Sequence record: NC_019503.1
From: Escherichia phage ime09
Reading direction: 5' to 3' (one strand)
Length of the DNA stretch: 64,000 nt
Position numbers and translations under genes: made by a program. The notes beneath the pieces are model-generated. The model was not told where the DNA came from. It made no database searches and worked only from the letters and a program-made list of their open reading frames with translations. Of the stretch, positions 1 to 64,000 are shown piece after piece (positions within the stretch are counted from its first letter, which is position 1; the number at the start of each line of letters is the position of its first letter).

Positions 1-734
1 TCCGCGCTGTTCACGGTATGGATGCTGATGCTGAACTGTCTGGTATTCTGGCTACCGAAATCATGCTGGAAATCAACCGTGAAGTTGTTGATTGGATTAA
101 CTACTCGGCTCAGGTTGGTAAATCTGGTATGACCCTGACTCCAGGTTCTAAAGCTGGTGTATTTGACTTCCAGGATCCGATTGATATTCGTGGTGCTCGC
201 TGGGCGGGTGAATCCTTTAAAGCTCTGTTGTTCCAGATTGACAAAGAAGCAGTTGAAATTGCTCGTCAGACCGGTCGTGGTGAAGGTAACTTCATTATCG
301 CTTCCCGTAACGTAGTTAACGTTCTGGCTTCAGTTGATACTGGCATTTCTTATGCTGCACAGGGTCTGGCTACCGGCTTTAACACTGATACTACCAAGTC
401 AGTATTTGCTGGTGTTCTGGGTGGTAAATACCGTGTATATATCGACCAGTATGCTAAACAGGATTATTTCACTGTAGGTTATAAAGGTCCGAACGAAATG
501 GATGCTGGTATTTACTATGCTCCATATGTAGCTCTGACTCCGCTGCGTGGTTCCGATCCGAAGAACTTCCAACCAGTAATGGGATTCAAAACTCGTTACG
601 GTATCGGTATCAACCCATTTGCAGAATCCGCTGCTCAGGCTCCGGCTTCTCGCATTCAAAGCGGTATGCCTTCTATTCTGAATAGCCTTGGTAAAAACGC
701 TTACTTCCGCCGTGTATATGTTAAAGGTATCTAA
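1..734 (+). CDS. 23: Major capsid protein gp23, C-terminal part (5' end lies outside the window)
   Basis: ORF 18..734 translation matches the T4 gp23 C-terminus as I recall it; reading frame is open from the window edge; followed by a GC stem-loop terminator. Confidence 0.9.
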   Translation, partial: RAVHGMDADAELSGILATEIMLEINREVVDWINYSAQVGKSGMTLTPGSKAGVFDFQDPIDIRGARWAGESFKALLFQIDKEAVEIARQTGRGEGNFIIASRNVVNVLASVDTGISYAAQGLATGFNTDTTKSVFAGVLGGKYRVYIDQYAKQDYFTVGYKGPNEMDAGIYYAPYVALTPLRGSDPKNFQPVMGFKTRYGIGINPFAESAAQAPASRIQSGMPSILNSLGKNAYFRRVYVKGI

Positions 735-747
735 TCTTTGACGATTT

Positions 748-779
748 AAGGGACCTTCGGGTCCCTTTAGTTGTTTTTA
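748..779 (+). terminator. Intrinsic terminator after gene 23 (gggacc-ttcg-ggtccc then T-rich tail)
   Basis: 6-bp GC stem with UUCG tetraloop at 750-765 followed by tttagttgttttta. Confidence 0.7.
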
Positions 780-782
780 TGG

Positions 783-790
783 TATAAATA
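783..790 (+). promoter_or_regulatory. T4-type late promoter TATAAATA upstream of gene 24
   Basis: Exact TATAAATA 28 nt upstream of the gene 24 ATG; followed by aaagga RBS. Confidence 0.6.
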
Positions 791-817
791 AATCATATAA
801 ACCAAAAGGAAAGCGCA

Positions 818-2101
818 ATGGCTAAAATCAACGAACTTCTGCGCGAATCAACCACAACGAATAGCAACTCAATCGGTCGCCCAAATCTCGTTGCTTTGAC
901 TCGCGCTACCACTAAATTAATATATTCTGACATTGTAGCAACGCAAAGAACTAATCAACCTGTTGCTGCTTTTTATGGTATCAAATACCTTAATCCAGAT
1001 AACGAATTTACATTTAAAACTGGTGCTACTTACGCTGGCGAAGCTGGATATGTAGACCGAGAACAAATCACAGAATTAACAGAAGAGTCTAAATTAACTC
1101 TCAATAAAGGCGATTTATTCAAATATAATAATATCGTTTATAAAGTATTAGAAGATACACCATTTGCTGATATTGAAGAAAGCGATTTAGAATTAGCTCT
1201 TCAGATTGCAATTGTTCTTTTAAAGGTTCGTTTATTTTCTGATGCTGCAGTAACAAGCAAATTTGAAAGCTCTGATAGTGAAATTGCGGATGCTAGATTC
1301 CAGATTAATAAATGGCAAACCGCAGTTAAATCTCGTAAACTTAAAACTGGCATTACGGTTGAATTAGCACAAGATTTAGAAGCAAATGGATTCGATGCTC
1401 CTAATTTCTTGGAAGATTTGCTTGCAACTGAAATGGCGGATGAAATCAATAAAGATATTCTGCAGTCTTTGATTACAGTGTCAAAACGCTATAAAGTTAC
1501 AGGAATTACTGATACTGGATTCATTGATTTGAGTTATGCATCTGCACCTGAAGCTGGTCGTTCATTATACCGAATGGTGTGTGAAATGGTTTCGCATATC
1601 CAAAAAGAATCAACTTATACTGCAACGTTCTGTGTTGCTTCAGCTCGTGCCGCTGCGATTCTTGCTGCATCAGGTTGGTTAAAACATAAACCAGAAGATG
1701 ATAAATATCTTTCACAAAATGCCTACGGGTTCTTAGCTAATGGTTTACCGCTTTATTGCGATACTAACAGCCCATTAGATTATGTAATCGTTGGTGTAGT
1801 AGAAAATATCGGTGAAAAAGAAATTGTTGGATCAATTTTCTATGCTCCGTATACAGAAGGTCTTGACTTAGATGACCCTGAACATGTAGGTGCATTTAAA
1901 GTTGTAGTTGATCCAGAAAGTTTGCAGCCATCTATCGGTTTATTAGTTAGATATGCTTTATCTGCAAATCCTTACACTGTAGCAAAAGATGAAAAAGAAG
2001 CAAGAGTAATTGATGGTGGAGACATGGATAAAATGGCGGGTCGTTCAGATTTGTCTGTTTTATTAGGTGTTAAGCTACCAAAAATTATCGTTGATGAATA
2101 A
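818..2101 (+). CDS. 24: Head vertex protein gp24
   Basis: 427 aa, same length as T4 gp24; immediately downstream of 23. Confidence 0.9.
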   Translation: MAKINELLRESTTTNSNSIGRPNLVALTRATTKLIYSDIVATQRTNQPVAAFYGIKYLNPDNEFTFKTGATYAGEAGYVDREQITELTEESKLTLNKGDLFKYNNIVYKVLEDTPFADIEESDLELALQIAIVLLKVRLFSDAAVTSKFESSDSEIADARFQINKWQTAVKSRKLKTGITVELAQDLEANGFDAPNFLEDLLATEMADEINKDILQSLITVSKRYKVTGITDTGFIDLSYASAPEAGRSLYRMVCEMVSHIQKESTYTATFCVASARAAAILAASGWLKHKPEDDKYLSQNAYGFLANGLPLYCDTNSPLDYVIVGVVENIGEKEIVGSIFYAPYTEGLDLDDPEHVGAFKVVVDPESLQPSIGLLVRYALSANPYTVAKDEKEARVIDGGDMDKMAGRSDLSVLLGVKLPKIIVDE

Positions 2102-2105
2102 AACA

Positions 2106-2130
2106 AAGGGACCGAAAGGTCCCTTTTTAT
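2106..2130. terminator. Bidirectional stem-loop terminator between convergent genes 24 and rnlB
   Basis: gggacc-gaaa-ggtccc flanked by an A-run upstream and a T-run downstream. Confidence 0.65.
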
Positions 2131-3135
2131 TTAACTTACCAATTCAATCCAAGCCGGACGAAGTACATCTTGTACCATTTTAACTAATTCCTTCTTAATC
2201 AAAGAAGGATTATCCGCTTGAGCTAAAGTAATACCTTCACGAGAAGTTTCTTCCAAAATATCTTGAACAGTTAGTCCCATCACCTTTCCAAAATCTTTTG
2301 GACCAATTTCGCCAATTTTAGAAATAACGTTATTTACTCGGTTCAGTGTAACGTAGCAAGCTAAAATTCCAACCAATTTGTTATCAGCTTCTGACAGTTC
2401 AACTTTAGCTTTAATAGGCTTATCAGACTTTTTCTTTTCACTAAATTTAGAGTTCTTGCATTTGATGGCTACACGATTGCGATTAGGCAGCCAAGAAGGA
2501 TAACAAGGTTTCAATACATATCCTTCAGCGGTAAATACTTCGCCTTTTGCTTCAGCATTCCAAACGCATTTATTTGCATCAACTAATCCAGCATGGTCTA
2601 CCGTAAAATTATAATCCTGTACGACAGAATCTAAATCATTTGGCAATTTAATCAGCTCTTCAAATTTACCGCGACCTAAAAGTGGAGCCATTTTAAATTT
2701 AAATGTATTACAGAATGATTCCATCATATAATCATCGACATAAGTTACATCACCACTTTCTGTAGTAACAATAATGTCAAATACATAAAAGTCTTTATCG
2801 CCATAATCGACATTCTTCTGAATGCCAGGTCCGGCGAATTCACCAAAGACTTGATAAGATACAACTGCTGAAGTTTCCATAATATCTTGCACTGCTTTAA
2901 TGGAATCAGCGTAATTCTTCAAAATAATTTCATACCCAAAGAAATCTTCAGCAGGAAGAATAGGACCAGTACGTTTAGCACAAGTTACTTTATCACGCTC
3001 AATAATTAGCGAGAAATTTGTACCATGAATCTTTTCACGAGCTACCCATTCGCCGCCAGTCAATCCTAAACTGTAAAGTTTTTCAATGAATTTAGAATTG
3101 TAATGATTTTCAAGACTGCTATACTTTTTAAACAT
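2131..3135 (-). CDS. rnlB: RNA ligase 2
   Basis: 334 aa; KIHGTN nucleotidyltransferase motif near the N-terminus; T4 Rnl2 length and position. Confidence 0.9.
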
Positions 3136-3144
3136 AATTAATCC

Positions 3145-3423
3145 TCAAAATGTAATTTCTAACCAATCACCATCACGCTGATCACTATTGACTTTAAAGC
3201 TAAATCCTTCTTTTCTCAGCCAATCACCAATTTCTTCAGTAATCAATTTATCGCGAGCAGTACAATAATAACTAAAATATGTTTTACCTTGTTCAGCTGC
3301 TTTATTAGCAAGTTCCGAAAAATCTTTAATAAAACACTCTAGCTTAAACTGTTTACTTTTAAGTGCTTTTTCACGTAATTGATTAGCAAAAGATTCATTT
3401 TCATAAAGATCATACTGTTCCAT
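3145..3423 (-). CDS. Hypothetical protein (T4 24.2 position)
   Basis: 92-aa ORF with compact spacing to neighbours, same strand as rnlB. Confidence 0.55.
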   Translation of the reverse strand: MEQYDLYENESFANQLREKALKSKQFKLECFIKDFSELANKAAEQGKTYFSYYCTARDKLITEEIGDWLRKEGFSFKVNSDQRDGDWLEITF

Positions 3424-3625
3424 TTTTCACCTTTTTATTAATATGCCTTTTTCTATAGACAACTTTTTCTCGAGTTTCAAATTTATTCTTAGCAGTCATA
3501 GCTCGAGCCCATAATACAGCCACTTCCTTTGCCTGTAAGTTCAATTCACGAGCAATTTCAATGAATGACTTTCCAGACTCATGAAGAGTAAACACCACAA
3601 CCTCAGTTCTCATAATCAATCTCAT
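3410..3625 (-). CDS. Hypothetical small protein with helix-turn-helix-like segment (T4 24.3 position)
   Basis: 71-aa ORF; segment SGKSFIEIARELNLQAKEVA resembles an HTH. Confidence 0.5.
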   Translation of the reverse strand: MRLIMRTEVVVFTLHESGKSFIEIARELNLQAKEVAVLWARAMTAKNKFETREKVVYRKRHINKKVKNGTV

Positions 3626-3687
3626 GTTATCGAGTTGGTGCCATTATATACATCATTTTCTGAGTGTGTTTTGTGTGCTTTCAAAAT

Positions 3688-3712
3688 GAAGAAAGGGGCC
3701 GAAGCCCCTTAT
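3688..3712 (-). terminator. Stem-loop terminator downstream of hoc
   Basis: ggggc-cgaa-gcccc at 3696-3709; on the minus strand it is followed by tttcttcatttt. Confidence 0.6.
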
Positions 3713-3714
3713 GA

Positions 3715-5133
3715 TTATGGATAGGTATAGATGATACCAGTTTCTAAAGCAGTTTTATGAATGATGTATCCATTACGTGATTCTTGAACATCAACTTCTG
3801 GATAGTCTTTCATCATCTTCTGAAGAGTGTAACGATGCAGGTAGTATTTACTATCTGGATCTTCAGTTTTCCAATCTTTACCTTCTTCGGTCATTTTTTG
3901 GATTTCATCCATAACCCACCAACCGCACCAGATATAAGCCGAAGTACGATGTGGAAGAGGATGAACATAAGGCAATTCACCTTCTGGTTCTGGAGCAACT
4001 TTATCAGTTACCTGAACTTGACCTTCTGCTGTGATAGTTTTGCTATCATAATCAGTAGCAGTAACAGTTGCAGTAACTTCAATAGTTTGACTTCCAATAG
4101 ATGATGTATCAACCGTGTATACATTAGTTGACCCTTCTACTGGAGAAGAATCTTTCTTCCATGAATATTCGATTTGTGCTTCTTCTGGAGCATCCGTAAC
4201 ATTAGCAGTAAATGTAGCCGAAGCATCTTGCTGAACGTTAATAGAAGGAGGAGTCAATGTAACCTGTGGATTCATTGTTTTCTTATTAACAGTCAATGAT
4301 ACTTCATTAGAAGTAACTTCCTTTTCATTGTAATTTTCTGCAGTTACTTGAGCTACACACTTAACTGTTTTAGCTCCAACTGTGGTAGGAGTATAGTTAA
4401 ATGTAGTAGTAGTTTCTCCATCGACCAGAGAACCGTCAACATACCACTGATACGTAGCAGACGCTCCTGGTGGCTGTGAAGCCAAGGCAGCAGTAAATTG
4501 AACTGGGGTTCCAATTACCCCGGCAGCAGGATTAGCAGGAGTTACTGCCAAGGTAGTCGTCTGCGTCTTCTTATTAACTGTTAATGATACTTCATTAGAA
4601 GTAACGCTTAGTGTATCATAATCTGCCGCAGTTACTTGAGCTACACACTTGATTTTTTTAACTCCGCTTGTGTCAGGAGTGTAATTGAATGTAGCGTCAG
4701 TTGCTTCGTCTACAGGAGAACCGTCAACGTGCCATTGATACGTAGCGTTTGCACCTGATGGCTGTGAAGCTAAGGCAGCGGTAAATTCAATTGGAGTTCC
4801 AATCACTCCAGCATCAGGGCTACCAGGAGTTACAGCTAAAGTAGTTGTTTGTGTCTTATTTTGAACTGTGATAGTTGTACTAATTTCTGCTGTTTCAGGT
4901 TCAGATTCTGCAACTTGATTGGTTGCAACTACTTTAATAGTCTTTTGACCGGCAGGTCCTTTTAGTACATAACTAAAAGTTGCTGACGTTTCTTCCTGTG
5001 GAGCGTCGTCTACAGTCCAAGCATATGTAATAGGTCCATCTCCAGTTTGACCACTGGGTGTAGCAGTAAACTGCTGAGTCTGATCTATAACTCCAGTAGG
5101 TGTTTTAGGAGTTATATCAACTGTAAAAGCCAT
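3715..5133 (-). CDS. hoc: Highly immunogenic outer capsid protein Hoc, 472 aa with an extra Ig-like domain
   Basis: Repeated Ig-like modules (TLAVTP...YQW.VDGS...KCVAQVTA...EVSLTVNKKT) and position between 24.x and inh; T4 Hoc is 376 aa. Confidence 0.85.
   Translation of the reverse strand: MAFTVDITPKTPTGVIDQTQQFTATPSGQTGDGPITYAWTVDDAPQEETSATFSYVLKGPAGQKTIKVVATNQVAESEPETAEISTTITVQNKTQTTTLAVTPGSPDAGVIGTPIEFTAALASQPSGANATYQWHVDGSPVDEATDATFNYTPDTSGVKKIKCVAQVTAADYDTLSVTSNEVSLTVNKKTQTTTLAVTPANPAAGVIGTPVQFTAALASQPPGASATYQWYVDGSLVDGETTTTFNYTPTTVGAKTVKCVAQVTAENYNEKEVTSNEVSLTVNKKTMNPQVTLTPPSINVQQDASATFTANVTDAPEEAQIEYSWKKDSSPVEGSTNVYTVDTSSIGSQTIEVTATVTATDYDSKTITAEGQVQVTDKVAPEPEGELPYVHPLPHRTSAYIWCGWWVMDEIQKMTEEGKDWKTEDPDSKYYLHRYTLQKMMKDYPEVDVQESRNGYIIHKTALETGIIYTYP
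4291..4860 (-). repeat. Tandem ~285-bp direct repeat inside hoc encoding two near-identical Ig-like domains
   Basis: Protein residues ~92-186 and ~187-281 are highly similar; the underlying DNA blocks at roughly 4291-4575 and 4576-4860 align. Confidence 0.75.
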
Positions 5134-5142
5134 AAGTTATCC

Positions 5143-5823
5143 TTATTTTAATGTTACGAAAGAAGAATTGCGTGTTTCACGAATTAGAACTGATCCGTCA
5201 CGGTTAATGTAGTAAATTAAGCTAAATAAAGTTTGATGTGCCGACGCGTGTTCAAAACTAGTTGGGTGAGATTTCCAATCCGGAGTTTCAGCAATCCACT
5301 GGTAAATCCACCAAGGAACAGTGCAGAATCCTGGATTTTTTCCAATCAGCTGAAGATTCGGACTAAAGTTTTCCGGAAGAGTAAATACAGACGGCTTTTC
5401 AGATTCAATAATCTCAGCTACAGCCTGTTCGAATTTTTCTTCAACAAAAGGAGTATCTTCAATCAAAACATCGGTATTTTCGGGAATTTTATCCATTTCG
5501 ACTACTTCAATTTTAATGTCAGATTTAACCGGAGAATCAATCAGAAGTGCTGCTTCTGGATTGACTTCTTCATCGTCATATTTTAATCCCTCTGCGGCAT
5601 CAGCAGCATTGATTAAGTCTTTAATAGATAACCCATCAGTCTCTGGCATAGGTTCACTAGCGAGCTTCTGGAGGGCTTCTTCAATATCATTAACGATATT
5701 ATCAAAAGATTTATTCTTTTTGACCTTTATACCAAACTGTTCAGCATATTCAGCTAATTTAGCCTTAGCTTCTTTATTATCATCAAGAGCCTTCAGCTCT
5801 GCAATATAATCTTTATCTATCAT
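5143..5823 (-). CDS. inh: Probable Inh (prohead protease inhibitor)
   Basis: 226-aa acidic protein in the position between hoc and uvsW. Confidence 0.6.
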   Translation of the reverse strand: MIDKDYIAELKALDDNKEAKAKLAEYAEQFGIKVKKNKSFDNIVNDIEEALQKLASEPMPETDGLSIKDLINAADAAEGLKYDDEEVNPEAALLIDSPVKSDIKIEVVEMDKIPENTDVLIEDTPFVEEKFEQAVAEIIESEKPSVFTLPENFSPNLQLIGKNPGFCTVPWWIYQWIAETPDWKSHPTSFEHASAHQTLFSLIYYINRDGSVLIRETRNSSFVTLK

Positions 5824-5836
5824 AATATTTCCTCAG

Positions 5837-5844
5837 TATAAATA
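5837..5844 (+). promoter_or_regulatory. Late promoter TATAAATA upstream of uvsW
   Basis: Exact TATAAATA 30 nt upstream of the uvsW ATG. Confidence 0.55.
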
Positions 5845-5873
5845 TAGATATATTTATTACATGGTATTTAGAC

Positions 5874-7385
5874 ATGACTGACATTAAAGTACATTTTTAT
5901 GATTTTAGTCACGTGAGAATTGATTGTGAAGAAAGTACATTTCATGAACTCCGTGATTTCTTTAGCTTCGAAGCTGATGGGTATCGTTTTAATCCGAAAT
6001 ACAAGTATGGTCACTGGGATGGACGAATCCGTCTATTAGATTATAATCGCCTTCTTCCGTTTGGTTTAGTCGGGCAAATTAAAAAGTTCTGCGATAACTT
6101 TGGCTATAAAGCTTGGATTGACCCGCAAATTAACGAAAAAGAAGAATTATCAAGAAAAGATTTTGATGAATGGCTTTCTAAGTTAGAAATCTATTCAGGA
6201 AATAAAAGAATTGAACCACACTGGTATCAAAAAGATGCAGTGTTCGAAGGATTAGTTAATCGTCGTAGAATTCTTAATCTTCCAACATCCGCAGGTAAAT
6301 CTTTAATTCAAGCTTTGCTTGCACGTTATTATTTGGAAAATTATGAAGGTAAAATTCTTATCATTGTTCCAACAACTGCTTTAACAACTCAGATGGCTGA
6401 TGACTTTGTTGATTATCGTTTATTCAGTCATGCAATGATAAAGAAAATCGGCGGCGGAGCATCAAAAGATGATAAATATAAAAATGATGCACCGGTAATT
6501 GTTGGTACATGGCAAACTGTAGTAAAACAACCAAAAGAATGGTTCTCACAGTTTGGAATGATGATGAATGATGAATGCCATCTTGCCACAGGAAAAAGTA
6601 TTTCATCTATCATATCAGGTTTAAATAACTGCATGTTTAAATTTGGTTTGTCCGGTTCATTGCGTGATGGCAAAGCTAATATCATGCAGTATGTTGGAAT
6701 GTTTGGTGAAATATTTAAGCCAGTAACGACTTCTAAATTAATGGAAGATGGACAAGTAACTGAGTTAAAAATTAATAGTATTTTTCTTCGCTATCCCGAT
6801 GAGTTCACTACTAAATTAAAGGGAAAAACTTACCAAGAAGAAATAAAAATTATTACTGGGCTCAGTAAAAGAAATAAATGGATCGCTAAATTAGCTATTA
6901 AGCTTGCACAAAAAGATGAAAACGCTTTTGTCATGTTTAAACACGTATCACACGGTAAAGCTATTTTCGATTTAATTAAAAATGAATACGATAAAGTTTA
7001 TTACGTATCAGGGGAAGTTGATACCGAAACACGCAACGTAATGAAAACCCTAGCTGAAAACGGTAAAGGAATAATTATAGTAGCTAGTTATGGTGTATTT
7101 TCTACTGGTATTTCAGTTAAAAATCTGCATCACGTTGTTTTAGCACACGGTGTTAAATCTAAAATTATTGTATTGCAAACAATAGGTCGCGTATTACGTA
7201 AGCATGGTTCCAAAACAATCGCAACGGTCTGGGACCTCATTGACGATTGTGGCGTTAAACCAAAATCTGCTAATACGAAAAAGAAATATGTTCATTTGAA
7301 CTATCTTTTAAAACACGGCATTGATCGTATTCAGCGCTACGCAGATGAAAAATTTAATTACGTAATGAAAACAGTTAATTTATAA
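5874..7385 (+). CDS. uvsW: UvsW DNA/RNA helicase (SF2)
   Basis: 503 aa; Walker A-like PTSAGKS, DEAD-box variant DECH, helicase C-terminal motifs. Confidence 0.9.
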   Translation: MTDIKVHFYDFSHVRIDCEESTFHELRDFFSFEADGYRFNPKYKYGHWDGRIRLLDYNRLLPFGLVGQIKKFCDNFGYKAWIDPQINEKEELSRKDFDEWLSKLEIYSGNKRIEPHWYQKDAVFEGLVNRRRILNLPTSAGKSLIQALLARYYLENYEGKILIIVPTTALTTQMADDFVDYRLFSHAMIKKIGGGASKDDKYKNDAPVIVGTWQTVVKQPKEWFSQFGMMMNDECHLATGKSISSIISGLNNCMFKFGLSGSLRDGKANIMQYVGMFGEIFKPVTTSKLMEDGQVTELKINSIFLRYPDEFTTKLKGKTYQEEIKIITGLSKRNKWIAKLAIKLAQKDENAFVMFKHVSHGKAIFDLIKNEYDKVYYVSGEVDTETRNVMKTLAENGKGIIIVASYGVFSTGISVKNLHHVVLAHGVKSKIIVLQTIGRVLRKHGSKTIATVWDLIDDCGVKPKSANTKKKYVHLNYLLKHGIDRIQRYADEKFNYVMKTVNL

Positions 7386-7410
7386 GGGCTTCGGCCCTTT
7401 GGAGAAAAAG

Positions 7411-7641
7411 ATGTTACTAGAATTTAAACAATTTCTTTATGAAGCTTCTATTGATGAATTTATGGGTAAAATTGCCTCTTGTCAAACATTAGAAGGTCTA
7501 GAAGAACTTGAAGCTTATTACAAGAAAAGAGTTAAAGAAACTGAATTAAAAGATACTGATGACATCTCTGTGAGAGATGCTTTGGCAGGAAAAAGAGCTG
7601 AATTAGAAGATTCAGACGATGAAGTAGAAGAAAGCTTTTAA
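7411..7641 (+). CDS. uvsW.1: UvsW.1 small acidic protein
   Basis: 76 aa from the ATG at 7411 preceded by a GGAG RBS; the ORF track's start at 7399 is a TTG. Confidence 0.65.
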   Translation: MLLEFKQFLYEASIDEFMGKIASCQTLEGLEELEAYYKKRVKETELKDTDDISVRDALAGKRAELEDSDDEVEESF

Positions 7642-7644
7642 ATT

Positions 7645-7675
7645 AAAAAAGGCCCAACCAAAAAGGAAGGGCCAA
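7645..7675 (-). terminator. Minus-strand terminator-like hairpin (ggccc-13 nt loop-gggcc then T6)
   Basis: On the minus strand the stem is followed by tttttt; lies downstream of the 55-aa ORF. Confidence 0.45.
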
Positions 7676-7696
7676 AACTATAGACTAAAGGTCACA

Positions 7697-7864
7697 CTAT
7701 AGCAAAAGTTGTGTTTCATTTAATTGTTCTTCCGAACTTTCTGAAACTGGTAGTTCTTTAATGTAATTATAACAAGGCCCAGGATGTACAGGACCTTTGT
7801 CTGTTTCAACAACCAATGCAGAATCGATTGGAGTTTTACAGACAACACAAATCTTATCTGACAT
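7697..7864 (-). CDS. Small 55-aa protein with CxxC...H...C arrangement (possible zinc ribbon); absent from the ORF track
   Basis: ATG at 7864 preceded by a GAGGAG RBS and a TATAAATA late promoter (7890-7897, minus); translation MSDKICVVCKTPIDSALVVETDKGPVHPGPCYNY... Confidence 0.55.
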   Translation of the reverse strand: MSDKICVVCKTPIDSALVVETDKGPVHPGPCYNYIKELPVSESSEEQLNETQLLL

Positions 7865-7892
7865 GATTGTCTCCTCTAAATTATATATCTAT

Positions 7893-8117
7893 TTATATAA
7901 CTCTCATATGCATATCAATGCCCATATCTTTGGAATAAAAATATTCATCAAGATATCCGGCAAATTTTCCTTTAACATAAAGTACATCTTCACCACATGG
8001 ATGGTCGGCCAGGATACGAATATCCTGACGCTTGAGATTATACTTTTTCATTAAGAATTGAATTTCCGTTTCAAATTCTTCTTCATAATTAAAAGCATTG
8101 ATGATGCTATATCTCAT
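7893..8117 (-). CDS. Hypothetical protein (uvsY.-1 position)
   Basis: 74-aa ORF directly downstream of uvsY, overlapping its stop. Confidence 0.55.
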   Translation of the reverse strand: MRYSIINAFNYEEEFETEIQFLMKKYNLKRQDIRILADHPCGEDVLYVKGKFAGYLDEYFYSKDMGIDMHMRVI

Positions 8118-8530
8118 TATTTTCCAGCCTCAAATGCTCGCATGTCTTGAATATGCTTAATAGCAAATCCGCGTGATTTAATAGCATCAAGAGCTCCGCT
8201 ACAGAAATCCAATAAAATTCCCCAATATTGTAATGAAGTATCAACTTTTAAAACATCCTTATCAGCTGATAGAACTGTCTTCATTTCTGATTTCTCATAG
8301 CGGTCCATACTAAATTCATCACCATCTCCTCGTCCCGAGTAGTAGTCTAATCTAGCTTTAAGAGCAACTTTTTTCTGTGCGTCAATTCTAAGCATTTCCT
8401 TTTTAATACTTGAATGCTTATTAAGCCATTTGCTATATAACATCACATTATTAGCTGCTTCATACTGTAATTTAGTCGAATCTATAAACACATCTTTCTT
8501 CAATTCTTCTTGAAGATCTTCTAATTTCAT
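8117..8530 (-). CDS. uvsY: UvsY recombination mediator
   Basis: 137 aa as in T4; synteny uvsW - uvsY - 25. Confidence 0.9.
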   Translation of the reverse strand: MKLEDLQEELKKDVFIDSTKLQYEAANNVMLYSKWLNKHSSIKKEMLRIDAQKKVALKARLDYYSGRGDGDEFSMDRYEKSEMKTVLSADKDVLKVDTSLQYWGILLDFCSGALDAIKSRGFAIKHIQDMRAFEAGK

Positions 8531-8596
8531 ATTGTTCTCTATTCAATTGTTATTGGATGGACTTAGATTCATTATACCACGTTTATACGTGAAGCA

Positions 8597-8995
8597 TTAT
8601 ACTCTGTTACTGGAAGCTAGTTGCAGTTTTATCTGCTCAATATCATCAGGGTTATCGATGACCGAAAAGCGTATTTCTACTATCAGAGTATAATCATCAT
8701 AAACTGGTATTACATTAACTGCTAATTTATCAATACGTGGCTCGTAGTTTCTTACTGCGCTTTCAATGTTACGCTCAACAGTATCAGCAGTAAGAGGAGT
8801 CATATTCTCAAAAAGCTGGTCAGATAAATCACATCCAAATTCCGGGTCAAATGGCCTTGACCCTTTCCTGGTTGTAATAATTCCTAAAAGGCTATTTTTA
8901 ATTGACCTTAATCCAAGAGATCTGGAAACGTCTTTGTCCCAATCCATTTTCATTTCTGGGTCAATGTCAGAATAAAGCTTATTAATATTTGCCAT
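8597..8995 (-). CDS. 25: Baseplate wedge protein gp25
   Basis: 132 aa as in T4; adjacent to 26. Confidence 0.9.
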   Translation of the reverse strand: MANINKLYSDIDPEMKMDWDKDVSRSLGLRSIKNSLLGIITTRKGSRPFDPEFGCDLSDQLFENMTPLTADTVERNIESAVRNYEPRIDKLAVNVIPVYDDYTLIVEIRFSVIDNPDDIEQIKLQLASSNRV

Positions 8996-9621
8996 TACAA
9001 TAGCTCAAAGAATTCTTTGAGTCCTCTTATTACATGAGCGTGAGTTTTTCCACACTCTGGACACTTAATTGGAACAGCCAAATAAACAGTAGGCTTTAAA
9101 AGCATATCTTTTATAGCTACAATATCTGACTCTGTGATGATAGAATATAAATCTTCCAATTCTTTTTCATTTAAGTCTTCAACTGGAATGCTTTCACCGT
9201 TAGCATGAATCGTTTCTATACATGATACTATCATGTGGGCTATATTTTTATCATCAAAAATTTTAGGGTAATGGAACTTAATTTTAATGTCACCCAGTGT
9301 ATACCAGAGGTCTTCTGGTGCATCTATTTGTGTATGTAATAGATTTATATGGGTTGGTATTTCAGTTCCACAGATGCACTTCCAGGAGTTTTCGTGATTA
9401 ACTTCTCCAAGAGAATGTGCCCATAAATGAATCAGCAGTAGTTCTGATTCTTGACGGTTTAAATCTTTTGCATTTGTACAGTCTTTGATTAGCTTTTTAA
9501 CGATCTCTTCTACTGAACCGTTCTTTTTAGCAGTAATAAGTTCTAGATATTCTTTAAGAGTAAATGCGCGACAGTTGATTATTTTAGAACCAACTCTCAC
9601 GTCAAATTTGTATTCATACAT
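8995..9621 (-). CDS. 26: Baseplate hub protein gp26
   Basis: 208 aa; synteny. Confidence 0.85.
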
Positions 9622-9643
9622 ATTTAGCTCCTTTATTTATCAT

Positions 9644-9654
9644 ATTTATAAATA
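9644..9654. promoter_or_regulatory. Divergent overlapping late promoters (tatttataaata) serving gene 26 (minus) and gene 51 (plus)
   Basis: TATAAATA reads on the plus strand at 9647-9654 and on the minus strand at 9644-9651, between divergent starts at 9621 and 9672. Confidence 0.6.
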
Positions 9655-9671
9655 GAATAAAAGGAGCATCT

Positions 9672-10421
9672 ATGGCAAACATTATTCGTTGTAAATTACC
9701 AGATGGTGTTCATCGTTTTAAACCATTTACGGTAGAAGATTATCGAGATTTTTTGTTAGTTCGAAACGATATAGAACATCGGTCACCACAAGAACAAAAA
9801 GAAATAATTGCTGATTTAATTGCCGATTATTTTGGAGACTATCCGAAGACTTGGCAACCATTTATATTTTTGCAGGTATTTGTAGGGTCAATAGGTAAAA
9901 CTAAAGTACCGGTCACATTTGTATGTCCAAAATGTAAAAAAGAAAAGACAGTTCCATTTGAAATATATCAAAAAGAATTAAAGGAGCCTGTTTTTGATGT
10001 AGCTAATGTTAAAATTAAATTAAAGTTTCCTTCTGAGTTTTATGAAAATAAAGCAAAGATGATTACTGAAAATATTCATTCCGTTCAAGTAGATGAAATA
10101 TGGTATGATTGGAAGGAAATTAGCGAATCAAGTCAAATAGAACTTGTTGATGCCATCGAGATAGAAACATTAGAAAAAATTCTCGATGCAATGAATCCTA
10201 TTAATTTAACATTGCATATGTCATGTTGTAATAAGTATGTAAAAAAATACACTGATATAGTAGATGTGTTTAAGCTATTAGTTAACCCAGATGAAATATT
10301 TACTTTTTATCAAATCAATCACACACTCGTAAAAAGTAATTATAGCTTAAATTCAATAATGAAAATGATTCCTGCTGAGCGCGGATTCGTATTAAAACTG
10401 ATTGAGAAGGATAAACAATAA
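9672..10421 (+). CDS. 51: Baseplate hub assembly protein gp51
   Basis: 249 aa; synteny. Confidence 0.85.
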
Positions 10422-11596
10422 TGAGTATGTTGCAACGCCCAGGATATCCAAATCTCAGCGTTAAATTATTTGATAGCTACGACGCTTGGAGTAATAATAG
10501 ATTTGTTGAATTAGCTGCTACTATTACCACATTAACTATGCGGGATTCTCTTTATGGCCGAAATGAAGGAATGTTGCAGTTTTATGATTCTAAAAATATC
10601 CATACAAAAATGGATGGAAATGAAATAATTCAGATTTCTGTAGCTAACGCAAACGATATTAATAATGTTAAAACACGAATTTATGGATGTAAGCATTTTT
10701 CTGTATCTGTAGATTCAAAGGGTGATAACATCATTGCTATTGAATTGGGAACTATTCATTCCATAGAAAATCTTAAATTTGGCAGACCGTTTTTCTCTGA
10801 TGCAGGTGAATCTATAAAGGAAATGCTTGGTGTCATTTATCAGGATCGCACGTTATTAACTCCAGCAATAAATGCTATAAATGCTTATGTTCCTGATATT
10901 CCATGGACTAGCACATTTGAAAACTATTTGTCGTATGTTAGAGAAGTTGCTCTAGCTGTAGGAAGTGACAAATTTGTATTTGTGTGGCAAGACATCATGG
11001 GAGTTAACATGATGGACTATGATATGATGATAAATCAAGAACCGTATCCAATGATTGTCGGTGAGCCATCTTTAATAGGTCAATTCATCCAAGAATTAAA
11101 ATATCCATTAGCATATGATTTCGTTTGGTTGACTAAATCGAATCCTCACAAACGCGACCCAATGAAAAACGCTACTATCTATGCGCATTCATTTTTAGAT
11201 TCTTCATTGCCAATGATTACTACAGGAAAGGGCGAAAACTCTATTGTAGTGTCAAGGTCAGGTGCTTATTCTGAAATGACTTATAGGAATGGCTATGAAG
11301 AAGCTATTCGTCTTCAAACTATGGCACAATATGACGGCTATGCTAAATGTTCTACTGTCGGTAATTTTAACTTGACTCCTGGTGTTAAAATTATTTTTAA
11401 TGATAGTAAAAACCAATTTAAAACAGAATTTTACGTTGATGAAGTTATCCATGAATTATCCAATAATAATTCAGTAACTCATCTATATATGTTCACTAAT
11501 GCAACGAAACTGGAAACAATAGACCCAGTTAAGGTTAAAAATGAATTTAAATCTGATACTACCACTGAAGAAAGTAGTTCTTCCAATAAGCAATAA
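10421..11596 (+). CDS. 27: Baseplate hub protein gp27
   Basis: 391 aa as in T4. Confidence 0.9.
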
Positions 11597-12074
11597 AGAA
11601 GTTTCTATTCCTAAAATGGGTCTTAAACATTATAACATTTTAAAAGATGTTAAAGGTCCTGATGAAAATTTAAAACTTCTTATTGATTCTATTTGTCCGA
11701 ATTTATCACCAGCAGAAGTTGATTTCGTTTCCATTCATTTATTGGAATTTAATGGAAAGATTAAATCTCGTAAAGAAATAGATGGTTATACTTATGACAT
11801 TAATGATGTTTATGTATGCCAAAGATTAGAATTTCAATACCAAGGAAATACATTTTATTTTAGACCTCCTGGAAAATTTGAACAATTTTTAACGGTGAGC
11901 GATATGTTATCCAAATGCTTGCTTAAGGTCAATGATGAAGTTAAAGAAATTAATTTTCTTGAGATGCCAGCATTCGTTTTAAAATGGGCAAATGATATTT
12001 TTACAACTTTAGCAATTCCTGGCCCTAATGGTCCAATAACCGGAATTGGCAATATTATTGGATTATTTGAATGA
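11541..12074 (+). CDS. 28: Baseplate hub protein gp28
   Basis: 177 aa; overlaps the 3' end of gene 27. Confidence 0.85.
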
Positions 12075-13843
12075 AAAAGCCACAAGAAATGCAAACGATG
12101 CGTAGAAAAGTTATTTCAGATAATAAATCAACACAGGAAGCGGCTAAATCCGCTTCCAACACTTTATCTGGACTTAACGATATATCTACGAAATTGGATG
12201 ATGCTCAAGCTGCTTCTGAATTAATTGCTCAAACTGTCGAAGAAAAATCGAATGAAATAATTGGAGCAATTGACAATGTAGAAAGCGCAGTGAGTGATAC
12301 TACTGCTGGTTCTGAGTTAATTGCTGAAACTGTCGAAATTGGCAACAATATTAATAAAGAAATCGGTGAATCACTCGGAAGTAAATTAGATAAATTAACG
12401 AGTTTACTAGAGCAAAAAATTCAGACAGCCGGAATTCAACAAACAGGAACTAGTTTAGCTACGGTTGAAAGCGCTATTCCTGTTAAAGTTGTTGAGGACG
12501 ATACAGCTGAATCCGTGGGTCCTTTATTACCAGCTCCTGAAGCAGTTAATAATGATCCTGATGCTGATTTTTTCCCTACCCCTCAGCCAGTTGAACCTAA
12601 ACAAGAATCGCCAGAAGAAAAACAGAAAAAAGACGCATTTAACTTAAAATTATCTCAAGCTTTAGATAAATTAACAAAGACTGTTGATTTCGGATTTAAG
12701 AAATCTATTTCAATTACTGATAAAATATCGAGCATGTTATTTAAGTATACCGTCAGTGCTGCTATTGAAGCTGCTAAAATGACTGCAATGATATTGGCTG
12801 TTGTTGTTGGAATAGATCTGCTGATGGTTCACTTTAAATATTGGTCAGATAAATTTTCACAGGCATGGGATTTATTTAGTACAGACTTTACTAAATTCTC
12901 TAGCGAAACCGGAACATGGGGTCCTTTATTACAGAGCATCTTTAGTTCTATCGATGAAATTAAAAAATTCTGGGAAGCGGGAGATTGGGGTGGTTTGACA
13001 GTAGCTATTGTAGAAGGGCTTGGAAAGGTTCTTTATAATTTAGGAGAACTTATTCAGCTTGGAATGGCTAAATTATCTGCTGCAATTCTTCGAGTCATTC
13101 CTGGCATGAAGGATACTGCTGATGAAGTAGAAGGAAGAGCGCTGGAAAATTTCCAAAATTCTACTGGAGCATCTCTCAATAAAGAAGACCAGGAAAAAGT
13201 AGCAAATTATCAAGATAAACGAATGAATGACGATCTTGGTCCAATAGCAAAAGGATTAGATAAAATTGCTAATTGGAAAACCCGTGCATCTAACTGGATT
13301 CGTGGCGTTGATAATAAAGAAGCACTAACTACCGACGAAGAACGTGCAGCAGAAGAAGAAAAATTAAAGCAACTTTCACCAGAAGAAAGAAAAAATGCTT
13401 TAATGAAGGCTAATGAAGCTCGGGCCGCGATGATTCGTTTTGAAAAATATGCTGATTCAGCTGATATGAGTAAAGACTCAACGGTTAAATCAGTTGAAGC
13501 TGCCTATGAAGACCTTAAAAAACGAATGGATGACCCGGATTTAAATAATTCACCGGCAGTTAAAAAAGAACTTGCTGCTAGATTTTCTAAAATTGATGCT
13601 ACTTATCAAGAGCTCAAGAAAAATCAGCCTAATGCCAAACCTGAAACTTCTGCTAAATCGCCAGAAGCAAAACAAGTCCAGGTAATAGAAAAGAACAAAG
13701 CACAGCAAGCTCCTGTTCAACAAGCATCTCCTTCGATCAATAATACTAATAATGTTATTAAGAAAAATACTGTCGTTCATAATATGACACCTGTAACGAG
13801 CACGACTGCTCCTGGTGTATTTGATGCGACTGGAGTTAATTAA
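12071..13843 (+). CDS. 29: Baseplate hub / tail length determinator gp29
   Basis: 590 aa as in T4. Confidence 0.9.
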   Translation: MKKPQEMQTMRRKVISDNKSTQEAAKSASNTLSGLNDISTKLDDAQAASELIAQTVEEKSNEIIGAIDNVESAVSDTTAGSELIAETVEIGNNINKEIGESLGSKLDKLTSLLEQKIQTAGIQQTGTSLATVESAIPVKVVEDDTAESVGPLLPAPEAVNNDPDADFFPTPQPVEPKQESPEEKQKKDAFNLKLSQALDKLTKTVDFGFKKSISITDKISSMLFKYTVSAAIEAAKMTAMILAVVVGIDLLMVHFKYWSDKFSQAWDLFSTDFTKFSSETGTWGPLLQSIFSSIDEIKKFWEAGDWGGLTVAIVEGLGKVLYNLGELIQLGMAKLSAAILRVIPGMKDTADEVEGRALENFQNSTGASLNKEDQEKVANYQDKRMNDDLGPIAKGLDKIANWKTRASNWIRGVDNKEALTTDEERAAEEEKLKQLSPEERKNALMKANEARAAMIRFEKYADSADMSKDSTVKSVEAAYEDLKKRMDDPDLNNSPAVKKELAARFSKIDATYQELKKNQPNAKPETSAKSPEAKQVQVIEKNKAQQAPVQQASPSINNTNNVIKKNTVVHNMTPVTSTTAPGVFDATGVN

Positions 13844-13851
13844 GGAATAAT

Positions 13852-14946
13852 ATGGCAATTGTTAAAGAAATAACTGCTGATTTAATTAAAAAGTCCGGTG
13901 AGAAAATTTCAGCCGGACAGAGTACTAAATCAGAAGTAGCAACTAAAACATACACTGCCCAGTTTCCAACTGGGCGTGCTAGTGGTAATGACACTACAGG
14001 GGACTTCCAGGTAACAGATCTATATAAGAATGGATTATTATTTACTGCATACAATATGTCATCTAGGGATTCTGGAAGTCTTAGATCGATGAGATCTAAC
14101 TACTCTTCTTCATCTTCGAGTATTTTAAGTACAGCTAGAAACACTATTAGTAGTACAGTATCAAAACTATCAAATGGATTAATATCAAACAATAATTCAG
14201 GAACAATAAGTAAAGCTCCTGTCGCAAACATTCTTTTACCGAGATCTAAATCTGACGTTGATACGTCATCACATAGATTTAATGATGTTCAAGAAAGTCT
14301 TATCAGCAGAGGCGGAGGTACTGCTACTGGTGTGTTAAGTAATATTGCTTCAACTGCAGTATTTGGGGCACTGGAAAGTATAACACAGGGTATAATGGCT
14401 GATAATAATGAACAGATTTATACTACAGCCAGAAGTATGTATGGTGGAGCTGAGAATAGAACTAAAGTGTTTACATGGGATTTGACTCCACGTTCAACAG
14501 AAGATTTAATGGCTATTATCAATATCTATCAATATTTTAACTATTTTTCTTATGGTGAAACGGGTAAATCTCAATATGCTGCTGAAATAAAGGGGTATTT
14601 AGATGATTGGTATCGTTCTACGTTAATTGAACCTTTATCTCCGGAAGACGCAGCTAAAAATAAAACACTATTTGAGAAAATGACATCGAGCTTAACTAAC
14701 GTTCTAGTAGTTTCAAACCCGACAATTTGGATGGTGAAAAACTTTGGTGCAACATCTAAGTTTGATGGAAAAACGGAAATATTTGGCCCATGCCAAATAC
14801 AGAGCATCAGATTTGATAAAACACCTAATGGTAACTTTAACGGATTAGCTATTGCTCCAAACCTCCCTAGTACATTTACTCTTGAGATTACTATGAGAGA
14901 AATTATCACGTTAAACCGTGCTTCTTTATATGCGGGGACTTTTTAA
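13852..14946 (+). CDS. 48: Baseplate tail-tube junction protein gp48
   Basis: 364 aa as in T4. Confidence 0.9.
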   Translation: MAIVKEITADLIKKSGEKISAGQSTKSEVATKTYTAQFPTGRASGNDTTGDFQVTDLYKNGLLFTAYNMSSRDSGSLRSMRSNYSSSSSSILSTARNTISSTVSKLSNGLISNNNSGTISKAPVANILLPRSKSDVDTSSHRFNDVQESLISRGGGTATGVLSNIASTAVFGALESITQGIMADNNEQIYTTARSMYGGAENRTKVFTWDLTPRSTEDLMAIINIYQYFNYFSYGETGKSQYAAEIKGYLDDWYRSTLIEPLSPEDAAKNKTLFEKMTSSLTNVLVVSNPTIWMVKNFGATSKFDGKTEIFGPCQIQSIRFDKTPNGNFNGLAIAPNLPSTFTLEITMREIITLNRASLYAGTF

Positions 14947-15911
14947 TGTATTCTTTAGAGGAATTTAATAATCAAGCAATAAACGCAGATTTCCAACGTA
15001 ATAATATGTTTAGCTGCGTTTTTGCGACAACTCCATCAACTAAAAGCTCTTCGTTGATAAGTTCAATTAGCAACTTTTCTTATAATAACTTGGGTCTAAA
15101 TTCAGATTGGTTAGGATTGACTCAAGGCGATATTAATCAGGGAATTACCACGCTAATTACCGCTGGCACACAAAAACTGATAAGAAAATCAGGGGTTAGT
15201 AAATATCTTATTGGTGCCATGAGTCAACGTACAGTTCAAAGTTTATTGGGCTCATTTACAGTTGGTACATATTTAATTGACTTCTTTAACATGGCATATA
15301 ACTCATCTGGGTTGATGATATATTCTGTAAAAATGCCAGAGAATAGATTATCCTATGAAACTGACTGGAACTATAACTCTCCTAATATTCGTATAACTGG
15401 GAGAGAATTAGACCCTTTGGTTATTTCATTTAGAATGGATTCAGAAGCTTGTAACTATCGTGCAATGCAAGACTGGGTTAACGCTGTTCAAGACCCAGTA
15501 ACTGGACTGCGTGCTTTGCCGCAAGATGTCGAGGCAGATATTCAGGTTAATCTTCATGCTCGTAATGGATTACCTCATACTGCAGTGATGTTCACCGGAT
15601 GCATTCCAGTGTCAGTGAGCGCTCCTGAGTTATCATATGATGGAGATAACCAAATAACTACATTTGATGTTACTTTTGCGTATAGAGTCATGCAGGCTGG
15701 GTCGGTTGATAGACAAGCTGCGCTTGAGTGGCTTGAATCTGCTGCTATAAACGGTATTCAAAGCGTTCTCGGAAATAGTGGAGGTGTTACTGGATTATCT
15801 AATTCGCTTTCACGACTTAGTAGATTAGGAGGAACTGCTGGAAGCATTTCAAACATTAATACTATGACGGGAATTGTCAATTCGCAAAGTAAAATATTAG
15901 GAGCAATATAA
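14946..15911 (+). CDS. 54: Baseplate tail-tube initiator gp54
   Basis: 321 aa; synteny. Confidence 0.9.
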   Translation: MYSLEEFNNQAINADFQRNNMFSCVFATTPSTKSSSLISSISNFSYNNLGLNSDWLGLTQGDINQGITTLITAGTQKLIRKSGVSKYLIGAMSQRTVQSLLGSFTVGTYLIDFFNMAYNSSGLMIYSVKMPENRLSYETDWNYNSPNIRITGRELDPLVISFRMDSEACNYRAMQDWVNAVQDPVTGLRALPQDVEADIQVNLHARNGLPHTAVMFTGCIPVSVSAPELSYDGDNQITTFDVTFAYRVMQAGSVDRQAALEWLESAAINGIQSVLGNSGGVTGLSNSLSRLSRLGGTAGSISNINTMTGIVNSQSKILGAI

Positions 15912-15914
15912 CAA

Positions 15915-15946
15915 TGGGGACCGAAAGGTCCCCATATTTTTATTTA
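15915..15946 (+). terminator. Intrinsic terminator after gene 54
   Basis: ggggacc-gaaa-ggtcccc followed by atatttttattt. Confidence 0.7.
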
Positions 15947-16230
15947 CGGAATGAAATAAAAGCAGCAACTGAAGCAACTAGACTGTCTTCAATATAAACT
16001 TCAATTTTTACCGGAGCTTCTGACTCAAATTTACCTGTTACTACACCCTGGAAAATGCTTTCAGTCTGTTCTGGCTTTAAAAAATTTTCAGAAGGAAAAA
16101 TTCCGAACTTTTTATCTGTTCCAAAAATTTTGATAAATTCATCATAAACTGCTTCATTAAAAGCGTTATCAGCAGGAATAACGCCTTCAACTACAAGTTC
16201 TTGACCTAAAAAGCGTAAAGAAGATTTCAT
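15940..16230 (-). CDS. Hypothetical protein (alt.-3 position)
   Basis: 96-aa ORF with an AGGA RBS 7 nt upstream of the ATG. Confidence 0.6.
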   Translation of the reverse strand: MKSSLRFLGQELVVEGVIPADNAFNEAVYDEFIKIFGTDKKFGIFPSENFLKPEQTESIFQGVVTGKFESEAPVKIEVYIEDSLVASVAAFISFRK

Positions 16231-16237
16231 TTTGTGT

Positions 16238-16291
16238 TCCTCATGTTATGTCAGTAAAACTATTGTAACACAACACGAGGGACTTGTAAAC
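16238..16291 (-). promoter_or_regulatory. Early-promoter/leader element copy A (GTTTAC -35, TACAAT -10) with a 13-bp hairpin overlapping the alt.-3 Shine-Dalgarno
   Basis: Matches 31848-31901 at 52 of 54 positions; arms 16239-16251 and 16268-16280 pair in the minus-sense RNA with 11 Watson-Crick plus 2 G-U pairs. Confidence 0.55.
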
Positions 16292-18348
16292 TACATCTTG
16301 AACTTTTTAGACATTCCGTTGATGTTAACCAAAGAAGCCAAGATTTGAGAAACTTCGTTTTCCTCTTCTTTTGATTCTTCTACAAGGAATTGATTAAACC
16401 CAGCCATTGGACGAACTTCACCAGTTTCCATTAGATGATCGCCATCATATACCGATTCTTCTAATTGTTCAGAAGGAGGAACGATTGTGCCTTCGATTAG
16501 ATACTTGTTATAAGCAGTTTCTTTCATCATGTACGTGCTTACTTTATTAATCTTCAACAAAATTCCACGCGGTAGAATAACTTCAGCTTCTGATGGAAAT
16601 CCTGATAAATGACCTGGAACGATAACTTTGATTCGCTCAGCCCCTTTAATTACCATACCTACGCTAGTTTCAGCATCTTCATTAGCATATGCAGAATGAC
16701 TACCCATATGCATTAAATCTTCAGCATCAACAGAACCTTCTCCTTCACCAGAAAATACTGCACCGGAATCATCTAGAGCCATATAGTTTTTACCATGCTC
16801 ACCGAAGATATTTGGTTTAAGCGATGTTGATACGAAGTTCTTGAAATAGAACATTTTATTTTCAATATTATGGCGTAAAGTTTTAAAAGTAACTTCTTGT
16901 CCACGATAAAGCGTAGTTCCTGGAGGAAGAACTGATCCTTTTGCGAATGCAGAATCCAGCGTCTCGATGTGTTTAATAGCTCGTTCCATGTATTCTTCAC
17001 GGGTAGAATCTGGTTTACCCAAGAGGAACGAGTTCATTTCAACATATGAATCTGCACAATAATCTTCAATTACATCAGACTCAGCCTGAGTCAGTCCTTT
17101 TGGAGTTACTTCGGTGCTTGCGTATTCATATGCCTGAGCAGCAGATTCATTAATCAATTTATAAATGCCATTCATGACAAATTGAATAATAGCTACTTTT
17201 TCGTCTGGCGTGGCTTTAGAACCTTTAACTAAATCATTGATAATTTTCTTAATAACATCAAAGCTATTAGAAATATTAATGTCAGCGAGATCGCTCAAAA
17301 TTTTATCGGTTTTATAATCAAAAAATTCTTTATTCTTTAAATATTCTTGAGAACCTTGATGTGTTATATCGCTCTGCAGTCTGATAGACGGATCACGTAA
17401 ACGTGCATGGGCCAATGCAATATGATTTCGGAAGCTTTCTAGTTCATAATCGTTAGATTTAAAACGAGAAGCACTTCTCATACCACCGATAGCTCCTTTG
17501 CCGAAGTTTGAACCAATCTGAATAACGCCAGAGTTCATTGGTCCTTCTGCTTTATATACCGGAACTTTAGATTCAAACTCTTGATATTTCTTGGCAGCGA
17601 AGCTATCACCCTGAAGTGAAGCATCGACAGTAGAATATTGAGCTTGTGCTGCTAATCGACGACTAATTTTAGTTTTCTGAATAACAGCTTGATCCGTGCG
17701 CTTATCATTTTCTAAGGCAATAGAAGCAGCAACAGCAACAGCTTTAGGAACAGCATTACCTGTTTTAACATCTACATAAACATCACCAACCTTTGATTCA
17801 ACTTTTGTGAATAACTCAGTTGAAATAGGAGGTACACCTGGAATGTCTTCTAAATTGGCATTTTTACGGTAAACCATAATATATGCATACTTTTTATCAT
17901 AATCCCAGATTTCCTTTAAAAGAACATATCGACCTGCTCCTTTAGTACGTACTAAACGGTCAGCAATAACTTGCATTTGACGAGCAGCGCCATTTGTTTT
18001 ACTTTTTAGTACGCGGAATAGGCATGCGTCAATTTTATACTGTTTCATTGTTTGAAGAGCAGTATCAAAAACCGCATTAATGACACCAATTGGATTTCCA
18101 CCCAAGTTTTTAAGTTTAACGAGCGATAGTTTCTCATTGACACCTATCATTACGATATGCATCATTTTATCGCCTGGCTTAACGTTTTTATTTGTATCAC
18201 CGCCAGAGGTGTATGTACAAAATCTAAATCCAGGAAGCACACTTTCTTCGCCGGCTTGAATAGCAAAAATTTGAGGTATTTTATGCTTAGGATTTAAGTT
18301 AACAACCGGCGCCGAAGCGCCGTCAAATAATTCTGTAATAAGTTCCAT
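16291..18348 (-). CDS. Alt-like ADP-ribosyltransferase, paralog 1 (685 aa)
   Basis: C-terminal R / STS / ExE motifs (LYRGQ, FVSTSL, EAEVILPRG); N-terminus MELITELFD shared with the adjacent paralog. Confidence 0.8.
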   Translation of the reverse strand: MELITELFDGASAPVVNLNPKHKIPQIFAIQAGEESVLPGFRFCTYTSGGDTNKNVKPGDKMMHIVMIGVNEKLSLVKLKNLGGNPIGVINAVFDTALQTMKQYKIDACLFRVLKSKTNGAARQMQVIADRLVRTKGAGRYVLLKEIWDYDKKYAYIMVYRKNANLEDIPGVPPISTELFTKVESKVGDVYVDVKTGNAVPKAVAVAASIALENDKRTDQAVIQKTKISRRLAAQAQYSTVDASLQGDSFAAKKYQEFESKVPVYKAEGPMNSGVIQIGSNFGKGAIGGMRSASRFKSNDYELESFRNHIALAHARLRDPSIRLQSDITHQGSQEYLKNKEFFDYKTDKILSDLADINISNSFDVIKKIINDLVKGSKATPDEKVAIIQFVMNGIYKLINESAAQAYEYASTEVTPKGLTQAESDVIEDYCADSYVEMNSFLLGKPDSTREEYMERAIKHIETLDSAFAKGSVLPPGTTLYRGQEVTFKTLRHNIENKMFYFKNFVSTSLKPNIFGEHGKNYMALDDSGAVFSGEGEGSVDAEDLMHMGSHSAYANEDAETSVGMVIKGAERIKVIVPGHLSGFPSEAEVILPRGILLKINKVSTYMMKETAYNKYLIEGTIVPPSEQLEESVYDGDHLMETGEVRPMAGFNQFLVEESKEEENEVSQILASLVNINGMSKKFKM

Positions 18349-18351
18349 GAT

Positions 18352-20448
18352 TTATCCTTGAACGAACTTGTAAGGCATGTTTGTAATATCTATGCAAGAC
18401 GCAATAATTCCAAGAGATGATTCTACTTTTTGTTTAACATTTGATGAAACAAATGATGCAAAGTCAACTCTGTCTTCTATTTCAATATCACCTGTCATTG
18501 CAACTACTTCACCAGTTTCCATTAGACGGTCACCGTCATAAATTACTGATTCGGTGAGTTCTTCCGTAGTCATAACTTCAGCTTGAATGAGTTTTGTATT
18601 ATTAGATGTTGTTCCGTCGTTATTAGAAGCATCAGTTATTTTATTGACTTTGACCATCAATCCGCGTGGTAGAATAACTTCAGCTTCTGTTGCTATTCCG
18701 AGACTTCCTGGATATACAACATTAACTTTATGAGCTCCATCAATTGCCCATCCTATTTGAACTTTAACGTATTCAGGATTTTCTTTATACGCTCTTATTT
18801 CATTTGGATTAATAGTTATTCCTTCTTCATTTTTATCAACTGTCAATTCATTACGAGCTTCTGGTTCTAAAAGACCAATACCAGCATGTGTAATTCCAAA
18901 ACGTCCAAAAATGATAGGAGTTAAAGAAGTAGATACAAAATTTCTGAAATAGAACACTTTATTTTTAACTAGTGCTTCGTATATAGGAGCAGTCATGCTT
19001 TGAGCACGATAAACTGTAATGCCTTCTGGTATACGGTCACCGTTTTCAAAAGCTGAATCTAAGTTATTTATAGCAGATTCAATTTCTTTTTCACTCATTA
19101 CATCATATCGTTCTGGATTGTAACGACCCAAAAGAAGATTATTGATGTCAGTATATCCTGAACCACAATACTCTCTAATGCCGCGCTTTTGTGATGGAGT
19201 ATATTTAGAACCATCACGGGCAATAGTAATATCAATCATTGGACCTGCACCAATTCCAGAAAAGCTATAAATCATTCGTTTGAGGAATTTAGTTTTTGCT
19301 GCGTTCCAGGAATTTTTAGTTATTTCTTCCCAGACTTCATCTGGCTGTCCTTTACGGGTTTTATTATGTTTATCAAGCCAATTATCTTTATATTCTTCAA
19401 AGAATTGATTAACGGCTGCTGCGTATTTCTCCAAACATTTTATTGAAGTAGTTGGTTCATTTTTAATCGCATTAAGAATTACATCTTTAATTTTTTCAGA
19501 AACTTCATTAACCTCACTTTTTGAAAAGAATTTATAATCATAGTGAAGTTCATCTGCAGTTCCTTCGGCAATGATTTTTGCTGCCTTAGTTTTAGAAGCT
19601 AATGAATTAATTCCAAGCTTCATTTCTTCTGCTTCGGGAATTAAAGGAGCTGTAGCAGGTTTATTGAAATTAGCTGCGGTAGATTCATACTTTTGGAATA
19701 ATTCACTTTCAAATCTAGAAGATTCCAATGACTGACTTTGTGCAATTGCTCTGCGGGAAATTTTAACTTTAACGATTACAGCTTGGTCAGAACGTTTATC
19801 GTTTTCTTGTGCAATAGATGCTGCAATTGCCTCATTTTTAGTTACTTGAGCTCCAGTATCTTTATTGATATAAACATCACCGACCTTCGATTCAACTTTA
19901 GTAAAGAGCTCGGTACTGATTTCCGGAACTCCTGGAATGTCTTCTAATGATACATTTTTGCGATGTATAAGAATATATGCATACTTTTTATCGTAATCCC
20001 AGAGTTCCTTAAGAAGGACGTATCTGCCGCCTGAACGGCTGCGGATAAGTCTATCAGCAATAACTTGAATTTGTCGAGCTTGACCAGCAGTTTTAGACTT
20101 AAGAATACGAAGCATACAGGCATCAATTTTATACTGACGCATTGTTTGCATTGCAACAGTAAAAACTGAATTGATGTAATTAATTGGGCTTGGACCGAGA
20201 CCTTTCAATTTAGCAATTGAACCTTTAGCAGTTAATGTAAAAGGAACAATATGCATCATTTTATCACCCATCTTTAAATCGCGATTAGTATCACCTCCAG
20301 ATGTATAGGTACATAAACGAAAGCCTGGTTGTTCAATTGCGTCATCAACATGAACTGAAAAAATTTGCGGTATTTTCTTCTTTGGATTTAAGTTTGTAAT
20401 CGGAAGAGTAGTATCTTCGTCAAATAATTCTGTAATGAGTTCCATCAT
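18352..20448 (-). CDS. alt: Alt ADP-ribosyltransferase, paralog 2 (698 aa)
   Basis: Motifs VYRAQ, FVSTSL, EAEVILPRG; position next to DNA ligase; candidate minus-strand late promoter 20469-20476. Confidence 0.8.
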   Translation of the reverse strand: MMELITELFDEDTTLPITNLNPKKKIPQIFSVHVDDAIEQPGFRLCTYTSGGDTNRDLKMGDKMMHIVPFTLTAKGSIAKLKGLGPSPINYINSVFTVAMQTMRQYKIDACMLRILKSKTAGQARQIQVIADRLIRSRSGGRYVLLKELWDYDKKYAYILIHRKNVSLEDIPGVPEISTELFTKVESKVGDVYINKDTGAQVTKNEAIAASIAQENDKRSDQAVIVKVKISRRAIAQSQSLESSRFESELFQKYESTAANFNKPATAPLIPEAEEMKLGINSLASKTKAAKIIAEGTADELHYDYKFFSKSEVNEVSEKIKDVILNAIKNEPTTSIKCLEKYAAAVNQFFEEYKDNWLDKHNKTRKGQPDEVWEEITKNSWNAAKTKFLKRMIYSFSGIGAGPMIDITIARDGSKYTPSQKRGIREYCGSGYTDINNLLLGRYNPERYDVMSEKEIESAINNLDSAFENGDRIPEGITVYRAQSMTAPIYEALVKNKVFYFRNFVSTSLTPIIFGRFGITHAGIGLLEPEARNELTVDKNEEGITINPNEIRAYKENPEYVKVQIGWAIDGAHKVNVVYPGSLGIATEAEVILPRGLMVKVNKITDASNNDGTTSNNTKLIQAEVMTTEELTESVIYDGDRLMETGEVVAMTGDIEIEDRVDFASFVSSNVKQKVESSLGIIASCIDITNMPYKFVQG

Positions 20449-20468
20449 ATCCTCTCTAGTGTTTATTC

Positions 20469-20476
20469 TATTTATA
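20469..20476 (-). promoter_or_regulatory. Late promoter TATAAATA (minus strand) upstream of alt
   Basis: The plus-strand tatttata is TATAAATA on the minus strand, about 20 nt upstream of a GAGGA RBS and the alt ATG at 20448. Confidence 0.5.
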
Positions 20477-20497
20477 AAATTAAAGGCCCGAAGGCCT

Positions 20498-20686
20498 TTA
20501 ATAATCTATTGGTAAGAGAGTACGGTATATTTCAAACTTTGGACCTTTTTCGTAGGCATCAAATGTTTCTGTGAATTTATTATAAGCATACGCATCTATA
20601 AATTCAATCATAATTTGTGATACAGAAGTAGAAACATCTCCACCTTCTTTTTGAGCCACGACAATTGTTTCTAAATAAGCTTTCAT
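20498..20686 (-). CDS. Hypothetical small protein
   Basis: 62-aa ORF overlapping the stop of gene 30. Confidence 0.45.
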   Translation of the reverse strand: MKAYLETIVVAQKEGGDVSTSVSQIMIEFIDAYAYNKFTETFDAYEKGPKFEIYRTLLPIDY

Positions 20687-22146
20687 AGACCAGTTACCTC
20701 ATGAAAATCACCAAATACATCCTCGAATGTATTAGCTTTAGTTTTATCTTCACGTAAACGAATCGCAATCGGAAGAAATAATTTAACGTAATCAGTGCGG
20801 CCATCAGATTTTAACCAACCGTTGCATTCGCACTCTAGAATTTTTCCAATATAATAATTTTGGTTTTCCATAATGCGAGTACGGTCAAGTTCATGTGATT
20901 TTACACCGGCTTTATCTTTTAAGCCTGAACCAGCATTTACTTTAATTTTTCCACACTCTGATTCAAGAATAAATCCACCTGCTTTGGTAGGGTCTTTACG
21001 GTGAGGATAAATTCCTACAATTTTTAAATCAACATCAATTACTTCTTTAAATTTATAAAGATTTTTTGAACGAGCATTTTCCCACAATCCATCGGTATTT
21101 TTGAGAATAATACCTTCAAGACCTTGGTCAATATACTTTTTATAAATTACCTTAGCTTCATCTAGGTTATTTACTACCTGGTTTTCAATTAAAATTACTT
21201 TATCATATCCTGATGTCATTTGTTCTAGTTTAGAAAAACGCACATCATATTTTAAACGAAACGCCGGAAGACCATATATTTCTACCAACGGAACATAATC
21301 CCAGACCTGAAACTTCATGCATTGAGCTTCTTTTTCAGAAATGGTTCCTTTTAAGGATTTATTGGCGATTCCATTAGAAGTAGTACGAGATTCCGCTACT
21401 TCGGCGAATTCTTTAGCTTTACTAATTTCAGGATAAGCATCAAAAAGAAAATCTAGGCCTTCTGGTTCCTTTTTAACTTGCTCGTGGTATACCAATTCGC
21501 CATCAATTAACACACCTTCTGGATGAATCTGGCGGGCTTCAGCAGTCATTTTGATTAATTCTTCCTTAAGAAGATCTAATCCTAGATATTCATTACCAGC
21601 TCGTGATAAAAGACGAACATCATCTAATTCATCGCCTCTAACTTCAGCAAAACACCGGGCTCCATCTGCTTTTAACTGTGCAAAGGCTGGAAATTTGATA
21701 TTCTTACTAATGCCCTTTTCATCATAAGAACTTGCCAGCATTTGAGGTTGTTCAGGAATTAAACCTGGCCAAACTTTGTTTGCAATAGATACTGAAGCAC
21801 CGCATTCAAGGTCTCGCATCATCACTCGACGCAAAACTTCAACATCATCCTTTTTACCATCGGTGATATATCCAGTTAATTCCTCAATTGCAGCATTTCC
21901 GGTCAATTTCCGAGTAGCTAACGTGAATTCAATGAAGTCAAGCATATCGGTAATAGTCAGCATTCCAAAACTCTGGGTAGCAATATCAGGTTTAGGCCAT
22001 TTCTTGATATAATACTGTAACCCACGAGAATAAGTCAGACGATATACCCGTTTAAGCAATTCATTATCTTTATTCTTTTCAAGAATTGCTTGCTTCTGCT
22101 TAGTTGATCCAATAGATGCTATTTCATTCAGAATTTTAAGAATCAT
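20683..22146 (-). CDS. 30: ATP-dependent DNA ligase gp30
   Basis: 487 aa as in T4; KADG adenylation motif (FAQLKADGARC). Confidence 0.95.
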   Translation of the reverse strand: MILKILNEIASIGSTKQKQAILEKNKDNELLKRVYRLTYSRGLQYYIKKWPKPDIATQSFGMLTITDMLDFIEFTLATRKLTGNAAIEELTGYITDGKKDDVEVLRRVMMRDLECGASVSIANKVWPGLIPEQPQMLASSYDEKGISKNIKFPAFAQLKADGARCFAEVRGDELDDVRLLSRAGNEYLGLDLLKEELIKMTAEARQIHPEGVLIDGELVYHEQVKKEPEGLDFLFDAYPEISKAKEFAEVAESRTTSNGIANKSLKGTISEKEAQCMKFQVWDYVPLVEIYGLPAFRLKYDVRFSKLEQMTSGYDKVILIENQVVNNLDEAKVIYKKYIDQGLEGIILKNTDGLWENARSKNLYKFKEVIDVDLKIVGIYPHRKDPTKAGGFILESECGKIKVNAGSGLKDKAGVKSHELDRTRIMENQNYYIGKILECECNGWLKSDGRTDYVKLFLPIAIRLREDKTKANTFEDVFGDFHEVTGL

Positions 22147-22412
22147 TGCTCATCCTTCAAAGTTTGGTTTACAGCTCTATTATAAATCAATTCATCATTA
22201 AGCTCAGGCAAAGACTTATGATATGTAGTTCTAACTTTATTTCCTTGCATCCAGTGCTTGACGTAAATGAAACCTTGCTCTACACATTTTTTAAAAATTC
22301 GTTCGTCTTTTTGAGCTCGGAATTCTGGATTGCATCTAAAAAATTGATTTACGTGACCGTAATCACGTGTAGTATTACCTTCATTTTCATAAATAGTGTG
22401 AACGACAAACAT
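22143..22412 (-). CDS. Hypothetical protein (30.1 position)
   Basis: 89-aa ORF; minus strand chosen for operon consistency. Confidence 0.55.
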   Translation of the reverse strand: MFVVHTIYENEGNTTRDYGHVNQFFRCNPEFRAQKDERIFKKCVEQGFIYVKHWMQGNKVRTTYHKSLPELNDELIYNRAVNQTLKDEQ

Positions 22413-23251
22413 TAGAATGCTCCTTGGAAAATATTATCACCACAAGTAGGTCTATTATACAAATACTCTATGCCACCAGGTTTAATATAGTTCCATGTCT
22501 GAAACGGATGTGTCTGATATGGATGATATAGATGATTATAAGGATTAAACCCAGGCGTTCTCCAGGTAGTGTTCCAACGAAAAGAATCGTTTTTAACCAT
22601 CTTCTCAATTAAATCTTTTATAGCTTTTTCACTATCAAAACTTTCTTTATTTTCCTTCGGCGAAAAAAGCTTATTTTCTACATCATTCCATGTATAAACT
22701 CGCTGCGCAGTTTTTGGAATATTGTCACGCTCTCCTCGAGCCATCCAATAAACAGGAACATTTAATATTTCACTAGCATGATCGCAGTGATGAGCGAGAT
22801 CGTCAATATAACAAATTACGTTATATTTCTCTTTTGCCTTTTTGAACAACTCTTCTTTTGAAGAATCATGACCGCACATCATTACTTCCGAGAAGGCACC
22901 AGGAAAAAGAGCATTCAAATTAAATTGACGATTCAACAGAGCGTCAATAGAATCACCCAATGCTGTAACAGCTACAAAATTATAATCTTCTTTTAATTTG
23001 TTAATTACACACAGGGCATCTTTATATGGAGACAAGTAACGAATAAAATCTGATCGATTGTATTTTTCAATTAGCTTGACACCAAGTTCTTCATCACAGT
23101 TAAATAGTTTACCTGGAGAAATAAATTTCTCATCTTGGATCATTTTTAAAATATGTTCTAACGGAAGATTATATTTCTGAGCAAAATAAGGAAGACCTGA
23201 TTGCCAGCTTAAACATACTCCATCAATATCAGTTAAAATAGTAGGCTTCAT
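22412..23251 (-). CDS. Hypothetical protein (30.2 position)
   Basis: 279-aa ORF in tight array. Confidence 0.6.
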   Translation of the reverse strand: MKPTILTDIDGVCLSWQSGLPYFAQKYNLPLEHILKMIQDEKFISPGKLFNCDEELGVKLIEKYNRSDFIRYLSPYKDALCVINKLKEDYNFVAVTALGDSIDALLNRQFNLNALFPGAFSEVMMCGHDSSKEELFKKAKEKYNVICYIDDLAHHCDHASEILNVPVYWMARGERDNIPKTAQRVYTWNDVENKLFSPKENKESFDSEKAIKDLIEKMVKNDSFRWNTTWRTPGFNPYNHLYHPYQTHPFQTWNYIKPGGIEYLYNRPTCGDNIFQGAF

Positions 23252-23712
23252 AGAGAGTCTCTTAATAGGTTTAACACATCAATAAATTCAGCTTCGGTTA
23301 GTATTGTATCATCTTTTGTTAGACCACTAGCCATGCTGTGCTTCAAAACTTTTCCTTTCGAGGCTTGTAATGCATCGCGAAAGCCCCTGTTTTGGAACGC
23401 TGCTTCAAAATATGCATTTGTGTATAATTCTTTCCACGCTGGAGAGTATCTTGAAAACGGAACTCCAAGCCAGAAGAGGGTCCCACGGTCCTGAGCTCTA
23501 GCATAAGCTCGTCCAGCTTGTTGGGCAGCAAGCCCGGATAACCCAAATATACGACGTTGCTGTTCAACATTTTTCACCTTACACCCTTGGAGGAATCCTT
23601 CGAGACCTCCAAATTGGATACCATCCATAACAAAAGGCCATTGGGCGAAATTACTTAGTGCGCATGATGGCCATCTAAAATTGCTTCTTATCTCTAACTC
23701 AGACATTTTCAA
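23248..23712 (-). CDS. Hypothetical protein (30.3 position)
   Basis: 154-aa ORF in tight array. Confidence 0.6.
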   Translation of the reverse strand: MKMSELEIRSNFRWPSCALSNFAQWPFVMDGIQFGGLEGFLQGCKVKNVEQQRRIFGLSGLAAQQAGRAYARAQDRGTLFWLGVPFSRYSPAWKELYTNAYFEAAFQNRGFRDALQASKGKVLKHSMASGLTKDDTILTEAEFIDVLNLLRDSL

Positions 23713-23914
23713 TACTTATAATTTCAACATCAGCCCAATGACCGTAACCCGGTAAACGGTCTTCAATAGATAATCCGCCATCATATTTAAGCATTTTAAT
23801 TGTCATAATATATGGCTCTAAATGGTCTTCTGTGAGAGGAGAAACGTCAGTCACACGATAAGTAACTTCAACCATTTCCGTACCTAATAATTTCTGAATT
23901 AATTTCTTAAACAT
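23699..23914 (-). CDS. Hypothetical protein
   Basis: 71-aa ORF in tight array. Confidence 0.45.
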   Translation of the reverse strand: MFKKLIQKLLGTEMVEVTYRVTDVSPLTEDHLEPYIMTIKMLKYDGGLSIEDRLPGYGHWADVEIISIENV

Positions 23915-23918
23915 TTTA

Positions 23919-24206
23919 TTAGAACCTCATCTGAAAACCGTGCGATTTAACATTACCGCCGCCAATATCAGAAATATTAATTTCACGCGCAATTGAAGGA
24001 TCAATGTCAATTTCACGATTGAGTTTAGTGATAGCTAAAGTATCGCGGCCATTTACAGTACGGAACTCTAAAGGACATACTACATTAACGTAGTTTTTAA
24101 TCGATTCGCTGGTAGGTTGCAAATGAGCAGGAAGGTCTTTAGGCGCCTTAGAGAAAACCACTTCACAGAAGTTTTTACGAGTATCAAAATAAGTAGTCAT
24201 AAACAT
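23919..24206 (-). CDS. Hypothetical protein
   Basis: 95-aa ORF. Confidence 0.45.
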   Translation of the reverse strand: MFMTTYFDTRKNFCEVVFSKAPKDLPAHLQPTSESIKNYVNVVCPLEFRTVNGRDTLAITKLNREIDIDPSIAREINISDIGGGNVKSHGFQMRF

Positions 24207-24247
24207 AGTATTTTCCTCAGTAAGGGGCCGAAGCCCCTCATTTTATT

Positions 24248-24613
24248 TTAAATATCAAATTCATTAAGAACTACATCAAAGATCGCTTCAAGATGCTCAG
24301 GTTTAGCTCTGTTACTCAGAATATGACGAATCCAAGTTTTAACCAGAAGCTTGCGATTAACACCATTCCAGCAAGGATGAGTCCCTAAATCGCGTTGACG
24401 AAAATCATCATCCAAAGCAATTTTGAAGTTGGAACCTTCCATTGTGATTGAAACCGTGATGCCATTTTCAAATCGCATATAAACGTAGTTAGGAGTCATA
24501 TACTGTTCAATTTCGCATACTGATCCATTTTGATGTTTCCAAAGGCAAATAGTATCAATAGAACCTGCAATACCATTAGAAACATATTTACGTTCAAAGT
24601 TAATGTAGTTCAT
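24248..24613 (-). CDS. Hypothetical protein
   Basis: 121-aa ORF; early-promoter-like element upstream at about 24650-24685. Confidence 0.5.
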   Translation of the reverse strand: MNYINFERKYVSNGIAGSIDTICLWKHQNGSVCEIEQYMTPNYVYMRFENGITVSITMEGSNFKIALDDDFRQRDLGTHPCWNGVNRKLLVKTWIRHILSNRAKPEHLEAIFDVVLNEFDI

Positions 24614-24683
24614 TTTTATTCTCCGAGATGTTTAATTGCGGTACAGGTATATAATATCATATCCTGTACCAAAGTAAACTATT

Positions 24684-25052
24684 TTATGCAACTTTAATCC
24701 AATTATCTAAATTTAATTCACCTTTGGCTTTCATTTTTTCAATCAAGAGGTCAGCGGTAATACGACCATTTTGATACCACGTAACATCTTCAGAGTAACC
24801 AGTTTCTTTATCTTCATAAGTCTCACAGCGAATTTTACCAAGAATCAAAGTTTTTAATTCGTATGTATCTCCAGTAAAAAAGTTAGTTAACATTATTTTC
24901 CAAGAGAAGTCATCAGAAGGACCTTCAGGAGTCATGCAACCTACAAATTCAAATTGTTCTTTGTATAAGTGCCACTGAAGTTCTTTAGTTTCGATAGCTT
25001 TATAGCCGTCGTGATCTTTACCTTTGATGTATGAGTTAAGATTGATTTTCAT
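24684..25052 (-). CDS. Hypothetical protein
   Basis: 122-aa ORF; early-promoter-like element at about 25075-25115. Confidence 0.5.
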   Translation of the reverse strand: MKINLNSYIKGKDHDGYKAIETKELQWHLYKEQFEFVGCMTPEGPSDDFSWKIMLTNFFTGDTYELKTLILGKIRCETYEDKETGYSEDVTWYQNGRITADLLIEKMKAKGELNLDNWIKVA

Positions 25053-25127
25053 TTTATTCTCCTTTGTTTGTGTAAGATAATACTATCACAAAGGAACCAT
25101 ACTGTAAACAACTTTGTGCAATCTTTG

Positions 25128-25160
25128 GAAAATAAAAAAGGACTCCCGAAGGAGTCCTCA
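25128..25160 (-). terminator. Minus-strand intrinsic terminator
   Basis: ggactcc-cgaa-ggagtcc; on the minus strand it is followed by ttttttatttt. Confidence 0.7.
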
Positions 25161-25162
25161 AC

Positions 25163-25339
25163 TTATGCTTTCTGCTTACCAAAACGAGAAGCATCATCTC
25201 GAAGAACCGCACGTGCTCGGCGCATGATCTTCTCAACAGTTTGATTGATACGAGAGTTCGACCCACGCTTGTAACCAGCGCGTTTAGAATCACCAACTTT
25301 CTTTTCAACTGCTTTCTTTGCTTTAGCTTGTTTTGCCAT
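25163..25339 (-). CDS. Small highly basic protein (K/R-rich, 58 aa from MAKQAKAKK)
   Basis: The ORF-track 72-aa ORF is trimmed to the internal ATG at 25339; composition resembles a nucleic-acid-binding protein. Confidence 0.45.
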   Translation of the reverse strand: MAKQAKAKKAVEKKVGDSKRAGYKRGSNSRINQTVEKIMRRARAVLRDDASRFGKQKA

Positions 25340-25533
25340 TATAAATTCTCTTTTAAATGAAAATGCAGGACTTATTGGCATTGCCTGCGAAAGCCCTCAA
25401 GGGGTACTTAGGTTTTGAATATTTACCGACAGGATAACCATAAACCTCGTCAACATTCAAGAGGTACACCGTAAAACAAAGTTCGACGGCTCCTCGTTTT
25501 AACTTCACACTAAGGCAGTGACTCTCCAATAAA

Positions 25534-25782
25534 TTACTTCAGTGTTACCACAAAGTGACGAACTGCTTTTCGTGCAGCAGAAGCCAGAGGCTTAGCATAT
25601 TTAAGTTCATCTTTTTCCTGAAGCTCAGCAGCTAATGCAGTTTGAGCAGGATTCAGATGTTTGAAATAACGCAGGATTTCAAGAGCTTCGGCTTCAACAT
25701 CAATAGATGCGCCATAGTTTTCGTGACCATTATTCCATGCGTTTCGTTGCAGTTCAAGAGCGTATTGTAATTGTTTAATCAT
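25534..25782 (-). CDS. rIII: rIII lysis-inhibition accessory protein
   Basis: 82 aa as in T4; synteny next to gene 31. Confidence 0.8.
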   Translation of the reverse strand: MIKQLQYALELQRNAWNNGHENYGASIDVEAEALEILRYFKHLNPAQTALAAELQEKDELKYAKPLASAARKAVRHFVVTLK

Positions 25783-25908
25783 TTAAAAATTCTCGTTAGA
25801 GATTAAAACTCGGTAGTCACGTTCTTCTGAATTTCATCTTCTTTCGACAGATCTCTCAGTTGTAGACTACCACATAGAATTGAAACTCAATTCATATTAT
25901 TATTTATA

Positions 25909-26244
25909 TCACTTATAAAGACACGGAATAGCTTTATAGTGACAGGTAACGAATTTTTGTTTAATTTCTTTTGGCTGCTTAAGACCCAGAGCTACAAAAG
26001 GATGCGGAACGTTTCGAATTTGACCAACTGGAAGAGAAGTCAAATCACCAACTTCACAGAAACCTTCAGGAACATCAGGACCAACAGAGTGAATTACACA
26101 CAGTTCAGGAACTTCACCTTGAACACGTTTACCGATAATAAGTCCTGATTCTGTAACTTCTTCATCACCGGCTTGTGCAGGTTCAGAAACTAAAATAACA
26201 TATTCACCGACAGCACGAATTGGTAGCTGTTGTACTTCAGACAT
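25909..26244 (-). CDS. 31: Co-chaperonin gp31 (GroES-like)
   Basis: 111 aa as in T4; synteny. Confidence 0.85.
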
Positions 26245-26301
26245 CGTTTTTCCTTTTTTGTTAACAGATGAATTAATAATAACAAATAATTCTTAAAGCA
26301 T

Positions 26302-26610
26302 TTATTTACCAATAAATTGGAGCAAATGCTCAACTTTCATGCCATTAACGGAAATCAATTTGTCAATAGAAAAACCTCGCCACTCGCCAAGCTCAACATC
26401 AAATACTGGAATCATATCAGTAGATTCTTTCCGGGCAGATTCAGTCAATTTACCGGTTTGCATGGTTGGCATAAAGTCTGCATCACGAGTACCTTTCATA
26501 GTACGAATAGTACCATCAGACTTTTCAAAAACTACGTTTGAAATACCCATGGACAATTTAGTTTTCAAAATTTCACGAATTGCTACTTTTTGTTCAGTCG
26601 TCAATTTCAT
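26302..26610 (-). CDS. Hypothetical protein (31.1 position)
   Basis: 102-aa ORF. Confidence 0.55.
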   Translation of the reverse strand: MKLTTEQKVAIREILKTKLSMGISNVVFEKSDGTIRTMKGTRDADFMPTMQTGKLTESARKESTDMIPVFDVELGEWRGFSIDKLISVNGMKVEHLLQFIGK

Positions 26611-26847
26611 TTATTTACCTATTACAGTTTTATGATAAATTGTTCCACGTTCTTTAAGAGTGGAAAGTAATTTTTGATATTTTTCTAAATCAGATTTCCA
26701 ACTATGCGGTCTATCAATACAAACCCAGTTTGATTTATAATACTGTTTCCACCTAGAGAAAAAATATTTCTTATACTCTACAGCAAATGAAATGTTCTCG
26801 GTAGAATAAGAACTAATTGCTGTGAGCTGTACCAAACGAAATTTCAT
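26611..26847 (-). CDS. Hypothetical protein (31.2 position)
   Basis: 78-aa ORF. Confidence 0.5.
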   Translation of the reverse strand: MKFRLVQLTAISSYSTENISFAVEYKKYFFSRWKQYYKSNWVCIDRPHSWKSDLEKYQKLLSTLKERGTIYHKTVIGK

Positions 26848-27428
26848 TATTCACCACAGAATTCGTTGATATTTTCCCAGTTTAACTTATTCAAGTTTTT
26901 CTTAGGAACATTAAACACTTCAATACCTGCATTTCGCAGAATATCATCCCAGCCAGGTTTATTTTTATCGTATGTTTCACAATAAACCAGCTTTTTAATA
27001 CCAGATTGAGCTATTGCTTTTGCACAATCTGGGCAAGGAGAAAGTGTTACATACATAGTAGCACCTTCAATTGAAGAACCGTTTCGTGCAGCAAACAAAA
27101 TCGCATTTAGTTCAGCATGAATTTCATTTTTAGACGACCATTCAGAGTGCGCGCTACGATGTTCTTTCGCCAAGACAAAACGATCAGTTGAACCAAATGA
27201 TACACATTCAGGCTTATGACCTTGAATGATAGTATGTTTAGGCTTATTCAGCAACCAACCTTGCTCAGCAGCATAATCACAGCAGTTCACACCCCCGGCA
27301 GGTGAACCATTATATCCGGTAGAAATAATACGTCCATTCTTTTCAATTACTGCTCCTACCTTCCAGGAGCAACATTTTGATTCTTGTGATACTAAATATG
27401 CAATTTGAAGTACTGTACTCGCTTTCAT
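26847..27428 (-). CDS. cd: dCMP deaminase
   Basis: 193 aa; zinc-binding deaminase motifs HAELNAI and PCPDCAKAI. Confidence 0.9.
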   Translation of the reverse strand: MKASTVLQIAYLVSQESKCCSWKVGAVIEKNGRIISTGYNGSPAGGVNCCDYAAEQGWLLNKPKHTIIQGHKPECVSFGSTDRFVLAKEHRSAHSEWSSKNEIHAELNAILFAARNGSSIEGATMYVTLSPCPDCAKAIAQSGIKKLVYCETYDKNKPGWDDILRNAGIEVFNVPKKNLNKLNWENINEFCGE

Positions 27429-27763
27429 TTCATAATCACCAGATAAGCAGATTTAGCAGTTTCAACACGATAAATTTCGTGACGAAGTTTAGTTATACTT
27501 TTAATAACAGAACTAATTATATTCTGCCCATCTTTAAAGCGGTTTTTCTTATCAATAAAAATTGCGCCAACCATCTTTTTGTGAAGCTCAACTGGATACT
27601 TCGTCACAATAATAGCATCATACACAGAAGGATGAATACTATTCACTAGAGTGTCATTCATTAAAGTTATTCTAATGAACTGTGCTGTGTCAGAGTCAAG
27701 CGCTCTATGATCGCCAGTATCATTTTCAAGACAATTATCAATTATATCAGTTAAATTCATCAT
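27425..27763 (-). CDS. Hypothetical protein (cd.1 position)
   Basis: 112-aa ORF. Confidence 0.5.
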   Translation of the reverse strand: MMNLTDIIDNCLENDTGDHRALDSDTAQFIRITLMNDTLVNSIHPSVYDAIIVTKYPVELHKKMVGAIFIDKKNRFKDGQNIISSVIKSITKLRHEIYRVETAKSAYLVIMK

Positions 27764-27996
27764 AGTACGCCATACACCCTTTGTGCTTCAACTAATCCAT
27801 CAAAATCCAATTTGAGATGTGTTATTTGGTCACCATCACCTGGATTCACAATTACTAATACTGAACGAGGAGTTTCGGTAATAACACGAACCGATGTTTC
27901 AGGAAATCGTTCAGAAACCTTATTTACCAATTCCTGAGCAAATAGTTTAACTTTTTCTTGGAATTCTTTAACAGTAATTGGTTTTTCACTTAGCAT
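27760..27996 (-). CDS. Hypothetical protein
   Basis: 78-aa ORF. Confidence 0.5.
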   Translation of the reverse strand: MLSEKPITVKEFQEKVKLFAQELVNKVSERFPETSVRVITETPRSVLVIVNPGDGDQITHLKLDFDGLVEAQRVYGVL

Positions 27997-28517
27997 GTTG
28001 ATCCCAGCTCCTTACTTTCAACGTTTTTAACTAATTTGACAGAAACTAATTCGGCATCTTGGGTAATCATTACCGGGCCTTCTTTATACTCTTCAAGATA
28101 TTCTAGAGCTTTCTTTTTAGCTTCTTCCTTCGTATCAGTTTGAGCATAGATATAAAACATACAACCAGTAATACCTACTACTTTCCACTTAATTTCTTTA
28201 TCAGTTTTAATTTCAAATTTACTGACAGAATCGTCTTTTTGAACTTCTTCGAAAAAAGAATATTCTAACATATAAGCAATTGAAAATAACGGGCTAACTT
28301 TATAGGATTCGCCCATTACATCAACAGCTTTATACCAACAGTCATCAATTTCGCGTTTAATGCTAATAACATTTTTCGCAGGATCTATTTTTACTTTAAA
28401 TGAATTTTCCCCAATAAACTGAGCAATTCGTTTATTAGCCCCGCAGGTTTCATTAAAAATATCTTTATATCCAGCTTTAAAGCGATAAACCTTATCTTCT
28501 TCAAACCATTCGCTCAT
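27990..28517 (-). CDS. Hypothetical protein
   Basis: 175-aa ORF; early-promoter-like element at about 28540-28585. Confidence 0.5.
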   Translation of the reverse strand: MSEWFEEDKVYRFKAGYKDIFNETCGANKRIAQFIGENSFKVKIDPAKNVISIKREIDDCWYKAVDVMGESYKVSPLFSIAYMLEYSFFEEVQKDDSVSKFEIKTDKEIKWKVVGITGCMFYIYAQTDTKEEAKKKALEYLEEYKEGPVMITQDAELVSVKLVKNVESKELGSTC

Positions 28518-28579
28518 TTCAATTTCCTCATTTGTTTTGGTAGAGCTATAATATCACAACTCTACCGTAAAGTAAACTG

Positions 28580-28855
28580 TTAAATTGCTTTGAATTCTGA
28601 TGTCTGTGATTCAAAGCGAATATCGCCTTTGATGACTAGCTCAGCATCAAGACCGAATACGACAATGATATGCGCGGAACCTGGATACAGCGTAATGGCA
28701 ATAGAATCCACCTGGTCTGGAAGCAAAGTGTTCAATACATGAGTCACTTGAGCATGAATTCGAAGCTCAGCTGCGTTATCAAGCTTTTCAAACATATTAT
28801 TAGCGATAATTTGGCTAAACACTACTTCTACGATTTTAGAGTAAGTTGGAAACAT
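28580..28855 (-). CDS. Hypothetical protein
   Basis: 91-aa ORF. Confidence 0.5.
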   Translation of the reverse strand: MFPTYSKIVEVVFSQIIANNMFEKLDNAAELRIHAQVTHVLNTLLPDQVDSIAITLYPGSAHIIVVFGLDAELVIKGDIRFESQTSEFKAI

Positions 28856-28862
28856 ATTTACC

Positions 28863-29057
28863 TCACATAATTTTCTTCAAGCCAATTAATAACATCCAAC
28901 GCATTATCAAAAGTGAACCATCTACTTTGTCTTCTGTTTCATAATCAAGAACATCTAAGCCTACTCTTCCATCAACAATAGGCCATAAACAAAATAGATA
29001 TTTCTTTTCTTTTTCAATTTTATCACAAAGTCGATAAATCTTTTCTATGTTATTCAT
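28863..29057 (-). CDS. Hypothetical protein
   Basis: 64-aa ORF. Confidence 0.45.
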   Translation of the reverse strand: MNNIEKIYRLCDKIEKEKKYLFCLWPIVDGRVGLDVLDYETEDKVDGSLLIMRWMLLIGLKKIM

Positions 29058-29246
29058 AAGTTTTCCATGGTAAAGGTAGTTTAGTTTTCTTTACTGTTAG
29101 TTCAACATCAGGATTCTTTTCTCTTAATTTAAGGCATTCCTCCCAAGCTCTGATTTCACTAGTGAATACACAAAATTGCCCATTACTAGTACCAACTAAA
29201 CCACTATTTACAATAACAATAGACCAAGTTTCATGATGCCACGCCA

Positions 29247-29247
<1 letters not shown>
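29050..29247 (-). CDS. Hypothetical protein
   Basis: ORF-track ORF 29050..29277 trimmed to the ATG at 29247, which overlaps the pseT stop. Confidence 0.4.
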
Positions 29248-30472
<1,225 letters not shown>

Positions 30473-30475
30473 TTA

Positions 30476-30706
30476 TTATTTCTCAACCAATGATTGAATA
30501 TAATCATGCAGGTCTTTAGATGCTTTACCCCACTTATTTTGGTATTCATTTTTAAGATTAGCACGTGATTGAGCTAATAAAACATCATTAGTTGGAGGTA
30601 AAGATTCTAATCGTTGAATCTGGCGTCCATAAATCATTGCAGCCATCTCGGATTCATAAATCAATCCTTTGAGGTGTTCAAATTGATGCCATGAAATCAT
30701 TTGCAT
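30476..30706 (-). CDS. Hypothetical protein
   Basis: 76-aa ORF. Confidence 0.45.
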   Translation of the reverse strand: MQMISWHQFEHLKGLIYESEMAAMIYGRQIQRLESLPPTNDVLLAQSRANLKNEYQNKWGKASKDLHDYIQSLVEK

Positions 30707-30996
30707 TTATCCTCTTTTAGCTCTTGACGATAATAACATATCATAGTTTTTTGGTCATGTACATATCGTTTTACATCATTAAGCCAAATACGAAATTCCT
30801 GGGAATCTTCAAATGGCATACCGACCCAAGCTTTACCATCAATAACTTTAACTTGCCAAGATAGTTTAGCTTCATCATATGACTTTATTTGTACAGGCCA
30901 ATTAGGATGAACTGTTTCTTTCTTTACTTCTAGAGGCTTTGTCGAACAACCAACTAGAAGACCAATAGATAATATTACTGCTGATAGTTTAATCAT
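30697..30996 (-). CDS. Probable o-spanin (outer-membrane lipoprotein, Rz1 equivalent)
   Basis: Signal peptide with lipobox LVGC (MIKLSAVILSIGLLVGCSTK); sits directly downstream of the i-spanin-like ORF. Confidence 0.6.
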   Translation of the reverse strand: MIKLSAVILSIGLLVGCSTKPLEVKKETVHPNWPVQIKSYDEAKLSWQVKVIDGKAWVGMPFEDSQEFRIWLNDVKRYVHDQKTMICYYRQELKEDKCK

Positions 30997-31346
30997 TTAG
31001 AAAGGTCCTGGATGTCTTCTGCGAACTTGTTGAAGGAGTTGTTGATTTGTTTTTCAACCAATCCTGGCTTATGAGCCACCACATCCGCCTTCTTTGCGTC
31101 TTTGCGCAGTTTTTCATTTTCACGCTCAATAGCAGCAATTGCCTCACGATTTTTATTATTCATCGCATCAATATAATTATACTGAATTCGCAAATTATTT
31201 AATGCTAAAGCGTTTTCATTGGCCGTTTTTGTAATTTCTACAACAGACGTTTCTAATCTTTCAATTTTATTTTTTAAAATTAAAGAAGTTCCGCCCAATG
31301 CAATTACAATTAATAACAAGCCTGTTGTCGTATTACTTAATTGCAT
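30993..31346 (-). CDS. Probable i-spanin (N-terminal TM helix plus coiled coil, Rz equivalent)
   Basis: N-terminal hydrophobic helix GLLLIVIALGGTSLIL followed by a charged, heptad-like region; overlaps the o-spanin start. Confidence 0.6.
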   Translation of the reverse strand: MQLSNTTTGLLLIVIALGGTSLILKNKIERLETSVVEITKTANENALALNNLRIQYNYIDAMNNKNREAIAAIERENEKLRKDAKKADVVAHKPGLVEKQINNSFNKFAEDIQDLSK

Positions 31347-31840
31347 AAAGTTTTAATAACCTCTATAATATCGTCTTGAGAAAGACCGTTAATTAAAATA
31401 TGATGTTCAGCCGGAGATTTAGAAATTTTAAAGCATGCCTCAACATCTTCTGCCATATCCGATGCGCTACGATTTGGATTACTAATTCCAAGACGGTGTT
31501 TTCCCGTCAAAGGATTAACGATGATATAGCATTTACAATTATTGATATGAACATTAGGTTGAGTCTGATTAATGAACACATCACAATCATATTTCGCAAG
31601 CTGATTTTCTAAAAAGACTTTCATCTCCTCAACCGCATCAGGAAGCATATCACGGGCTTGCTCAAGACGACGATTTCGATATTCTTTAATGGTCGTTTTC
31701 CGCTTGACTTGCTTAGCTAAATCTTTCTTAAGATCGGTGATATATCCAACTCGACGATTTCCTTTAAATACAGAAATCCCATCTGTAGTATCACCGTATG
31801 CTTCAACGACCATTTCAGTAGTAATAAGCTGTAAATCCAT
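31337..31840 (-). CDS. alc: Probable Alc (host transcription unfolding/termination protein)
   Basis: 167 aa from the second ATG (AGGA RBS 7 nt upstream); position between the pseT.x genes and rnlA. Confidence 0.65.
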   Translation of the reverse strand: MDLQLITTEMVVEAYGDTTDGISVFKGNRRVGYITDLKKDLAKQVKRKTTIKEYRNRRLEQARDMLPDAVEEMKVFLENQLAKYDCDVFINQTQPNVHINNCKCYIIVNPLTGKHRLGISNPNRSASDMAEDVEACFKISKSPAEHHILINGLSQDDIIEVIKTLCN

Positions 31841-31847
31841 CATAAAG

Positions 31848-31901
31848 TCCTCATGTTATGTCAGTAAGACTACTGTAACACAACACGAGGGACTTGTAAA
31901 C
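31848..31901 (-). promoter_or_regulatory. Early-promoter/leader element copy B with a hairpin overlapping the alc Shine-Dalgarno
   Basis: Near-identical to 16238-16291; GTTTAC -35 at 31896-31901 (minus); arms 31849-31861 and 31878-31890. Confidence 0.55.
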
Positions 31902-31904
31902 AGC

Positions 31905-33492
<1,588 letters not shown>

Positions 33493-33519
33493 AATAAAAT
33501 GGGCCTTGCGGCCCACTCC

Positions 33520-34689
33520 TTAAAAATATTTTTTAAAACTCATCATAACTTTATCATCAACATCATTATCAATCTGTGCTACAAGGTAAGATGACAGTTC
33601 TACTTCTTGTGGCGCGGATTGAACATTATCAGAATTAAGATATTCACGAATCCAAGGATATGGATGTTTAACCGGAGCATCAGTAATTGGGCATGGAAGA
33701 CCACACTGTTTCATACGAGATACAGTTAAGTAATCAATAAAGCTCCACATGCTATTTGTATTTAATCCAGGAACATCGCCATCTTTAAATAAATGAACTG
33801 CCCAGTCTTTTTCTTGACGGTTAACTTCCATGAAAATATCAACTGCTTCTTGTTCACACTCTTGGGCGATTTTAACCCATTCATCACCATCAGTGCCAAG
33901 TTGAAGTTGACGAATAATATATTGGGTGCCTTTAAGATGAAGCTGCTCATCACGTGCAATGAACTTCATAATCTTGGCATTACCTTCCATGATTTCCATG
34001 TTCTTATGGAAGTTAAAGGTACATGCGAAAGATACATAAAAACGAATAGCTTCCAATGCGTTGATTACATGCAAGCAGAGGTAAAGAGATTTCATTAGCG
34101 CTCGTTTAGTACATTCAACAACTTTGCCTAGCTCTTCTTTACGAAATCCTTCTGATAAAATTCCTTCATAATCTTCAACCGCATTCTGGTATTCACGAGT
34201 CTTAACTAGAACATCATCGTAATAGCGACCAATGGACTCGGCACGTTTCATAATAGCTTTATCTAATACAATCTCATCAAACACCTTTGACGGATCAGTA
34301 TAAAGATTTCGCATAATATGAGTGTATGAACGACTGTGAATAGTTTCACTAAAAGTCCATGTAGCAACCCATGTATCAAGGCTTGGGTCTGAAATTAATG
34401 ACATAAGTACAGCAGACGGTGCACGACCCTGAATGCTATCCAAAAGTGATTGATACTTCAGGTTATTAGTAAAAATATCTTGCTGATACTGAGGAAGCTT
34501 GTTAAATTGTGCAGCATCCATCATCAAGTTTACTTCTTCAGGACGCCAGAAAAATGACAACTGTTTTTCGGTTAAATCTTCAAAAACTTTATGGCGTTGA
34601 ATATCATAACGCGCAATACCAAGACCTGAACCGAAGAACATAGGTTCTTTTAAAACATCAACTGGATTTGTATTAAAAACTGTGCTCAT
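33520..34689 (-). CDS. nrdB: Ribonucleotide reductase small subunit, uninterrupted (no intron)
   Basis: 389-aa continuous ORF with the di-iron ligand pattern; T4 nrdB carries a group I intron, but here the ORF is intact. Confidence 0.9.
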   Translation of the reverse strand: MSTVFNTNPVDVLKEPMFFGSGLGIARYDIQRHKVFEDLTEKQLSFFWRPEEVNLMMDAAQFNKLPQYQQDIFTNNLKYQSLLDSIQGRAPSAVLMSLISDPSLDTWVATWTFSETIHSRSYTHIMRNLYTDPSKVFDEIVLDKAIMKRAESIGRYYDDVLVKTREYQNAVEDYEGILSEGFRKEELGKVVECTKRALMKSLYLCLHVINALEAIRFYVSFACTFNFHKNMEIMEGNAKIMKFIARDEQLHLKGTQYIIRQLQLGTDGDEWVKIAQECEQEAVDIFMEVNRQEKDWAVHLFKDGDVPGLNTNSMWSFIDYLTVSRMKQCGLPCPITDAPVKHPYPWIREYLNSDNVQSAPQEVELSSYLVAQIDNDVDDKVMMSFKKYF

Positions 34690-34740
34690 AAATTTTCCGC
34701 TTAGTTAATAGATAGTGACTCGTCCGTGAGTCAAATTATA

Positions 34741-37005
34741 TCATAATTTACAGGATGAACAATCTTCAGCTTTTGGAGTTTCTATTTCATAATCATCAGT
34801 ACCAGAACCGTCACGGGTATTATGATAATAGAAATTTTTTCCGCCAAAATACCAAAAATATAAAAGGTCATCAATCATTATTGACATTGGAACCTTTCCT
34901 TTTGGAAAAATCTGCGGGTCATAATATGTATTCGCTGAAGCTGATTGACACACCCATTTAAGCATAATAGCTACCTGCGTAAGATAAGGTTTATTACCCT
35001 TCTTAGCTAATTTCCATGTATAATCATAGAGGTCTATGTTGTGCTCAATATTGGGCACGACTTGATTAAATGAACCTTCTTTAGATTCTTTAACACTTAC
35101 TGGACCGCGTGGTGGCTCGATGCCGTTGGTAGAGTTAGATACCTGACTTGACGATTCACAAGGCATAAGGGCCGAGAGTGTACTGTTACGGATTCCATAA
35201 GTTCTGATTTCAGAACGGAGTGCTTCCCAATCACAAACATAAGCGGGCGCAGCGATTTGGTCAATCTTTTTATTGTACCAGTCGATAGGTAATTCGCCTC
35301 GAGACCAACGAGTGTCTGAATAATATTCGCAAGGTCCTTTTTCTTTGGCGAGCTTAATGGATGCTTTAATGAGTCCATACTGTAATCTCTCAAATAGTTC
35401 ATGTGTTAAATCGTTAGCATCTTCATAAGAAGCAAAATTACTTGCCAGCCAAGCTGCATAGTTAGTAACACCTACGCCAAGGTTTCGACGCTTTTTAGCT
35501 TTTTCTGCTTCAGGAACCGGATATCCTTGGTAATCTAAAAGATTATCAAGAGCACGAACTTGGACTTCTGCCAATTCATTAATTTTATCTTGGTCTTGCC
35601 AATCGAAGTTATCTAGCACAAATGCAGATAACGTGCACAATCCAATTTCAGCATCAGGACTATTCACATCATTTGTTGGAATAGCAATTTCACAGCACAA
35701 GTTGCTCTGACGAATAGGTGCCTTTTCACGAATAAATGGCGTATAGTTATTCGTATTATCAATGAACTGCACATAAATCCTTGCTGTTCCTGAGCGTTCA
35801 GTCATGAGCAATTCAAACAGTTCACGGGCTTTAATGCGCTTTTTACGAATATTAGGGTCTTTTTCTGCGGCTTCGTATAATTCACGGAAACGGTCTTGGT
35901 CTTTAAAATAAGAATAATAAAGCTCGCCACCCATTTCATGCGGACTGAACAAAGTAATGTAATCATTCTTTCCGAATCGTTCCATCATTAGGTCATTCAG
36001 TTGAACGCCATAATCCATATGACGGATACGGTTTTCTTCTACACCTTTGTTATTTTTCAAAACGAGAAGATTTTCAACTTCCAAATGCCAAATAGGATAA
36101 TAAGCAGTAGCAGCGCCGCCACGAATTCCACCCTGTGAACATGATTTAACAGCAGTCTGAAAATGTTTCCAAAAAGGAATAACACCAGTATGACGTACTT
36201 CACCTGTACCAATCTTAGAACCTTCGGCACGAATCATACCAACGTTAATACCAATTCCAGCGCGTTTGGAGATATATTCAACAATTGAAGCAGAAGCCTT
36301 ATTGATAGACTTTAATGAATCACCTGCTTCAATAACAACGCATGAACTAAACTGCCGAGTTGGAGTACGGCAACCAGCCATAATAGGAGTTGGCAGTGAA
36401 ATCTGTCGAGTAGATACTGCTTCATAAAAACGGATAACGTGTTTTAATCTATCAACAGGTTCATCTTGATGTAATGCCATTCCAATAGTCATAAATGCAA
36501 ACTGCGGAGTTTCATAAATTTGACCAGTGGTTTTATCTTTAACTAGATATTTTTCTTTTAATTGCATCGCTCCGGAATAAGTAAATTCCATATCCCGCTC
36601 ATGCTTAATTTTTGATTCTAAAAATGTAATTTCTTCAGCAGAATATTTTGACAATAGTTCAGGGTCATATTTACCTTCATTTACACAGTAAGAAATATGG
36701 TCAATAAATGAACGTGGTTCATACTGCCCGTAAACATGCTTACGAAGAGCGAACATTAAACAGCGTGCAGCTACATATTGATAATCAGGCTCTTCAACTG
36801 AAATAGAATTCGCAGCAGCCTTAATGACAATAGTCTGAATGTCATCAGTTGTCATTCCATCACGGAGATATGATTTAATATTTTCATATAATTCATAAGG
36901 ATCTACAGATGTTCCTTCAGCTGCCCAAGATAAAACTTTAATAATTTTTTGCGGGTCAAAGCTCTGAGAAACACCACTACTTTTGATAACATTAATTAAT
37001 TGCAT
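34741..37005 (-). CDS. nrdA: Ribonucleotide reductase large subunit
   Basis: 754 aa as in T4; class Ia RNR motifs. Confidence 0.95.
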   Translation of the reverse strand: MQLINVIKSSGVSQSFDPQKIIKVLSWAAEGTSVDPYELYENIKSYLRDGMTTDDIQTIVIKAAANSISVEEPDYQYVAARCLMFALRKHVYGQYEPRSFIDHISYCVNEGKYDPELLSKYSAEEITFLESKIKHERDMEFTYSGAMQLKEKYLVKDKTTGQIYETPQFAFMTIGMALHQDEPVDRLKHVIRFYEAVSTRQISLPTPIMAGCRTPTRQFSSCVVIEAGDSLKSINKASASIVEYISKRAGIGINVGMIRAEGSKIGTGEVRHTGVIPFWKHFQTAVKSCSQGGIRGGAATAYYPIWHLEVENLLVLKNNKGVEENRIRHMDYGVQLNDLMMERFGKNDYITLFSPHEMGGELYYSYFKDQDRFRELYEAAEKDPNIRKKRIKARELFELLMTERSGTARIYVQFIDNTNNYTPFIREKAPIRQSNLCCEIAIPTNDVNSPDAEIGLCTLSAFVLDNFDWQDQDKINELAEVQVRALDNLLDYQGYPVPEAEKAKKRRNLGVGVTNYAAWLASNFASYEDANDLTHELFERLQYGLIKASIKLAKEKGPCEYYSDTRWSRGELPIDWYNKKIDQIAAPAYVCDWEALRSEIRTYGIRNSTLSALMPCESSSQVSNSTNGIEPPRGPVSVKESKEGSFNQVVPNIEHNIDLYDYTWKLAKKGNKPYLTQVAIMLKWVCQSASANTYYDPQIFPKGKVPMSIMIDDLLYFWYFGGKNFYYHNTRDGSGTDDYEIETPKAEDCSSCKL

Positions 37006-37322
37006 AAGTCCTCAACTTGAAAATCGTCTTTAAACAATCGGTTAACTATATGAGCTATTATATCACCATGACACGGCTTTGGTTTACATGTGCATCCTAG
37101 CCTCATTCCACGTAAAGGCTCTAAATGTGATTTAGTTATTTCTCCGGATTTAATTCGACGTATAAAATCTTTTTTGAATAATTCAATGGCAGCCTCCCGG
37201 CTGCCAGCATCTTTACCGACGTAATTTCCCCAAAATGTACCACGGTGAATATTAACATCAAAGTCGGATTTATATTTATTCACTACCTGGCATAGACGGC
37301 CCACGCGGTAATAATTCGTCAT
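36996..37322 (-). CDS. Hypothetical protein (nrdA.1 position)
   Basis: 108-aa ORF; Cys/His-containing segment [11 protein letters not shown]. Confidence 0.5.
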
Positions 37323-37551
37323 ATTGTTGTTCCGTTAAAACAGTAATATCATAGTAGCAATCAGAAGAAGTTTTAACTGTGGAAATTTTATTATCAAAAT
37401 ACTCACGAGTCATTTTATGAGTATAATACTTTTTACCATAAATGATAATAGGTTGTTCTGGTCCTGGAACTTCTAACTCGCTTGGATTAGGAAGTGTAAA
37501 AAGAACGACACCAGAAGTATCCTTAAATCGTAAAATCATATATCCTCTCAA
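37276..37551 (-). CDS. Hypothetical protein (nrdA.2 position)
   Basis: 91-aa ORF. Confidence 0.5.
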
Positions 37552-37562
37552 TTAAATTAAAA

Positions 37563-38423
37563 TTACACCGCCATCTTTCCTTTCAATACACCGTGGGACT
37601 GATAATCTTTGAGAACGAAATCCCGTGCTGTCATATATTCAGTTAACCAATACATTTGAGTTTCAGTATCGCATTGACTGAATCCATTAGGCCAATTAAT
37701 ACTGAGTTTGCATAGATCCATAGGAGTTCTATTTAATATCTCTTTGCATTGCTCAATATGGTTAGAATAAATGTGTGTATTACCACCCGAGAATACCAAA
37801 TCGCCCGGAACTAGTTCACACATATCAGCAACAATATGTAAAAGAGCAGCATAACTCGCGATGTTAAATGGAAGACCGAGGAAAACATCTACCGAACGTT
37901 GATACCATTGGAGGTCAAGGTATCCATTACGCACATTAAACTGATAGAACATATGACAAGGTGGTAATGCCATCTGCTTGAGTTCAGCTGGATTCCATGC
38001 CGACACAATTTGACGTCTATCATTGGGAAATGTTTTAATACGATTAACAACTTCTACAATTTGATCTACACCACCAAAATCACGCCACTGTTTTCCGTAA
38101 ATTGGACCAAGTTCACCGCTATGATAACCTAAGTCTTTGGCCTGGTTTTCGTAGTTTTCATCCCAAATTGTTTTTCCTGCAATTAAAGATCCATGAGTAC
38201 GTTGACGTAAATCATTTACGTTAGTACTTCCTGATAAGAACCACAATAACTCAGAAATACATGCATTCCAGGCGAGCTTCTTAGTCGTTACTGCAGGAAA
38301 ACCTTTAGTTAAATCCCAGCGTAATTTAGTACCGAACAAAGCAATTGTTCCTGTGCCTGTTCGGTCATCAGTTTCATAGCCGTTTTCAAAAATGTCTTTA
38401 ATTAAATCTTGGTATTGTTTCAT
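37563..38423 (-). CDS. td: Thymidylate synthase, uninterrupted (no intron)
   Basis: 286 aa as in T4; catalytic-Cys motif PPCH; continuous reading frame. Confidence 0.95.
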   Translation of the reverse strand: MKQYQDLIKDIFENGYETDDRTGTGTIALFGTKLRWDLTKGFPAVTTKKLAWNACISELLWFLSGSTNVNDLRQRTHGSLIAGKTIWDENYENQAKDLGYHSGELGPIYGKQWRDFGGVDQIVEVVNRIKTFPNDRRQIVSAWNPAELKQMALPPCHMFYQFNVRNGYLDLQWYQRSVDVFLGLPFNIASYAALLHIVADMCELVPGDLVFSGGNTHIYSNHIEQCKEILNRTPMDLCKLSINWPNGFSQCDTETQMYWLTEYMTARDFVLKDYQSHGVLKGKMAV

Positions 38424-38468
38424 TTAGTACCTTATATAAATTATAAATATATTTTATGAAGCTAATAA

Positions 38469-38828
38469 TCAATACGGTTTAGCATCAAATTTTCTTTCAA
38501 TTTCAGGCGTAAAATACAATTCTTTACCACGCTTGGAAAAGCGACCAATAATATGATAATTATTCTCATCAAACGTGATATTGCCAATATCCATAGCTTT
38601 CAACCAAATATCGATATTTCTGTCAAGCTTTATATCAAAATTCCAGTATTGAGAACTATTACCAAAAATAATGCAAGCGGATTCAGTGAAACAACTGCTA
38701 TAAATCTTGTCTTTAGGAACTACTAATTGATAGACGCCTTTAATAAACTGAGGACCCTGCCATTTTGGTTGTTTCGCGTCTTTTTCTAATAGAATAGGGT
38801 AATAATTAAAATTCATATTTTCCGCCAC
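38469..38828 (-). CDS. Hypothetical 119-aa protein inserted between frd and td
   Basis: Compact ORF on the same strand filling the ~400-bp gap; no motif recognised. Confidence 0.5.
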   Translation of the reverse strand: MAENMNFNYYPILLEKDAKQPKWQGPQFIKGVYQLVVPKDKIYSSCFTESACIIFGNSSQYWNFDIKLDRNIDIWLKAMDIGNITFDENNYHIIGRFSKRGKELYFTPEIERKFDAKPY

Positions 38829-38836
38829 GTGTTATT

Positions 38837-39663
<827 letters not shown>

Positions 39664-39673
39664 ATTATTTTCC

Positions 39674-39916
39674 TTAAACAGACTTTTTCACAATTTTCCA
39701 ATCAGCTTTAAACTGTTCAACATCAGAATGGTAAATCCAGAATCCTGCGCTTTCTCCATCCTCATAAAGAGGGCATCCATCACATTCATCTTCCCATCCC
39801 ATATCACGCAAAAGACGTTCAGCTTTTTCAACAAGTTCAGAATCTTTACCGATGATATTAAAATACCATTTACCTCTAACTTCTGAATCTTTAATGCTCT
39901 GACGTTGTAATCTCAT
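39674..39916 (-). CDS. Hypothetical protein (frd.2 position)
   Basis: 80-aa ORF; early-promoter-like element at about 39935-39975. Confidence 0.5.
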   Translation of the reverse strand: MRLQRQSIKDSEVRGKWYFNIIGKDSELVEKAERLLRDMGWEDECDGCPLYEDGESAGFWIYHSDVEQFKADWKIVKKSV

Positions 39917-39970
39917 TTTATTCTCCTTAGTTGATAGGGTAATAGTATCACACTACTACCCTTCTGTAAA

Positions 39971-40351
39971 CTACTTTTTGAAAGTTTTTCGCAAAAGTTC
40001 AATGATTTCATCTACATTGTTTTCGTCTACAACGCAGTGAATTTTTGTTACGCCAGAAACCTTGTCTTTGACTTCATCTTCTTCAGAAGTCGGTTCTTTA
40101 TACTCGCGAAAACAATGAAATTCATCTTCGCAAATTTCTAAAAGTCTATCTTTGAGGTAAAAATGCTTTCCATTAGCACATTCAATATGTTTTACCGCTT
40201 TAAATCCATTAGCAAAGAAAACTTCTTTAACTTCAAACCATCCGCCATTTTCTCGAATAATTTTAACTATTGACGCGTTGGATCGTGGGCTATAATTAAT
40301 AAATGTATCAATAAGTCTTGGAACAAGTTCATACTTTTTGCCAATATACAT
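39971..40351 (-). CDS. Hypothetical protein (frd.3 position)
   Basis: 126-aa ORF. Confidence 0.5.
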   Translation of the reverse strand: MYIGKKYELVPRLIDTFINYSPRSNASIVKIIRENGGWFEVKEVFFANGFKAVKHIECANGKHFYLKDRLLEICEDEFHCFREYKEPTSEEDEVKDKVSGVTKIHCVVDENNVDEIIELLRKTFKK

Positions 40352-40395
40352 TACGTTTTCCTCATTTTAACGGGGCTGTAATAGCCCCTTGATAA

Positions 40396-40647
40396 TTATT
40401 GTTCAATCAATCCCATATAAAATTCTGCGTCTTCAGAATCCATGCCGTCACAATACTCATTAGCCATAAAGCGGGTGAGGTCTTCAAGAGGACCTTCAAT
40501 GACAATAGAAAAATTGCAATAATTGGGATCATCGTGAATACTTGTGATACTAAGTTCAGGATAACGATTACGAATAATTTCTTCAATATATTCAAAATCA
40601 ACGATGTCAATATCAACTTTAGCCATATTATTTTCCTCTTTAATCAT
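40396..40647 (-). CDS. Hypothetical acidic protein
   Basis: 83-aa ORF preceded by an early-promoter cassette. Confidence 0.5.
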
Positions 40648-40660
40648 CAGCAGTATTGCC

Positions 40661-40700
40661 GATAGTTGTATAGTACCATAAAGCTTTATGCTTGTAAACC
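40661..40700 (-). promoter_or_regulatory. T4-type early promoter (GTTTAC -35; TACTATACA -10 region), cassette copy 1
   Basis: Shares a conserved block with 57895-57937 and 61925-61965, including the upstream A/T-rich UP-like tract. Confidence 0.55.
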
Positions 40701-40724
40701 GTTTTGTGAAAAAATTTTTGAAAT

Positions 40725-40752
40725 AAAAAAGGGGACCTCTAGGGTCCCCAAT
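40725..40752 (-). terminator. Terminator downstream of gene 32
   Basis: ggggacc-tctag-ggtcccc; on the minus strand it is followed by ttttttatttc. Confidence 0.7.
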
Positions 40753-40771
40753 TAATTAGTAATATAATTTA

Positions 40772-41680
40772 TTAAAGGTCATTCAAAAGGTCATCCAGGT
40801 CCGTGTCATCAGCACTAGATGAACTGCCAGAGCTTGAGCTCATAAAATCATCTTCAGTTTTTGTATTGAAGTCATCAACATTGAATGCATCCAAATCATC
40901 AGCAACTTTGTCAGCTTTCTTAGCGGCAGTTGCTGCGGCACCACCCATAGCAGCAGTTCCCATAACTTGACTGAACTTAGTGCTCAGTTCTTCAAACGAT
41001 TTGAATTTATCTTTAGAAGTCATTTCAGAAAGATCAACCATTTGTTCGAACAGTTCTTTCTGGAAAGATTCATCATCAATGTTTGGAATCGCAGATTGAT
41101 TCAGGAATTTAGATTCGTCGTAGTTACTAAAACCAGAAACTTGTTTAACTTTCAGTACAAAGTTAGCACCTTCCCACGGACAAGTTACATCAACCGGAGT
41201 TTCACCCATTTCAACATCAACTGCAATCATTGCATTGATTTTATCCCAGATTTTCTTACCGAAACGGTATTTAAATACTTTACCTTCATTTTCTGGAGCA
41301 GCTGGGTCTTTTACTACAAGAATGTTAGCCCAGTAAGAAGTTTTACGTTTAACAAGACCGTACTCTTTATTGTCAGTGTTGTACAAATCATTTTTACTGA
41401 TGTACTGACATACTGGACAAGAATCGTAATCACCGTGGGTAGATGAACAGTTTTCAATATACCATTTACCATTTTTCTTGAAACCGTGATTTACAAGAAT
41501 TGCGAATGGTGCTTGTTCATCATTTTTAGACGGAAGAAAACGAATTACTGCTTGACCGTTACCCGCATTGTCGAGTTTCAGTTTCCACTCGCCTTTATCT
41601 TCAGAAGAAAAACCACCTTTATTTCCAGCCAGTTTAGCCATTTGTGCAGCGAGTTCAGCAGTAGATTTACGTTTAAACAT
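40772..41680 (-). CDS. 32: Single-stranded DNA-binding protein gp32
   Basis: 302 aa; zinc-binding H-x-C-x-C-x-C region and acidic Ser/Asp-rich C-terminal tail. Confidence 0.95.
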
Positions 41681-41779
41681 TTTTATTTCCTTTTTAATTT
41701 AATTAACAGTTGGTGCTATGACGATGTATGACCTCATAGCTGGTCAGTGAGATAATTATAATCTATTTATAATAAGCAA

Positions 41780-42433
41780 TTAATACTTACAAGATTTCAC
41801 AGTTTCAATAAAAATACTTTTAGCTTTCTGCGAATCAATATTTAAAATTTTTCTATAAGCCTTTAACTTTATAGAATAATTATTCCAGACTAAATTATCA
41901 GTCTGTTCATCATGTTTATCGATTATATTTAAAAACGAATCAAGCAAGATAAACGTCTCAAACGAAATTATATTCGATTGAAGTAGTTTAAAAATATAAC
42001 TCGATTGAACTTTTGGATTATACTCAAAGATTTCTTTAAAAGCAGAAACTTCAACTTTTTTACTAAAATAATAAATGTTGCGAATATCTTCTTCAAACTT
42101 AAATTTAATTTGCTTTAAGCGTCCGATATATTCACGATAAAACACAAGTGCATCAGCGTCAGAGATGTCACCAATCCAAGCATCTTGGTTAGCAACCAGA
42201 TTGCTTATAAAGATTAAAGCAAGTTCCTTTAATTTATATTTTTCTGATAACTTCTGGAAAAAATACTTATCCCTTCGCTTTTGATAAGCGGCATCAGACA
42301 CCCGCATGCACCAATTATACTTAATTACATCATACTTTCCATTCATATGTTGTTTTATCATTAAGTATAATTTATAAACTGATTTACCATCAATGTATCT
42401 TTCACCACCAGCAGGCATGCGGAGTTTAATCAT
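41780..42433 (-). CDS. 59: Helicase loader gp59
   Basis: 217 aa as in T4; synteny next to 32. Confidence 0.85.
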   Translation of the reverse strand: MIKLRMPAGGERYIDGKSVYKLYLMIKQHMNGKYDVIKYNWCMRVSDAAYQKRRDKYFFQKLSEKYKLKELALIFISNLVANQDAWIGDISDADALVFYREYIGRLKQIKFKFEEDIRNIYYFSKKVEVSAFKEIFEYNPKVQSSYIFKLLQSNIISFETFILLDSFLNIIDKHDEQTDNLVWNNYSIKLKAYRKILNIDSQKAKSIFIETVKSCKY

Positions 42434-42777
42434 AGTAGAAAATCTAATGTATTAGTTTTTTCACAACGAACAACAGAAGGACGTAAAAGATTTTCGTCGA
42501 TAGCTTCTGACTGAATTTTTTCAATTATACCCGAAGGAATAAATTTAGCAAATTGAGTTTCAGGAATAGAATTTTCTTCTAAGAATGCTGTTGTAGCTTC
42601 AAGATAACTCATTCCAAACTCTTCTACCATTTTTTCAATAATAAATCCATTTTCTTGGCGATCGAGAAGCTTTGCAATTTCATCTTTTTCTTTCTTAATT
42701 GAAAGTTCTTTTTCTGAAAGACCGGTCTCATCGACCGGACGAATATCATTTAGAGAAAACTGTGTCATAAAGTTCAA
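42430..42777 (-). CDS. 33: Late transcription co-activator gp33
   Basis: 115-aa acidic protein in the conserved position. Confidence 0.7.
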   Translation of the reverse strand: MNFMTQFSLNDIRPVDETGLSEKELSIKKEKDEIAKLLDRQENGFIIEKMVEEFGMSYLEATTAFLEENSIPETQFAKFIPSGIIEKIQSEAIDENLLRPSVVRCEKTNTLDFLL

Positions 42778-43015
42778 CTACCTCTTCAGTTTCAGCTTCA
42801 AACACATCACGGTTATCTTTATGATACAAAGCTAACAGACGATTAAACATCTTACCATCAACGCCAAGTTCATCTTTGGCACGAATTCGAATATCTTTAA
42901 TCAATTCATTATAACCAGAAATTTTCAGTTTATGATCAGATGCTTCTTTAATAAATTTAGCCAAGTCTTCGCCATGAATAGCTTCATCAAATTCAACCAT
43001 TTCTTTTTTAGCCAT
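42746..43015 (-). CDS. dsbA: dsDNA-binding protein DsbA
   Basis: 89 aa as in T4; synteny. Confidence 0.7.
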   Translation of the reverse strand: MAKKEMVEFDEAIHGEDLAKFIKEASDHKLKISGYNELIKDIRIRAKDELGVDGKMFNRLLALYHKDNRDVFEAETEEVVELYDTVFSK

Positions 43016-43023
43016 TATTCACC

Positions 43024-43940
43024 TCAAAATTCATTAATGCTATTAGTTAATTTAGAAAGACCCGCTTTTACAAAATATGAATAAATTTTGCCACGCGGTG
43101 GTAATTTATATGAATTATAGTAATTCACAATGTTTGAAGCAATATTATCAGGAATATAATCAAAATCAATTAGAACTAAATTTTCTTTATATCGATTATA
43201 TTCAGATTCAGTGAGAAGCACCTTAGCTTGCTCACGGTCATTAGCAATAGCTTCAACAATAGATGTTTTCATTGAAGGAGTTCGTTCACCTTCAACTCTA
43301 GTAAACCAAAAGTCAGACCGTACTTTAACTGAAGCAACGTTATCCTTTTTGTCACCTTTAAGGATTTTAGTCATACAGTCAATTTCAGCAGAACCGCTTT
43401 TAATTTTAACCCATTTCTTGTGCATCGGTGACCATTGCTTAACATTTGGGTATTTGTGAAGTTGAGTAAAGTCACCATCAGATGAAATGATTAAAATCTT
43501 ATGTCCTTCTAAAGAGAACTTTTTAACAAGAACAGCAATATGGTCATCTGCTTCATACTTATCAATATCCATAACAATGTATGGCATATAAGCTTTCAAT
43601 TCATCTATGACTTTATGACTGGATTCAAAATAACCTTCCCAGTCCCAAGTAGATTCTTCTCGTGCTTTTCCACGGTTTTTCTTATAATAATAAGCGAAAT
43701 CACGACGCCAGTATCCAGATTTCGCATTATCAATACACAGTACAATTTTAGTGTATCCAAGAGCTTTTGCTTTTTTGACATTAAACTTAATTGAGTTCAA
43801 TATCAAATGACGAACCATTGATAAATTAATTTTTCTTTATCTGGAAAGTTTACCAAAGCAGTTGAAAGAGCAATTTGACTAAAGTCAATTAAGCAGATTC
43901 CTTCTTTGTAATCTTCATCCAGCATCATTTCTAAATCCAT
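43024..43940 (-). pseudogene. rnh: RNase H / 5'-3' flap exonuclease gene with an apparent 1-nt frameshift in an A5 tract
   Basis: Intact 264-codon segment 43024..43818 (MVRHL...) plus an upstream out-of-frame ORF from the ATG at 43940 (MDLEMMLDEDYKEGICLIDFSQIALSTALVNFPDKEK), which has its own SD and early promoter; frames differ by one nucleotide at the T5 run 43830-43834 (plus strand). Confidence 0.7.
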
Positions 43941-43969
43941 ATGAACCTCGTTCAATTAGTGAGATTTCT

Positions 43970-44000
43970 ATTATATACCATCCGAATCTTAAAGTAAACA
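43970..44000 (-). promoter_or_regulatory. Early promoter for rnh (GTTTAC -35, TATATAAT -10)
   Basis: Minus-strand GTTTAC at 43994-43999 and TATATAAT about 16 nt downstream; divergent from the gene 34 late promoter. Confidence 0.55.
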
Positions 44001-44002
44001 AG

Positions 44003-44010
44003 TATAAATA
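44003..44010 (+). promoter_or_regulatory. Late promoter TATAAATA for gene 34
   Basis: Exact TATAAATA about 35 nt upstream of the gene 34 ATG. Confidence 0.6.
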
Positions 44011-44044
44011 CTTATTATTGAAAACACAATAGGAGCCCGGGAGA

Positions 44045-47000
44045 ATGGCCGAGATTAAAAGAAAGTTCAGAGCAGAAGATGGTCTGGACGCAGGTGGCGA
44101 TAAAATAATCAACGTAGCTTTAGCTGATCGTGCCGTAGGAACTGACGGTGTTAACGTTGATTACCTAATTCAAGAAAACACAGTTCAACAATACGATCCA
44201 ACTCGTGGATATTTAAAAGATTTTGTAATCATTTATGATAACCGCTTTTGGGCTGCTATAAATGATATTCCAAAACCGGCAGGAGCTTTTAATAGCGGAC
44301 GCTGGAGAGCATTACGTACCGATGCTAACTGGATTACAGTCTCATCTGGTTCATATCAATTAAAATCTGGTGAAGCTATTTCGGTTAACACTGCAGCTGG
44401 TAATGATATTACATTTACTTTACCATCTACTCCAATTGACGGTGATACTATCGTTCTCCAAGACATTGGAGGAAAACCTGGAGTTAACCAAGTTTTAATT
44501 GTAGCTCCAGTGCAAAGTATTGTAAACTTCAGAGGCGAGCAAGTACGTTCAGTACTAATGACTCATCCAAAGTCACAGTTAGTTTTAATTTTTAGTAATC
44601 GTCTGTGGCAAATGTATGTAGCTGATTATAGTAGAGAAGCTGTAGTTGTAACACCAGCGAATACTTATCAAGCACAATCCAACGATTTTATCGTACGTAG
44701 ATTTACTTCTGCTGCACCGATAAATATTAAACTTCCGAGATTTGCTAATCACGGCGATATTATTAATTTCGTCGATTTGGATAAATTAAACCCTCTTTAT
44801 CATACAATTGTTACTACATATGATGAAACGACATCAGTGCAAGAAGATGGAACTCATTCCATTGAAGGCCGTACATCGATTGACGGTTTCTTGATGTATG
44901 ATGATAATGAGAAATTATGGAGATTATTTGACGGGGACAGTAAAGCACGTTTACGTATCATAACAACTAATTCAAACATTCGTCCAAATGAAGAAGTTAT
45001 GGTATTTGGTGCGAATAACGGAACAACTCAAACGATTGAGCTTCAGCTTCCAACTAATATTTCTGTTGGTGATACTGTTAAAATTTCCATGAATTACATG
45101 AGAAAAGGACAAACAGTTAAAATCAAAGCTGCCGGTGAAGATAAAATTGCTTCTTCAGTTCAATTGCTGCAATTCCCAAAACGTTCAGAGTATCCACCTG
45201 AAGCTGAATGGGTGACTGTTCAAGAATTAGTTTTTAACGGTGAAACTAATTATGTTCCAGTTTTACAACTTGCTTATATAGAAGATTCTGACGGAAAATA
45301 CTGGGTTGTACAACAAAACGTTCCAACCGTAGAAAGAGTTGATTCTTTAAACGATTCTACTAGAGCAAGATTAGGCGTAATTGCTTTAGCTACACAAGCG
45401 CAAGCTAATGTCGATTTAGAAAATTCTCCACAAAAAGAATTAGCAATTACTCCAGAAACATTAGCTAACCGTACTGCTACAGAAACTCGTAGAGGTATCG
45501 CAAGAATAGCAACCACTGCTCAAGTGAATCAGAACACCACATTCTCTTTTGCTGATGATATTATCATTACACCTAAAAAGCTGAATGAAAGAACTGCTAC
45601 AGAAACTCGTAGAGGTGTTGCTGAAATTGCTACGCAACAGGAAACTAATGCAGGTACTGATGATACTACAATCATCACTCCTAAAAAGCTTCAAGCTCGA
45701 CAAGGTTCTGAATCATTATCTGGTATTGTAACCTTTGTATCTACTGCAGGAGCTACTCCAGCTTCTAGTCGTGAATTAAATGGTACAAACGTTTATAATA
45801 AAAACACTAATAATTTAGTTGTTTCGCCTAAAGCTCTGGATCAGTATAAAGCTACTCCAACACAACAAGGTGCAGTAATTTTAGCAGTTGAAAGTGAAGT
45901 AATTGCTGGACAGAGCCAAGAAGGATGGGCAAATGCGGTTGTAACGCCAGAAACGTTACATAAAAAGACATCAACTGATGGAAGAATTGGTTTAATTGAA
46001 ATTGCTACGCAAAGTGAAGTTAATACAGGAACTGATTATACTCGTGCAGTCACTCCTAAAACTTTAAATGACCGTAAAGCAACTGAAAGTTTAAGTGGTA
46101 TAGCTGAAATTGCTACACAAGTTGAATTCGACGCAGGCGTCGACGATACTCGTATCTCTACACCATTAAAAATTAAAACTAGATTTGATAGTACTGATCG
46201 TACTTCTGTTGTTGCTCTATCTGGATTAGTTGAATCAGGAACTCTCTGGGACCATTATACCCTTAATATTCTTGAAGCAAATGAGACACAGCGTGGTACA
46301 CTTCGTGTAGCTACACAGGTTGAAGCTGCTGCAGGAACATTAGATAATGTTTTAATAACTCCTAAAAAGCTTTTAGGTACTAAATCTACTGAAGCACAGG
46401 AAGGCGTTATTAAAGTTGCAACTCAGTCTGAAACTGTGACTGGAACGTCAGCAAATACTGCTGTATCTCCAAAAAATTTAAAATGGATTGTGCAGAGTGA
46501 ACCTACTTGGGCAGCTACTACTGCGATAAGAGGCTTTGTTAAAACTTCATCCGGTTCAATTACATTCGTTGGTAATGATACAGTTGGTTCAACACAGTCG
46601 TTAGAATTATACGAGAAAAATAGCTATGCAGTATCACCATATGAATTAAACCGTGTATTAGCAAATTATTTGCCATTAAAAGCAAAAGCTGCTGATACAA
46701 ATTTATTGGATGGTCTAGATTCATCTCAGTTCATTCGTAGGGATATTGCACAGACAGTTAATGGTTCACTAACCTTAACCCAACAAACGAATCTGAGTGC
46801 CCCTCTTGTATCATCTAGTACTGCTACGTTTGGTGGATCAGTTTCGGCAAACAGCACATTAACTATTTCTAATACTGGAACGGCAACTCGTCTGATTTTT
46901 GAGAAAGGACCTCAAACTGGAACTAACCCAGTACAGACGATGACTATCAGAGTTTGGGGAAATCAGTACGGTGGCGGTTCAGATACAACACGTTCTACTG

Positions 47001-47914
47001 TATTTGAAGTTGGTGATGAAACGTCTAATCACTTTTATTCTCAACGTAATAAAGCTGGGAATATAACGTTTAGTATCAATGGTACTGTAATGCCAATAAA
47101 TGTTAATGCTTCGGGTTCTTTGAATGCGAACGGCGTTGCAACATTTGGTAGTTCAGTTACTGCTAATGGTGAATTCATCAGCAAGTCTGCAAATGCTTTC
47201 AGAGCAATAAATGGCGACTATGGATTCTTTATTCGCAATGATGCTGCTAACACCTATTTTATGCTTACTGCATCGGGTGATCAGACTGGCGGATTTAATG
47301 GATTACGTCCTTTAGCTATTAATAATGCATCCGGTCAAGTAACGATTGGTGAAAGCTTAATCATTGCCAAAGGTGCTACTATAAATTCAGGTGGTTTAAC
47401 TGTTAACTCGAGAATTCGTTCTCAGGGTACTAAAACATCTGACTTATATACCCGTGCGCCGACATCTGATACTGTAGGATTCTGGTCAATTGACATTAAT
47501 GATTCAGCCACTTATAATCAGTTCCCAGGTTATTTTAAAATGGTTGAAAAAACTAATGAAGTGACTGGACTTCCATACTTAGAACGTGGCGAAGAAGTTA
47601 AATCTCCTGGTACATTGACTCAGTTTGGTAATACACTTGATTCGCTTTACCAAGATTGGATTACTTATCCAACGACTCCAGAAGCACGTACCACTCGCTG
47701 GACCCGTACATGGCAGAAAACCAAAAACTCTTGGTCGAGTTTTGTTCAGGTATTTGATGGAGGTAACCCTCCTCAGCCGTCTGATATCGGTGCTTTACCA
47801 TCTGATAATGCTACAATGGGGAATCTTACTATTCGTGATTTCTTACGAATTGGCAATGTTCGCATTATTCCTGACCCAGTGAATAAATCTGTTAAATTTG
47901 AATGGATTGAATAA
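44045..47914 (+). CDS. 34: Long tail fibre proximal subunit gp34
   Basis: 1289 aa as in T4; internal ~40-aa repeats (ATETRRG..IATQ...ITPKKL). Confidence 0.9.
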   Translation: MAEIKRKFRAEDGLDAGGDKIINVALADRAVGTDGVNVDYLIQENTVQQYDPTRGYLKDFVIIYDNRFWAAINDIPKPAGAFNSGRWRALRTDANWITVSSGSYQLKSGEAISVNTAAGNDITFTLPSTPIDGDTIVLQDIGGKPGVNQVLIVAPVQSIVNFRGEQVRSVLMTHPKSQLVLIFSNRLWQMYVADYSREAVVVTPANTYQAQSNDFIVRRFTSAAPINIKLPRFANHGDIINFVDLDKLNPLYHTIVTTYDETTSVQEDGTHSIEGRTSIDGFLMYDDNEKLWRLFDGDSKARLRIITTNSNIRPNEEVMVFGANNGTTQTIELQLPTNISVGDTVKISMNYMRKGQTVKIKAAGEDKIASSVQLLQFPKRSEYPPEAEWVTVQELVFNGETNYVPVLQLAYIEDSDGKYWVVQQNVPTVERVDSLNDSTRARLGVIALATQAQANVDLENSPQKELAITPETLANRTATETRRGIARIATTAQVNQNTTFSFADDIIITPKKLNERTATETRRGVAEIATQQETNAGTDDTTIITPKKLQARQGSESLSGIVTFVSTAGATPASSRELNGTNVYNKNTNNLVVSPKALDQYKATPTQQGAVILAVESEVIAGQSQEGWANAVVTPETLHKKTSTDGRIGLIEIATQSEVNTGTDYTRAVTPKTLNDRKATESLSGIAEIATQVEFDAGVDDTRISTPLKIKTRFDSTDRTSVVALSGLVESGTLWDHYTLNILEANETQRGTLRVATQVEAAAGTLDNVLITPKKLLGTKSTEAQEGVIKVATQSETVTGTSANTAVSPKNLKWIVQSEPTWAATTAIRGFVKTSSGSITFVGNDTVGSTQSLELYEKNSYAVSPYELNRVLANYLPLKAKAADTNLLDGLDSSQFIRRDIAQTVNGSLTLTQQTNLSAPLVSSSTATFGGSVSANSTLTISNTGTATRLIFEKGPQTGTNPVQTMTIRVWGNQYGGGSDTTRSTVFEVGDETSNHFYSQRNKAGNITFSINGTVMPINVNASGSLNANGVATFGSSVTANGEFISKSANAFRAINGDYGFFIRNDAANTYFMLTASGDQTGGFNGLRPLAINNASGQVTIGESLIIAKGATINSGGLTVNSRIRSQGTKTSDLYTRAPTSDTVGFWSIDINDSATYNQFPGYFKMVEKTNEVTGLPYLERGEEVKSPGTLTQFGNTLDSLYQDWITYPTTPEARTTRWTRTWQKTKNSWSSFVQVFDGGNPPQPSDIGALPSDNATMGNLTIRDFLRIGNVRIIPDPVNKSVKFEWIE

Positions 47915-47922
47915 GAGGTATT

Positions 47923-49038
47923 ATGGAAAAATTTATGGCAGAGTTTGGACAAGGATATGTCCAAACGCCATTTTTATCGGAAAGTAATTCAGTAAGATAT
48001 AAAATAAGCATAGCGGGTTCTTGCCCGCTTTCTACGGCAGGACCATACGTTAAATTTCAAGATAATCCTGTTGGAAGTCAAACATTTAGCGCAGGTCTTC
48101 ATCTAAGAGTTTTTGACCCTTCCACCGGAGCATTAGTTGATAGCAAGTCATATGCTTTTTCGACTTCAAATGATACTGCGTCAGCTGCTTTTGTTAGTTT
48201 CATGAATTCTTTGACGAATAACAGACTTGTTGCTATATTAACTAGTGGAAAGGTTAATTTTCCTCCTGAAGTAGTATCTTGGTTAAGAGCTGCAGGAACG
48301 TCTGCTTTTCCATCTGATTCTATATTGTCAAGATTTGACGTATCATATGCTGCTTTTTACACTTCTTCTAAAAGAGCTATTGCATTAGAGCATGTTAAAC
48401 TGAGCAACAGAAAAAGCACAGATGACTATCAAACTATTTTAGATGTGGTGTTTGACAGTTTAGAAGACGTCGGAGCTACCGGGTTTCCAAAAAGAACGTA
48501 TGAAAGCGTTGAGCAATTTATGTCAGCAGTCGGTGGAACTAATAACGAAATTGCACGTCTACCAACTTCAGCTGCCATAAGTAAATTATCTGACTATAAT
48601 TTAATTCCTGGCGATGTTCTTTATCTTAAAGCACAGTTATATGCTGATGCCGATTTACTTGCGCTTGGAACTACAAATATATCTATCCGTTTTTATAACG
48701 CATCGAATGGATATATTTCTTCAACACAAGCTGAGTTTACCGGGCAAGCTGGGTCTTGGGAATTAAAAGAAGATTATGTAGTTGTTCCAGAAAACGCTGT
48801 GGGATTTACGATATACGCACAAAGAACAGCACAAGCTGGCCAAGGTGGCATGAGAAATTTAAGCTTTTCTGAAGTGTCAAGAAATGGAGGTATTTCTAAA
48901 CCTGCTGAATTTGGCGTCAATGGTATTCGAGTTAATTATGTCTGTGAATCTGCTTCACCTCCGGATATAATGGTACTTCCTACGCAAGCATCGTCTAAAA
49001 CTGGTAAAGTGTTTGGGCAAGAATTTAGAGAAGTATAA
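47923..49038 (+). CDS. 35: Long tail fibre hinge protein gp35
   Basis: 371 aa; synteny. Confidence 0.85.
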   Translation: MEKFMAEFGQGYVQTPFLSESNSVRYKISIAGSCPLSTAGPYVKFQDNPVGSQTFSAGLHLRVFDPSTGALVDSKSYAFSTSNDTASAAFVSFMNSLTNNRLVAILTSGKVNFPPEVVSWLRAAGTSAFPSDSILSRFDVSYAAFYTSSKRAIALEHVKLSNRKSTDDYQTILDVVFDSLEDVGATGFPKRTYESVEQFMSAVGGTNNEIARLPTSAAISKLSDYNLIPGDVLYLKAQLYADADLLALGTTNISIRFYNASNGYISSTQAEFTGQAGSWELKEDYVVVPENAVGFTIYAQRTAQAGQGGMRNLSFSEVSRNGGISKPAEFGVNGIRVNYVCESASPPDIMVLPTQASSKTGKVFGQEFREV

Positions 49039-49041
49039 ATT

Positions 49042-49070
49042 GAGGGAGCCTTCGGGTTCCCTTTTTCTTT
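49042..49070 (+). terminator. Stem-loop terminator after gene 35
   Basis: gggagcc-ttcg-ggttccc followed by tttttcttt. Confidence 0.6.
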
Positions 49071-49077
49071 ATAAATA
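49070..49077 (+). promoter_or_regulatory. Late promoter TATAAATA for gene 36
   Basis: Exact TATAAATA 24 nt upstream of the gene 36 ATG. Confidence 0.6.
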
Positions 49078-49100
49078 CTATTAAAATAAAGGGGCATACA

Positions 49101-49766
49101 ATGGCTGATTTAAAAGTAGGTTCAACAACTGGAGGCTCTGTCATTTGGCATCAAGGAAATTTTCCATTGAATCCAGCCGGTGACGATGTACTCTATAAAT
49201 CATTTAAAATATATTCAGAATATAATAAACCACAAGCTGTTGATAACGATTTCGTTTCTAAAGCTAATGGTGGTACTTTTGCGTCAAAGGTAACATTTAA
49301 TGCTGGTGTTCAAGTACCATATGCTGTAAACAATACAAACCCGTGCGGTATTTATCCAGGTAATGGCGATGCAGCTACTTTTGCTACAGCAAATATTGAT
49401 ATTGTTTCGTGGTATGGTATTGGTTTTAAATCATCACAGGGTTCAGCAGCCCGAACTGTTGTAATTAATACGCGTAATGGTGATATTAGTACAAAAGGTG
49501 TTGTGTCGGCAGCTGGTCAAGTAAGAAGTGATGCGACTGCTCCTATAGCAGCGAATGACCTTACTAGAAAGGACTATGTTGATGGAGCAATAAATACTGT
49601 TACAGCAAATGCGAACTCTAGAGTGTTACGATCTGGTGACACTATGACTGGTAATTTAACCGCACCAAACTTTTTCTCGCAGAATCCTGCGTCTCAACCT
49701 TCACACGTTCCGCGATTTGACCAAATCGTAATTAAGGATTCTGTTCAAGATTTCGGCTATTATTAA
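49101..49766 (+). CDS. 36: Long tail fibre distal-half connector gp36
   Basis: 221 aa as in T4. Confidence 0.85.
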
Positions 49767-49774
49767 GAGGACTT

Positions 49775-52700
49775 ATGGCTACTTTAAAACAAATACAATT
49801 TAAAAGAAGCAAAACCGCAGGTGCACGTCCTGCTGCTTCAGTATTAGCCGAAGGTGAATTGGCTATAAACTTAAAAGATAGAACAATTTTTACTAAAGAT
49901 GATTCGGGAAATATCATTGATCTAGGTATTGCTAAAGGCGGTCAAATTGATGGAAATGTGACTATCAATGGTCTTTTAAGATTAAATGGGGATTATACAC
50001 AAACTGGTGGAATGACCGTAAATGGACCTATTGGTTCTACTGAAGGCGTATCCGCCTTAGTTTTTAGATCTATGCGAGGGTCATTTTACGCAAGAGCAAC
50101 AAATGATACTTCCAATGCCCATCTTTGGTTTGAAAATACAGATGGATCGGAGAGAGGTGTTTTATATTCAAAACCACAGTCTGAAAATGAAGGCGTAATC
50201 ACAATGCGTGTTCGTCAAGGAACCGCAGCAGGGGCTCAAAATTCAGAATTTCATTTCATTTCTACTGATGGTGGTATTTTCCAGGCACGCAAGTTAACTG
50301 CTTTAACTTCTATTAGTACACCAACTATTAGTGTTAATTTAATTAATCATGATTCTAAAGCCTTTGGACAATACGATTCACAATCATTGGTTCAGTATGT
50401 TTATCCTGGAACCGGTGAAACTAACGGAGTAAACTATCTTCGTAAAGTTCGTGCTAAATCTGGCGGCACTATGTGGCATGAAATCTGTACAGCTCAGACT
50501 GGACAAGCTGATGAAATGTCATGGTGGACTGGTAATACTCCTCAATCTAAACAATATGGTATTCGTAATGATGGCCGAATAGCTGGCCGTAATAGCCTTG
50601 CATTAGGTACATTCACTACGGGTTTCCCGTCTAGTGATTATGGAAATACTGGGGTAATGGGTGATAAGTATCTTGTTCTCGGTGACACTGTAACTGGTCT
50701 GAAATATATTAAACAAGGTGTTTATGATTTAGTTGGTGGAGGTTATTCCGTTGCATCTATTACGCCTGATAGTTTCCGTAGTACTCGTAAAGGTATATTT
50801 GGTCGCTCAGAAGATCAAGGTACAACATGGACTATGCCTGGAACGAATGTTGCATTTTTATCAGTTCAAACACAGGCTGATGAAAACGCTGCTGGAGACG
50901 GCCAGACACATATTGGCTATAACTCAGGCGGAAAAATGAACCACTATTTCCGTGGTAAAGGCAAAACTAATATTAATACTCAAGAAGGCATGGAAGTTAA
51001 CCCGGGTATTCTTAAAATAGTAACCGGTGCAAATAATGTAATGTTTTATGCTGATGGCGGTATTACATCCACTAAGCAGCTTTCAATATATAATGGTGTA
51101 TATTTAGCAGCTAATAATTCTACTGCTGGGCTAACATTCGCTCCAACTACTACAATTGACGGCACTAAGCAAATTTTGTGGGAAGGTGGTAAGCGTGCTG
51201 GACAGAATAAAAGCTATGTAACTGTTAAAGCGTGGGGTAATTCATTTAACGCATCTGGCGATCGTAATCGTGAAACGGTTTTTGAAGTAGCTGACGGACA
51301 AGGTTATTATTTTTATGCGCAGCGTGTAGCTCCTGCATCAGGTTCAACAACTGGAGTAATTCAATTTAGAATTGCTGGAGCATTATTAACCGGTGGGGGT
51401 ATTACATCATCAGGTTCTATTGTTACTGAGTCAAGTTTAGTTGCAAATAATGGATTGTCTGTAAATGGACAAGCTAAATTTGGTGGAACAGCAGATGCAT
51501 TAAGAATTTGGAATGCTGAATACGGTGCTATTTTCCGCCGTTCGGAAACTAACTTTTATATTATTCCAACTTTACAAAATGCCGGAGAATCGGGCGGTAT
51601 AAGTAATTTACGCCCATTTACCATCAATCTCGCAAATGGTAGTGTTATGATGGGCAATCATACACAAGCCGGAAAAAATTTGCTTACTATTGATAACGTA
51701 TCAAAATTCGTTCAAACCGATGTTAGACTTCGAGTTAATATGGATTCTGACGCTATTGTGGTAAATGCTTCATCTCAAGCTGCATCTAACTTTATTCAAG
51801 GACGTAAGGCTGATGTTACAAAATGGTATTTAGGTATTGGCGATGGCGGAAACGTCGTTCGTATGCATAATTACACCTACTCTCACGGTATTGCATTAAA
51901 CTCTGATACTGTCGATATTACTAAGCCTCTTAAAATTAATGATATTCGAATTGGTACAGATGGTAACATCACAGGTGGTACTGGTAATTTTGCTAACTTA
52001 AATACAACGTTAAATCGTAAAACCAACGTGGGCGGTTGGGCTGGTAGTTCTGTTGACGGATGGTATAAATTTGCTACGGTAACAATTCCTCAGGGTACTG
52101 GTACAGTGACTTTTAAGATTTCCGGCGGCGCTGGTTTTAATTTTAAAAGCTATAGCCAAGCTTCTGTTGCAGAAATAGTTCTTCGCACGGGTAATAATAA
52201 TCCTAAAGGCATAAATGCTGTACTGTGGAATAGGTCAGACCTGAGTTTTAATCAGATAGCTACTATGAATACATCTGGCGATACTTATGATGTATACGTG
52301 TTCTGTGCCGGTTATACAAATGCATTAGTGGTTGAATATTCCTGTAGTGAAAACTCTTCGGTAACCGTAGTCGGTCTTAACGGAGGCATTCAGCCAGTTG
52401 TTGATGCATTGCCTGAGGGACATGTTGTAGGTAAAACAGTTCGTCTGTTAAATAATATTGGCGGAACTTTCGCAGCTGGAGAATCTAACATTGTTACTCG
52501 CGGTGAATACGTTACTGATAATCAAAAAGGCATGCGTATTAAATCTAACGGTAATAATATCGGTTCTAACGCAGCTTTAATTAGAAATGATGGCGGAAGT
52601 TTTTATATTTTAGCTACAGATAAAAATACGGAAGAAAAACCCGATGCAGCTAATGGTGATTGGAATGGATTAAGACCTTTCTCGATTAATATGGCTGATG

Positions 52701-53623
52701 GTCGCGTTGGTATGAACCACGGGTTAAATATTACTGGCGGTGGTCTGAACGTGGCGGGTGGCCTTAATGTTACCAGTGGTAATACTAGTTTAGGTAATAT
52801 CTCATCTCGTGTGGTTGCAGGTTGGCGTGGTGCCGCAGGTTGGGGAGATACCTCAGATGCCATGAAATCCAAAATTACCTTTATGGCAGACCATGGTGAT
52901 TTATCTAATTCAGGTAGTTATTATCCTATTGTCGGTGCATACAGTAACTATGGTTCAGCGGGTTATCGTCAAACCTTTGAGTTCGGATGGGTCGGTTCCG
53001 GCACTACAGCGGGTTGGCGCGATGGTATTATTCGTATTCGCGGAGATAATGCTAATGACCAGCAAGCAAGATGGCGCTTTACAATGGACGGTACTTTAGA
53101 TTGCCCTGGTAAAGTACTGCTACCACAAACAGGTGCCTTTGGTGTCAATACATCAAATGGTCTCGGTGGAAATAGTATAACATTTGGTGATAACGATACT
53201 GGTATTAAGCAAAATGGTGATGGATTATTAGACATATATGCGAACAGCGTACAAGTATTCCGTTTCCAAAACGGTGATTTGTACTCATACAAAAATATAA
53301 ACGCTCCAAACGTTTATATTCGTTCTGATATTCGTTTAAAATCCAACTTTAAACCTATCGAAAATGCACTTGATAAAGTTGAAAAACTTAACGGTGTCAT
53401 TTATGATAAAGCTGAATACATCGGTGGAGAGGCAATTGAAACTGAAGCGGGTATTGTGGCTCAAACGCTGCAAGACGTTTTACCAGAAGCTGTCCGTGAA
53501 ACAGAAGACAGCAAGGGTAATAAAATACTCACTGTTTCTTCTCAAGCCCAGATTGCTCTTCTAGTTGAAGCTGTGAAAACACTTTCTTCTCGTGTAAAAG
53601 AACTTGAATCTAAACTTATGTAA
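49775..53623 (+). CDS. 37: Long tail fibre distal subunit gp37, T2-type (1282 aa) with a C-terminal intramolecular-chaperone-like domain
   Basis: Longer than T4 gp37 (1026 aa); C-terminal ~110 aa (SDIRLKSNF...LESKLM) resembles a self-cleaving chaperone domain; followed by a gp38 adhesin gene. Confidence 0.85.
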
Positions 53624-53651
53624 AAGAGGGCTTCGGCCCTCTAAGGATTTT
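53624..53651 (+). terminator. Weak stem-loop after gene 37
   Basis: gagggc-ttcg-gccctc followed by taaggattttt. Confidence 0.4.
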
Positions 53652-53653
53652 TA

Positions 53654-54448
53654 ATGGCAATTGTAGGTGTTCCTGGCTGGATTGGTGAATCTGCCGTGAA
53701 TGAAACTGGACAACGTTGGATGGATGCTGCGATGAGAGCAGTTCGTGTTTCAGTTCCTGGTTGGATGAGCTCAATGGCCGGACAATCTAAAGAAGTATAT
53801 TACAGCATTGGTGCTAGCAATTCTTATAATAAAGACACACTAATAAATTATCTCAAATCTCAAGGTAGTACTCCTGTTGTTGTTACTATTACTGGTAACT
53901 TAGTTTCTTCATCTGCCGGGCAACCTTGCTTAGATTTTCCTAGTTCATTAACTAATGCTTATGTAACGCTTATTATAAATGGCGGTGTAACAGTATATGG
54001 TCGCGGAGGACGCGGCGCGCAAGCGGGAAACCAGGCGGGTGAAGCTGGTGGTACTGCAATTAACAATGGTATAGGTACTCGTCTACGAATCACTAACAAT
54101 GGAGCAATCGCTGGCGGCGGCGGTGGTGGTGGCGCCCAATCAACTGATAATGGATGGGGAGGTAAATATGTTTCTGGCGGTGGCGGCGGACGTCCTTTCG
54201 GAGCTGGTGGTAATAATGGAGCAAAAGCTCCGGGTGCATCAGCATCTTTAACATCTCCAGGCGCTGGCGGAAAAATGTATTCCGGCGTTGGATACTACGG
54301 TGGTGACGGTGGTAATGTTGGTGAACGAGGTAAGGATGCGGTTAGATTGAACGGCTATTCGAACTCACCTGGCGCAGCAGGTAAAGCTGTTACTGGTAAT
54401 GCTCCAACTTGGACTAAAGTTGGTACAATATATGGTTCAAGAGTATAA
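53654..54448 (+). CDS. 38: Receptor-recognising adhesin gp38 (T2-type, glycine-rich motifs)
   Basis: 264 aa; several Gly-rich blocks (GGGGGGG, GGGGG) separated by variable segments; position after 37. Confidence 0.8.
   Translation: MAIVGVPGWIGESAVNETGQRWMDAAMRAVRVSVPGWMSSMAGQSKEVYYSIGASNSYNKDTLINYLKSQGSTPVVVTITGNLVSSSAGQPCLDFPSSLTNAYVTLIINGGVTVYGRGGRGAQAGNQAGEAGGTAINNGIGTRLRITNNGAIAGGGGGGGAQSTDNGWGGKYVSGGGGGRPFGAGGNNGAKAPGASASLTSPGAGGKMYSGVGYYGGDGGNVGERGKDAVRLNGYSNSPGAAGKAVTGNAPTWTKVGTIYGSRV
54002..54344 (+). repeat. Glycine-rich motif region of gp38 (GGN/GGC-rich coding repeats)
   Basis: Runs such as ggcggcggcggtggtggtggc and ggcggtggcggcgga. Confidence 0.6.
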
Positions 54449-54479
54449 TTTTGAATAAATATCCTTAAAAGGAGGGTCT

Positions 54480-55136
54480 ATGGCAGCACCTAGAATATCA
54501 TTTTCGCCCTCTGATATTCTGTTTGGTGTTCTAGATCGCTTGTTCAAAGATAACGCTACCGGGAAAGTTCTTGCTTCCCGGGTAGCTGTCGTAATTCTTT
54601 TGTTTATAATGGCGATTGTTTGGTATAGGGGAGATAGTTTCTTTGAGTACTATAAGCAATCAAAGTATGAAACATACAGTGAAATTATTGAAAAGGAAAG
54701 AAATGCACGCTTTGAATCTGTCGCCCTGGAACAACTCCAGATAGTTCATATATCATCTGAGGCAGACTTTAGTGCGGTGTATTCTTTCCGCCCTAAAAAC
54801 TTAAACTATTTTGTTGATATTATAGCATATGAAGGAAAATTACCTTCAACAATAAGTGAAAAATCACTTGGAGGATATCCTGTTGATAAAACTATGGATG
54901 AATATGCAGTTCATTTAAATGGACGTCATTATTATTCCAACTCAAAATTTGCTTTTTTACCAACCAAAAAGCCTACTCCCGAAATAAATTACATGTACAG
55001 TTGTCCATATTTCAATTTGGATAATATCTATGCTGGAACAATAACAATGTACTGGTATAGAAATGATCATATAAGTAATGACCGCCTTGAATCAATATGT
55101 GCTCAGGCGGCCAGAATATTAGGAAGGGCTAAATAA
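54480..55136 (+). CDS. t: Holin T
   Basis: 218 aa as in T4; single TM segment (VAVVILLFIMAIVWY) near the N-terminus with a large C-terminal domain. Confidence 0.85.
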   Translation: MAAPRISFSPSDILFGVLDRLFKDNATGKVLASRVAVVILLFIMAIVWYRGDSFFEYYKQSKYETYSEIIEKERNARFESVALEQLQIVHISSEADFSAVYSFRPKNLNYFVDIIAYEGKLPSTISEKSLGGYPVDKTMDEYAVHLNGRHYYSNSKFAFLPTKKPTPEINYMYSCPYFNLDNIYAGTITMYWYRNDHISNDRLESICAQAARILGRAK

Positions 55137-55409
55137 TTATTTGTTCGTATACATCTCTAGATATCGATATACACCCTCAAAACCCTCGTTGAATTCGTCG
55201 ATGAGGGTTTTCTTATCTTCTTGAGTTAATTCAGAAACAATTTTACGGAATGAATTCTGATTCAACTTTCTACCTTCATGTGTTACTCCAATCTCATTCA
55301 GAAATGCAATAAAATTAGCACGATTCTCAACAATATCTTCTCTGGAAAATTTAATCAAAATAGACGCAACAGTAATAATTTCACGAACTGTATCAATATT
55401 TTTATTCAT
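55137..55409 (-). CDS. asiA: Anti-sigma70 factor AsiA
   Basis: 90 aa as in T4; convergent with t. Confidence 0.9.
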   Translation of the reverse strand: MNKNIDTVREIITVASILIKFSREDIVENRANFIAFLNEIGVTHEGRKLNQNSFRKIVSELTQEDKKTLIDEFNEGFEGVYRYLEMYTNK

Positions 55410-55421
55410 TAACTATACCAC

Positions 55422-55574
55422 TCAATTAGTTGACTTTACTATAATATCATCAGACGCTTGATTTGTAAACTGGTCTGTGGTATTTTCTTCAAAAATTTTT
55501 TCTACGAATTCCTTGAACGACTTACGTTCCTGAGCTACATTGTGCTCGATTACTTTTTCAAGATTATGACTCAT
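55422..55574 (-). CDS. Possible small 50-aa protein (not in the ORF track)
   Basis: ATG overlaps the arn stop (ATGA-type overlap); translation MSHNLEKVIEHNVAQERKSFKEFVEKIF... Confidence 0.3.
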   Translation of the reverse strand: MSHNLEKVIEHNVAQERKSFKEFVEKIFEENTTDQFTNQASDDIIVKSTN

Positions 55575-55849
55575 TCGAAATAATCTTCAATTTCATAATC
55601 ATGGACATAAATCATTATAGTTTTTAATACATCATCAATACTTTTTCCAGGAGCTGGAATTACGTAAAAATATCCTGCTTTTGAGAGGTCTTTATAAGTT
55701 CCAATCAAGAAATCATTATTCTCGAGATGTAGTTCTTCAACTAATTCATTGACAATTGAGTGGTATAAATTTGGTAGAAACTTATATAGCTTTTCTAGAA
55801 TATCAATTTTGATTGTGTATTGAACCACAGACTGAGAATCAATAATCAT
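55571..55849 (-). CDS. arn: Probable Arn (anti-restriction nuclease)
   Basis: 92-aa ORF in the arn position between asiA and motA. Confidence 0.6.
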   Translation of the reverse strand: MIIDSQSVVQYTIKIDILEKLYKFLPNLYHSIVNELVEELHLENNDFLIGTYKDLSKAGYFYVIPAPGKSIDDVLKTIMIYVHDYEIEDYFE

Positions 55850-55932
55850 AGACCTTCCCCTTATGTTTCTGTTTGCGATTAGATTCTTTAAACGCTTTCT
55901 TCTTATCCTTATGGACAGAAGCTTTATTAAAA

Positions 55933-56151
55933 TTATGTTTTGCGACTAAATTGTTCATAGTGCTGAATTACCTCTCTCAAACATTTGCATGTGAATGAAA
56001 ACTTTTTAGCTACACCACATTCAAATATATGTTCTCTTAAATCACGTGTATCAGTATATCCCATCTCAACGATAAAATGCCGTATTAGATTTTTATCTTT
56101 ATCATTGAGAGAATTAAAATAATCGGATTTTGAATTAATTTCCCTGGCCAA
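55933..56151 (-). CDS. Hypothetical protein
   Basis: 72-aa ORF. Confidence 0.45.
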   Translation of the reverse strand: MAREINSKSDYFNSLNDKDKNLIRHFIVEMGYTDTRDLREHIFECGVAKKFSFTCKCLREVIQHYEQFSRKT

Positions 56152-56431
56152 ATTGAATCACCTTCAGTTGACGTTTTAGCTCTTTTATCATTTCTTCGTT
56201 CATCGCAATATAAAGATCGCGTAAAGCAGGTTTTAACATGTCATTTATTGTAGAACTAAATGGACATACATAATCTTTTCCTACAAGCTTTTTAGTGAAT
56301 TCCATATCGCAGAACTTAAATCCCGGTTCATTGGCATAAATTCCCCAATTAGTTGACATCATTTTATTAGCATATTCCAGTGCCTGGATTTGATTCATAA
56401 TTCCATCAATTTGAAACTTTTTAATATTCAT
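56135..56431 (-). CDS. Hypothetical protein
   Basis: 98-aa ORF. Confidence 0.5.
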   Translation of the reverse strand: MNIKKFQIDGIMNQIQALEYANKMMSTNWGIYANEPGFKFCDMEFTKKLVGKDYVCPFSSTINDMLKPALRDLYIAMNEEMIKELKRQLKVIQFGQGN

Positions 56432-56892
56432 TAGTAAAGGTCCTCAGAGTAAAGTTCTTTTTCACTACCACCGCGTTCAATACGTACTTGTCTGGCGTAA
56501 GTTGCAATAATCATTGCTTCTTCACGTGTCCAATAATTACTATATTGGTCAATAAACCCTTGGTCATCATCACAAACTTGTTGAGTAACTAATTGAGGTT
56601 TAACTACATCTAAAACTTCTGCCATATCTTTAGAATAATGACGAGCACCCGGAATAACAAGAGTTCGTCCATCTTTTAATTTAAAACGGTTGGCTGCGCA
56701 AACAATTCGTCGTTGATACTTTTGATTTTCGTCCCAATATGCAGACTGCCAACAGATTTCAGGAACTTCTTTCAGAATATCTTCTTCTGTGCATTTATAA
56801 CCATGCGCTTTAAATTTTTCAACAAGACTTTCTGGAGTTTCACGGGATAAAGGAACATTCAGCATTTTTAAACGATTAATAAACGGGTTCAT
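56431..56892 (-). CDS. Hypothetical protein
   Basis: 153-aa ORF. Confidence 0.5.
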
Positions 56893-57218
56893 TTAAACCA
56901 TCCTTTAATACGTTGCCACAAAGTTTTCTGTTGAGCTTTGTTAACACCAATTGAGCGAATAACTGGTTGAGATTCCTGGAATTCTTTATAATCAGCAAGG
57001 TAAATTTCGTAAGCTGCATCTGTAAATGAACTTATCGCCGCCATAAAATTATTGCGAATACCTACTGGAGCATCTTTACTTTCACGAATAATCATGTATT
57101 TACCAGTCTTAATCTTTACGATAGTTCCAAGATAAGCTCCGTGGTACCAGATGTCCCACCCCTCTTGAGTGGGTTCTGCACAACGACGAAGTTCATTAAC
57201 AATTTCTAACTTGTTCAT
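56889..57218 (-). CDS. Hypothetical protein
   Basis: 109-aa ORF. Confidence 0.5.
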
Positions 57219-57228
57219 TATTTATTCC

Positions 57229-57864
57229 TCACAGTTCAGATGCTACGGTGATTACTGCTTCAATGTTTTCTGCCGAGCGTTTAATGTCAAGATACACATT
57301 ACCGTTTTTAGCGATTTTACATGACATTCCGATATCAGTAAATTTCTGAATATGATGTTCCATCATTTTGTATCCAAAAATTCGCATATTTCCATTGTTA
57401 TTAATTTCAAAATTGCGAATTCCGTGAGTGCGTTTTTCTAAAATAGCAAGATAGTTACTGCGGTAAGTTTCAACCTTTTTAAGAACAAATCCATTTTCAT
57501 CTAAAAGTTTTAACATGAAGTCTTTATCTTCTTCCATATCGGAAGTAATCTCACGAGCTTTACGAGTTGCTCGTTTTTTCAGCAGTTCAGGAGCATTTTC
57601 CTGTGCATACAAAGTTGCTGCGTTTGAAATAATATCCTGAGCTTCACCAGTAATGATTAATCCATCACCAGATTTCTCCACTAGGCCTTTTTTAATCAAT
57701 ACCCCAATATTACTATTAACTACTGCGTTACCTAAATCTGGATGCACCTCACGAACTTCTGCAGCTGTAATGAAATCTTTCTTAGCAATGGTAATTAAAA
57801 TTGCAGCAGTCTTTTCATTCAGAACATCGTTAGAAGCTTTGATGATATAAGTTACTTTAGACAT
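57229..57864 (-). CDS. motA: Middle-transcription activator MotA
   Basis: 211 aa as in T4; early promoter cassette upstream. Confidence 0.9.
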   Translation of the reverse strand: MSKVTYIIKASNDVLNEKTAAILITIAKKDFITAAEVREVHPDLGNAVVNSNIGVLIKKGLVEKSGDGLIITGEAQDIISNAATLYAQENAPELLKKRATRKAREITSDMEEDKDFMLKLLDENGFVLKKVETYRSNYLAILEKRTHGIRNFEINNNGNMRIFGYKMMEHHIQKFTDIGMSCKIAKNGNVYLDIKRSAENIEAVITVASEL

Positions 57865-57894
57865 TTTCTAATCTCCGTAATTCTGTATCAGTAG

Positions 57895-57937
57895 TTGATA
57901 GTTGTATAGTACCATAGTATGCTTTGGTTGTAAACCG
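57895..57937 (-). promoter_or_regulatory. Early promoter for motA (cassette copy 2)
   Basis: GTTTAC at 57930-57935 (minus) with a -10-like TATACA; matches the 40661-40700 promoter region. Confidence 0.6.
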
Positions 57938-57959
57938 TTTTGTGAAAAAATTTTTGAAA

Positions 57960-57990
57960 TAAAAAAGGGAGAGCCTCGGCTCTCCCTAAA
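57960..57990 (-). terminator. Minus-strand terminator (gggagagcc-tc-ggctctccc then T-run)
   Basis: 9-bp GC-rich stem; on the minus strand it is followed by ttttttatttc. Confidence 0.7.
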
Positions 57991-57991
57991 A

Positions 57992-58141
57992 TTACTGCAT
58001 GACTGTGATAACTGTCATGATAACACGTTGAATTCCGAACGCAAGAAGACCTCCTGCTACGGCAGGAACAACACCTAAACCCGCCAGTAAAATGCTACCA
58101 GATACTAATGCAGCACTTGTAATACCTATGAATGGACTCAT
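57992..58141 (-). CDS. Small hydrophobic membrane protein (49 aa)
   Basis: ATG overlaps the gene 52 stop (ATGA); translation MSPFIGITSAALVSGSILLAGLGVVPAVAGGLLAFGIQRVIMTVITVMQ; absent from the ORF track. Confidence 0.45.
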   Translation of the reverse strand: MSPFIGITSAALVSGSILLAGLGVVPAVAGGLLAFGIQRVIMTVITVMQ

Positions 58142-59466
58142 TTGATTTCCTCTAAATCTTTGGTGTATTCTGTAACTACATCAGTAGTTTTCCAATATTC
58201 GTTTTCTTCTTTTTTGGCTTTAGCTTCTTCAGCAAGTTTCTTTGCTTCGTCGGAAGTCATATGAAAAATGTTCATTCCAACTAGTTTATCAACATAAGAA
58301 GAATACATATCAATTTTAGAAAGTTCTTCGGTCAGTTCTTTGCGAGTTTTACCTTGTACAACAATTTCACCTGAAATTACTTTCTTAATGAAATGTGCCT
58401 TGGCAAAAGCTAAACGAAATGCCGATTCAGTTTCCTTAATTTTGTTATCAATTCGCTTTTGGACATAAGTTTTACGAACTTCAACGAAGTCTTTGATTAA
58501 ATCAACTACGTTATCGTAAACTTGCAGCTTTCCTTTCTCATTAATAACAGTAATATTCTGGGAACGACGCTCAATCAACCCGAAGTCTTTCATAATTTTT
58601 GCATGGCGTTCTTCTTCGTTATCGCTCAAAGAATATTCTTTACGGAATTTAACTTTGAAGCCAAAACCATGCTCACCGCAAGCATCATCCCACGTAATGA
58701 AGCCTTTATCTTCAAGCGGGTCTAAGATTTTACTCACATAAGTTTCACGATCATACTTATACGGAATCTCAGTGATATTCATTTGAGTTCGTGAAGTAAA
58801 CTTGTACGTTCCACGAATTTCATATTGACCGTCAATTTCAACGACTTCACCGCGAAATTCTGGGAATTCTACCTTCGGTTTAGTTACTTTCTTTCCTTGA
58901 AGAGCTTGTAGTACAGCTTTCTTGACAGAAGAAACACTATGAGGAAGAATGTAAGTTGCATAACCAGTTGCAATACCGGAAACACCATTAAGAAGAACAG
59001 TAGGAATAATAGGCAAATAGAAAGCAGGCGGAATGTGTTCTTTATCTTGATGTACCGGAGCATATTCAGTATCTTTATATACGCTATAGAAATTTTTACT
59101 TACACGAGCAAAAATATAACGACTTGCCGCTGCTTTTTGAACGGTACGAGAACCAAAGTTTCCTTGACCATCTAACAAAGGAAAGTTATTATTCCAAGTG
59201 TTAGCCATCAAAGCTCCAGCGTCTTGCGCAGAGTTTTCACCATGATGATATCCAAGGTCAGCTACACCACCTGCAATAGAAGCGAGTTTGTGAAACTTAT
59301 CTTTATTTCCTCGCGCCAAATCAAGAGCTCGAGCAATAACAAATCGTTGAACTGGCTTAAATCCATCAATCATATTTGGGATAGCACGATTTTCAACCGT
59401 GTACATAGCATAAGCCAATGCTTCATTATCAATGATACTTTTTAAATCGCGATTATTCAGTTGCAT
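58138..59466 (-). CDS. 52: DNA topoisomerase II medium subunit gp52
   Basis: 442 aa as in T4; GyrA-like active-site region around RYIFARV. Confidence 0.9.
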   Translation of the reverse strand: MQLNNRDLKSIIDNEALAYAMYTVENRAIPNMIDGFKPVQRFVIARALDLARGNKDKFHKLASIAGGVADLGYHHGENSAQDAGALMANTWNNNFPLLDGQGNFGSRTVQKAAASRYIFARVSKNFYSVYKDTEYAPVHQDKEHIPPAFYLPIIPTVLLNGVSGIATGYATYILPHSVSSVKKAVLQALQGKKVTKPKVEFPEFRGEVVEIDGQYEIRGTYKFTSRTQMNITEIPYKYDRETYVSKILDPLEDKGFITWDDACGEHGFGFKVKFRKEYSLSDNEEERHAKIMKDFGLIERRSQNITVINEKGKLQVYDNVVDLIKDFVEVRKTYVQKRIDNKIKETESAFRLAFAKAHFIKKVISGEIVVQGKTRKELTEELSKIDMYSSYVDKLVGMNIFHMTSDEAKKLAEEAKAKKEENEYWKTTDVVTEYTKDLEEIK

Positions 59467-59470
59467 AAAT

Positions 59471-59611
59471 TTACCATACTAGTGAATGTAGTGCCATAAT
59501 AACATCAGAAATGAAAAGCACGACTTGAATTAATCCGAACATTACTCCATAATATAGTGCTACCAATAAAGTAGCAAGGGCTAATGAATAGCCCAAGATT
59601 TTCTTAATCAT
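59471..59611 (-). CDS. Small hydrophobic protein (46 aa)
   Basis: MIKKILGYSLALATLLVALYYGVMFGLIQVVLFISDVIMALHSLVW; start overlaps the stop of the upstream small ORF. Confidence 0.35.
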   Translation of the reverse strand: MIKKILGYSLALATLLVALYYGVMFGLIQVVLFISDVIMALHSLVW

Positions 59612-59762
59612 TAGTAGATAACAACACAAATGTTAAATATGCACACATACCCTGGGCTAAAGCTTGTGAAAACACACTGCTAGCATCGATGCAGATAGTT
59701 AAAACACATGCTACTATCCAACAAATAAATGAAATAACTCCTAATAATTTTGCGATATTCAT
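59604..59762 (-). CDS. Small hydrophobic Cys-containing protein (52 aa)
   Basis: MNIAKLLGVISFICWIVACVLTICIDASSVFSQALAQGMCAYLTFVLLSTND; GAGGA RBS upstream. Confidence 0.35.
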   Translation of the reverse strand: MNIAKLLGVISFICWIVACVLTICIDASSVFSQALAQGMCAYLTFVLLSTND

Positions 59763-59842
59763 ATTTTCCTCACTGGCGTCCGAAGACGCCTTTGGTTTTA
59801 AGATTGTTACGATAGAACTGCATCACATGTTCGTTATGGAAA

Positions 59843-60016
59843 TTACTCATACACACCACACATTTTGCATAAACGTTCAAAACAGATAAATCCACCACCT
59901 ACACACATCACGACAGCCACATTATCATTAAGAGGTAGACCTAAAGCTGTAAAGATTCCAGTCAATGTGAATAAGGCTAAAACTAATAGGTAACCCATTA
60001 CAAATAGAGCTTTCAT
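59843..60016 (-). CDS. Small hydrophobic Cys-rich protein (57 aa)
   Basis: [57 protein letters not shown]; start overlaps the stop of the 151-aa ORF (TAATG). Confidence 0.35.
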
Positions 60017-60471
60017 TAATATGCCTGCAAAACAAATTTAAAATTATCAGCCAACATACGGTTCATTTCTTCAAGTGTTTGATACTCAGAATGATGATTA
60101 CGAGTAAACGCCAAAGCTAACTGACCTTTTCCAAATCCAGTCGTCAGAGGTTTCATCTTAGAAGCAGGCAAATAAAATACCGTGTATGGAACATTGTTAT
60201 TTGCAATAGTACGCGCAAGCTGAGACCGACGCTGACGAATATGACTTAGAACTGCACTGAACCCTTGCTTAGAGCGCTGATTACCTACATAAAATCGCGC
60301 AGATACACACGGACTATCAAATGGACCACCAAATTTGCTCACTAAAAAGTAAAATCCAGGATTAGACAAAATGTCTTTATGTGGAGTTCCAAAAACCCAT
60401 TCACCGCCCTTGATTGTACCAATAACAGTTGCCCCTGCATTATTCAAATCAGTAACAGTCATATATTTCAT
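60016..60471 (-). CDS. Hypothetical 151-aa protein, possibly Ndd (nucleoid disruption) by position and size
   Basis: 151-aa ORF between the gene 52 side and the denB/rIIB side; identity unconfirmed. Confidence 0.45.
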
Positions 60472-60530
60472 GTTAATTTCCTCTAATTATTTTCTACTCC
60501 AAGGCCGCATGAATACACACGGCCGATAAA

Positions 60531-60746
60531 TTAATCGTCGCAGTCGACGCTCAATTCCCAGAACTCTTCTACAGTATAAGTTTCAGTATCGTTTTCAATA
60601 CAGAAACGTTCATTACTGTTATTTGCTAAAGTAGCATTAACTGTCATTTTCTCGCTAGTGCTCTTAAGAGGTGAAATACGAATTAACTGATCACCACTAT
60701 CCAAGCAAAAAATTTCGCCAACTTTTACATCTTTAAAAATTTTCAT
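60531..60746 (-). CDS. Hypothetical protein
   Basis: 71-aa ORF. Confidence 0.45.
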   Translation of the reverse strand: MKIFKDVKVGEIFCLDSGDQLIRISPLKSTSEKMTVNATLANNSNERFCIENDTETYTVEEFWELSVDCDD

Positions 60747-60861
60747 AATTCACCTCAGGGAGTATAAAATCCAAATGCAGTTGTTGACCATCCCATCCAA
60801 TACGGAAAATTTGCACCGACGTAAAACATGAGAATATAAAACCAAATGCTTAGTAAATTCA

Positions 60862-61059
60862 TTATTTTACACCATTCCAAATTGTTTCAACCACAGATTT
60901 CAAACCATTTTGGTGAATATCCATTCCGACAACTGCCATCAAATAGATTCCAACTACAACTGAACCTAAGGCGAAAATCAGCATGAAAATGAATAAAGCC
61001 GGAAAAATATTATCGAAAAACCATTCCATAAATGTAAAAGCACTACGTTTACGCTTCAT
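60862..61059 (-). CDS. Small membrane protein (65 aa from MKRKRSAF)
   Basis: Trimmed to the ATG with a GAGGA RBS; two hydrophobic segments. Confidence 0.4.
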   Translation of the reverse strand: MKRKRSAFTFMEWFFDNIFPALFIFMLIFALGSVVVGIYLMAVVGMDIHQNGLKSVVETIWNGVK

Positions 61060-61066
61060 ATTTTCC

Positions 61067-61180
61067 TCACATAAATCCAAAGTAAGCGTTTAATACATCA
61101 ATCATTAAAACGATTGGGAATATACTCAAAACTATTAGTATTATAACTACATTCCATATAGCTTTAACAATCTTTTTCAT
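61067..61180 (-). CDS. Small membrane protein (37 aa, MKKIVKAIWNVVIILIVLSIFPIVLMIDVLNAYFGFM)
   Basis: The ORF-track 82-aa ORF is trimmed because a GGAGG RBS and an early promoter (about 61195-61245) lie inside the extended reading frame. Confidence 0.35.
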   Translation of the reverse strand: MKKIVKAIWNVVIILIVLSIFPIVLMIDVLNAYFGFM

Positions 61181-61423
61181 TTTCTGTTCCTCCGTAGTTG
61201 ATAGGGTAATAATACCACAGAGGAACAGTCTTGTAAACAACTTTTTTAAAAATATTCGTAATAAATGTGAATACCAACTACTACCGCTGAAACTTGTGCA
61301 ACCCACCACGCACAAGCAATAAGTACAGAATTCAAAATTTTCATAATAACCTCATCACAAAAGTAAATGCTAAACAAATCAATGGAATACTAATTAACCA
61401 AACAAAACACCACCATAATGAAC

Positions 61424-61696
61424 TCATAGTTCAATCTCAGCGATTTTCATTTCATTACTATTAATAGCCGCTTTAAGACTATCTGAAAGAATTACATTCC
61501 AGTGGTCATTCATATGACCATTAACTAAGCGTGTAATTTCTTCAGGAGTTGAAAAATAAGGCGTATCAGACTCCCAATGTGATAATCCCAAGCGAGTATA
61601 AATCACACCTTCATCATCGCTAGAATATTCAACTGACACAAACTCATCAGTTATTTTATGTTTAGCGTAATAAAATTTAAATTTCATTTTACTCAA
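61424..61696 (-). CDS. Hypothetical protein
   Basis: 90-aa ORF. Confidence 0.5.
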   Translation of the reverse strand: MSKMKFKFYYAKHKITDEFVSVEYSSDDEGVIYTRLGLSHWESDTPYFSTPEEITRLVNGHMNDHWNVILSDSLKAAINSNEMKIAEIEL

Positions 61697-61911
61697 TAAT
61701 CCGCTAAAAGATCGACGATTGTATCACGAAGACACTTATTCGCAATACGTTTAAGAGCAATTTCAGTTTCTGGAGCATTTTGAATAATCATTGAATTCAA
61801 TTCAGCCTCAGCAAACTGAAGTTCTTTAACTAATTCAGCTTTATATTTTCCTTGCCCTTTCTTAGCTTTTGCTCGTTTTAATTCAGCTGTAGTAAACATT
61901 TTATTCTCCAA
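61693..61911 (-). CDS. Hypothetical protein
   Basis: 72-aa ORF; early promoter cassette copy 3 upstream. Confidence 0.5.
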   Translation of the reverse strand: MENKMFTTAELKRAKAKKGQGKYKAELVKELQFAEAELNSMIIQNAPETEIALKRIANKCLRDTIVDLLADY

Positions 61912-61924
61912 ATCCGTATCAGTT

Positions 61925-61965
61925 GATAGTTGTATAGTACCACAGTCCTTGTGGTATGTAAACCG
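61925..61965 (-). promoter_or_regulatory. Early promoter (cassette copy 3)
   Basis: GTTTAC at 61958-61963 (minus) with a TATACA -10-like box; strongly similar to the 40661-40700 and 57895-57937 promoters. Confidence 0.55.
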
Positions 61966-61980
61966 TTTTGTGAAAATTTT

Positions 61981-62538
61981 TTAAATGGAAAGATACCATC
62001 CGTTGTAGTTGCTTTTTCTTACAACCTTACGAAGGTCTTCTCTATCACCGATGAACTTCGGAGTGTACTGGATGACACCTGGGTGAATTTCTTTAGTGTT
62101 GAATATAATTATACAGTCAGCGACCTGATGATTCAGAATGGGCCCTAGATTTATTCCAGAACCGTATGGATACTCTCCGCTGCATCCGGTTGTTACCGAA
62201 ATCCAACGTGAGTCAGTTTGATGTGTCTTAACTTCTACACGAAGCCCGCAGTATCTTGGATGCGCCAATACATCCCATGCGTATGTATACGGGTCATTAA
62301 CATCCTCTTGGCCTTTGTTAACATACCCGCTTAGCCAATCTGCTACAAAAAACTCTGCGTACACCGCGATACGACATCTTTCGATAACTTCTGCTTTATC
62401 CTGGTTCGGGTTTTGTTTTAAAGAGTATCTTGCTGTATCAGCAATTTTGACCTTCATTTCACTAGTCAAGTCACTGTTCGATAGGGTAAATGTCGGAATC
62501 TGAAATAGTCTCTGTAAACCCGGATTCGTTTTCTGCAT
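61981..62538 (-). CDS. Hypothetical 185-aa protein, possibly endonuclease IV (denB) by size and position near rIIB
   Basis: 185-aa ORF; identity from synteny only. Confidence 0.45.
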   Translation of the reverse strand: MQKTNPGLQRLFQIPTFTLSNSDLTSEMKVKIADTARYSLKQNPNQDKAEVIERCRIAVYAEFFVADWLSGYVNKGQEDVNDPYTYAWDVLAHPRYCGLRVEVKTHQTDSRWISVTTGCSGEYPYGSGINLGPILNHQVADCIIIFNTKEIHPGVIQYTPKFIGDREDLRKVVRKSNYNGWYLSI

Positions 62539-62800
62539 TTAGACTTTCCTTTTTACCGCTGAGATAAGCGTTATATACTTTAAGAGTGCCGTAATAAATT
62601 CGGTCATTTTCATCTAAAGACTCACGGTCAAGTTCATCGAGTTCCTTTTTATCCATGACTATAACATCATTGCAGTAAAGAAACCCAAGTTTTTCGTGAC
62701 CAAACTCAAATTTATTGCAGTACACAATATTAGCGTGATGATTTCCGTGCAGTTTAATCTCTTTTATGTCGGAATCACCGATATTCATACAATAAATCAT
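62471..62800 (-). CDS. Hypothetical protein
   Basis: 109-aa ORF. Confidence 0.45.
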   Translation of the reverse strand: MIYCMNIGDSDIKEIKLHGNHHANIVYCNKFEFGHEKLGFLYCNDVIVMDKKELDELDRESLDENDRIYYGTLKVYNAYLSGKKESLNAENESGFTETISDSDIYPIEQ

Positions 62801-62838
62801 AATTTTTCCTTAAAACAAAAGGGCCGAAGCCCCTTATT

Positions 62839-63033
62839 TTATTTGAATTGTGCAATTCTTTTTTCTAAACAATCTGCGTAAGATTTCATTGAGATGAACT
62901 GTGAAAGCAGTAATTCTTGCTCAACTTCATTAATCGTTAGAAACTTTGTGCTTTCTAAAAATTTGCTCAGTGCATTAATTTTGAGCATTAATTGATCGTA
63001 TTCTTCTTTTACTCGTGCTTGATAACCTAACAT
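62839..63033 (-). CDS. Hypothetical protein
   Basis: 64-aa ORF flanked by stem-loops. Confidence 0.45.
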   Translation of the reverse strand: MLGYQARVKEEYDQLMLKINALSKFLESTKFLTINEVEQELLLSQFISMKSYADCLEKRIAQFK

Positions 63034-63061
63034 AATTTTCCTTAGTTAAGGGCCGAAGCCC

Positions 63062-64000
63062 TTATTTAAATTGTTCAGTAACGTCTTCAACTACTTCGTA
63101 TTGGCAGGTACGCATTTTAGCATCGTTGTAATCAATCGGAATTGATACTACATCGCGAGGATGTACTTTAACTTTTACAACTCGACTGGTTGAACTGCCA
63201 AAGTGACGAATATAAGATTTAGAACACACATGCAGACCACGAGAACAAGTTTGTGTATCATCGTCATTCACACGAGTGCGTGGCATTTTAACTACTTTAC
63301 CAGGACTGTTATCAAAAGTATTTGAATGACAGTCAAAGTAATTGCTGCGAACTACTTTCCAAGCATAGAAGTAGCCATCTTCTGTAATTTCAATATCGTT
63401 TGCTACCAAGAAATCAAAGAGTCGAGATACCGCTTTTTGACTCGGGTTTTCTAACAGATTTTCCAAGAACGGAAAATAAAATTCAAAGTTTTCACCTTTT
63501 TCCATCGAATCGAGAATACGATCAACTAAACCAGACCGCAATTCAATATTTTGATAGAACAAGCTTCCACCTTCAATTCGAACATCACCGGAAATATATT
63601 TTTCAACAGCGCGACGAACGTTAATTTTTTGTGCTGCTTCTTCCAATTTATCTGCAACAAGCAGATTAAGAATTTCCTGGAAGTTTGAATGAGTATTAGG
63701 AGTTGCGTTATAAGTTACACCGTCAACAGTAATTGAAATGAATTTTTTAGATGCATTCCAAATAATGTCAGATTTAGCAACCGGAGCAATAGCTGTATCG
63801 CTATTAACTTTAACTGTAATATCACCGCTAATAGTAACTTTGGAGCGCTCAGCTTCTTCAGCATTTTTCAAAACACGACGGATTGTGTCCACCGATACAC
63901 CTTGCCAATCAGCCAATTCCTGCTGAGTATAATTACCACTTGAATACAGTTTGACAATTTCAGCTTGTTCGTTTTTGGTCAGGCATTTAATATTGTACAT
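63062..64000 (-). CDS. rIIB: rIIB rapid-lysis / membrane-associated protein
   Basis: 312 aa with the classical N-terminus MYNIKCLTKNEQAEIVKLY; the start codon lies at the window edge. Confidence 0.9.
   Translation of the reverse strand: MYNIKCLTKNEQAEIVKLYSSGNYTQQELADWQGVSVDTIRRVLKNAEEAERSKVTISGDITVKVNSDTAIAPVAKSDIIWNASKKFISITVDGVTYNATPNTHSNFQEILNLLVADKLEEAAQKINVRRAVEKYISGDVRIEGGSLFYQNIELRSGLVDRILDSMEKGENFEFYFPFLENLLENPSQKAVSRLFDFLVANDIEITEDGYFYAWKVVRSNYFDCHSNTFDNSPGKVVKMPRTRVNDDDTQTCSRGLHVCSKSYIRHFGSSTSRVVKVKVHPRDVVSIPIDYNDAKMRTCQYEVVEDVTEQFK

Follow-up and report, generated by a model that had tools for sequence, protein, structure and literature searches.

The hoc gene in the analysed stretch of Escherichia phage ime09 (64,000 nucleotides, hereafter the window) is very probably a common Tequatrovirus allele, which carries an old array of Ig-like modules whose copy number shifts by unequal homologous recombination. 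Its product is made up of a capsid-binding domain and four Ig-like domains (Table 1) and is Hoc on every count examined, namely its anchor domain, its Ig string and its genomic position. In a phmmer search, the window ORF matches T4 Hoc (PDB 5vf3_Z, 376 aa) at an E-value of 1e-249 through two overlapping stretches, query residues 1-190 and 189-472, the latter aligning to T4 residues 93-376 with a domain E-value of 3e-162. As both of these stretches reuse T4 residues 93-190, the second Ig-like domain (D2) of T4 Hoc is present twice in the window protein. Pfam recovers a PKD match (E 2e-10) along with weaker Ig_3, Ig_2 and I-set matches that lie under their gathering cut-offs. The gene is flanked by inh (5143-5823) on one side and by homologues of 24.3, 24.2 and rnlB on the other, with uvsW nearby, an order that is as in T4 when the ORF map is set against the T4 annotation and the Pfam labels of neighboring genes in related contigs. 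The first 25 kb of the window as a whole are 96-98% identical to many Tequatrovirus genomes. The late promoter TATAAATA was not found on the minus strand just upstream of inh and hoc. The capsid-binding domain has accumulated few substitutions relative to that of T4 (95.7% nucleotide identity, dN 0.009), and the conservation of this anchor suggests that the window Hoc, too, would be dispensable and would sit as a single copy in the middle of every gp23 hexamer.

Table 1. Coordinates of hoc, its domains and the adjoining hairpin in the window
Feature	Position	Strand	Basis or remark
hoc CDS, 472 aa, highly immunogenic outer capsid protein	3715-5133	minus	intact ORF
Ig-like domain D1 (aa 1-92)	4858-5133	minus	in-frame domain split
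D2 module copy 1, alpha type (aa 93-188)	4570-4857	minus	repeat finding and domain split
D2 module copy 2, gamma type (aa 189-284)	4282-4569	minus	repeat finding and domain split
Ig-like domain D3 (aa 285-378)	4000-4281	minus	aligns with T4 Hoc residues 189-282
C-terminal capsid-binding domain (aa 379-472)	3718-3999	minus	aligns with T4 Hoc residues 283-376
Intrinsic-terminator-like hairpin, AAGGGGCTTCGGCCCCTT followed by a T-run	3693-3710	minus	5 nt past the hoc stop codon

The two D2 modules are detected as a single array by Tandem Repeats Finder (4280-4869, period 288, 2.0 copies, 78% matches, score 721), and an independent repeat search pairs 4331-4581 with 4619-4869, again at 78%. The first module (alpha) and the second (gamma) match at 72 of 96 amino acids (75%) and at 224 of 288 nucleotides (78%), with 24 amino-acid replacements between them, while the other pairs of Ig domains in the window Hoc reach only 28-38% identity in protein and 50-54% in DNA. 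Against the 77.8% nucleotide identity observed, codon-shuffled controls stand at 31% +/- 2.6% (maximum 40%). The repeat is real, and no other domain of the protein is as close to alpha or to gamma as these two are to each other. The initial annotation, made from the letters alone, had treated this pair as closer to each other than to the remaining Ig domains and as alignable in DNA, and both statements hold, the former by 75% to 28-38% in protein and the latter by 78% over 288 bp to the 31% of the shuffled controls. It was also right that the window Hoc has 472 residues to the 376 of T4, the extra 96 being the second D2 module, and its span of 4291-4860 is correct to about 10 nt relative to the in-frame 4282-4857. 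Its module size of 95 aa and 285 bp has to be amended to 96 aa and 288 bp, and its description of the modules as near-identical does not stand, for 64 of the 288 nucleotides and 24 of the 96 residues differ.

Every module opens and closes with one peptide (…VTSNEVSLTVNK/KTQTTTLAVTP…), and the repeat unit of 288 bp is a multiple of three. The replacements between alpha and gamma fall at 14 of 41 loop and 10 of 55 strand positions as predicted (Fisher p = 0.10), an enrichment in predicted loops that is suggestive only. Taken with an overall dN/dS of 0.25, this leaning towards loops points to purifying selection on the fold, with the loops being freer to change.

The divergence between the modules also bears on the age of the duplication, which the initial annotation had taken to be recent. 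By the Nei-Gojobori method, alpha and gamma are separated by a dS of 0.66 (bootstrap 95% interval 0.41-1.06) and a dN of 0.166. Orthologous comparisons over the flanks of the array (D1, D3 and the C-terminal domain) in 15 Tequatrovirus hoc genes give dS values whose median is 0.195 and which go no higher than 0.36, with the window and T4 standing at 0.32 (0.23-0.43). The alpha/gamma split exceeds every one of these, the deepest in the sample by a factor of about two; it is not recent. The invariance of the module ends in protein does not alter this estimate: their first 11 and last 12 codons show a dN of 0 and a dS of 0.65, the same as the core, which indicates that they are conserved by purifying selection rather than by recent homogenization or gene conversion. 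Nor is there a sign of recent duplication elsewhere in the family, since no near-identical neighboring modules were seen, all 56 within-protein module pairs being 56-85% identical.

Hoc relatives were drawn from a search of 5.8 billion proteins, and among the best 120 protein clusters their lengths are 376 aa (78), 472 aa (29) and 568 aa (7), with a few odd ones; these length classes step by exactly one module (+0, +96 and +192 aa). GenBank holds 657 phage records matching hoc, and an evenly spaced sample of their ranking, which was used for the span counts, yielded 55 full-length records: 33 with a span of about 1131 bp, 19 with about 1419 bp and 3 with 1704 bp, the longest form being confirmed in two of its three sampled records. 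About a dozen distinct isolates with a 1419-bp hoc, among them ECP2301, U115, JK08, HP3 and pSs-1, show 95.8-97.6% identity, and all three lengths occur among close genome-level relatives (about 97% identity), these being 5-Ig in ESh26 and A6-6, 4-Ig in ECp13 and Killian, and 3-Ig in LF73P3. Deposited 472-aa proteins are annotated as Hoc, as head outer capsid protein or as PKD domain protein. The 472-aa Hoc is an ordinary allele: many Tequatrovirus genomes have been deposited with it, and it is annotated in them. A midpoint-rooted Fitch reconstruction returns the set {2} at the root of the genus, which is weak evidence.

Cutting every protein into 96-aa modules and clustering these resolves three main types: alpha, represented by the first window module; beta, represented by D2 of T4; and gamma, represented by the second window module. 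The commonest architecture is beta alone (72), followed by alpha-beta (23), alpha (6), the alpha-gamma of the window (5), gamma (4) and alpha-beta-gamma (3), with a few rarer combinations. Alpha comes first in 39 of 39 arrays and gamma last in 11 of 11, beta leads only in the single beta-gamma array, and the order alpha, beta, gamma is without exception in 40 arrays. The window alpha is 98-99% identical in nucleotides to module 1 of UGKSEcP1 (98.3%) and to PYPS2T. For the window gamma, module 3 of the 5-Ig alleles and the second module of ECP2301 give 96.5-97.6%, as against 81% for D2 of T4.

The modules are mosaics, and the boundaries between the types are fuzzy. Variants of the last loop such as ENYNEKE and ADYDxLS are found in all three types, and painting 120 proteins by segment uncovers many alpha-to-beta, alpha-to-gamma and beta-to-gamma hybrids together with reversed patches; D2 of T4, for instance, is gamma-like in its residues 12 and 15 and has an alpha-like 'LS' close to its end. 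On account of this intragenic recombination, a single tree of the modules was dropped in favor of clustering and segment painting. A polarity test, which asks whether the 5' part of a hybrid is always of an upstream type, as it should be if single-module hybrids form solely by deletion from ordered arrays, was not used as evidence, the variable loops being too mosaic for a clean count. Hoc proteins from other Tevenvirinae (L005-L018) were considered as an outgroup for rooting the D2 array and set aside, because they are less than 50% identical and their extra domains duplicate a D3-type module, so that they cannot polarize the array. Module gain and loss has occurred independently in another Tevenvirinae lineage, where forms of 282, 377 and 472 aa differ by a D2 module and a duplicated D3-type module.

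Unequal exchange is suggested by alleles that look like the products of deletion from a gene of the window type. The model joins the left-register reading of the window gene, kept up to a single switch, to its right-register reading (+288) beyond it, which amounts to the window allele less 288 bp. Five 3-Ig alleles fit this model, and their switch points, given in module nt, all differ: P0108 (8 mismatches in 1128; switch at nt 24-34), P0088 (13 in 1128; nt 87-108), the isolate teqhad (18 in 1128; nt 207-232), the isolate PYPS2T (25 in 1128; nt 252-275) and P0095 (10 in 1128; nt 291-293). At the protein level, the 376-aa P0095 is the window Hoc minus gamma and the 376-aa P0108 is the window Hoc minus alpha, each with one substitution and identical flanks, and P0088 is an alpha/gamma hybrid. 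The DNA of D1 is identical (0 of 276 mismatches) between the window and PYPS2T, P0095 and P0108, and in P0108, D3 differs at 2 of 282 positions and the C-terminal domain at 0 of 282. The P0108 module itself is alpha-type at its first six informative sites and gamma-type at nearly all later ones. The switch intervals lie within the longer stretches over which alpha and gamma agree exactly (nt 25-34, 88-99, 208-230 and 253-275), though they coincide with such stretches by construction and are not an independent test, and three of the five hybrids come from metagenome or short-read assemblies, under DRR277899, ERZ16268236 and SRR27361832, in which mixed populations may give rise to chimeras. A neighbor-joining tree built on the flanks of 116 proteins requires copy number to have changed at least 22 times, where shuffled labels average 33.5 changes.

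As the window allele cannot descend from all five chimeras, each of them different, repeated deletion of 288 bp from a window-like alpha-gamma gene is the simplest account of them, and on this simplest reading of the alleles, the 4-Ig state would be ancestral relative to the nearest 3-Ig relatives. Alternatively, recombination in register between single-module alleles, one of pure alpha and the other of pure gamma, could have produced the hybrids. The initial annotation had suggested a comparison with hoc from related phages and had set its reading against one in which the four-domain form is both common and ancestral. The latter is largely what the relatives point to: the form is common (19 of 55), and the window type appears parental to at least five 3-Ig alleles, the ancestry thus reaching as far as the nearest 3-Ig relatives.

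The window allele could in turn be either a one-step deletion product of the 5-Ig alleles or their precursor. The best single-crossover fits of the window to the 5-Ig alleles leave 47-79 mismatches in 1416 nt (96.5-94.4% identity), and the best switch point varies with the 5-Ig reference. Within the first 24 nt of the window gamma, six of six informative sites match the beta module of UGKSEcP1, and five of the six differ from its gamma.

Across Tequatrovirus, one to three 288-bp modules lie in tandem at the D2 position, and their order, alpha then beta then gamma, is fixed. T4-type phages recombine intensely, and homologous recombination between modules that are out of register, whether within one genome or between co-infecting phages, would change the number of modules. 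Given that the modules share their end peptides and that the unit is a multiple of three, each exchange is expected to add or remove exactly one folded Ig domain, and it would spare the C-terminal capsid anchor.

How far do other histories account for the same gene? That D2 was duplicated recently, in tandem and in frame, in the lineage of the window phage alone, as first proposed, would explain why the modules lie adjacent and in frame, why they are 75% identical in protein when the other Ig domains stand at 28-38%, and why T4 has a single such module. We nevertheless regard it as highly improbable. The 64 differences in 288 nt correspond to a dS (0.66) that no comparison of orthologous hoc genes within the genus sample reaches, and the synonymous differences bear no sign of hypermutation; alpha and gamma are each nearer to orthologues elsewhere than to the neighboring module; and the arrangement is shared by about a dozen other isolates at 96-98% identity, with about 35% of the sampled records being 4-Ig. 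Less credible still, to the point of being negligible, is that the second module was misassembled or that two hoc alleles from a mixed lysate were merged. Tandem repeats are indeed prone to mis-assembly, but the ORF is intact and in frame, copies that match at 78% are too unlike for an assembler to confuse, and the same 1419-bp gene recurs in independent complete genomes from several laboratories.

A more serious contender separates the age of the modules from that of the array. Here, alpha, beta and gamma would be long-diverged single-D2 variants that were joined fairly recently by out-of-register recombination during co-infection, making the duplication much younger than the module split. 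That single-module alleles of pure alpha and of pure gamma exist, with flanks matching those of the window at 100% in protein, speaks for such a history, as do the pervasive recombination and mosaicism, the 22 or more copy-number changes on the flank tree and the spread of close genome-level relatives of the window over 3-, 4- and 5-Ig forms. Against it, the D1/D2 and D2/D3 junctions share just 13-14 of 30 nt, so that a founding crossover between single-module genes should be rare, and frequent de novo assembly should yield both orders of modules, whereas the order is without exception in 40 arrays, which argues for few founding events followed by spread. Further, the P0108 module, on window-identical flanks, is alpha-type at the synonymous sites of its first 24 nt and gamma-type thereafter, just as a deletion from alpha-gamma would be expected to leave it, and the alpha-gamma alleles have already diverged from each other to a dS of about 0.1. 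On balance, we consider a young array improbable, if less so than a recent duplication, and favor the old array whose copy number shifts by unequal recombination.

In an AlphaFold2 model of the window Hoc, built from 26 homologues, four beta-sandwich Ig domains are predicted with pLDDT mostly above 90, the C-terminal domain being poorly modeled; Foldseek matches this model to the 4-Ig string of Dscam, the D1-D4 string of ICAM-5 and the crystal structure of RB49 Hoc (3shs). The extra 96 residues are predicted to fold as a fourth Ig domain (pLDDT >90), which bears out the in-frame domain duplication proposed in the initial annotation and implies that the fiber should be longer. The fiber of T4 Hoc measures about 18 nm over four domains (Fokine et al. 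2023, PMC10385173), and by this yardstick, the extra Ig domain would add about 4-4.5 nm to that of the window. In the Hoc of phiPNJ-9, the D2 residues S183, L184 and T185 are reported to bind fucose on MUC2 (PMC11853027). The strand containing SLT (NEVSLTVNK) occurs twice in the window Hoc, raising the possibility that the extra module provides a second glycan-binding surface with different loops, and that reach and avidity may differ between the alleles.

Compared with T4 Hoc (PDB 5vf3/8t1x), the window protein occupies the same locus, has a near-identical capsid-binding domain and orthologous D1 and D3, and bears modules that are 80-81% identical in nucleotides to the T4 D2-type module; it differs in having 96 further residues and two D2 modules, alpha and gamma, neither of which is of the single beta type of T4. 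The 472-aa Hoc proteins of ECP2301, U115, JK08, HP3, pSs-1, phiD1 and others have the same four-Ig layout, with 93.5-97.6% nucleotide identity over 1419 bp, and differ from the window by point changes and small mosaic patches such as the 5' 24 nt of gamma in ECP2301, whose hoc was checked to be alpha-gamma. The 568-aa, 5-Ig Hoc proteins (UGKSEcP1, ESh26, YUEEL01 and T4_ev151) have first and last modules orthologous to the window alpha and gamma but an extra beta between them; in UGKSEcP1, ESh26 and T4_ev151, alpha is 91-98% and gamma 96.5-97% identical to the window, and beta 88-90% identical to D2 of T4, all in nucleotides.

Hoc homologues are known with anything from 1 to 10 Ig-like domains in a string, and even close relatives of T4 differ greatly in these domains (PMC10385173). 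The Hoc of Serratia phage Muldoon has 10 Ig domains and its second Hoc 2, that of PG7 has 1 (PMC10385173), and that of phiPNJ-9 is without D3 (PMC11853027). The Hoc proteins of Muldoon, PG7, phiPNJ-9 and RB49 (3shs) resemble the window protein in joining a conserved capsid anchor to a variable Ig string. Comparisons with these are between distant phages, whereas in Tequatrovirus it is near-identical genomes of a single genus that differ in domain number, by the gain or loss of one particular module. The window locus also recalls systems outside this family, in which out-of-register recombination makes chimeric units with the 5' part from the upstream copy and the 3' part from the downstream copy. 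Lepore-type haemoglobin genes and opsin arrays are such unequal-crossover hybrids in tandem paralogue arrays, and tandem BACON-domain repeats are mentioned for crAss-like phages in a passage of PMC9271167 that cites de Jonge et al. 2019. The hoc array differs from such systems in what is repeated, one protein domain within a phage gene as opposed to a whole gene. In full-text searches of the literature, we found no description of the copy-number polymorphism of D2 in Tequatrovirus, that is, of the alpha/beta/gamma array, and an earlier mention is possible.

What the present analysis adds is a population picture of hoc, in which an array of one to three D2 copies of three old types is kept in a fixed order and is repeatedly shortened by unequal crossover. 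For annotators, this means that where near-identical genomes differ in the length of hoc, the difference is genuine and does not come from faulty assembly. Users of Hoc as a display or vaccine scaffold have natural 3-, 4- and 5-Ig fibers at their disposal, which would give different reach, and for studies of phage adherence to mucus, the window Hoc is of interest as a protein in which the SLT strand of the MUC2-binding type is doubled. It is also conceivable, though we think it rather unlikely, that the D2 array acts as a fast-switching 'accordion' of length and avidity, a contingency-like virion locus at which alpha, beta and gamma, set apart mainly by their loops, are maintained by diversifying or balancing selection for different glycan or mucin targets and frequent unequal recombination toggles between 3-, 4- and 5-Ig fibers. 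If this were true, phage lineages would be able to tune their adherence to mucus or cell surfaces by such exchanges.

The capsid-decorating protein Hoc occurs in a more divergent five-Ig form in Escherichia phage CCU7 (see the table): its first D2 module is α-like, while the second and third modules, together with D3, are far more diverged D2-like paralogues. The capsid anchor is still T4-like despite the divergence of these modules. In the Hoc relative P0049 the second module is of a similar kind, showing 56% identity to its own first module. Hence, deeper module types circulate in the genus.

A further five-Ig form, with modules in the order α-β-γ (β being the type of the single T4 D2), is coded by T4_ev151, whose name marks the phage as a T4 derivative. 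The flanks of its hoc show 93-99% identity to those of the window as against only 83-96% to those of T4; hence, this hoc region is not that of T4, and comparison of the flanking sequences suggests a recombinant origin for it.

The terminator scan of the window recovered a strong hairpin 5 nt past the hoc stop codon, before the 24.3 homolog, and a pair within the D2 modules. Both members of the latter lie in the sequence encoding AGVIGTP, in near-equal register in each module, and are probably merely repeated coding sequence. A T4 late-promoter consensus lies ~30 nt 5' of the uvsW start (5874), whereas none was found on the minus strand immediately upstream of inh/hoc.

Features in and around hoc in the window and in related phages
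Feature	Position or handle	Strand	Details
Strong intrinsic-terminator-like hairpin	3693-3710	-	AAGGGGCTTCGGCCCCTT then T-run
Hairpin pair inside hoc coding sequence	4505-4521, 4792-4810	-	terminator scan
T4 late-promoter consensus	5837-5844	+	TATAAATA; inh-uvsW divergent intergenic region
Five-Ig hoc, Escherichia phage CCU7	L023 301-2004		PV806175.1
Five-Ig hoc, Escherichia phage T4_ev151	L030 301-2007		LR597660.1
GenBank records with odd-span or split hoc	H8 (FriedrichMiescher), H14, H26, H50, H53, H55, H64
Hoc loci, other Tevenvirinae lineage	L005, L006		472/471 aa
Hoc loci, other Tevenvirinae lineage	L007, L008, L012		377 aa
Hoc locus, other Tevenvirinae lineage	L011		282 aa

Among the GenBank matches, hoc deviates in several deposited genomes: it either spans 1418, 1420, 1430 or 1132 bp or is split in the annotation into a pair of CDSs ("Hoc part 1 / part 2"). 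Either hoc, a dispensable gene, has become a frameshifted pseudogene in these genomes, or the deviation comes from homopolymer errors in sequencing.

A separate Tevenvirinae lineage, with Hoc proteins ~47-57% identical to that of the window, has a length polymorphism in Hoc like that of the window's own genus. Its four-Ig versions have D3-type modules paired in tandem and its shortest version is without D2; this variation is an independent case of domain gain and loss.

Follow-up and report, generated by a model that had tools for sequence, protein, structure and literature searches.

An early-promoter element repeated upstream of alc and alt.-3 in T4-like phages, with a spacer that can pair with the Shine-Dalgarno sequence

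Introduction

Bacteriophage T4 serves as the reference for studies of gene regulation in phages. In its genes e, soc, 49 and I-TevI, the Shine-Dalgarno sequence (SD) and/or the AUG is sequestered in RNA that was started upstream, and a promoter between the two hairpin arms allows translation, as its transcripts do not include the 5' arm (PMC3014915). A second group of promoter-associated hairpins is found in the PeSL cassettes of the phages RB49 and phi1, in which early promoters are combined with stem-loops, mostly located between the -35 and -10 elements or overlapping the -10. These stem-loops have been interpreted as terminators or attenuators and as substrates of recombination (Arbiol 2010; Comeau 2014); in PST and T4, they sit just upstream of the promoter. 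Furthermore, the nuclease RegB inactivates T4 early mRNAs by cleaving GGAG in their SD. RNA phages and bacterial operons provide cases of translational coupling in which pairing with upstream sequence closes a downstream ribosome-binding site.

Here, we describe an element that lies upstream of two genes of a T4-like phage. One of the genes, alc, is the classic host-transcription shut-off gene, and it was chosen as a qPCR target in a T4 dRNA-seq/NAD-capture preprint. The other, alt.-3, is non-essential, and alt.-3 mutants with a C-terminal extension escape the CmdTAC defence.

Results

Two copies of one element in different gene neighbourhoods

The window, i.e. the whole stretch of DNA analysed, comprises 64,000 nucleotides of Escherichia phage ime09 (NC_019503.1) and is a Tequatrovirus (T4-like) segment; over the alt.-3 region, Escherichia phage PinkRuby is the closest record (99% identity). 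Gene names were taken from annotated relatives, and the orders alt / alt.-3 / 54 in AR1 and rnlA / alc in T4 bear out the identities that the first-pass annotation had given to alt.-3 and alc. These genes and their neighbours lie on the minus strand. On the side of the first copy, this strand reads late promoter, alt, second alt paralogue, copy A, alt.-3 and a terminator facing gene 54:

20469-20476, minus strand: late-promoter motif of T4, TATAAATA, ahead of the first alt gene
18352-20448, minus strand: first alt gene, downstream of the late promoter at 20469-20476
16291-18348, minus strand: second alt-like ADP-ribosyltransferase gene (685 aa), directly upstream of copy A
16238-16291, minus strand: copy A of the 54-nt element, flanked by the stop codon of the second alt paralogue and by alt.-3; direct-repeat family D12
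15940-16230, minus strand: alt.-3 coding sequence (96 aa)
15914-15935, both directions: hairpin of a bidirectional terminator separating alt.-3 from gene 54; phage DalCa carries a terminator annotation here
31905-33029, minus strand: rnlA (RNA ligase 1), upstream of copy B; end coordinate set after the 1125-nt gene of T4
31848-31901, minus strand: copy B of the 54-nt element, flanked by the rnlA stop codon and by alc
31337-31843, minus strand: alc coding sequence (168 aa, counted from the first ATG)

The terminator at 15914-15935 is the end of the alt/alt.-3 transcription unit. A plus-strand open reading frame over copy B (31689-32117) was rejected, as it is antisense to alc and rnlA and lacks support.

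In the minus-strand sense, the two copies are identical at 52 of 54 positions. This confirms the earlier count, and the accompanying remark that the flanks differ can be sharpened: the similarity stops precisely at the element borders, which are formed upstream by the stop codons of the alt paralogue (A) and rnlA (B) and downstream by the leaders of alt.-3 and alc. In a chance test of the repeat, no match with three or fewer mismatches was obtained in 100 dinucleotide shuffles. The two differences (16263 A versus 31873 G, 16258 T versus 31868 C) both fall in the loop of the hairpin described below; one affects the fifth base of the -10 hexamer, and the other lies between this hexamer and the predicted start. 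Written in the direction of transcription, the sequence is G-TTTACA-AGTCCCTCGTGTTGTGT-TACAAT-AGTTTTACTGACATAACATGAGGA.

The element contains an early promoter

Both copies carry a promoter of the sigma-70 early type, composed of TTTACA, a 17-nt spacer and TGn-TACAAT (A) or TACAGT (B), in agreement with the T4/PST consensus TTTACW N17 TAYWAT. A consensus scan flagged it at both loci, each time with a TG ahead of the -10; it is the same site that had initially been described as GTTTAC, 18 nt and TACAAT. Its parts are as follows:

16285-16290, minus strand: -35 hexamer TTTACA of copy A, abutted by the upstream TAG stop codon (16291-16293)
16262-16267, minus strand: -10 hexamer TACAAT of copy A, extended by a TGT ahead of it
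16255, minus strand: predicted transcription start of copy A, an A in the loop, 7 nt past the -10; placed by promoter geometry
31895-31900, minus strand: -35 hexamer TTTACA of copy B
31872-31877, minus strand: -10 hexamer TACAGT of copy B, with TG extension
31865, minus strand: predicted transcription start of copy B, placed by promoter geometry

TTTACA is invariant, the -10 retains TAnnnT, and the A at the predicted start position, 7 nt past the -10, is conserved across genera. Since the conserved -35, TGn and -10 motifs place the predicted start in the loop, RNA initiated by this promoter is predicted to lack the 5' arm of the hairpin. A motif search found no late motif TATAAATA inside either element. 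Several GenBank annotators have marked a promoter at the site.

The promoter spacer is complementary to the leader

The promoter spacer is at the same time the 5' arm of a hairpin of 13-15 bp, the 3' arm of which holds the GAGG of the SD; the spacer CCUCGUGUUGUGU pairs with ACAUAACAUGAGG. The arms, as folded by RNAfold, are:

16266-16280, minus strand: 5' arm of hairpin A, CCUCGUGUUGUGUUA; equals the promoter spacer and contains the anti-SD CCUC
16239-16253, minus strand: 3' arm of hairpin A, UGACAUAACAUGAGG; includes the SD GAGG (16239-16242)
31878-31895, minus strand: 5' arm of hairpin B; spacer plus four additional basal pairs, AAGU
31845-31861, minus strand: 3' arm of hairpin B; includes the SD GAGG (31849-31852)

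In the minus-sense RNA of copy A, the stem is contiguous over 15 bp, with 12 Watson-Crick and 3 G-U pairs, and contains as its core the 13-bp stem (11 Watson-Crick and 2 G-U pairs) that the first-pass annotation had drawn; at copy B, which we folded as well, it is longer and bulged. The fold energies in this sense are -20.8 kcal/mol (z -3.0) for A and -28.6 kcal/mol (z -5.4) for B, compared with -17.4 and -17.9 kcal/mol in the opposite sense. The predicted preference for the minus sense is therefore found at both loci; the complementary strand folds less well because it has A.C mismatches in place of the three G.U pairs. At alt.-3, 7 nt separate GAGGA from the ATG, as had been noted, and at alc, 4 nt separate it from the first ATG. 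The -10 had been placed in the loop, which is correct for the remainder of the hexamer, whereas its first two bases top the stem. An identity as intrinsic terminator was rejected, as the tails ACACAAAA (copy A) and CUUUAUGA (copy B) hold no U tract, and a search of the window against Rfam yielded no family at gathering score.

Pairing with the SD has a marked computed effect. In RNA reading through from upstream, opening the region from SD to AUG costs 10.6-13.0 kcal/mol, compared with 1.9-3.2 kcal/mol in RNA from the predicted start, and the probability that GAGG is paired is 0.86-1.00 in every Tequatrovirus variant. Part of this 'SD in the arm' signal is geometric: with a leader of about 25 nt, a long stem that holds the -10 and the start in its loop almost has to reach the SD. 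The structure could also be read as a PeSL-type insulator or 3'-end hairpin, which attenuates or terminates incoming transcription or shields the upstream mRNA at its 3' end, with the SD overlap as a by-product of the very short leader. One RB49/phi1 stem-loop indeed lowered downstream lacZ expression like a strong terminator. The present stems, however, are rich in A/U and G.U pairs where those of RB49 are G/C-rich, they are followed by too few U residues to form a tract (0 in the 8 nt past the stem in A, 4 in B and 0-4 in the lineages described below), and the terminator scan flags neither copy. We consider this reading unlikely and return to it below, where other genera provide further evidence on both sides.

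Both copies are retained throughout Tequatrovirus

A blastn search with the 54-mer against about 50,000 phage genomes returned 993 places in 498 records, two per genome, and every one of these records belongs to Tequatrovirus. This includes T4 itself (AF158101):

136283-136336 of AF158101: T4 copy upstream of alc
123040-123093 of AF158101: T4 copy upstream of alt.-3

The duplication is therefore old in the genus and has been retained everywhere. A scan for the invariant 3' arm detected 10 stretches in IMG/VR and 8 in metagenome contigs, mostly from genomes that had already been sampled.

Variation within the genus was assessed from 18 copies of each element, several of them being repeat fetches of the same contigs. 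In these, the 3'-arm core ACAUAACAUGAGGA is invariant, and the sole change in the 3' arm affects offset 39, the G of the G.U pair that tops the stem. Changes in the 5' arm are limited to C->U at C-G pairs, G->A at G.U pairs and C->A in a CCC run, which pairs with GG and can slip, thereby absorbing the substitution. The stem is thus conserved in Tequatrovirus, an outcome on which its interpretation had been made to depend from the start. The loop, by comparison, is free to vary, with TACAAT, TATAGT, TACAGT or TATAAT as the -10 and variable surroundings of the +1. The sense RNA exceeds the antisense RNA in stability by 2.5-12 kcal/mol in all variants, and the C->U changes can be called neutral only on the assumption that the minus-sense RNA is what matters.

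These data also bear on the simplest alternative, namely that there is no RNA function, that the near-identity stems from recent recombination or gene conversion of promoter cassettes, and that the arms are complementary by chance. T4-like promoter/leader cassettes are repeated and do recombine, two variants are common to both copies of one genome (offset 26 C in the window, offset 31 A in T2), and the alt.-3 copy is clearly secondary, as outlined below. Yet each of the 498 Tequatrovirus records has both copies, which for the most part vary independently, and the complementarity has been rebuilt with other sequences and compensatory changes in at least 10 lineages. We therefore regard a fortuitous origin as very improbable.

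The arrangement is rebuilt with different sequences at the alc junction of other genera

To cover the upstream regions of alc beyond Tequatrovirus, we used annotated phages of other genera and a search of IMG/VR with an Alc protein profile, which gave 37 loci. The architecture at the rnlA-alc junction is kept, with different arm sequences, in at least 10 other lineages, among them Karamvirus, Gelderlandvirus, Dhakavirus, Winklervirus, Bragavirus, Klebsiella T4-likes and several further ones. The shared layout starts with the upstream stop codon, TTTACA and a spacer (17 nt, or 16 nt in Dhakavirus) that begins with the anti-SD; these are followed by the -10 in the loop, the A 7 nt past it, a 3' arm ending in the SD, an A-rich run and the ATG. 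The paired arms are UCUCCAUUUGGUU/AACCAAAUGGAGA, UCUCCGUUUAGUU/AACCAAACGGAGA, UCCUCAUUUCGUU/AACGAAAUGAGGA, UCCUCAUUUUGUUG/CAACAAAAUGAGGA, AUCCCAUUUUGUU/AACAAAAUGGGGAU, ACCUCUCAUUUUU/GAAAAUGAGAGGU, CCUCUCGUUUUUG/CAAAAACGAGAGG, UCUCCUCAU/AUGAGGAGA and UCCUCAUCAG/CUGAUGAGGA.

An alignment of all genera together (MAFFT and RNAalifold) predicted no structure, because the arm registers differ between genera. Covariation was accordingly evaluated in an in-register subgroup, and the remaining lineages were compared by the energies of cognate and non-cognate duplexes. In the former, 11 sequences with a 17-pair helix, 93.5% of the helix cells are paired, as opposed to 39-46% when the partners are slid by 1-3 columns; both sides have changed at four pairs (13 cells), and the covariation score of 0.205, compared with 0.099 in shuffles, was reached by none of 500 shuffles. 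In the duplex comparison, the own leader is the best or second-best partner of the spacer in 12 of 13 lineages, and the spacer-leader pairing has z-scores of -3.8 to -8.1 against shuffled spacers. The stem is hence rebuilt with compensatory changes at alc in many genera, which answers the question of covariation across T4-like genomes that the first-pass annotation had raised. For the alc copy, as judged from these alignments, the covariation already contradicts the idea that the hairpin lacks an RNA function.

The anti-SD changes together with the type of SD, in the combinations CCUC/GAGG, CUCC/GGAG, CCUCUC/GAGAGG and CCCC/GGGG. This argues against a PeSL-type hairpin that overlaps the SD merely for lack of space, since the SD bases then belong to the selected helix. 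We know of no reason for a sigma-70 promoter spacer to mirror the SD of the next gene, and its pairing with the leader across genera thus points to selection on a helix at alc. On the other hand, hairpins around the -10 that do not include the SD, as a PeSL-type function would allow, are found at two further promoters in the window (28576 and 39970) and in three alc lineages (L072/L085, L076 and PSTCR6), where they end 1-5 nt before the SD. SD pairing was not found at alc in Mosigvirus, L086, Ac42, phiAS4 and LPCS28, and Gaprivervirus has an additional small ORF and a hairpin downstream of the alc promoter. Judging from this sample, SD masking at alc is common, but not universal.

The alt.-3 copy is secondary

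Dhaka-, Mosig-, Marfa-, Karam- and Kanagawavirus also have an alt.-3 promoter in this position (TAG-TTTACA). In these five genera, its spacer forms a small self-contained hairpin, e.g. CACCAC-AAGG-AUGUGG, and the SD is free. The arms of these small hairpins differ in sequence between the genera, which is another trait that a PeSL-type function would accommodate. The copy of the element at alt.-3 is specific to Tequatrovirus. From these comparisons, the element appears to be native to the rnlA-alc junction, and the alc-type spacer would have been copied onto the alt.-3 promoter in an ancestor of Tequatrovirus. The free SD in the five other genera also implies that masking is not generally needed at alt.-3.

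The alc and alt.-3 cassettes share GTTTACA at their left and AACATGAGGA at their right end, and these stretches could have provided the homology for a cassette exchange. The converse is seen in Mosigvirus, where the alc promoter resembles the genome's own alt.-3 promoter. No such exchange underlies the break in homology to T4 upstream of copy A: a cassette-mediated indel was considered there and rejected in favour of an internal microhomology deletion, as T4 alt.-1 and alt.-2 are remnants of the second alt paralogue, which has lost an internal part between two CTAAAAAG repeats.

Read-through, timing and a proposed mechanism

Within the alt/alt.-3 unit, the terminator scan found no minus-strand terminator-like site ahead of the one after alt.-3 (15914-15935), and it found none between rnlA and alc. 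With a late promoter before alt and no intervening terminators, read-through RNA is to be expected at both loci, and the late promoter at 20469-20476 is the likely source of late read-through into copy A. According to time-resolved omics of T4, alt is late and alt.-3 is early in both RNA and protein; rnlA is early in RNA and late in protein, and alc is early in both. These classes fit an independent early promoter combined with translational insulation from upstream RNA.

We therefore favour the following mechanism and consider it reasonably probable, given the motifs and their conservation: because of the hairpin, alc and alt.-3 would be translated only from RNA that starts at their own immediate-early promoters. 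The 17-nt spacer would double as the anti-SD arm of a compact early-promoter/leader cassette. RNA entering from the upstream gene, that is, late alt mRNA at copy A and polycistronic mRNA containing rnlA at copy B, would contain both arms, fold and bury the GAGG, so that alt.-3 and alc would be poorly translated from it. Host sigma-70 polymerase, by contrast, would start in the loop and produce RNA without the 5' arm, which would be freely translatable. As a result, the downstream gene would be made essentially only from its own immediate-early promoter, with its translation insulated from upstream transcription. What we infer here is the position of the start site, whether and how much read-through RNA is made, and how translation responds. 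The regulatory gain is less obvious at alc than at alt.-3, because the transcripts from upstream of alc are also early.

The same pairing could act in the opposite direction and couple translation. The SD would then be inaccessible until the base of the stem is melted by a ribosome completing the upstream gene, and translation of alc and alt.-3 from long RNAs would scale with that of the upstream gene. The upstream stop codon indeed lies 0-4 nt ahead of G/TTTACA in every lineage, and in Dhaka-, Winkler- and Bragavirus, the anti-SD often begins about 6-7 nt from the stop codon, a distance within the footprint of a terminating ribosome. Where the stop codon abuts TTTACA, such a ribosome may open the basal pairs, which are those of the SD. 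In Tequatrovirus, however, the core stem begins 9-13 nt past the stop codon, probably beyond the reach of unwinding by a terminating ribosome, and the start codon lies about 60 nt downstream. The differing protein classes in T4 (late rnlA versus early alc, late alt versus early alt.-3) likewise speak against coupling, which we judge to be improbable.

Spacer pairing at other early promoters

Among the early-promoter-like sites in the window, copies A and B rank first for pairing of the SD with sequence upstream of the start (P = 1.0). A spacer-to-SD pairing, UUCCUUUGU / ACAAAGGAG, is also seen at the promoter of a 30.7-like gene (25080-25108). It is conserved in T4, T2, DalCa and PST, and Gaprivervirus and Dhakavirus have rebuilt it, as UCCAGUG / CACUGGA and UCUCCGGU / ACUGGAGA, respectively. 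The anti-SD spacer may thus be a recurrent feature of T4-like early cassettes. A broader generalization, which we put forward only tentatively, is that it constitutes a mobile principle, maintained by selection across genera and spread by cassettes that hop between loci, through which alc, alt.-3, 30.7 and many more immediate-early genes are licensed for translation only on RNA from their own promoters. If so, such cassettes would carry transcriptional and translational control together.

Should insulation of alc and alt.-3 from read-through RNA prove true, it would represent a new class of control in T4, in which an early promoter lies inside the hairpin that masks its own SD and only promoter-proximal RNA is translated. 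It would explain how the early alt.-3 can directly follow the late alt without a terminator between them, and it would give PeSL-type stem-loops a translational role beside their proposed roles in termination and recombination. It would also be relevant for the annotation of, and expression engineering from, the hundreds of sequenced T4-like therapeutic phages. The proposal is directly testable with existing T4 genetics, and at the level of sequence and comparison, the interpretation is supported.

Comparison with known systems

In the searchable literature, which leaves Miller 2003 and Koch 1995 outside, we found no description of this arrangement at alc or alt.-3. Neither gene is in the list of SD-hairpin cases of a 2010 review (PMC3014915), the searched text of Arbiol 2010 and Comeau 2014 contains no mention of SD occlusion or of the alc site, and the GenBank record of PST has no PeSL features. 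The element nevertheless resembles PeSL cassettes in several respects: an early promoter and an overlapping stem-loop are bounded by the upstream stop codon and by SD and ATG, and the unit occurs twice per genome and may, as its transfer to alt.-3 suggests, change loci. With its overlap of spacer and -10, the stem-loop conforms to the placement in RB49 and phi1, not to that in PST and T4. Unlike PeSL stem-loops, it lacks a U tract and its stems are not G/C-rich.

The proposed outcome is similar to that of RegB, in that an SD is disabled and the synthesis of an immediate-early protein is limited to a short burst, but the mechanism would be RNA folding in cis. The element was rejected as a RegB target, as the Tequatrovirus SD is GAGGA and contains no GGAG. 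Compared with hairpin-gated translational coupling, the internal promoter offers an independent route to an open SD, and the upstream and downstream products differ in temporal class.

The closest parallel remains that of e, soc, 49 and I-TevI, which the first-pass annotation had already drawn for e, soc and 49 and which holds in one respect but not in another. As in that class, the SD is paired in read-through RNA, according to the computed pairing, the difference in opening energy and the covariation at alc. The parallel does not extend to timing: the internal promoters of e, soc, 49 and I-TevI are late or middle, and early read-through RNA is silenced, whereas the internal promoter of the present element is an early sigma-70 promoter and its spacer itself serves as the 5' arm. 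It is therefore the later or longer transcripts that are predicted to be silenced, with the timing inverted at alt.-3, downstream of the late alt gene.

A further early promoter with a predicted SD-masking hairpin

By its sequence, the early promoter of a 30.7-like gene (122 aa) is of the same design as elements A and B, the early promoters before alt.-3 and alc, in which the spacer would act as the anti-SD arm of a hairpin in read-through RNA:

25050-25108, minus strand: early promoter of predicted SD-masking design, 30.7-like gene

Here, ACAAAGGAG, which includes the SD, is paired by the spacer UUCCUUUGU (P = 0.96). This pairing is kept in T4, T2, DalCa and PST, and in the orthologues of Gaprivervirus and Dhakavirus (L090-L093) it is re-formed from other sequence.

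The alc and alt.-3 regions in related phages

In VR7-like members of Gaprivervirus (L038, L063, L064, L087), rnlA and alc are separated by an additional small ORF that carries an Alc-like annotation. Upstream of this ORF come a terminator and a TGTACA-17-CATAAT promoter, along with a local hairpin, GGUUCCAUCA/UGAUGAGGACC, which covers the SD. As this hairpin sits downstream of the predicted start, it is also expected in the promoter's own RNA. According to the supplement to a study of NAD-capped RNA in T4, alc served as a qPCR target for validation (bioRxiv 10.1101/2024.04.04.588121), a choice that would be consistent with transcription starting at a +1A before this gene.

Upstream of element A lie two full-length alt-like ADP-ribosyltransferase genes in tandem:

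16291-18348, minus strand: alt-like gene
18352-20448, minus strand: alt-like gene

Such a pair is also found in T2 and DalCa, and a single alt-like gene in PST and AR1. In T4, the second gene has been shortened to alt.-1/alt.-2 through loss of an internal stretch by deletion between two CTAAAAAG repeats; the reading frame of alt.-2 extends into the -10 of element A.

The Tequatrovirus element is also present, at 92.6% identity, in a 32-kb record for Staphylococcus phage SAJK-IND (GenBank MG010123.1), which is probably mislabelled or chimeric.

In Dhaka-, Mosig-, Marfa-, Karam- and Kanagawavirus, the promoters before alt.-3 (regions L048-L052) carry small hairpins wholly within the -35/-10 spacer (CACCAC-AAGG-AUGUGG, ACACA-UGGA-UGUGU, ACGU-CGAAUGA-ACGU). 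Since their arms vary from genus to genus, these sequences suggest a second kind of promoter-embedded hairpin under selection.

Promoter hairpins and repeated cassettes in the window

At two early promoters, a hairpin encloses the -10 and leaves the SD unpaired, comparable to the alc cassettes of the lineages L072, L076 and PSTCR6:

28497-28596, minus strand: hairpin GGUAGAG.../CUCUACC
39896-39990, minus strand: hairpin AGGGUAG.../UACCCU

Early-promoter cassettes also recur with a repeat unit of 60-100 nt (families D2 and D3):

40661-40758, 57897-57994, 61925-62022: cassette repeats, three sites
25061-25132, 39923-39994, 61190-61261, 61915-61986: cassette repeats, four sites

Repeats of another type, a direct repeat of 251 nt (4331-4581 and 4619-4869; 78% identity at a spacing of 288 nt) and a group of three to four repeats of 68 nt within coding sequence (45446-46116), are probably internal to structural, fibre-type genes.

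A G/C-rich terminator hairpin with a T tract precedes two of the three D3 copies, and several D2/D3 copies contain a spacer palindrome or a hairpin around the -10. In their sequence, these cassettes look like classic PeSL-type units, the promoter-early stem-loop cassettes of T4-type phages.

Follow-up and report, generated by a model that had tools for sequence, protein, structure and literature searches.

Two tandem genes for predicted Alt-type ADP-ribosyltransferases, alt and alt2, in a T4-like phage

The window, a stretch of 64,000 nucleotides from Escherichia phage ime09 (NC_019503.1), derives from a T4-like phage and contains the alt-alt2 pair of a Tequatrovirus in the same gene order as in T4. 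The open reading frame list shows two adjoining frames on the minus strand, 16291-18348 (685 aa) and 18352-20448 (698 aa). Both lie at the position conserved for members of the Alt family, flanked by alt.1 and gene 30 (DNA ligase) at one end and by alt.-3 and gene 54 at the other. The coordinates given for the two genes in an earlier note on this DNA hold, but the length of 698 aa for the upstream gene counts an extra upstream ATG. Because a GAGG Shine-Dalgarno sequence is spaced 5 nt from the second ATG but just 2 nt from the first, alt most likely starts at the second ATG (20445) and would encode 697 aa plus stop (18352..20445, minus strand). The ATGATG is also present in T4 alt, whose annotation begins at the second ATG. 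The downstream copy, alt2, occupies 16291..18348 (minus strand, 685 aa plus stop). The last gene of this leftward block is alt.-3 (15940..16230, minus strand, 96 aa, PF17602/DUF5498, phrog_1739), and a bidirectional terminator hairpin was read from the sequence at 15914..15935, between the converging genes 54 and alt.-3. A sigma-70 or T4 early-like promoter (TTTACA, 17 nt, TACAAT, with an upstream TG; 16262..16290, minus strand) was likewise read immediately 3' of the alt2 stop codon, ahead of alt.-3.

Directly after the alt.1 stop codon, the sequence contains a terminator-like hairpin, AAAGGCC-TTCG-GGCCTTT (20482..20499, minus strand), which would insulate alt from upstream early and middle transcription. 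A conserved terminator upstream of alt has been reported (Nolan 2006, PMC1524935). A T4-type late promoter box, TATAAATA (20469..20476, minus strand), precedes the alt start codon by 23 nt, and no late promoter box was read between alt and alt2. The alt2 start follows the alt stop after a gap of only 3 nt (18349-18351), and the alt2 Shine-Dalgarno sequence AAGGA (18355..18359, minus strand) is located inside the last codons of alt. The promoter motif points to late expression of both genes, which would be co-transcribed late in infection from one common late promoter.

A BLASTP comparison aligned Alt and Alt2 over their full length with 41% identity (E = 3e-162), far beyond chance. The identity amounts to 55-75% in residues 1-238, 12-20% in the central region and 30-47% in the ADP-ribosyltransferase (ART) core, and it falls to about 12% in the insert between the STS and ExE motifs. 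Each protein has three parts. The N-terminal alpha/beta module is conserved, the helical centre evolves fast, and the C-terminal part is an R-S-ExE ART domain of the C3/Vip2/iota type. On the minus strand, the N-terminal module is encoded at 19729..20445 in alt (aa 1-239) and 17635..18348 in alt2 (aa 1-238), and the ART catalytic domain at 18571..19206 in alt (about aa 414-625) and 16474..17103 in alt2 (about aa 416-625). The N-terminal module of Alt was assigned to Pfam PF26846 (Tevenvirinae_ADPRT) from a model and from precomputed matches, which occur in near-identical proteins of the database and in both genes of locus L007; our own Pfam run of Alt and Alt2 gave no match to this family. Both proteins match phrog_802 end to end (Alt2, E = 7.9e-256; Alt, E = 2.1e-272). 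The analysis bears out the earlier description of tandem paralogs with a common N-terminus, a diverged centre and a C-terminal R-S-ExE ART domain.

The motifs YRGQ/YRAQ, FVSTSL and EAEVILPRG, on which that description relied, are all present in the two proteins, as VYR480AQ, FVS505TS507L and TE587AE589VILPRG in Alt and as LYR482GQ, FVS507TS509L and SE587AE589VILPRG in Alt2. The corresponding minus-strand codons lie at 19006-19008 (R480), 18931-18933 and 18925-18927 (S505/S507), and 18685-18687 and 18679-18681 (E587/E589) in alt, and at 16903-16905 (R482), 16828-16830 and 16822-16824 (S507/S509), and 16588-16590 and 16582-16584 (E587/E589) in alt2. Among 55 family representatives, defined as clusters at 50% identity, ten alignment columns are invariant, and Alt and Alt2 keep all ten. 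The invariant residues Y, D, R, S, E, E, P, R and G include the catalytic arginine, the STS motif and the ExE motif, so that neither copy lacks a catalytic residue. Both proteins match Pfam PF03496 (ADPrib_exo_Tox), Alt2 with 3e-20 and 72.7 bits and Alt with 2e-37 and 129 bits, against a curated cut-off of 23.4. The YR and ExE residues align with the catalytic arginine and the ExE (EYE) motif of CdtA and iota Ia, the family profile matches C3, Certhrax and Vip2, and the AlphaFold models of Alt and Alt2 each have the C3/Vip2/iota-type ART fold. By profile, aligned residues and modelled fold, both are assigned to the R-S-E clade of ADP-ribosyltransferases, and both look catalytically competent, as had been proposed. 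The T4 Alt variant E577A is catalytically inactive (PMC11404850). If that study counts from the upstream in-frame ATG, E577 is most probably the second glutamate of ExE, E576 in RefSeq numbering.

Toxins of the same clade (PF03496), namely the C3-like, Vip2, iota Ia/CDTa and Vis toxins, share the catalytic fold and the R, STS and ExE motifs with Alt and Alt2, but their sequence identity to the phage enzymes is just 13-24%. The phage Alt enzymes also differ from the toxins in that 55-89 residues are inserted between STS and ExE, and the toxins lack the roughly 415 N-terminal residues and the conserved YDGD...G tail at the C-terminus that the phage enzymes have in addition. T4 ModA and ModB are also phage R-S-E ADP-ribosyltransferases and form a tandem pair with diverged targets. 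According to descriptions in the literature, however, they are small, made after infection and unpackaged, and they are without the Tevenvirinae_ADPRT N-terminal module.

The upstream gene is by its sequence an ortholog of T4 alt. T4 Alt (gpAlt, NAD+--arginine ADP-ribosyltransferase, 682 aa) has the same genomic position, three-part architecture, R/STS/ExE residues and late promoter position, yet it belongs to a separate allele class with a diverged centre and ART core. The overall identity between the two is 70%, with 97-100% in residues 1-240 and 93-100% in the C-terminal tail, whereas identity drops to 11-35% in the centre and 50-80% in the ART core. The module of the 697-aa type was found in 329 phage records and that of the T4 type in 175. 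The Alt of phage Bas37 is the same 697-aa allele as the alt of the window, and it could not stand in for T4 Alt against the Mokosh type I defence system (preprint 10.1101/2025.11.20.689424).

The downstream gene is, judged by alignment, the intact full-length form of the T4 remnants alt.-1/alt.-2, with which its 5' 350 nt align far better than with T4 alt. The T4 RefSeq note describes alt.-1/alt.-2 as a duplication of alt, but its wording, "duplication of the first part of gene alt", says too little, as the ancestor was a full-length paralog. The alt2 protein is 97-100% identical to about 395 phage records, and about 355 records contain the entire two-gene region. The full-length gene is annotated as alt.-2 in RB32 and as "ADP-ribosyltransferase Alt2" in the BASEL phages Bas35, Bas37 and Bas38, where it has the same position between alt and alt.-3. 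Two Alt genes are annotated in hundreds of GenBank records, and the alt duplication was described by Nolan et al. (2006, PMC1524935). The pair is thus already catalogued and named, and the gain from the present analysis lies in orthology, allele classes, loss mechanisms and evidence of selection rather than in a discovery. In particular, it adds the purifying selection on Alt2, the single late promoter, the MELITE peptide in both proteins, the repeated fusions and the independent alt2 deletions. The two genes do not correspond one to one to characterised genes with known distinct functions, as only Alt has been characterised. A literature search combining Alt2 with phage terms returned no paper on its function, and neither proteomic data from virions nor an enzyme assay or a knockout phenotype was found for Alt2.

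The alt2 gene is under strong purifying selection. Comparison with close orthologs revealed 9 non-synonymous and 62 synonymous differences, corresponding to a dN/dS of 0.037 (0.02 for the ART domain alone), and comparison with a 74%-identical ortholog gave 0.137. Between Alt and Alt2, the N-terminal module has a dS of 1.57 and a dN/dS of 0.18; its likeness in the two copies is therefore kept by selection and not by recent gene conversion. Since synonymous sites between the copies are saturated, the duplication is old. Independent deletions in T4 and in phage sutha have nevertheless removed the gene, and it is accordingly dispensable at least in the laboratory. The T4 deletion removed 1,699 nt between two copies of the 9-nt direct repeat CTAAAAAGT, which lie at 18001..18009 (alt2 nt 340-348) and 16302..16310 (alt2 nt 2039-2047) on the minus strand; together with a 1-nt frameshift it yielded alt.-1/alt.-2, with only about 350 nt kept. 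Single alt::alt2 fusion genes have arisen repeatedly, with five or more different breakpoints, every one observed within the N-terminal module. In the fusions, the alt N-terminus is followed by the alt2 effector and the alt effector is lost; one such gene is found in a finished isolate genome, that of ECML-134. The pair is thus unstable, and unequal recombination within the common N-terminal module collapses it into fusions.

The first nine residues, MELITELFD, are identical in Alt and Alt2, and MELITE followed by LFD is also found in T4 Alt; across the family, conservation of E6 and F8 is 90% or higher. The MELITE peptide of alt is encoded at 20428-20445 (minus strand), inside the N-terminal module. 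Six amino acids are cleaved off T4 Alt (GenBank X15811), and gp21 trims a small N-terminal peptide from gpAlt, of which about 40 copies are present per head (PMC9958956). Alt and Alt2 would enter the prohead core via the common N-terminal module, the gp21 protease would remove MELITE from both, and both would be injected with the phage DNA. At residue 10, Alt2 has a glycine and Alt a glutamate, and Alt2 could behave differently if packaging or cleavage depended on this residue. In the host, each protein would mono-ADP-ribosylate arginines with NAD+ on a different set of proteins, the specificity being set by the divergent centre and the insert of 77-79 residues just before ExE. Packaging of Alt2 in the head and different targets for the two proteins, both suggested in the earlier note, are plausible, and a different specificity is further made plausible by the failure of Bas37 Alt to replace T4 Alt against Mokosh type I. 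The 77-residue insert of Alt2 is of low confidence in the model, with residues 519-553 at a pLDDT below 50. If any part of the ART domain sets specificity, it is most likely this one, so the structural case for different targets is weak. Taken as a whole, an alt-alt2 pair that is co-expressed late, packaged, injected and directed at different arginine targets is considered quite probable.

Alt2 might instead be a redundant duplicate in the course of being lost, contributing nothing beyond a higher dose of Alt. The at least two deletions (T4 and sutha), the collapse of the pair into fusion genes at least five times and the good growth of T4 without alt2 would fit this explanation, as would a HIDEN-SEQ preprint in which bas37_0033 (Alt) is highlighted as conditionally essential and bas37_0032 (Alt2) is not (10.1101/2025.11.20.689424). 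Yet in about 400 phage records the alt2 centre and ART module are intact, with at least 90% identity, the dN/dS is 0.04 for the whole gene and 0.02 for the ART domain, and the family-invariant residues are all kept. At just 12-47% identity outside the N-terminal module, the paralogs are not simple dosage copies, and it is the alt2 effector that the fusions retain and the alt effector that they drop. Redundancy is therefore regarded as improbable.

Alternatively, Alt2 could be an active ADP-ribosyltransferase that is not packaged and injected but acts late in the producing cell, or serves mainly as a part of the prohead core. No proteomic evidence of Alt2 in virions was found in the literature, a late promoter would put the protein in the late-infected cell in any case, and the glycine at position 10 is a difference from Alt. 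Against this, the N-terminal module is 55-75% identical and under purifying selection, MELITE is identical in the copies, 6 residues are removed from T4 Alt (GenBank X15811), and the fusions join the alt2 effector to the alt N-terminus in what is then the sole alt gene at the locus. An unpackaged Alt2 is thus rather unlikely. Highly improbable is a substrate other than protein arginine and plain NAD+, such as NAD-capped RNA transferred onto proteins in the manner of ModB, or a nucleic acid to be modified. T4 ModB does attach RNA chains to host proteins (PMC10468400), ARTs modifying mRNA or DNA exist (PMC11618068), and the insert before ExE is unique to Alt2; however, ExE and a fold like that of Vis, iota and Vip2 are typical of arginine-specific protein ARTs, and no sequence feature of Alt2 indicates nucleic-acid binding.

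Alt is the textbook case of an enzyme that is injected together with the phage DNA and reprograms the host. Two enzymes of this kind are present in most natural T4-like phages, but laboratory T4 has lost the second, which is why Alt2 is unstudied. T4 Alt has been tied to evasion of the Mokosh defence system (preprint 10.1101/2025.11.20.689424). Beyond the preferred account of two packaged and injected arginine-specific enzymes, it is tentatively suggested that alt and alt2 are exchangeable effector cassettes. A constant packaging module would carry alternative, fast-diversifying ART "warheads", each neutralising a host target or defence system of its own within the first seconds after infection and reshuffled by recombination in the constant module. 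Alt2 would then be an uncharacterised injected counter-defence enzyme, much as T4 Alt is required against Mokosh type I. Bas37 and natural alt2-only fusion phages such as ECML-134 offer ready material on a second injected ADP-ribosyltransferase. Three warhead types occur in Tequatrovirus, the T4-type Alt, the 697-aa-type Alt and Alt2.

Two adjacent open reading frames on the minus strand, alt2 (16291-18348, 685 aa) and, upstream of it, alt (18352-20448 in its longest reading, 698 aa), confirmed the two Alt-like ADP-ribosyltransferase (ART) genes that had been proposed from the sequence. Both products scored well above the cut-off for Pfam PF03496, and phrog_802 ("Alt-like RNA polymerase ADP-ribosyltransferase") covered each of them completely; they align with each other over their full length at 41% identity (E = 3e-162). 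The gene alt stands as described earlier, except for its length of 698 aa: the start is almost certainly the second ATG (20445), giving 697 aa, because of the spacing of the GAGG ribosome-binding site and because the identical ATGATG in T4 is annotated from the second ATG. The pair is flanked on one side by alt.1 (20498-20686) and the DNA ligase gene 30 (20683-22146), and on the other by alt.-3 (15940-16230, minus strand, 96 aa, DUF5498), directly downstream of alt2, beyond which the baseplate genes 54 and 48 run in the converging direction. The genes of phage T4 are arranged in the same order. The closest matches in the phage collection have approximately 98% identity to the window across 24 kb, and by sequence the window is assigned to Tequatrovirus.

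The upstream gene is orthologous to T4 alt. The identity of its product to T4 Alt is 70% overall and very uneven along the protein, with 97-100% in residues 1-240, 11-35% in the helical centre, 50-80% in the ART core, and 93-100% in the C-terminal tail. The window alt therefore represents an allele class separate from that of T4, and the two classes differ mainly in the centre and the ART core (18560-19730 in the window versus 5650-6790 in the T4 locus L001). DNA searches with the variable parts found the 697-aa type in 329 phage records and the 682-aa type of T4 in 175. The alt2 gene is found alongside either class; Bas35 and JoYop carry it together with an alt of T4 length (682-683 aa). The downstream gene, in turn, is the intact form of the T4 remnants alt.-1 and alt.-2: its first ~350 nt are nearly identical to the T4 remnant but align with T4 alt at only ~70%. 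At full length it is named "alt.-2" in the RB32 annotation and "ADP-ribosyltransferase Alt2" in the BASEL phages Bas35, Bas37, and Bas38.

The earlier note's description and interpretation of the gene pair proved sound overall, and its question whether the duplication is already catalogued in related genomes can be answered with yes. At least 80% of the 4.8-kb alt-alt2 region is held by 355 phage records, many of which annotate two Alt-like genes, or alt_1 and alt_2, and the alt2 centre and ART module were found, at a DNA identity of at least 90%, in 400 records. These counts were taken from the phage collection; a scan of IMG/VR gave five loci only, too few for a census. The T4 RefSeq record notes that alt.-1 and alt.-2 reflect an alt duplication, and alt duplicates, among them one of full length from 44RR, have been described in T4, RB49, and 44RR (Nolan et al. 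2006, PMC1524935). Thus, alt-alt2 is a well-catalogued and already named pair of T4-like phages, and its novelty is low. The residual interest lies in Alt2, for which literature searches yielded no paper on its function and no virion proteomics mentioning it, a gap attributed to the loss of alt2 from the model phage T4. This analysis adds new but incremental details: the assignment of orthology and allele class, the mechanism of the T4 deletion, the recurrent fusions, and the evidence for selection.

A search of 1.84 billion representative proteins returned only 113 related clusters, and 53 full-length representatives were aligned with the two window proteins (55 sequences). Ten columns are invariant (in Alt2 numbering M1, Y430, D465, R482, S507, E587, E589, P593, R594, and G595), and Alt and Alt2 carry the family residue in all ten. 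With the catalytic residues complete in each, both copies look catalytically competent, as proposed; neither of the two lacks a catalytic residue. In an alignment of Alt with sequences from the PDB, its YR coincides with the catalytic Arg, and its EAE with the EYE motif, of CdtA and iota Ia; the family profile matched C3-like enzymes, Certhrax, and Vip2. Alt2 by itself gave no match against PDB sequences (phmmer, E up to 0.01), whereas Alt alone and the family profile found relatives. The T4 Alt variant E577A is catalytically dead (PMC11404850). E577 most probably corresponds to the second Glu in the ExE motif (E576 in T4 RefSeq numbering), provided that residues are numbered there from the in-frame ATG further upstream.

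The PDB copy searched contained no solved Alt structure, and AlphaFold models of both proteins were built from the 55-sequence alignment. Their quality was good (pLDDT 79 and pTM 0.74 for Alt2, pLDDT 83 and pTM 0.78 for Alt). The same layout is predicted for both: an N-terminal alpha/beta module reaches to approximately residue 195 and a helical linker with a bundle to approximately residue 415, followed by the ART domain and a tail that carries a conserved YDGD...G motif. Between Alt and Alt2 the helical centre has 12-20% identity, and the insert between the STS and ExE motifs (77-79 residues), a low-confidence part of the models, has ~12%. This insert presumably sits where C3-like enzymes have their substrate-recognition loop. 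Experiments support functional divergence within the Alt family: the Mokosh type I defence system is evaded with the help of T4 Alt, for which Bas37 Alt (bas37_0033) is no substitute (preprint 10.1101/2025.11.20.689424). The bas37_0033 protein is the same 697-aa allele as the window alt, and its locus is 97.9% identical to the region described here.

The alt2 gene is a live gene. Compared with two close orthologs it shows 9 and 12 non-synonymous and 62 and 68 synonymous differences, with a dN/dS of ~0.04 across the gene and 0.02 within the ART domain; a two-copy phage that is more distant (L007) has an ortholog of 74% identity, against which dN/dS is 0.137. Relative to each other, alt and alt2 have saturated synonymous sites (dS 1.3-1.6), and the duplication is therefore old. 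The likeness of the two N termini could have come from recent gene conversion, but this was rejected on the saturated synonymous sites (dS 1.57). Since the N-terminal module also has a dN/dS of 0.18 between the copies, the shared N terminus has been kept by selection. In the 55-sequence alignment, the ART domains of some representatives are clearly nearer to Alt2 and those of others nearer to Alt, and a protein named after phage JS10 is among those in the database that resemble Alt2 most once its own cluster is set aside. Both observations hint that alt and alt2 separated before this phage group arose.

Four database proteins are clean chimeras, with an N terminus that is 100% alt-type and a remainder that is 97-100% alt2-type, and with crossovers near residues 40, 100, 185, and 215. 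The genomic context was seen for two of the four: on contig L009 (5001-7055) the chimera is the sole gene between alt.1 and alt.-3, and on contig L008 (5001-7061) it lies directly 3' of alt.1, the contig ending just past it. The other two are the proteins P0003 and P0004. Inspection of the alt locus in the finished isolate genome of phage ECML-134 revealed a single fusion gene in the same arrangement, its breakpoint being the fifth (L010 2742-4802). All five breakpoints are different and lie within the shared N-terminal module, and the junctions sit in tracts common to alt and alt2, of 21 nt in ECML-134 and of 11 and 8 nt in the two contigs. Such fusions could be assembly artefacts, but this is unlikely, as the breakpoints are clean, vary from one sequence to the next, and in one case lie in a finished isolate genome. 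In addition, the longest exact match between alt and alt2 is only 22 nt, presumably below the typical k-mer size of short-read assemblers, which argues for real unequal recombination; for the metagenome-derived cases, an artefact is best called unlikely. The reciprocal product of an unequal crossover was considered for Shigella phage sb4, which has three ART features, but an alt triplication was rejected because the record is full of gene-splitting frameshifts. In this record (PQ666542) ligase, alt, alt2, and gene 48 are each split into several short ORFs, which looks like uncorrected sequencing frameshifts, not biology.

Compared with full-length alt2, T4 has a 1-nt deletion causing a frameshift and a 1,699-nt deletion, the endpoints of which are the two copies of the 9-nt direct repeat CTAAAAAGT inside full-length alt2 (18001-18009 and 16302-16310 in the window, minus strand). 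The deletion between the repeats and the frameshift thus account for the alt.-1/alt.-2 remnant (L001 5034-5460), which originates in a full-length alt2, more than the wording "duplication of the first part of alt" in T4 suggests. In phage sutha (PV245934, L012 4501-6704), an intact alt runs into the final 128 nt of alt2, where a 38-codon ORF is left and its product is annotated as Alt-like. This represents a third, independent route of alt2 loss, different from the T4 deletion. The phages inspected have both effectors, the alt effector only, or the alt2 effector only at the alt locus, and none with neither was seen among them.

A T4-type late promoter box, TATAAATA, is located at 20469-20476, 23 nt upstream of alt, and a terminator-like hairpin follows alt.1 (20482-20499). 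No late-promoter box was found between alt and alt2; the gap is 3 nt, and the alt2 ribosome-binding site AAGGA lies within the last codons of alt. In the simplest reading, alt and alt2 would be co-transcribed late in infection. A second TATAAATA inside alt (19065-19072) is probably due to chance, with 12 occurrences in the window versus 8.1 expected. An early-like promoter of alt.-3 (16262-16290) directly follows the alt2 stop codon, and a bidirectional hairpin (15914-15935) closes the alt-alt2-alt.-3 block. In T4, mutants with a C-terminal extension of alt.-3 escape the defence system CmdTAC by keeping CmdA from being degraded (Vassallo et al. 2024, PMC11618068).

Alt and Alt2 begin with the same nine residues, MELITELFD, and in the family as a whole E6 and F8 reach a conservation of at least 90%. 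The T4 prohead protease prefers to cleave at L/I-x-E, a preference that the conserved N terminus of both proteins appears to fit. According to GenBank X15811, 6 amino acids are removed from T4 Alt after translation; gp21 trims a small N-terminal peptide off gpAlt, of which ~40 copies are present per head (review, PMC9958956). It is plausible that Alt2 is packaged and injected as well. Beyond the ligase gene, homologs of 30.1 and 30.2 were seen at 22412-23251 (minus strand), and the remainder of the 30.x block would be expected beyond them if synteny with T4 continues. In T4 this block includes 30.3/adfN, a reported anti-DarTG1 factor (HIDEN-SEQ preprint).

Follow-up and report, generated by a model that had tools for sequence, protein, structure and literature searches.

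A repeated early-promoter cassette before alc and alt.-3 of T4-like phages: promoter nested in an inverted repeat and predicted occlusion of the Shine–Dalgarno sequence

A 54-nt element is situated upstream of both alc and alt.-3 in the window (the whole 64,000-nt stretch of DNA analysed here). It is best explained as an early σ70 promoter nested in an inverted repeat, the hairpin of which would bury the Shine–Dalgarno (SD) sequence of the gene downstream; the copy at alc would be ancestral, and that at alt.-3 would have been copied from it. We assign this explanation as a whole a probability of roughly 0.6. Its parts are not equally secure. We are highly confident that the element is a cassette comprising an early promoter and an inverted repeat under selection, and likewise that the alt.-3 copy arose by copying of the cassette, followed by conversion; the proposition that selection acts through occlusion of the SD on read-through RNA, which depends on predicted folds, is about evenly balanced.

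The repeat, its promoter and the adjoining genes

Both copies are read on the minus strand. Copy B, GTTTACAAGTCCCTCGTGTTGTGTTACAGTAGTCTTACTGACATAACATGAGGA, runs from GTTTAC to GAGGA (31901 to 31848) in the intergenic region between rnlA and alc, and copy A (16291 to 16238) lies between an alt paralogue and alt.-3. The copies are identical at 52 of 54 positions, the two changes in copy A being TACAAT for TACAGT and AGTTTT for AGTCTT, and they were grouped by the repeat finder as family D12, with 96% identity. The resemblance breaks off sharply at each end. When the window was searched with up to three mismatches allowed, copies A and B were the sole matches, and none was expected on the basis of 100 dinucleotide shuffles.

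The window derives from a Tequatrovirus (T4-like phage) and is ~98–99% identical to many T4-like phages. In a sensitive BLAST search, the 54-mer matched at 995 places, distributed over 498 public Tequatrovirus genomes, among them that of T4; the matches were assigned to T4-like phages by organism names. Two copies are present in each of the 60 Tequatrovirus genomes listed, and no copy beyond these two was found in any of the 60 or in the window. In the T4 genome the two copies precede alc and alt.-3 and are 1 base apart. The claim of the preliminary description that one and the same element stands before two genes is thereby borne out, and the search for additional copies that it had proposed ends at two per genome.

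Each copy matches a σ70 promoter, with TTTACA, a 17-nt spacer, the TG of an extended −10 and either TACAGT (copy B) or TACAAT (copy A). The −35 element of copy B is at 31895–31900 (31896–31901 in the T4 early form, GTTTAC), and its −10 element, preceded by TG, is at 31872–31877, in the apical part of the hairpin described below. The corresponding positions in copy A are 16285–16290 for the −35 element and 16262–16267 for the −10 element, again with TG before it; all four elements are on the minus strand. Transcription from copy B is predicted to start at 31865 (minus strand), an A seven nt past the −10 element, by analogy with the cc(c/t)tATCAAC of the other early promoters of the window. The equivalent position in copy A is 16255, and those in T4 are about 136318 (alc) and 123057 (alt.-3). 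The start sites of both copies are thus putative, having been placed by promoter alignment.

A 'predicted early promoter' is annotated at the alc copy in GenBank record LR215724.1, and a T4-early-like promoter, together with an overlapping predicted rho-independent terminator, is annotated at the alt.-3 copy in MZ726795.1. The T4 reference records NC_000866 and AF158101 contain no promoter features. The annotations in these relatives, and the TTTACA-17-TACAGT/TACAAT arrangement with its TG, support the original characterization of the element as a promoter plus leader. In T4 omics data (PMC9697503, supplement), alc and alt.-3 are early in both RNA and protein, rnlA is early in RNA and late in protein, and alt.-1 and alt.-2 are middle in RNA. 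This timing is compatible with a new early transcription unit beginning at each element.

The GTTTAC −35, the TGn and the −10 are common to all early promoters, and the similarity between the two copies could be regarded as merely that of the generic T4 early-promoter consensus, or as chance. Copies A and B are two of 12 GTTTAC promoters on this strand of the window. The other ten have in common with them the −35, the TGn/−10 and scattered bases, and nothing more; they differ all through the spacer and leader. The 54-nt identity is, therefore, not a generic consensus. The 52/54 identity, for which no chance match was obtained, and the presence of the element at two places in every listed Tequatrovirus genome argue in the same direction, and we consider this explanation refuted, with a probability close to nil.

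The published consensus for T4 early promoters (the UP/GTTTAC/TGn/TAnnnT 'uber' promoters; PMC2988021) is nevertheless matched by the element in its GTTTAC, TGn, TAnnnT and 17-nt spacing. The A/T-rich stretch upstream of copy B, inside the end of rnlA, is a further point of likeness. However, that consensus leaves the spacer and leader unspecified, and it is these parts, lying outside the consensus, that make copies A and B nearly identical and self-complementary.

The rnlA gene (gene 63; 31905–33029, minus strand) ends with a TAA codon at 31905–31907, 3 nt upstream of copy B, and alc lies downstream, as the preliminary description had placed them. The full-length alt paralogue upstream of copy A (16291–18348, minus strand) ends with a TAG codon at 16291–16293 that overlaps the first base of the copy, within GTTTAC; in T4, this paralogue has decayed to alt.-1 and alt.-2. 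Copy A adjoins this variable gene, whereas copy B is flanked by the conserved rnlA and alc in all genera examined.

The coding sequence of alt.-3 (96 aa; 15940–16230, minus strand) begins with an ATG 8 nt after the GAGGA of copy A. At alc, the GAGGA (31852–31848) is 4 nt ahead of a first ATG (31841–31843) and 7 nt ahead of a second, from which a coding sequence of 167 aa plus stop extends (31337–31840, minus strand). It had been suggested from the spacing that the second ATG begins a 167-aa Alc. Two further observations favour that assignment: in other genera, Alc starts with M-[ND]-[LM]-Q from a single ATG that aligns with the second one, and in two Tequatroviruses (UFV10 and 11B_SA_NWU) the first ATG is replaced by ATA.

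The predicted hairpin and its conservation at alc

The 18 nt that follow GTTTAC have their complement in the leader and SD, so that RNA reading through the element is predicted to fold into a long hairpin. In copy B, the promoter spacer, AAGUCC-C-UCGUGUUGUGU (31878–31895, minus strand), forms the 5′ arm. It pairs, as AAGUCC-(C)-UCGUGUUGUGU, with the 3′ arm, ACAUAACAUGA-GGACUU (31845–31861, minus strand), within which the SD GAGGA is found at 31848–31852; there is also a small helix at the apex, around the −10 element. In copy A, the 5′ arm is GU-C-CCUCGUGUUGUGUUA (16266–16283, minus strand) and the 3′ arm is UGACAUAACAUGAGG-A-AC (16236–16253, minus strand), with the GAGGA at 16238–16242 inside it. 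The predicted folding energies are −28.6 kcal/mol for copy B at alc (z = −5.3) and −20.8 kcal/mol for copy A at alt.-3 (z = −3.2). Copy A retains the 5′ AAGUC but not the outer GGACUU with which this segment pairs in copy B, and its modelled hairpin is a shortened and weaker form of the one at alc.

In the minimum-energy fold of each copy, every base of the SD is paired. For read-through RNA, the energy needed to open the SD–AUG region, calculated over the ensemble, is 14.0 kcal/mol at alc and 12.3 kcal/mol at alt.-3; for RNA from the element's own promoter it is 4.3 kcal/mol at alc and 2.0 kcal/mol at alt.-3. For structures at a ribosome-binding site (RBS), a difference of ~10 kcal/mol predicts a very large fall in initiation. 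The promoter-initiated leaders fold at −5.0 (alc) and −2.4 (alt.-3) kcal/mol, no better than shuffled sequences. Because own-promoter RNA does not contain the 5′ arm, occlusion would be possible solely on transcripts begun upstream. These predictions agree with the earlier designation of the SD as occluded, in that it would be enclosed in a strong hairpin, the 5′ arm of which is formed by the promoter spacer. No Rfam family was matched anywhere in the window at the gathering threshold.

Conservation was assessed in rnlA–alc intergenic sequences from nine phages outside Tequatrovirus and from 40 IMG/VR loci identified by means of an alignment of Alc. An IMG/VR scan with the 14-mer ACATAACATGAGGA gave 101 matched stretches, most of them unrelated chance matches; a handful of T4-like contigs were useful. 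Among 33 distinct alc sequences, representing ~17 lineages, GTTTAC (−35) and the ATG are 60–64 nt apart without exception. Pairing of the spacer with the leader/SD is apparent in most lineages, and the sequences that pair differ, for example UCUCCAUUUGGUU/AACCAAAUGGAGA, CCUCAUCAG/CUGAUGAGG and AACCUCUCAUUUU/AAAAUGAGAGGUU.

An attempt to fit all 33 sequences upstream of alc to one consensus structure was given up: the stem registers shift by 1–2 nt between lineages, and a comparison of cognate with non-cognate duplexes, as well as an in-register subset, was therefore used instead. In 13 of the 17 lineage groups, every spacer formed a better duplex with its own leader (−15 to −24 kcal/mol) than with any leader from another lineage. 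In the in-register subset (10 sequences), 92.9% of the cells of a 17-bp helix were paired, versus 37–46% when the partner was slid, a contrast somewhat inflated by the fact that the helix was taken from one member sequence. Changes on both sides were observed at 4 of the 17 pairs, and the observed covariation score was attained by none of 500 shuffles.

The SD is within the stem, with the 3′ arm ending exactly on it, in 12 of the 17 lineage groups. Other lineages have a hairpin that covers the −10 element without the SD (L010, L036 and L030/L047), a spacer-internal hairpin alone (L007/L034) or no hairpin (L048). Occlusion of the SD is, therefore, kept in most lineages but not in all. On this comparative evidence, the promoter-in-hairpin layout at alc is ancestral and recurs in Tevenvirinae lineages with co-varying arms. 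The preliminary description had allowed that the similarity might prove to be a promoter consensus with no stem conservation; the alc stem, kept with compensatory changes across genera, answers that objection.

Nested hairpins are not confined to the two copies. Within the window, a spacer-to-leader hairpin occurs at 7 of the 12 GTTTAC promoters. The SD is buried at four of these (61238, 31901, 16291 and, weakly, 25109) and left untouched at three. A palindrome inside the spacer is found at three further GTTTAC promoters.

The mechanism that we propose is as follows. An early σ70 promoter would be nested in the inverted repeat, in the order −35, 17-nt spacer, TGn/−10, ~21-nt leader, GAGGA and start codon. 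Read-through RNA, arriving from rnlA or the alt paralogue, would carry both arms and form a hairpin of 17–22 bp that buries the SD, and alc and alt.-3 would be poorly translated from such transcripts. RNA from the element's own promoter would begin in the loop, without the 5′ arm, and its SD would be free. The downstream gene would in this way be tied to its own early promoter and translated only early. The logic would be that of the T4 genes e, soc, 49 and I-TevI, with an early promoter in place of a late one. That the hairpin forms in vivo and blocks translation is suggested by the modelled energies. In its broadest form, the proposal would be of a gate throughout the Tevenvirinae, whereby Alc (and in Tequatrovirus also Alt.-3) is made solely from nested-promoter transcripts in the first minutes of infection, read-through RNA remaining untranslated and perhaps being subject to Rho-dependent polarity; we give this form slightly less than an even chance.

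In the main rival explanation, the hairpin would be chiefly a transcript-boundary element, that is, an attenuator or terminator, or a 3′-end stabilizer for the rnlA or alt RNA. It would then be laid over the next promoter because the intergenic space is just ~60 nt, and its pairing with the SD would be incidental. Such an interpretation has been published for the promoter-early stem-loop (PeSL) cassettes of T4-like phages: in both papers, a terminator/attenuator role is proposed for the stem-loops (Arbiol et al. 2010, PMC2839356; Comeau et al. 2014, PMC4122927), and a PeSL stem-loop of RB49 cut lacZ expression like a strong terminator (PMC2839356). The copy A hairpin is itself annotated as a rho-independent terminator, a prediction, in MZ726795.1. 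A boundary role is also favoured by the lineages that keep a −10 hairpin without the SD, by the three nested hairpins of the window that do not touch the SD, and by the alt.-3 hairpins of other genera, which are confined to the spacer.

However, a terminator scan revealed no terminator-like site or U-tract at 31600–32100 or at the copy A element, and the tails that follow the hairpins, CUUUAUGAUG and ACACAAAAUG, have no U-run. An intrinsic (rho-independent) terminator was rejected, as neither site combines a G+C-rich stem with a U-run. The tails after the alc hairpin are A-rich in most genera, and the stems are AU/GU-rich, unlike the polyG/polyC type that was tested in RB49. Moreover, a boundary role needs no 3′ arm that ends exactly on the SD, as it does in the majority of lineage groups. 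We consider it unlikely that the hairpin serves mainly as a transcript boundary.

The inverted repeat could also act in DNA, either as an operator bound by a dimeric protein or by forming a cruciform with an effect on promoter activity. Consistent with this idea, the sense and antisense strands fold equally across the 17 lineages (−18.5 versus −18.0 kcal/mol; Wilcoxon p = 0.55), most pairs being Watson–Crick. The Tequatrovirus stem, on the other hand, folds at −25.7 kcal/mol in the sense and −17.9 kcal/mol in the antisense strand, and contains two G·U pairs and a bulge, which are mismatches in DNA and in the other strand. The resulting G·U versus A·C strand asymmetry was considered as a general proof of action at the RNA level and was set aside, as it is found in Tequatrovirus alone and the strands of other lineages fold equally.

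A further argument against action in DNA is that the arms differ wholly between genera, and between promoters of one genome, and yet their complementarity is kept, which fits a nucleic-acid helix and not a protein site. In addition, the loops are 12–20 nt long, a size unfavourable for cruciform extrusion. Operator and cruciform were rejected, since the arms vary freely and still remain complementary, and a function at the DNA level must be considered very improbable.

Origin of the alt.-3 copy

In five other genera (represented by Dhakavirus, a Mosigvirus-like phage, Marfavirus, Karamvirus and Kanagawavirus), alt.-3 is preceded by a GTTTAC promoter with a short spacer-internal hairpin and a free ATGAGGA SD. 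With these five examined, the alc-type element was seen at alt.-3 in Tequatrovirus alone. The repeat stops directly after GAGGA, inside the stem, and its ends coincide with GTTTACA and ATGAGGA, motifs already present in the ancestral alt.-3 promoter. The simplest reading of these sequences is that the alc cassette replaced the alt.-3 promoter in an ancestor of Tequatrovirus by microhomology recombination. The crossovers between the two cassettes would have fallen in GTTTACA and ATGAGGA, and the copies would still be exchanging sequence.

Variants were compared across 25 copies, drawn from 13 genomes or contigs. G29A and G32A, which are linked, were observed in copy A of T2, EP01 and L084, in copy B of 11B_SA_NWU, and in both copies of UFV10; in the window, T27C is present in both copies. 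Paralogous copies are 0–4 differences apart, approximately the same divergence as that of orthologous copies. Given that the alc layout is widespread, that the alt.-3 copy is truncated and restricted to Tequatrovirus, and that haplotypes are shared, the alt.-3 copy was probably derived from the alc copy, with later gene conversion. The direction of copying, from alc to alt.-3, is that to which these sequence comparisons point.

The preliminary description had taken two copies before different genes as a sign of a shared regulatory module rather than chance. It remains correct that the same element occurs twice and not by chance, but copying and gene conversion explain the pair better than does a need for co-regulation.

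A parallel event is seen in one Dhakavirus-like genome, in which alc and alt.-3 have an identical 29-nt leader and different spacers, the alc spacer still pairing with the SD.

With regard to the stem, positions 41–54 (the 3′ arm and SD) are invariant in all 25 copies. The changes in the 5′ arm, which are small in number, mostly preserve pairing: G16A, in 5 sequences, converts a G·U to an A-U pair, and C15T converts a C-G to a U·G pair. Further 5′-arm changes are located in a slippable CCC bulge. Two variants weaken the stem: G18A, which is clearly disruptive, was seen in a single copy A, and GT9-10AC affects the outer stem in copy B of DalCa.

These data bear on whether copy A is a by-product of recombination, with a hairpin that has no selected role at alt.-3 and a near-identity to copy B that stems from youth and conversion. 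Such an origin would be in keeping with the restriction of the alc-type element at alt.-3 to Tequatrovirus, the truncated stem of copy A (−20.8 versus −28.6 kcal/mol), the similar divergence of paralogues and orthologues, the haplotypes common to both copies, and the comparable alc/alt.-3 leader swap in the Dhakavirus-like genome. However, the leftover stem of copy A would still require ~12 kcal/mol to open, and the changes in its 5′ arm mostly preserve pairs or lie in the bulge. We regard this account as somewhat unlikely; it is limited to copy A, and is compatible with the main explanation, predicted SD occlusion from a nested early promoter, for copy B.

Relation to known promoter–hairpin systems

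PeSL cassettes, as laid out in the two papers cited above (PMC2839356; PMC4122927), comprise an upstream stop codon, σ70-like −35 and −10 elements, a stem-loop between these or over the −10, and an SD with a start codon. They are repeated and recombinogenic, shuffling promoters and leaders between genes. The element described here has the same features. Its promoter is in a short intergenic region right after a stop codon (3 nt upstream of copy B, overlapping copy A), and its stable stem-loop (−28.6 and −20.8 kcal/mol) has the 5′ arm in the promoter spacer. An SD and start are found at the 3′ end of the cassette, with GAGGA 7 nt (alc) or 8 nt (alt.-3) before the ATG. It is also repeated within the genome and appears to be a substrate for recombination, as judged from the two copies, the shared haplotypes and the Dhakavirus-like leader swap.

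There are differences as well. The stem here spans the region from spacer to SD, a layout found in none of the five positional subclasses of PeSLs. The element has neither a U-tract nor a G/C-rich stem. PeSLs are located preferentially in hyperplastic regions beside variable ORFs; the alc copy is between conserved genes, outside any hyperplastic ORFan region, and its structure is kept across genera. These differences notwithstanding, the alc/alt.-3 element is a member of the PeSL class, and these two sites may already be included in the published PST/T4 PeSL list. That list aside, a literature search found no paper on these two sites and nothing specific on T4 start maps or on the structure of the alc and alt.-3 leaders. 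The word 'translation' does not occur in the 2010 PeSL paper (PMC2839356).

In T4, the genes e, soc, 49 and I-TevI each have a promoter nested in an RBS-sequestering helix, the RBS being freed on the short transcript alone (PMC3014915, section 29). These hairpins have experimental support and are conserved among related phages; the review does not include alc or alt.-3, and all of its nested-promoter examples are late (PMC3014915). The present element resembles them in that the promoter is inside the hairpin: the −10 is apical, the predicted +1 falls within the loop, and RNA begun there would be without the 5′ arm. It resembles them, too, in the predicted pairing of the SD on upstream-initiated transcripts, and covariation supports the stem at alc. 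Blocking of the SD on the long transcript is experimentally supported for e, soc, 49 and I-TevI, and is a prediction here. The late genes use a gp55-type promoter, TATAAATA, a motif absent from both copies, whereas the element has the early σ70 form GTTTAC ... TAnnnT. Translation of the late genes is delayed until late; the predicted effect here is the reverse, translation being allowed while early promoters fire.

If the gating is real, one device, a promoter within an RBS-sequestering helix, serves both temporal directions in T4-like phages, with late-only e, soc, 49 and I-TevI on one side and early-only alc, as the early mirror image of the late switch, on the other. Some of the 'terminators' lying over early promoters would then be translational insulators between tightly packed transcription units, and a subclass of PeSL stem-loops now read as terminators would have a translational function. 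The drawing of early operons, the reuse of cassettes in phage engineering, and the view of PeSL recombination and gene conversion as a means of rewiring expression would all be affected. The novelty is modest, the component parts being known and the site being already annotated in part in GenBank, and the value is incremental, that of a well-supported comparative case rather than a new kind of system. Set beside the known systems, the element belongs with the PeSL cassettes and, by prediction, works like an e-type switch with an early promoter.

Spacer-leader complementarity and spacer palindromes at early promoters

In addition to copies A and B, the promoter/leader repeats upstream of alt.-3 and alc, complementarity between the promoter spacer and the leader was found at five further GTTTAC early promoters of the window, all on the minus strand. 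At promoter 61238 (named, like the others, by the position of its -35 element; 61178-61238), the arms CUGUUCCUCUGUGG and CUACGGAGGAACAG are predicted to form a hairpin of -23.2 kcal/mol in which the ribosome-binding sequence (SD) would be buried. The SD of promoter 25109 (25050-25109; arms UCCUUUGU and ACAAAGGA) would be buried weakly. For promoters 39971 (39914-39971), 28577 (28515-28577) and 24679 (24611-24679), the modelled hairpin encloses the -10 element and start region, and leaves the SD free.

A separate class of promoters in the window carries a short palindrome, e.g. CCACAAGGACUGUGG or CAUAAAGCUUUAUG, situated wholly within the spacer between the -35 and -10 elements. These promoters, with -35 elements at 61963, 57935 and 40699 on the minus strand, correspond to repeat families D2 and D3. 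A long, conserved A/T-rich block lies upstream of them, and the D3 promoters are preceded by a G+C-rich terminator hairpin. In other genera, alt.-3 has a promoter of this spacer-palindrome class.

The alc start codon and associated mini-ORFs

The alc start region of phages UFV10 and 11B_SA_NWU (OP555981.1 and OR062527.1; L161 and L162) reads CTTTATAATGG, natural variants in which the first of the two ATGs is replaced by ATA. This sets the start of alc at the second ATG.

In both copies A and B, an AUG within the 3′ arm of the stem opens a mini-ORF that ends in UGA, a stop codon sharing bases with the main start codon (AUGA). On the minus strand, these mini-ORFs lie at 31841-31854 for copy B (AUGAGGACUUUAUGA, MRTL*) and at 16227-16244 for copy A (AUGAGGAACACAAAAUGA, MRNTK*). 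Neither mini-ORF has an SD in front of it, and they may therefore be a by-product of CAU/AUG pairing in the stem.

Terminator-like hairpins and direct repeats

A perfect G+C-rich hairpin, ATGGGGACCGAAAGGTCCCCAT, flanked by T-runs on both strands, is situated at 15914-15935 between gene 54 and alt.-3, which are convergent, and looks like a bidirectional intrinsic terminator. Similar hairpins, of the type GGGGCCGAAGCCCC, were observed at 2106, 3693, 24222, 62818 and 63035 (families D6, D7 and D17).

Direct repeats, tandem or dispersed, were also noted at 4277-4869 and 45446-46371, apparently within coding regions. Family D1/D19 has a 251-nt unit with a spacing of 288 nt and 78% identity, and D5/D11 has units of 68 and 33 nt; both probably represent repeated protein modules of structural genes.

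alc and alt regions in other phages

An identical 29-nt leader, CCTTACACAAACATGAGGAGAACATTATG, precedes both alc and alt.-3 in the Dhakavirus-like genome IMGVR_UViG_2706795356_000001 (L165, L167), behind different spacers, and is also situated 5′ of an unrelated gene (protein start MINTFRKYGE) in two other contigs (L166, L169). The occurrence of this leader behind different spacers and before different genes shows that early-gene leaders are shuffled as modules. In three IMG/VR sequences (L022, L023, L049) and Gaprivervirus RZ (L005), rnlA and alc are separated by an additional ORF or by a terminator hairpin rich in G+C, and the alc SD is predicted to lie within a leader-only hairpin, GGUUCCAUCA...UGAUGAGGACC. 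In this modelled hairpin, the same alc SD is paired in another way.

Upstream of copy A, two full-length Alt-like ADP-ribosyltransferase genes are arranged in tandem on the minus strand (16291-18348 and 18352-20448; 685 and 698 aa), and their DNA similarity is apparent as repeat families D4, D9, D10 and D15. Both genes are retained in T2, DalCa, EP01, UFV10 and 11B_SA_NWU; the downstream copy of T4 is present only as its decayed remnants, alt.-1 and alt.-2.

Follow-up and report, generated by a model that had tools for sequence, protein, structure and literature searches.

Comparative analyses identify the small open reading frame (ORF) between frd and td in Escherichia phage ime09 (sequence record NC_019503.1; the whole stretch of 64,000 nucleotides analysed here is referred to as the window) as td.1, an annotated accessory gene that is real and conserved among T4-like phages. 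The best overall explanation, in which we place slightly more belief than doubt, is that this gene was gained laterally long ago and that it encodes an OB-like binding protein. The ORF had been listed as unassigned in a previous sequence-only reading of the window; however, it corresponds to td.1 of T2H, RB32ORF229c of RB32, and the family phrog_1928, with an identical protein on record for ime09, and it turned out to be a widely conserved annotated gene, the DNA of which is present in 351 of the 547 matching phage records (90-99% identity).

The window is derived from a Tequatrovirus (T4-like) genome, in which the ORF listing shows a series of nucleotide-metabolism genes on the minus strand, including nrdA (34741-37005), nrdA.1 (36996-37322), nrdA.2 (37276-37551), td (thymidylate synthase, 37563-38423, the downstream neighbor of td.1), and frd (dihydrofolate reductase, 38837-39418, 193 aa, the upstream neighbor). 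The layout described in the sequence-only reading was confirmed in several respects: the ATGA overlap of frd and td in T4 had been stated correctly (in NC_000866, td ends at 145112 and frd starts at 145109), the two genes are separated in the window by 413 bp between the frd stop and the td start (about 410 bp had been claimed) with an ORF on the same strand, and td lacks its intron, being a single uninterrupted ORF of 286 aa that is collinear with spliced T4 Td. The longest form of the td.1 ORF (38469-38828, minus strand) starts with GTG at 38828 and encodes 119 aa, but this codon has no Shine-Dalgarno sequence and is merely the longest possible start, whereas the ATG at 38816 is preceded by GGCGGA and yields a product of 115 aa (38469-38816, minus strand, stop codon at 38469-38471). 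The 115-aa coding sequence is annotated in SA20RB, RB32, and T2H, and the ATG start is used in most of the GenBank records seen; the 119-aa form is called in a few NCBI entries, and the longer N-terminus is the sole possibility in one related metagenomic phage. Translation more likely starts at ATG 38816, with a slight uncertainty remaining. The spacer between td.1 and td (38424-38468, minus strand, 45 nt) contains an AAGG ribosome-binding site for td as well as the sequence GCTTCA-N11-TATAAT (38440-38462, minus strand), which ends 16 nt before the td ATG and combines a MotA-box core with a perfect -10 hexamer. This element resembles a T4 MotA-dependent middle promoter (a pattern search found 16 such sites in the window vs 6.9 expected), and it may provide td with a candidate middle promoter of its own in td.1-carrying phages.

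The name td.1 is used in the T2H record (AY262132.2, ABI48932.1), the RB32 annotation (RB32ORF229c) is accompanied by a record note on a flanking 9 bp repeat, and the exact 115-aa sequence is YP_007004608.1 of ime09 (F413_gp242). These entries represent the same gene in the frd-td position (94-100% identity, 115 aa) with no substantive difference among them, and none carries a function. A tblastn search with td.1 matched 582 records, comprising 361 with >90% identity and 221 with <60% identity; the latter matches are from phages of Klebsiella, Enterobacter, Citrobacter, Salmonella, Edwardsiella, and Kosakonia, and no Escherichia phage was found among those sampled. Presence/absence mapping across T4-like genomes, which had been proposed together with the ORF, places T2 and T6 among the carriers but not T4 or RB69. 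About 360 Tequatrovirus records contain td.1 (approximately two thirds of the sequenced Tequatroviruses); its presence is the majority state in this genus and T4 represents the minority state. Pairwise comparisons of four Tequatrovirus alleles gave dN/dS values of 0.01-0.13 (for example, 16 synonymous vs 2 non-synonymous differences in one pair), and td.1 is under strong purifying selection. A chance frame in a non-coding spacer would be in line with the weakness of the ribosome-binding site and with GTG as an alternative start but with nothing else, and this possibility, to which we assign next to no probability, is excluded by the conservation pattern, as homologues are detected down to 25% protein identity, the predicted fold is confident, and dN/dS is very low.

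Several homologues of td.1 have been given product names in GenBank, namely 'putative homing endonuclease' in FelixPlatter, AugustSocin, and FriedrichMiescher, 'putative glucose-1-phosphate adenylyltransferase' in pSe_SNUABM_01, and 'dihydrofolate reductase' or 'reductase' in HMD-9, ADUt, and ECO78; none of these names was supported by any of our searches. In addition, some public assemblies encode a 316-aa Frd-Td.1 fusion (WP_146639004.1) or 204-aa extensions of Frd. These products result from frameshifts where the frd stop lies in a run rich in A (38829-38843); they are most likely sequencing errors and not real fusions.

Sensitive homology searches and structure prediction, both of which had been suggested in the sequence-only reading, provided a family and a confident model for Td.1 but no function. 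The protein matches phrog_1928 ('unknown function') with an E-value of 1e-35 (residues 8-115 against profile positions 2-125 of 126), and all 23 aligned relatives match this PHROG and no other. When 1.84 billion representative proteins were exhaustively searched with an HMM, only 21 clusters were recovered, one of which (P0022, 321 aa) is a repetitive, unrelated sequence and was discarded as spurious; the remaining 20 have lengths of 95-116 aa. A wider profile that included the second paralogue (see below) retrieved only further hypothetical proteins of T4-like phage contigs. phrog_1928 is a small, phage-only family of single-domain proteins (roughly 95-120 aa), and its genes were found between frd and td on the same strand at every locus examined, i.e., the window, nine GenBank loci, two metagenome contigs (L012 and L013), and 15 of 15 IMG/VR loci. 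Homologues in this slot are present in Mineola (Jiaodavirus), Merlin and KM16 (Moonvirus), Potts1 (Marfavirus), PEi26 (Kanagawavirus), Enterobacter phage MY742, and both metagenome contigs. Outside Tequatrovirus and Jiaodavirus, two tandem members are usual (such as 260/259 in Merlin, gp176/177 in Potts1, and ORF-253/252 in PEi26), and the second copy is a clear paralogue (hhalign probability 97.6) that itself matches phrog_1928 and whose first loop is extended by 19 inserted residues. In some phages, td is additionally preceded by a third small ORF (approximately 69 aa). The tandem pairs of Kanagawavirus, Moonvirus, and Marfavirus share family, slot, and strand with td.1 of the window, and their frd-proximal copy is the td.1 orthologue in PEi26, Merlin, and Potts1 (31-46% identity); identities of 63-67% were observed only with the uncultured contigs L012 and L013. 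However, these tandem phages have two copies whose junctions are formed by overlapping stop and start codons, as is usual outside Tequatrovirus, whereas the Tequatrovirus gene is a single copy with spacers of 20 nt and 45 nt, and no paralogue was found elsewhere in the window.

JS98 (L014, NC_010105; Dhakavirus), which like RB69 lacks td.1, has an unannotated 68-aa ORF (4215-4420, minus strand) that fills its 202-nt frd-td gap with ATGA-type junctions at both ends and is 81% identical to the 69-aa ORF preceding td in L012 and 69% identical to that in MY742. The frd-td slot is a small variable cassette of zero to three genes.

The seg and mob homing endonuclease genes of T-even phages, like the I-TevI-bearing td intron, reside in the neighborhood of td.1 and resemble it in their variable presence when T4 is compared with related phages. 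The variable presence of td.1 in a region where homing endonuclease genes abound, the short flanking direct repeat, and the GenBank label in FelixPlatter, AugustSocin, and others might suggest that td.1 is a free-standing homing endonuclease or another selfish mobile element. However, we consider this very unlikely, and the absence of a GIY-YIG or HNH signature noted in the sequence-only reading was borne out: neither these nor other nuclease domains were found in 23 members of the family (no Pfam match above threshold in Td.1 and 22 relatives), Td.1 consists of one 115-aa domain and lacks a DNA-binding extension, and no nuclease appeared among the PDB sequence or fold matches. Moreover, unlike the seg/mob genes and the I-TevI intron, td.1 has no nuclease motif and no intron RNA, and it occupies a stable syntenic position across genera where the seg/mob genes are sporadic.

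In T4, td is split by the I-TevI-carrying intron; no Rfam intron was detected in 38300-38950 of the window, and the sole Rfam match, a sub-threshold hit to a Drosophila lncRNA, was attributed to chance. Using a synthetic query in which td.1 (38469-38816) was joined to the 5' part of the T4 td intron (L001 7215-7564), 516 records were matched. We rejected an explanation equating the td.1-less junction with the intron-bearing allele, as 79 records (such as RB6 and ECML-134) carry both td.1 and a T4-type td intron. According to rough counts, the intron is present in approximately 27% of td.1-carrying and 70% of td.1-less genomes, an association that is inflated by T4 laboratory derivatives. It has been reported that exon I is preferentially co-converted during I-TevI homing (PMC2988022). 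The td.1-less junction might hitch-hike with the td intron via such exon-I co-conversion, for which the counts are rough and confounded.

Alignment of the window with T4 and RB32 revealed that T4 lacks exactly the stretch between two copies of TAAATGAAA. Both T4 and RB69 (Mosigvirus) have an empty slot with a common ATGA junction, TATAAATGAAACAATACC. A repeat search showed that td.1 is flanked by a 15-nt imperfect direct repeat (13/15 identity, spacing of 417 nt), which is present as a single copy at the ATGA junctions of T4 and RB69. The left copy, TAAATGAAAtAAcAC on the coding strand (38829-38843, minus strand), spans the final codon and the stop of frd together with the sequence ATG AAA TAA, which is reminiscent of a td start that has been closed off; the right copy, TAAATGAAAcAAtAC (38412-38426, minus strand), comprises the td start and the first td codons. 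In our view, the 9-bp repeat does not prove a target-site duplication because TAAATGAAA, with 10 copies in the window vs 3.5 expected, is over-represented at gene junctions.

Neighbor-joining trees of Td.1, Frd, and Td were built with 300 bootstraps. In the Td.1 tree, Tequatrovirus groups with L012/L013 (100%) within a clade of MY742 and PEi26 (100%). In the Frd tree, L012, L013, MY742, PEi26, and Potts1 cluster together without Tequatrovirus (100%), which instead groups with RB69 and JS98 (100%), and in the Td tree, L012, MY742, and PEi26 are united (100%) with Tequatrovirus placed outside the Kanagawavirus-like clade. In pairwise comparisons, the window and L012/L013 share 63-67% identity in Td.1 but only 49% in Frd and 45-47% in Frd.1, whereas Td.1 identity does not exceed Frd identity in the L012-MY742, MY742-PEi26, and L012-L013 pairs. 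Frd identity across these genera is only about 45-50%, and the backbone of L012 is closest to Kanagawavirus phages (approximately 79% nucleotide identity). Because Td.1 nests in the Kanagawavirus-like clade whereas Frd and Td do not, and because a junction repeat flanks the gene, we believe that Tequatrovirus probably obtained td.1 by an old lateral transfer from a Kanagawavirus-like phage, with integration at a frd/td junction of the ATGA type. Such an insertion would have left the 9-15 nt direct repeat at the junction, and T4 would either never have had td.1 or have lost it again through recombination between the repeats.

It is also conceivable, although clearly less probable, that td.1 is ancestral in all Tevenvirinae and was vertically inherited, with T4/RB69-like phages having lost it by precise deletion between TAAATGAAA motifs. 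At least five other genera carry homologues in this slot, TAAATGAAA is common at junctions and might have served as the site of deletion, and deletion between the repeats would regenerate the T4 junction exactly; JS98 keeps another cassette gene in the slot, and because of this small ORF the slot of the T-even ancestor was not necessarily empty. However, evidence against vertical inheritance includes the incongruence of the Td.1 tree with those of Frd and Td at 100% bootstrap, the excess of Td.1 over Frd identity to L012/L013, and the spacers around the Tequatrovirus copy where junctions in other genera overlap. The absence of the gene from RB69 and JS98, and of Escherichia phages from the sampled <60% matches, also argues against it. 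Under either scenario the event is old because the td.1 alleles differ by a dS of up to 0.3, and most members of the genus carry the gene. Comparison of the window with RB32 showed no island of identity around td.1 of the kind that a sweeping cassette would leave: apart from one patch, frd and td.1 are equally similar, and only td diverges. The insertion proposed in the sequence-only reading stands insofar as the ORF is extra relative to T4, td is intron-less, the product is not a homing endonuclease, and the gene was probably inserted in an evolutionary sense, but the insertion is neither recent nor specific to this phage.

With regard to structure, an AlphaFold run on a 4-sequence alignment was uninformative (pLDDT 50) and was replaced by a run on 23 sequences, which gave a pLDDT of 92 and a pTM of 0.85. 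The model contains strands at residues 6-12, 27-34, and 62-64, a helix at 68-76, and strands at 80-82, 86-96, and 99-104, with a less confident and variable segment at about residues 40-60. The order of DSSP elements is compatible with the b1-b2-b3-helix-b4-b5 arrangement of an OB-like barrel plus one extra short strand. OB folds (S1, RPA, SSB, Teb1, HIN, and RuvA domain I) dominate the weak structural matches of Td.1, with which they would share a small beta-barrel and a helix between the third and fourth strands; however, no significant PDB fold match to a bona fide OB domain was obtained. Based on this model, Td.1 may be a single small beta-barrel with OB-like strand order, a proposal that, jointly with the mode of action considered below, we hold only tentatively and with somewhat more doubt than belief. 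The family motifs Q..W, G.Y, and GRF.K.G are present in Td.1: Q16, W19, G27, G91, K95, and G97 are invariant across 29 sequences including both paralogues, L9, Y29, and F93 hardly vary, and R92 is found in most sequences. These residues map to the b1-b2 loop (Q16/W19), b2 (G27/Y29), and the b4-b5 hairpin (G91-R92-F93-x-K95-x-G97) of the model. OB domains usually bind their ligands at the b1-b2 loop, b2, and the b4-b5 hairpin. Most family members are basic (pI 8.5-9.5), while the Kanagawavirus ones are near neutral. No catalytic signature was recognized in Td.1, NCBIfam and PADLOC each gave 0 matches, and PDB sequence searches with the single protein and with the 23-sequence profile yielded no function.

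The gene is dispensable, as T4 and RB69 do not possess it. td.1 would be transcribed and translated together with frd and td as part of an early/middle nucleotide-metabolism unit, and because it lies inside this unit and is translationally coupled to both neighbors in most genera, the level of Td.1 would be comparable to the levels of Frd and Td, with production in the early to middle phase of infection. The protein would act as a non-enzymatic binding module whose surface is formed by Q16, W19, G27, Y29, and G91-R92-F93-x-K95-x-G97. A nucleic acid or nucleotide-like ligand is the single likeliest target, albeit a doubtful one; among putative targets, it is followed by a host protein and then by Frd, Td, or the dNTP-synthetase complex.

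Small size, dispensability, polymorphism, diverging paralogues, and lateral transfer are typical traits of phage counter-defence genes. Td.1 could therefore be a host-takeover or anti-defence protein that blocks a host protein, its presence or absence tuning host range, since it is small, non-enzymatic, dispensable, and presumably early/middle-expressed, is polymorphic within the genus (the 351 of 547 records mentioned above), and has tandem diverging paralogues and a probable history of lateral transfer. We regard this as rather unlikely. The very low dN/dS gives no sign of an arms race within Tequatrovirus and the strict frd/td linkage is atypical of anti-defence islands, both of which somewhat argue against a classical arms-race gene; furthermore, PDB fold searches revealed no significant match to any solved anti-defence protein. 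Nothing relevant on td.1, phrog_1928, or frd-td was found in the literature searched, and td.1 is not mentioned in a T4 mobile-DNA review, a T4 genomes review, the mobE paper, the SegB paper, or an accessory-gene screen.

The location between frd and td at all examined loci, and the ATGA-type or overlapping coupling that implies co-translation, might instead suggest an accessory partner that binds Frd, Td, or the T4-type dNTP-synthetase complex to modulate or tether it. However, T4 and RB69 make dTMP without Td.1, which in the case of T4 argues against a core metabolic role, and its presence is not tied to a particular td allele, as T2H combines a T4-type Td with td.1; such a partnership appears improbable. 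We see only a small chance that phrog_1928 is a new, highly diverged OB-like family with a specific role tied to thymidylate synthesis. In one version, Td.1 would be a nucleic-acid- or nucleotide-binding factor that couples Frd/Td to the replication machinery or regulates their mRNA; in another, it would be a counter-defence protein against host systems sensing manipulation of the nucleotide pool. Either version, if true, would account for the family never being found away from frd/td.

The identification of td.1 is correct but ordinary, and its value for annotation is small, considering that the gene is already named and is present in hundreds of GenBank records as a hypothetical protein. What is new is the confident structural model without a close solved relative, the strict confinement of the family to the frd-td slot, usually as a tandem pair, and the apparent lateral gain of Tequatrovirus td.1 from a Kanagawavirus-like phage. 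As T4 lacks td.1 while T2 and T6 carry it, its function is open to simple genetics in the best-studied phage system. In addition, the frd-td junction offers a clean, small case of cassette gain and loss at short junction repeats in a 'hyperplastic' slot of T-even phages.

The genes flanking td.1 in the window also show variation of their own. The td allele, which is shared with SA20RB, is mosaic relative to T4, T2, and RB32: its first ~150 nt are 94-97% identical to RB32 and its first 120 nt are 93-98% identical to T4 and T2H, whereas the remainder is 58-90% identical, with hypervariability among Tequatroviruses in the ~40 codons at the C-terminal end. The region of the I-TevI homing site in this allele has many synonymous differences from T4. 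Within frd, which is 582 nt long in the window vs 585 nt in RB32, a patch of ~150 nt (39017-39163) is 52-74% identical to RB32 compared with 92-100% for the remainder of the gene, and this patch is another small mosaic block. Directly upstream of frd, with which it shares one base (39418), lies an 81-aa ORF (39418-39663, minus strand) that belongs to phrog_3183 (unknown function). No homologue of it was found in the other loci fetched. It corresponds to RB32ORF231c in RB32 and is absent from T4 and RB69; because T4 lacks this ORF as well as td.1, it is 'trimmed' on either side of frd.
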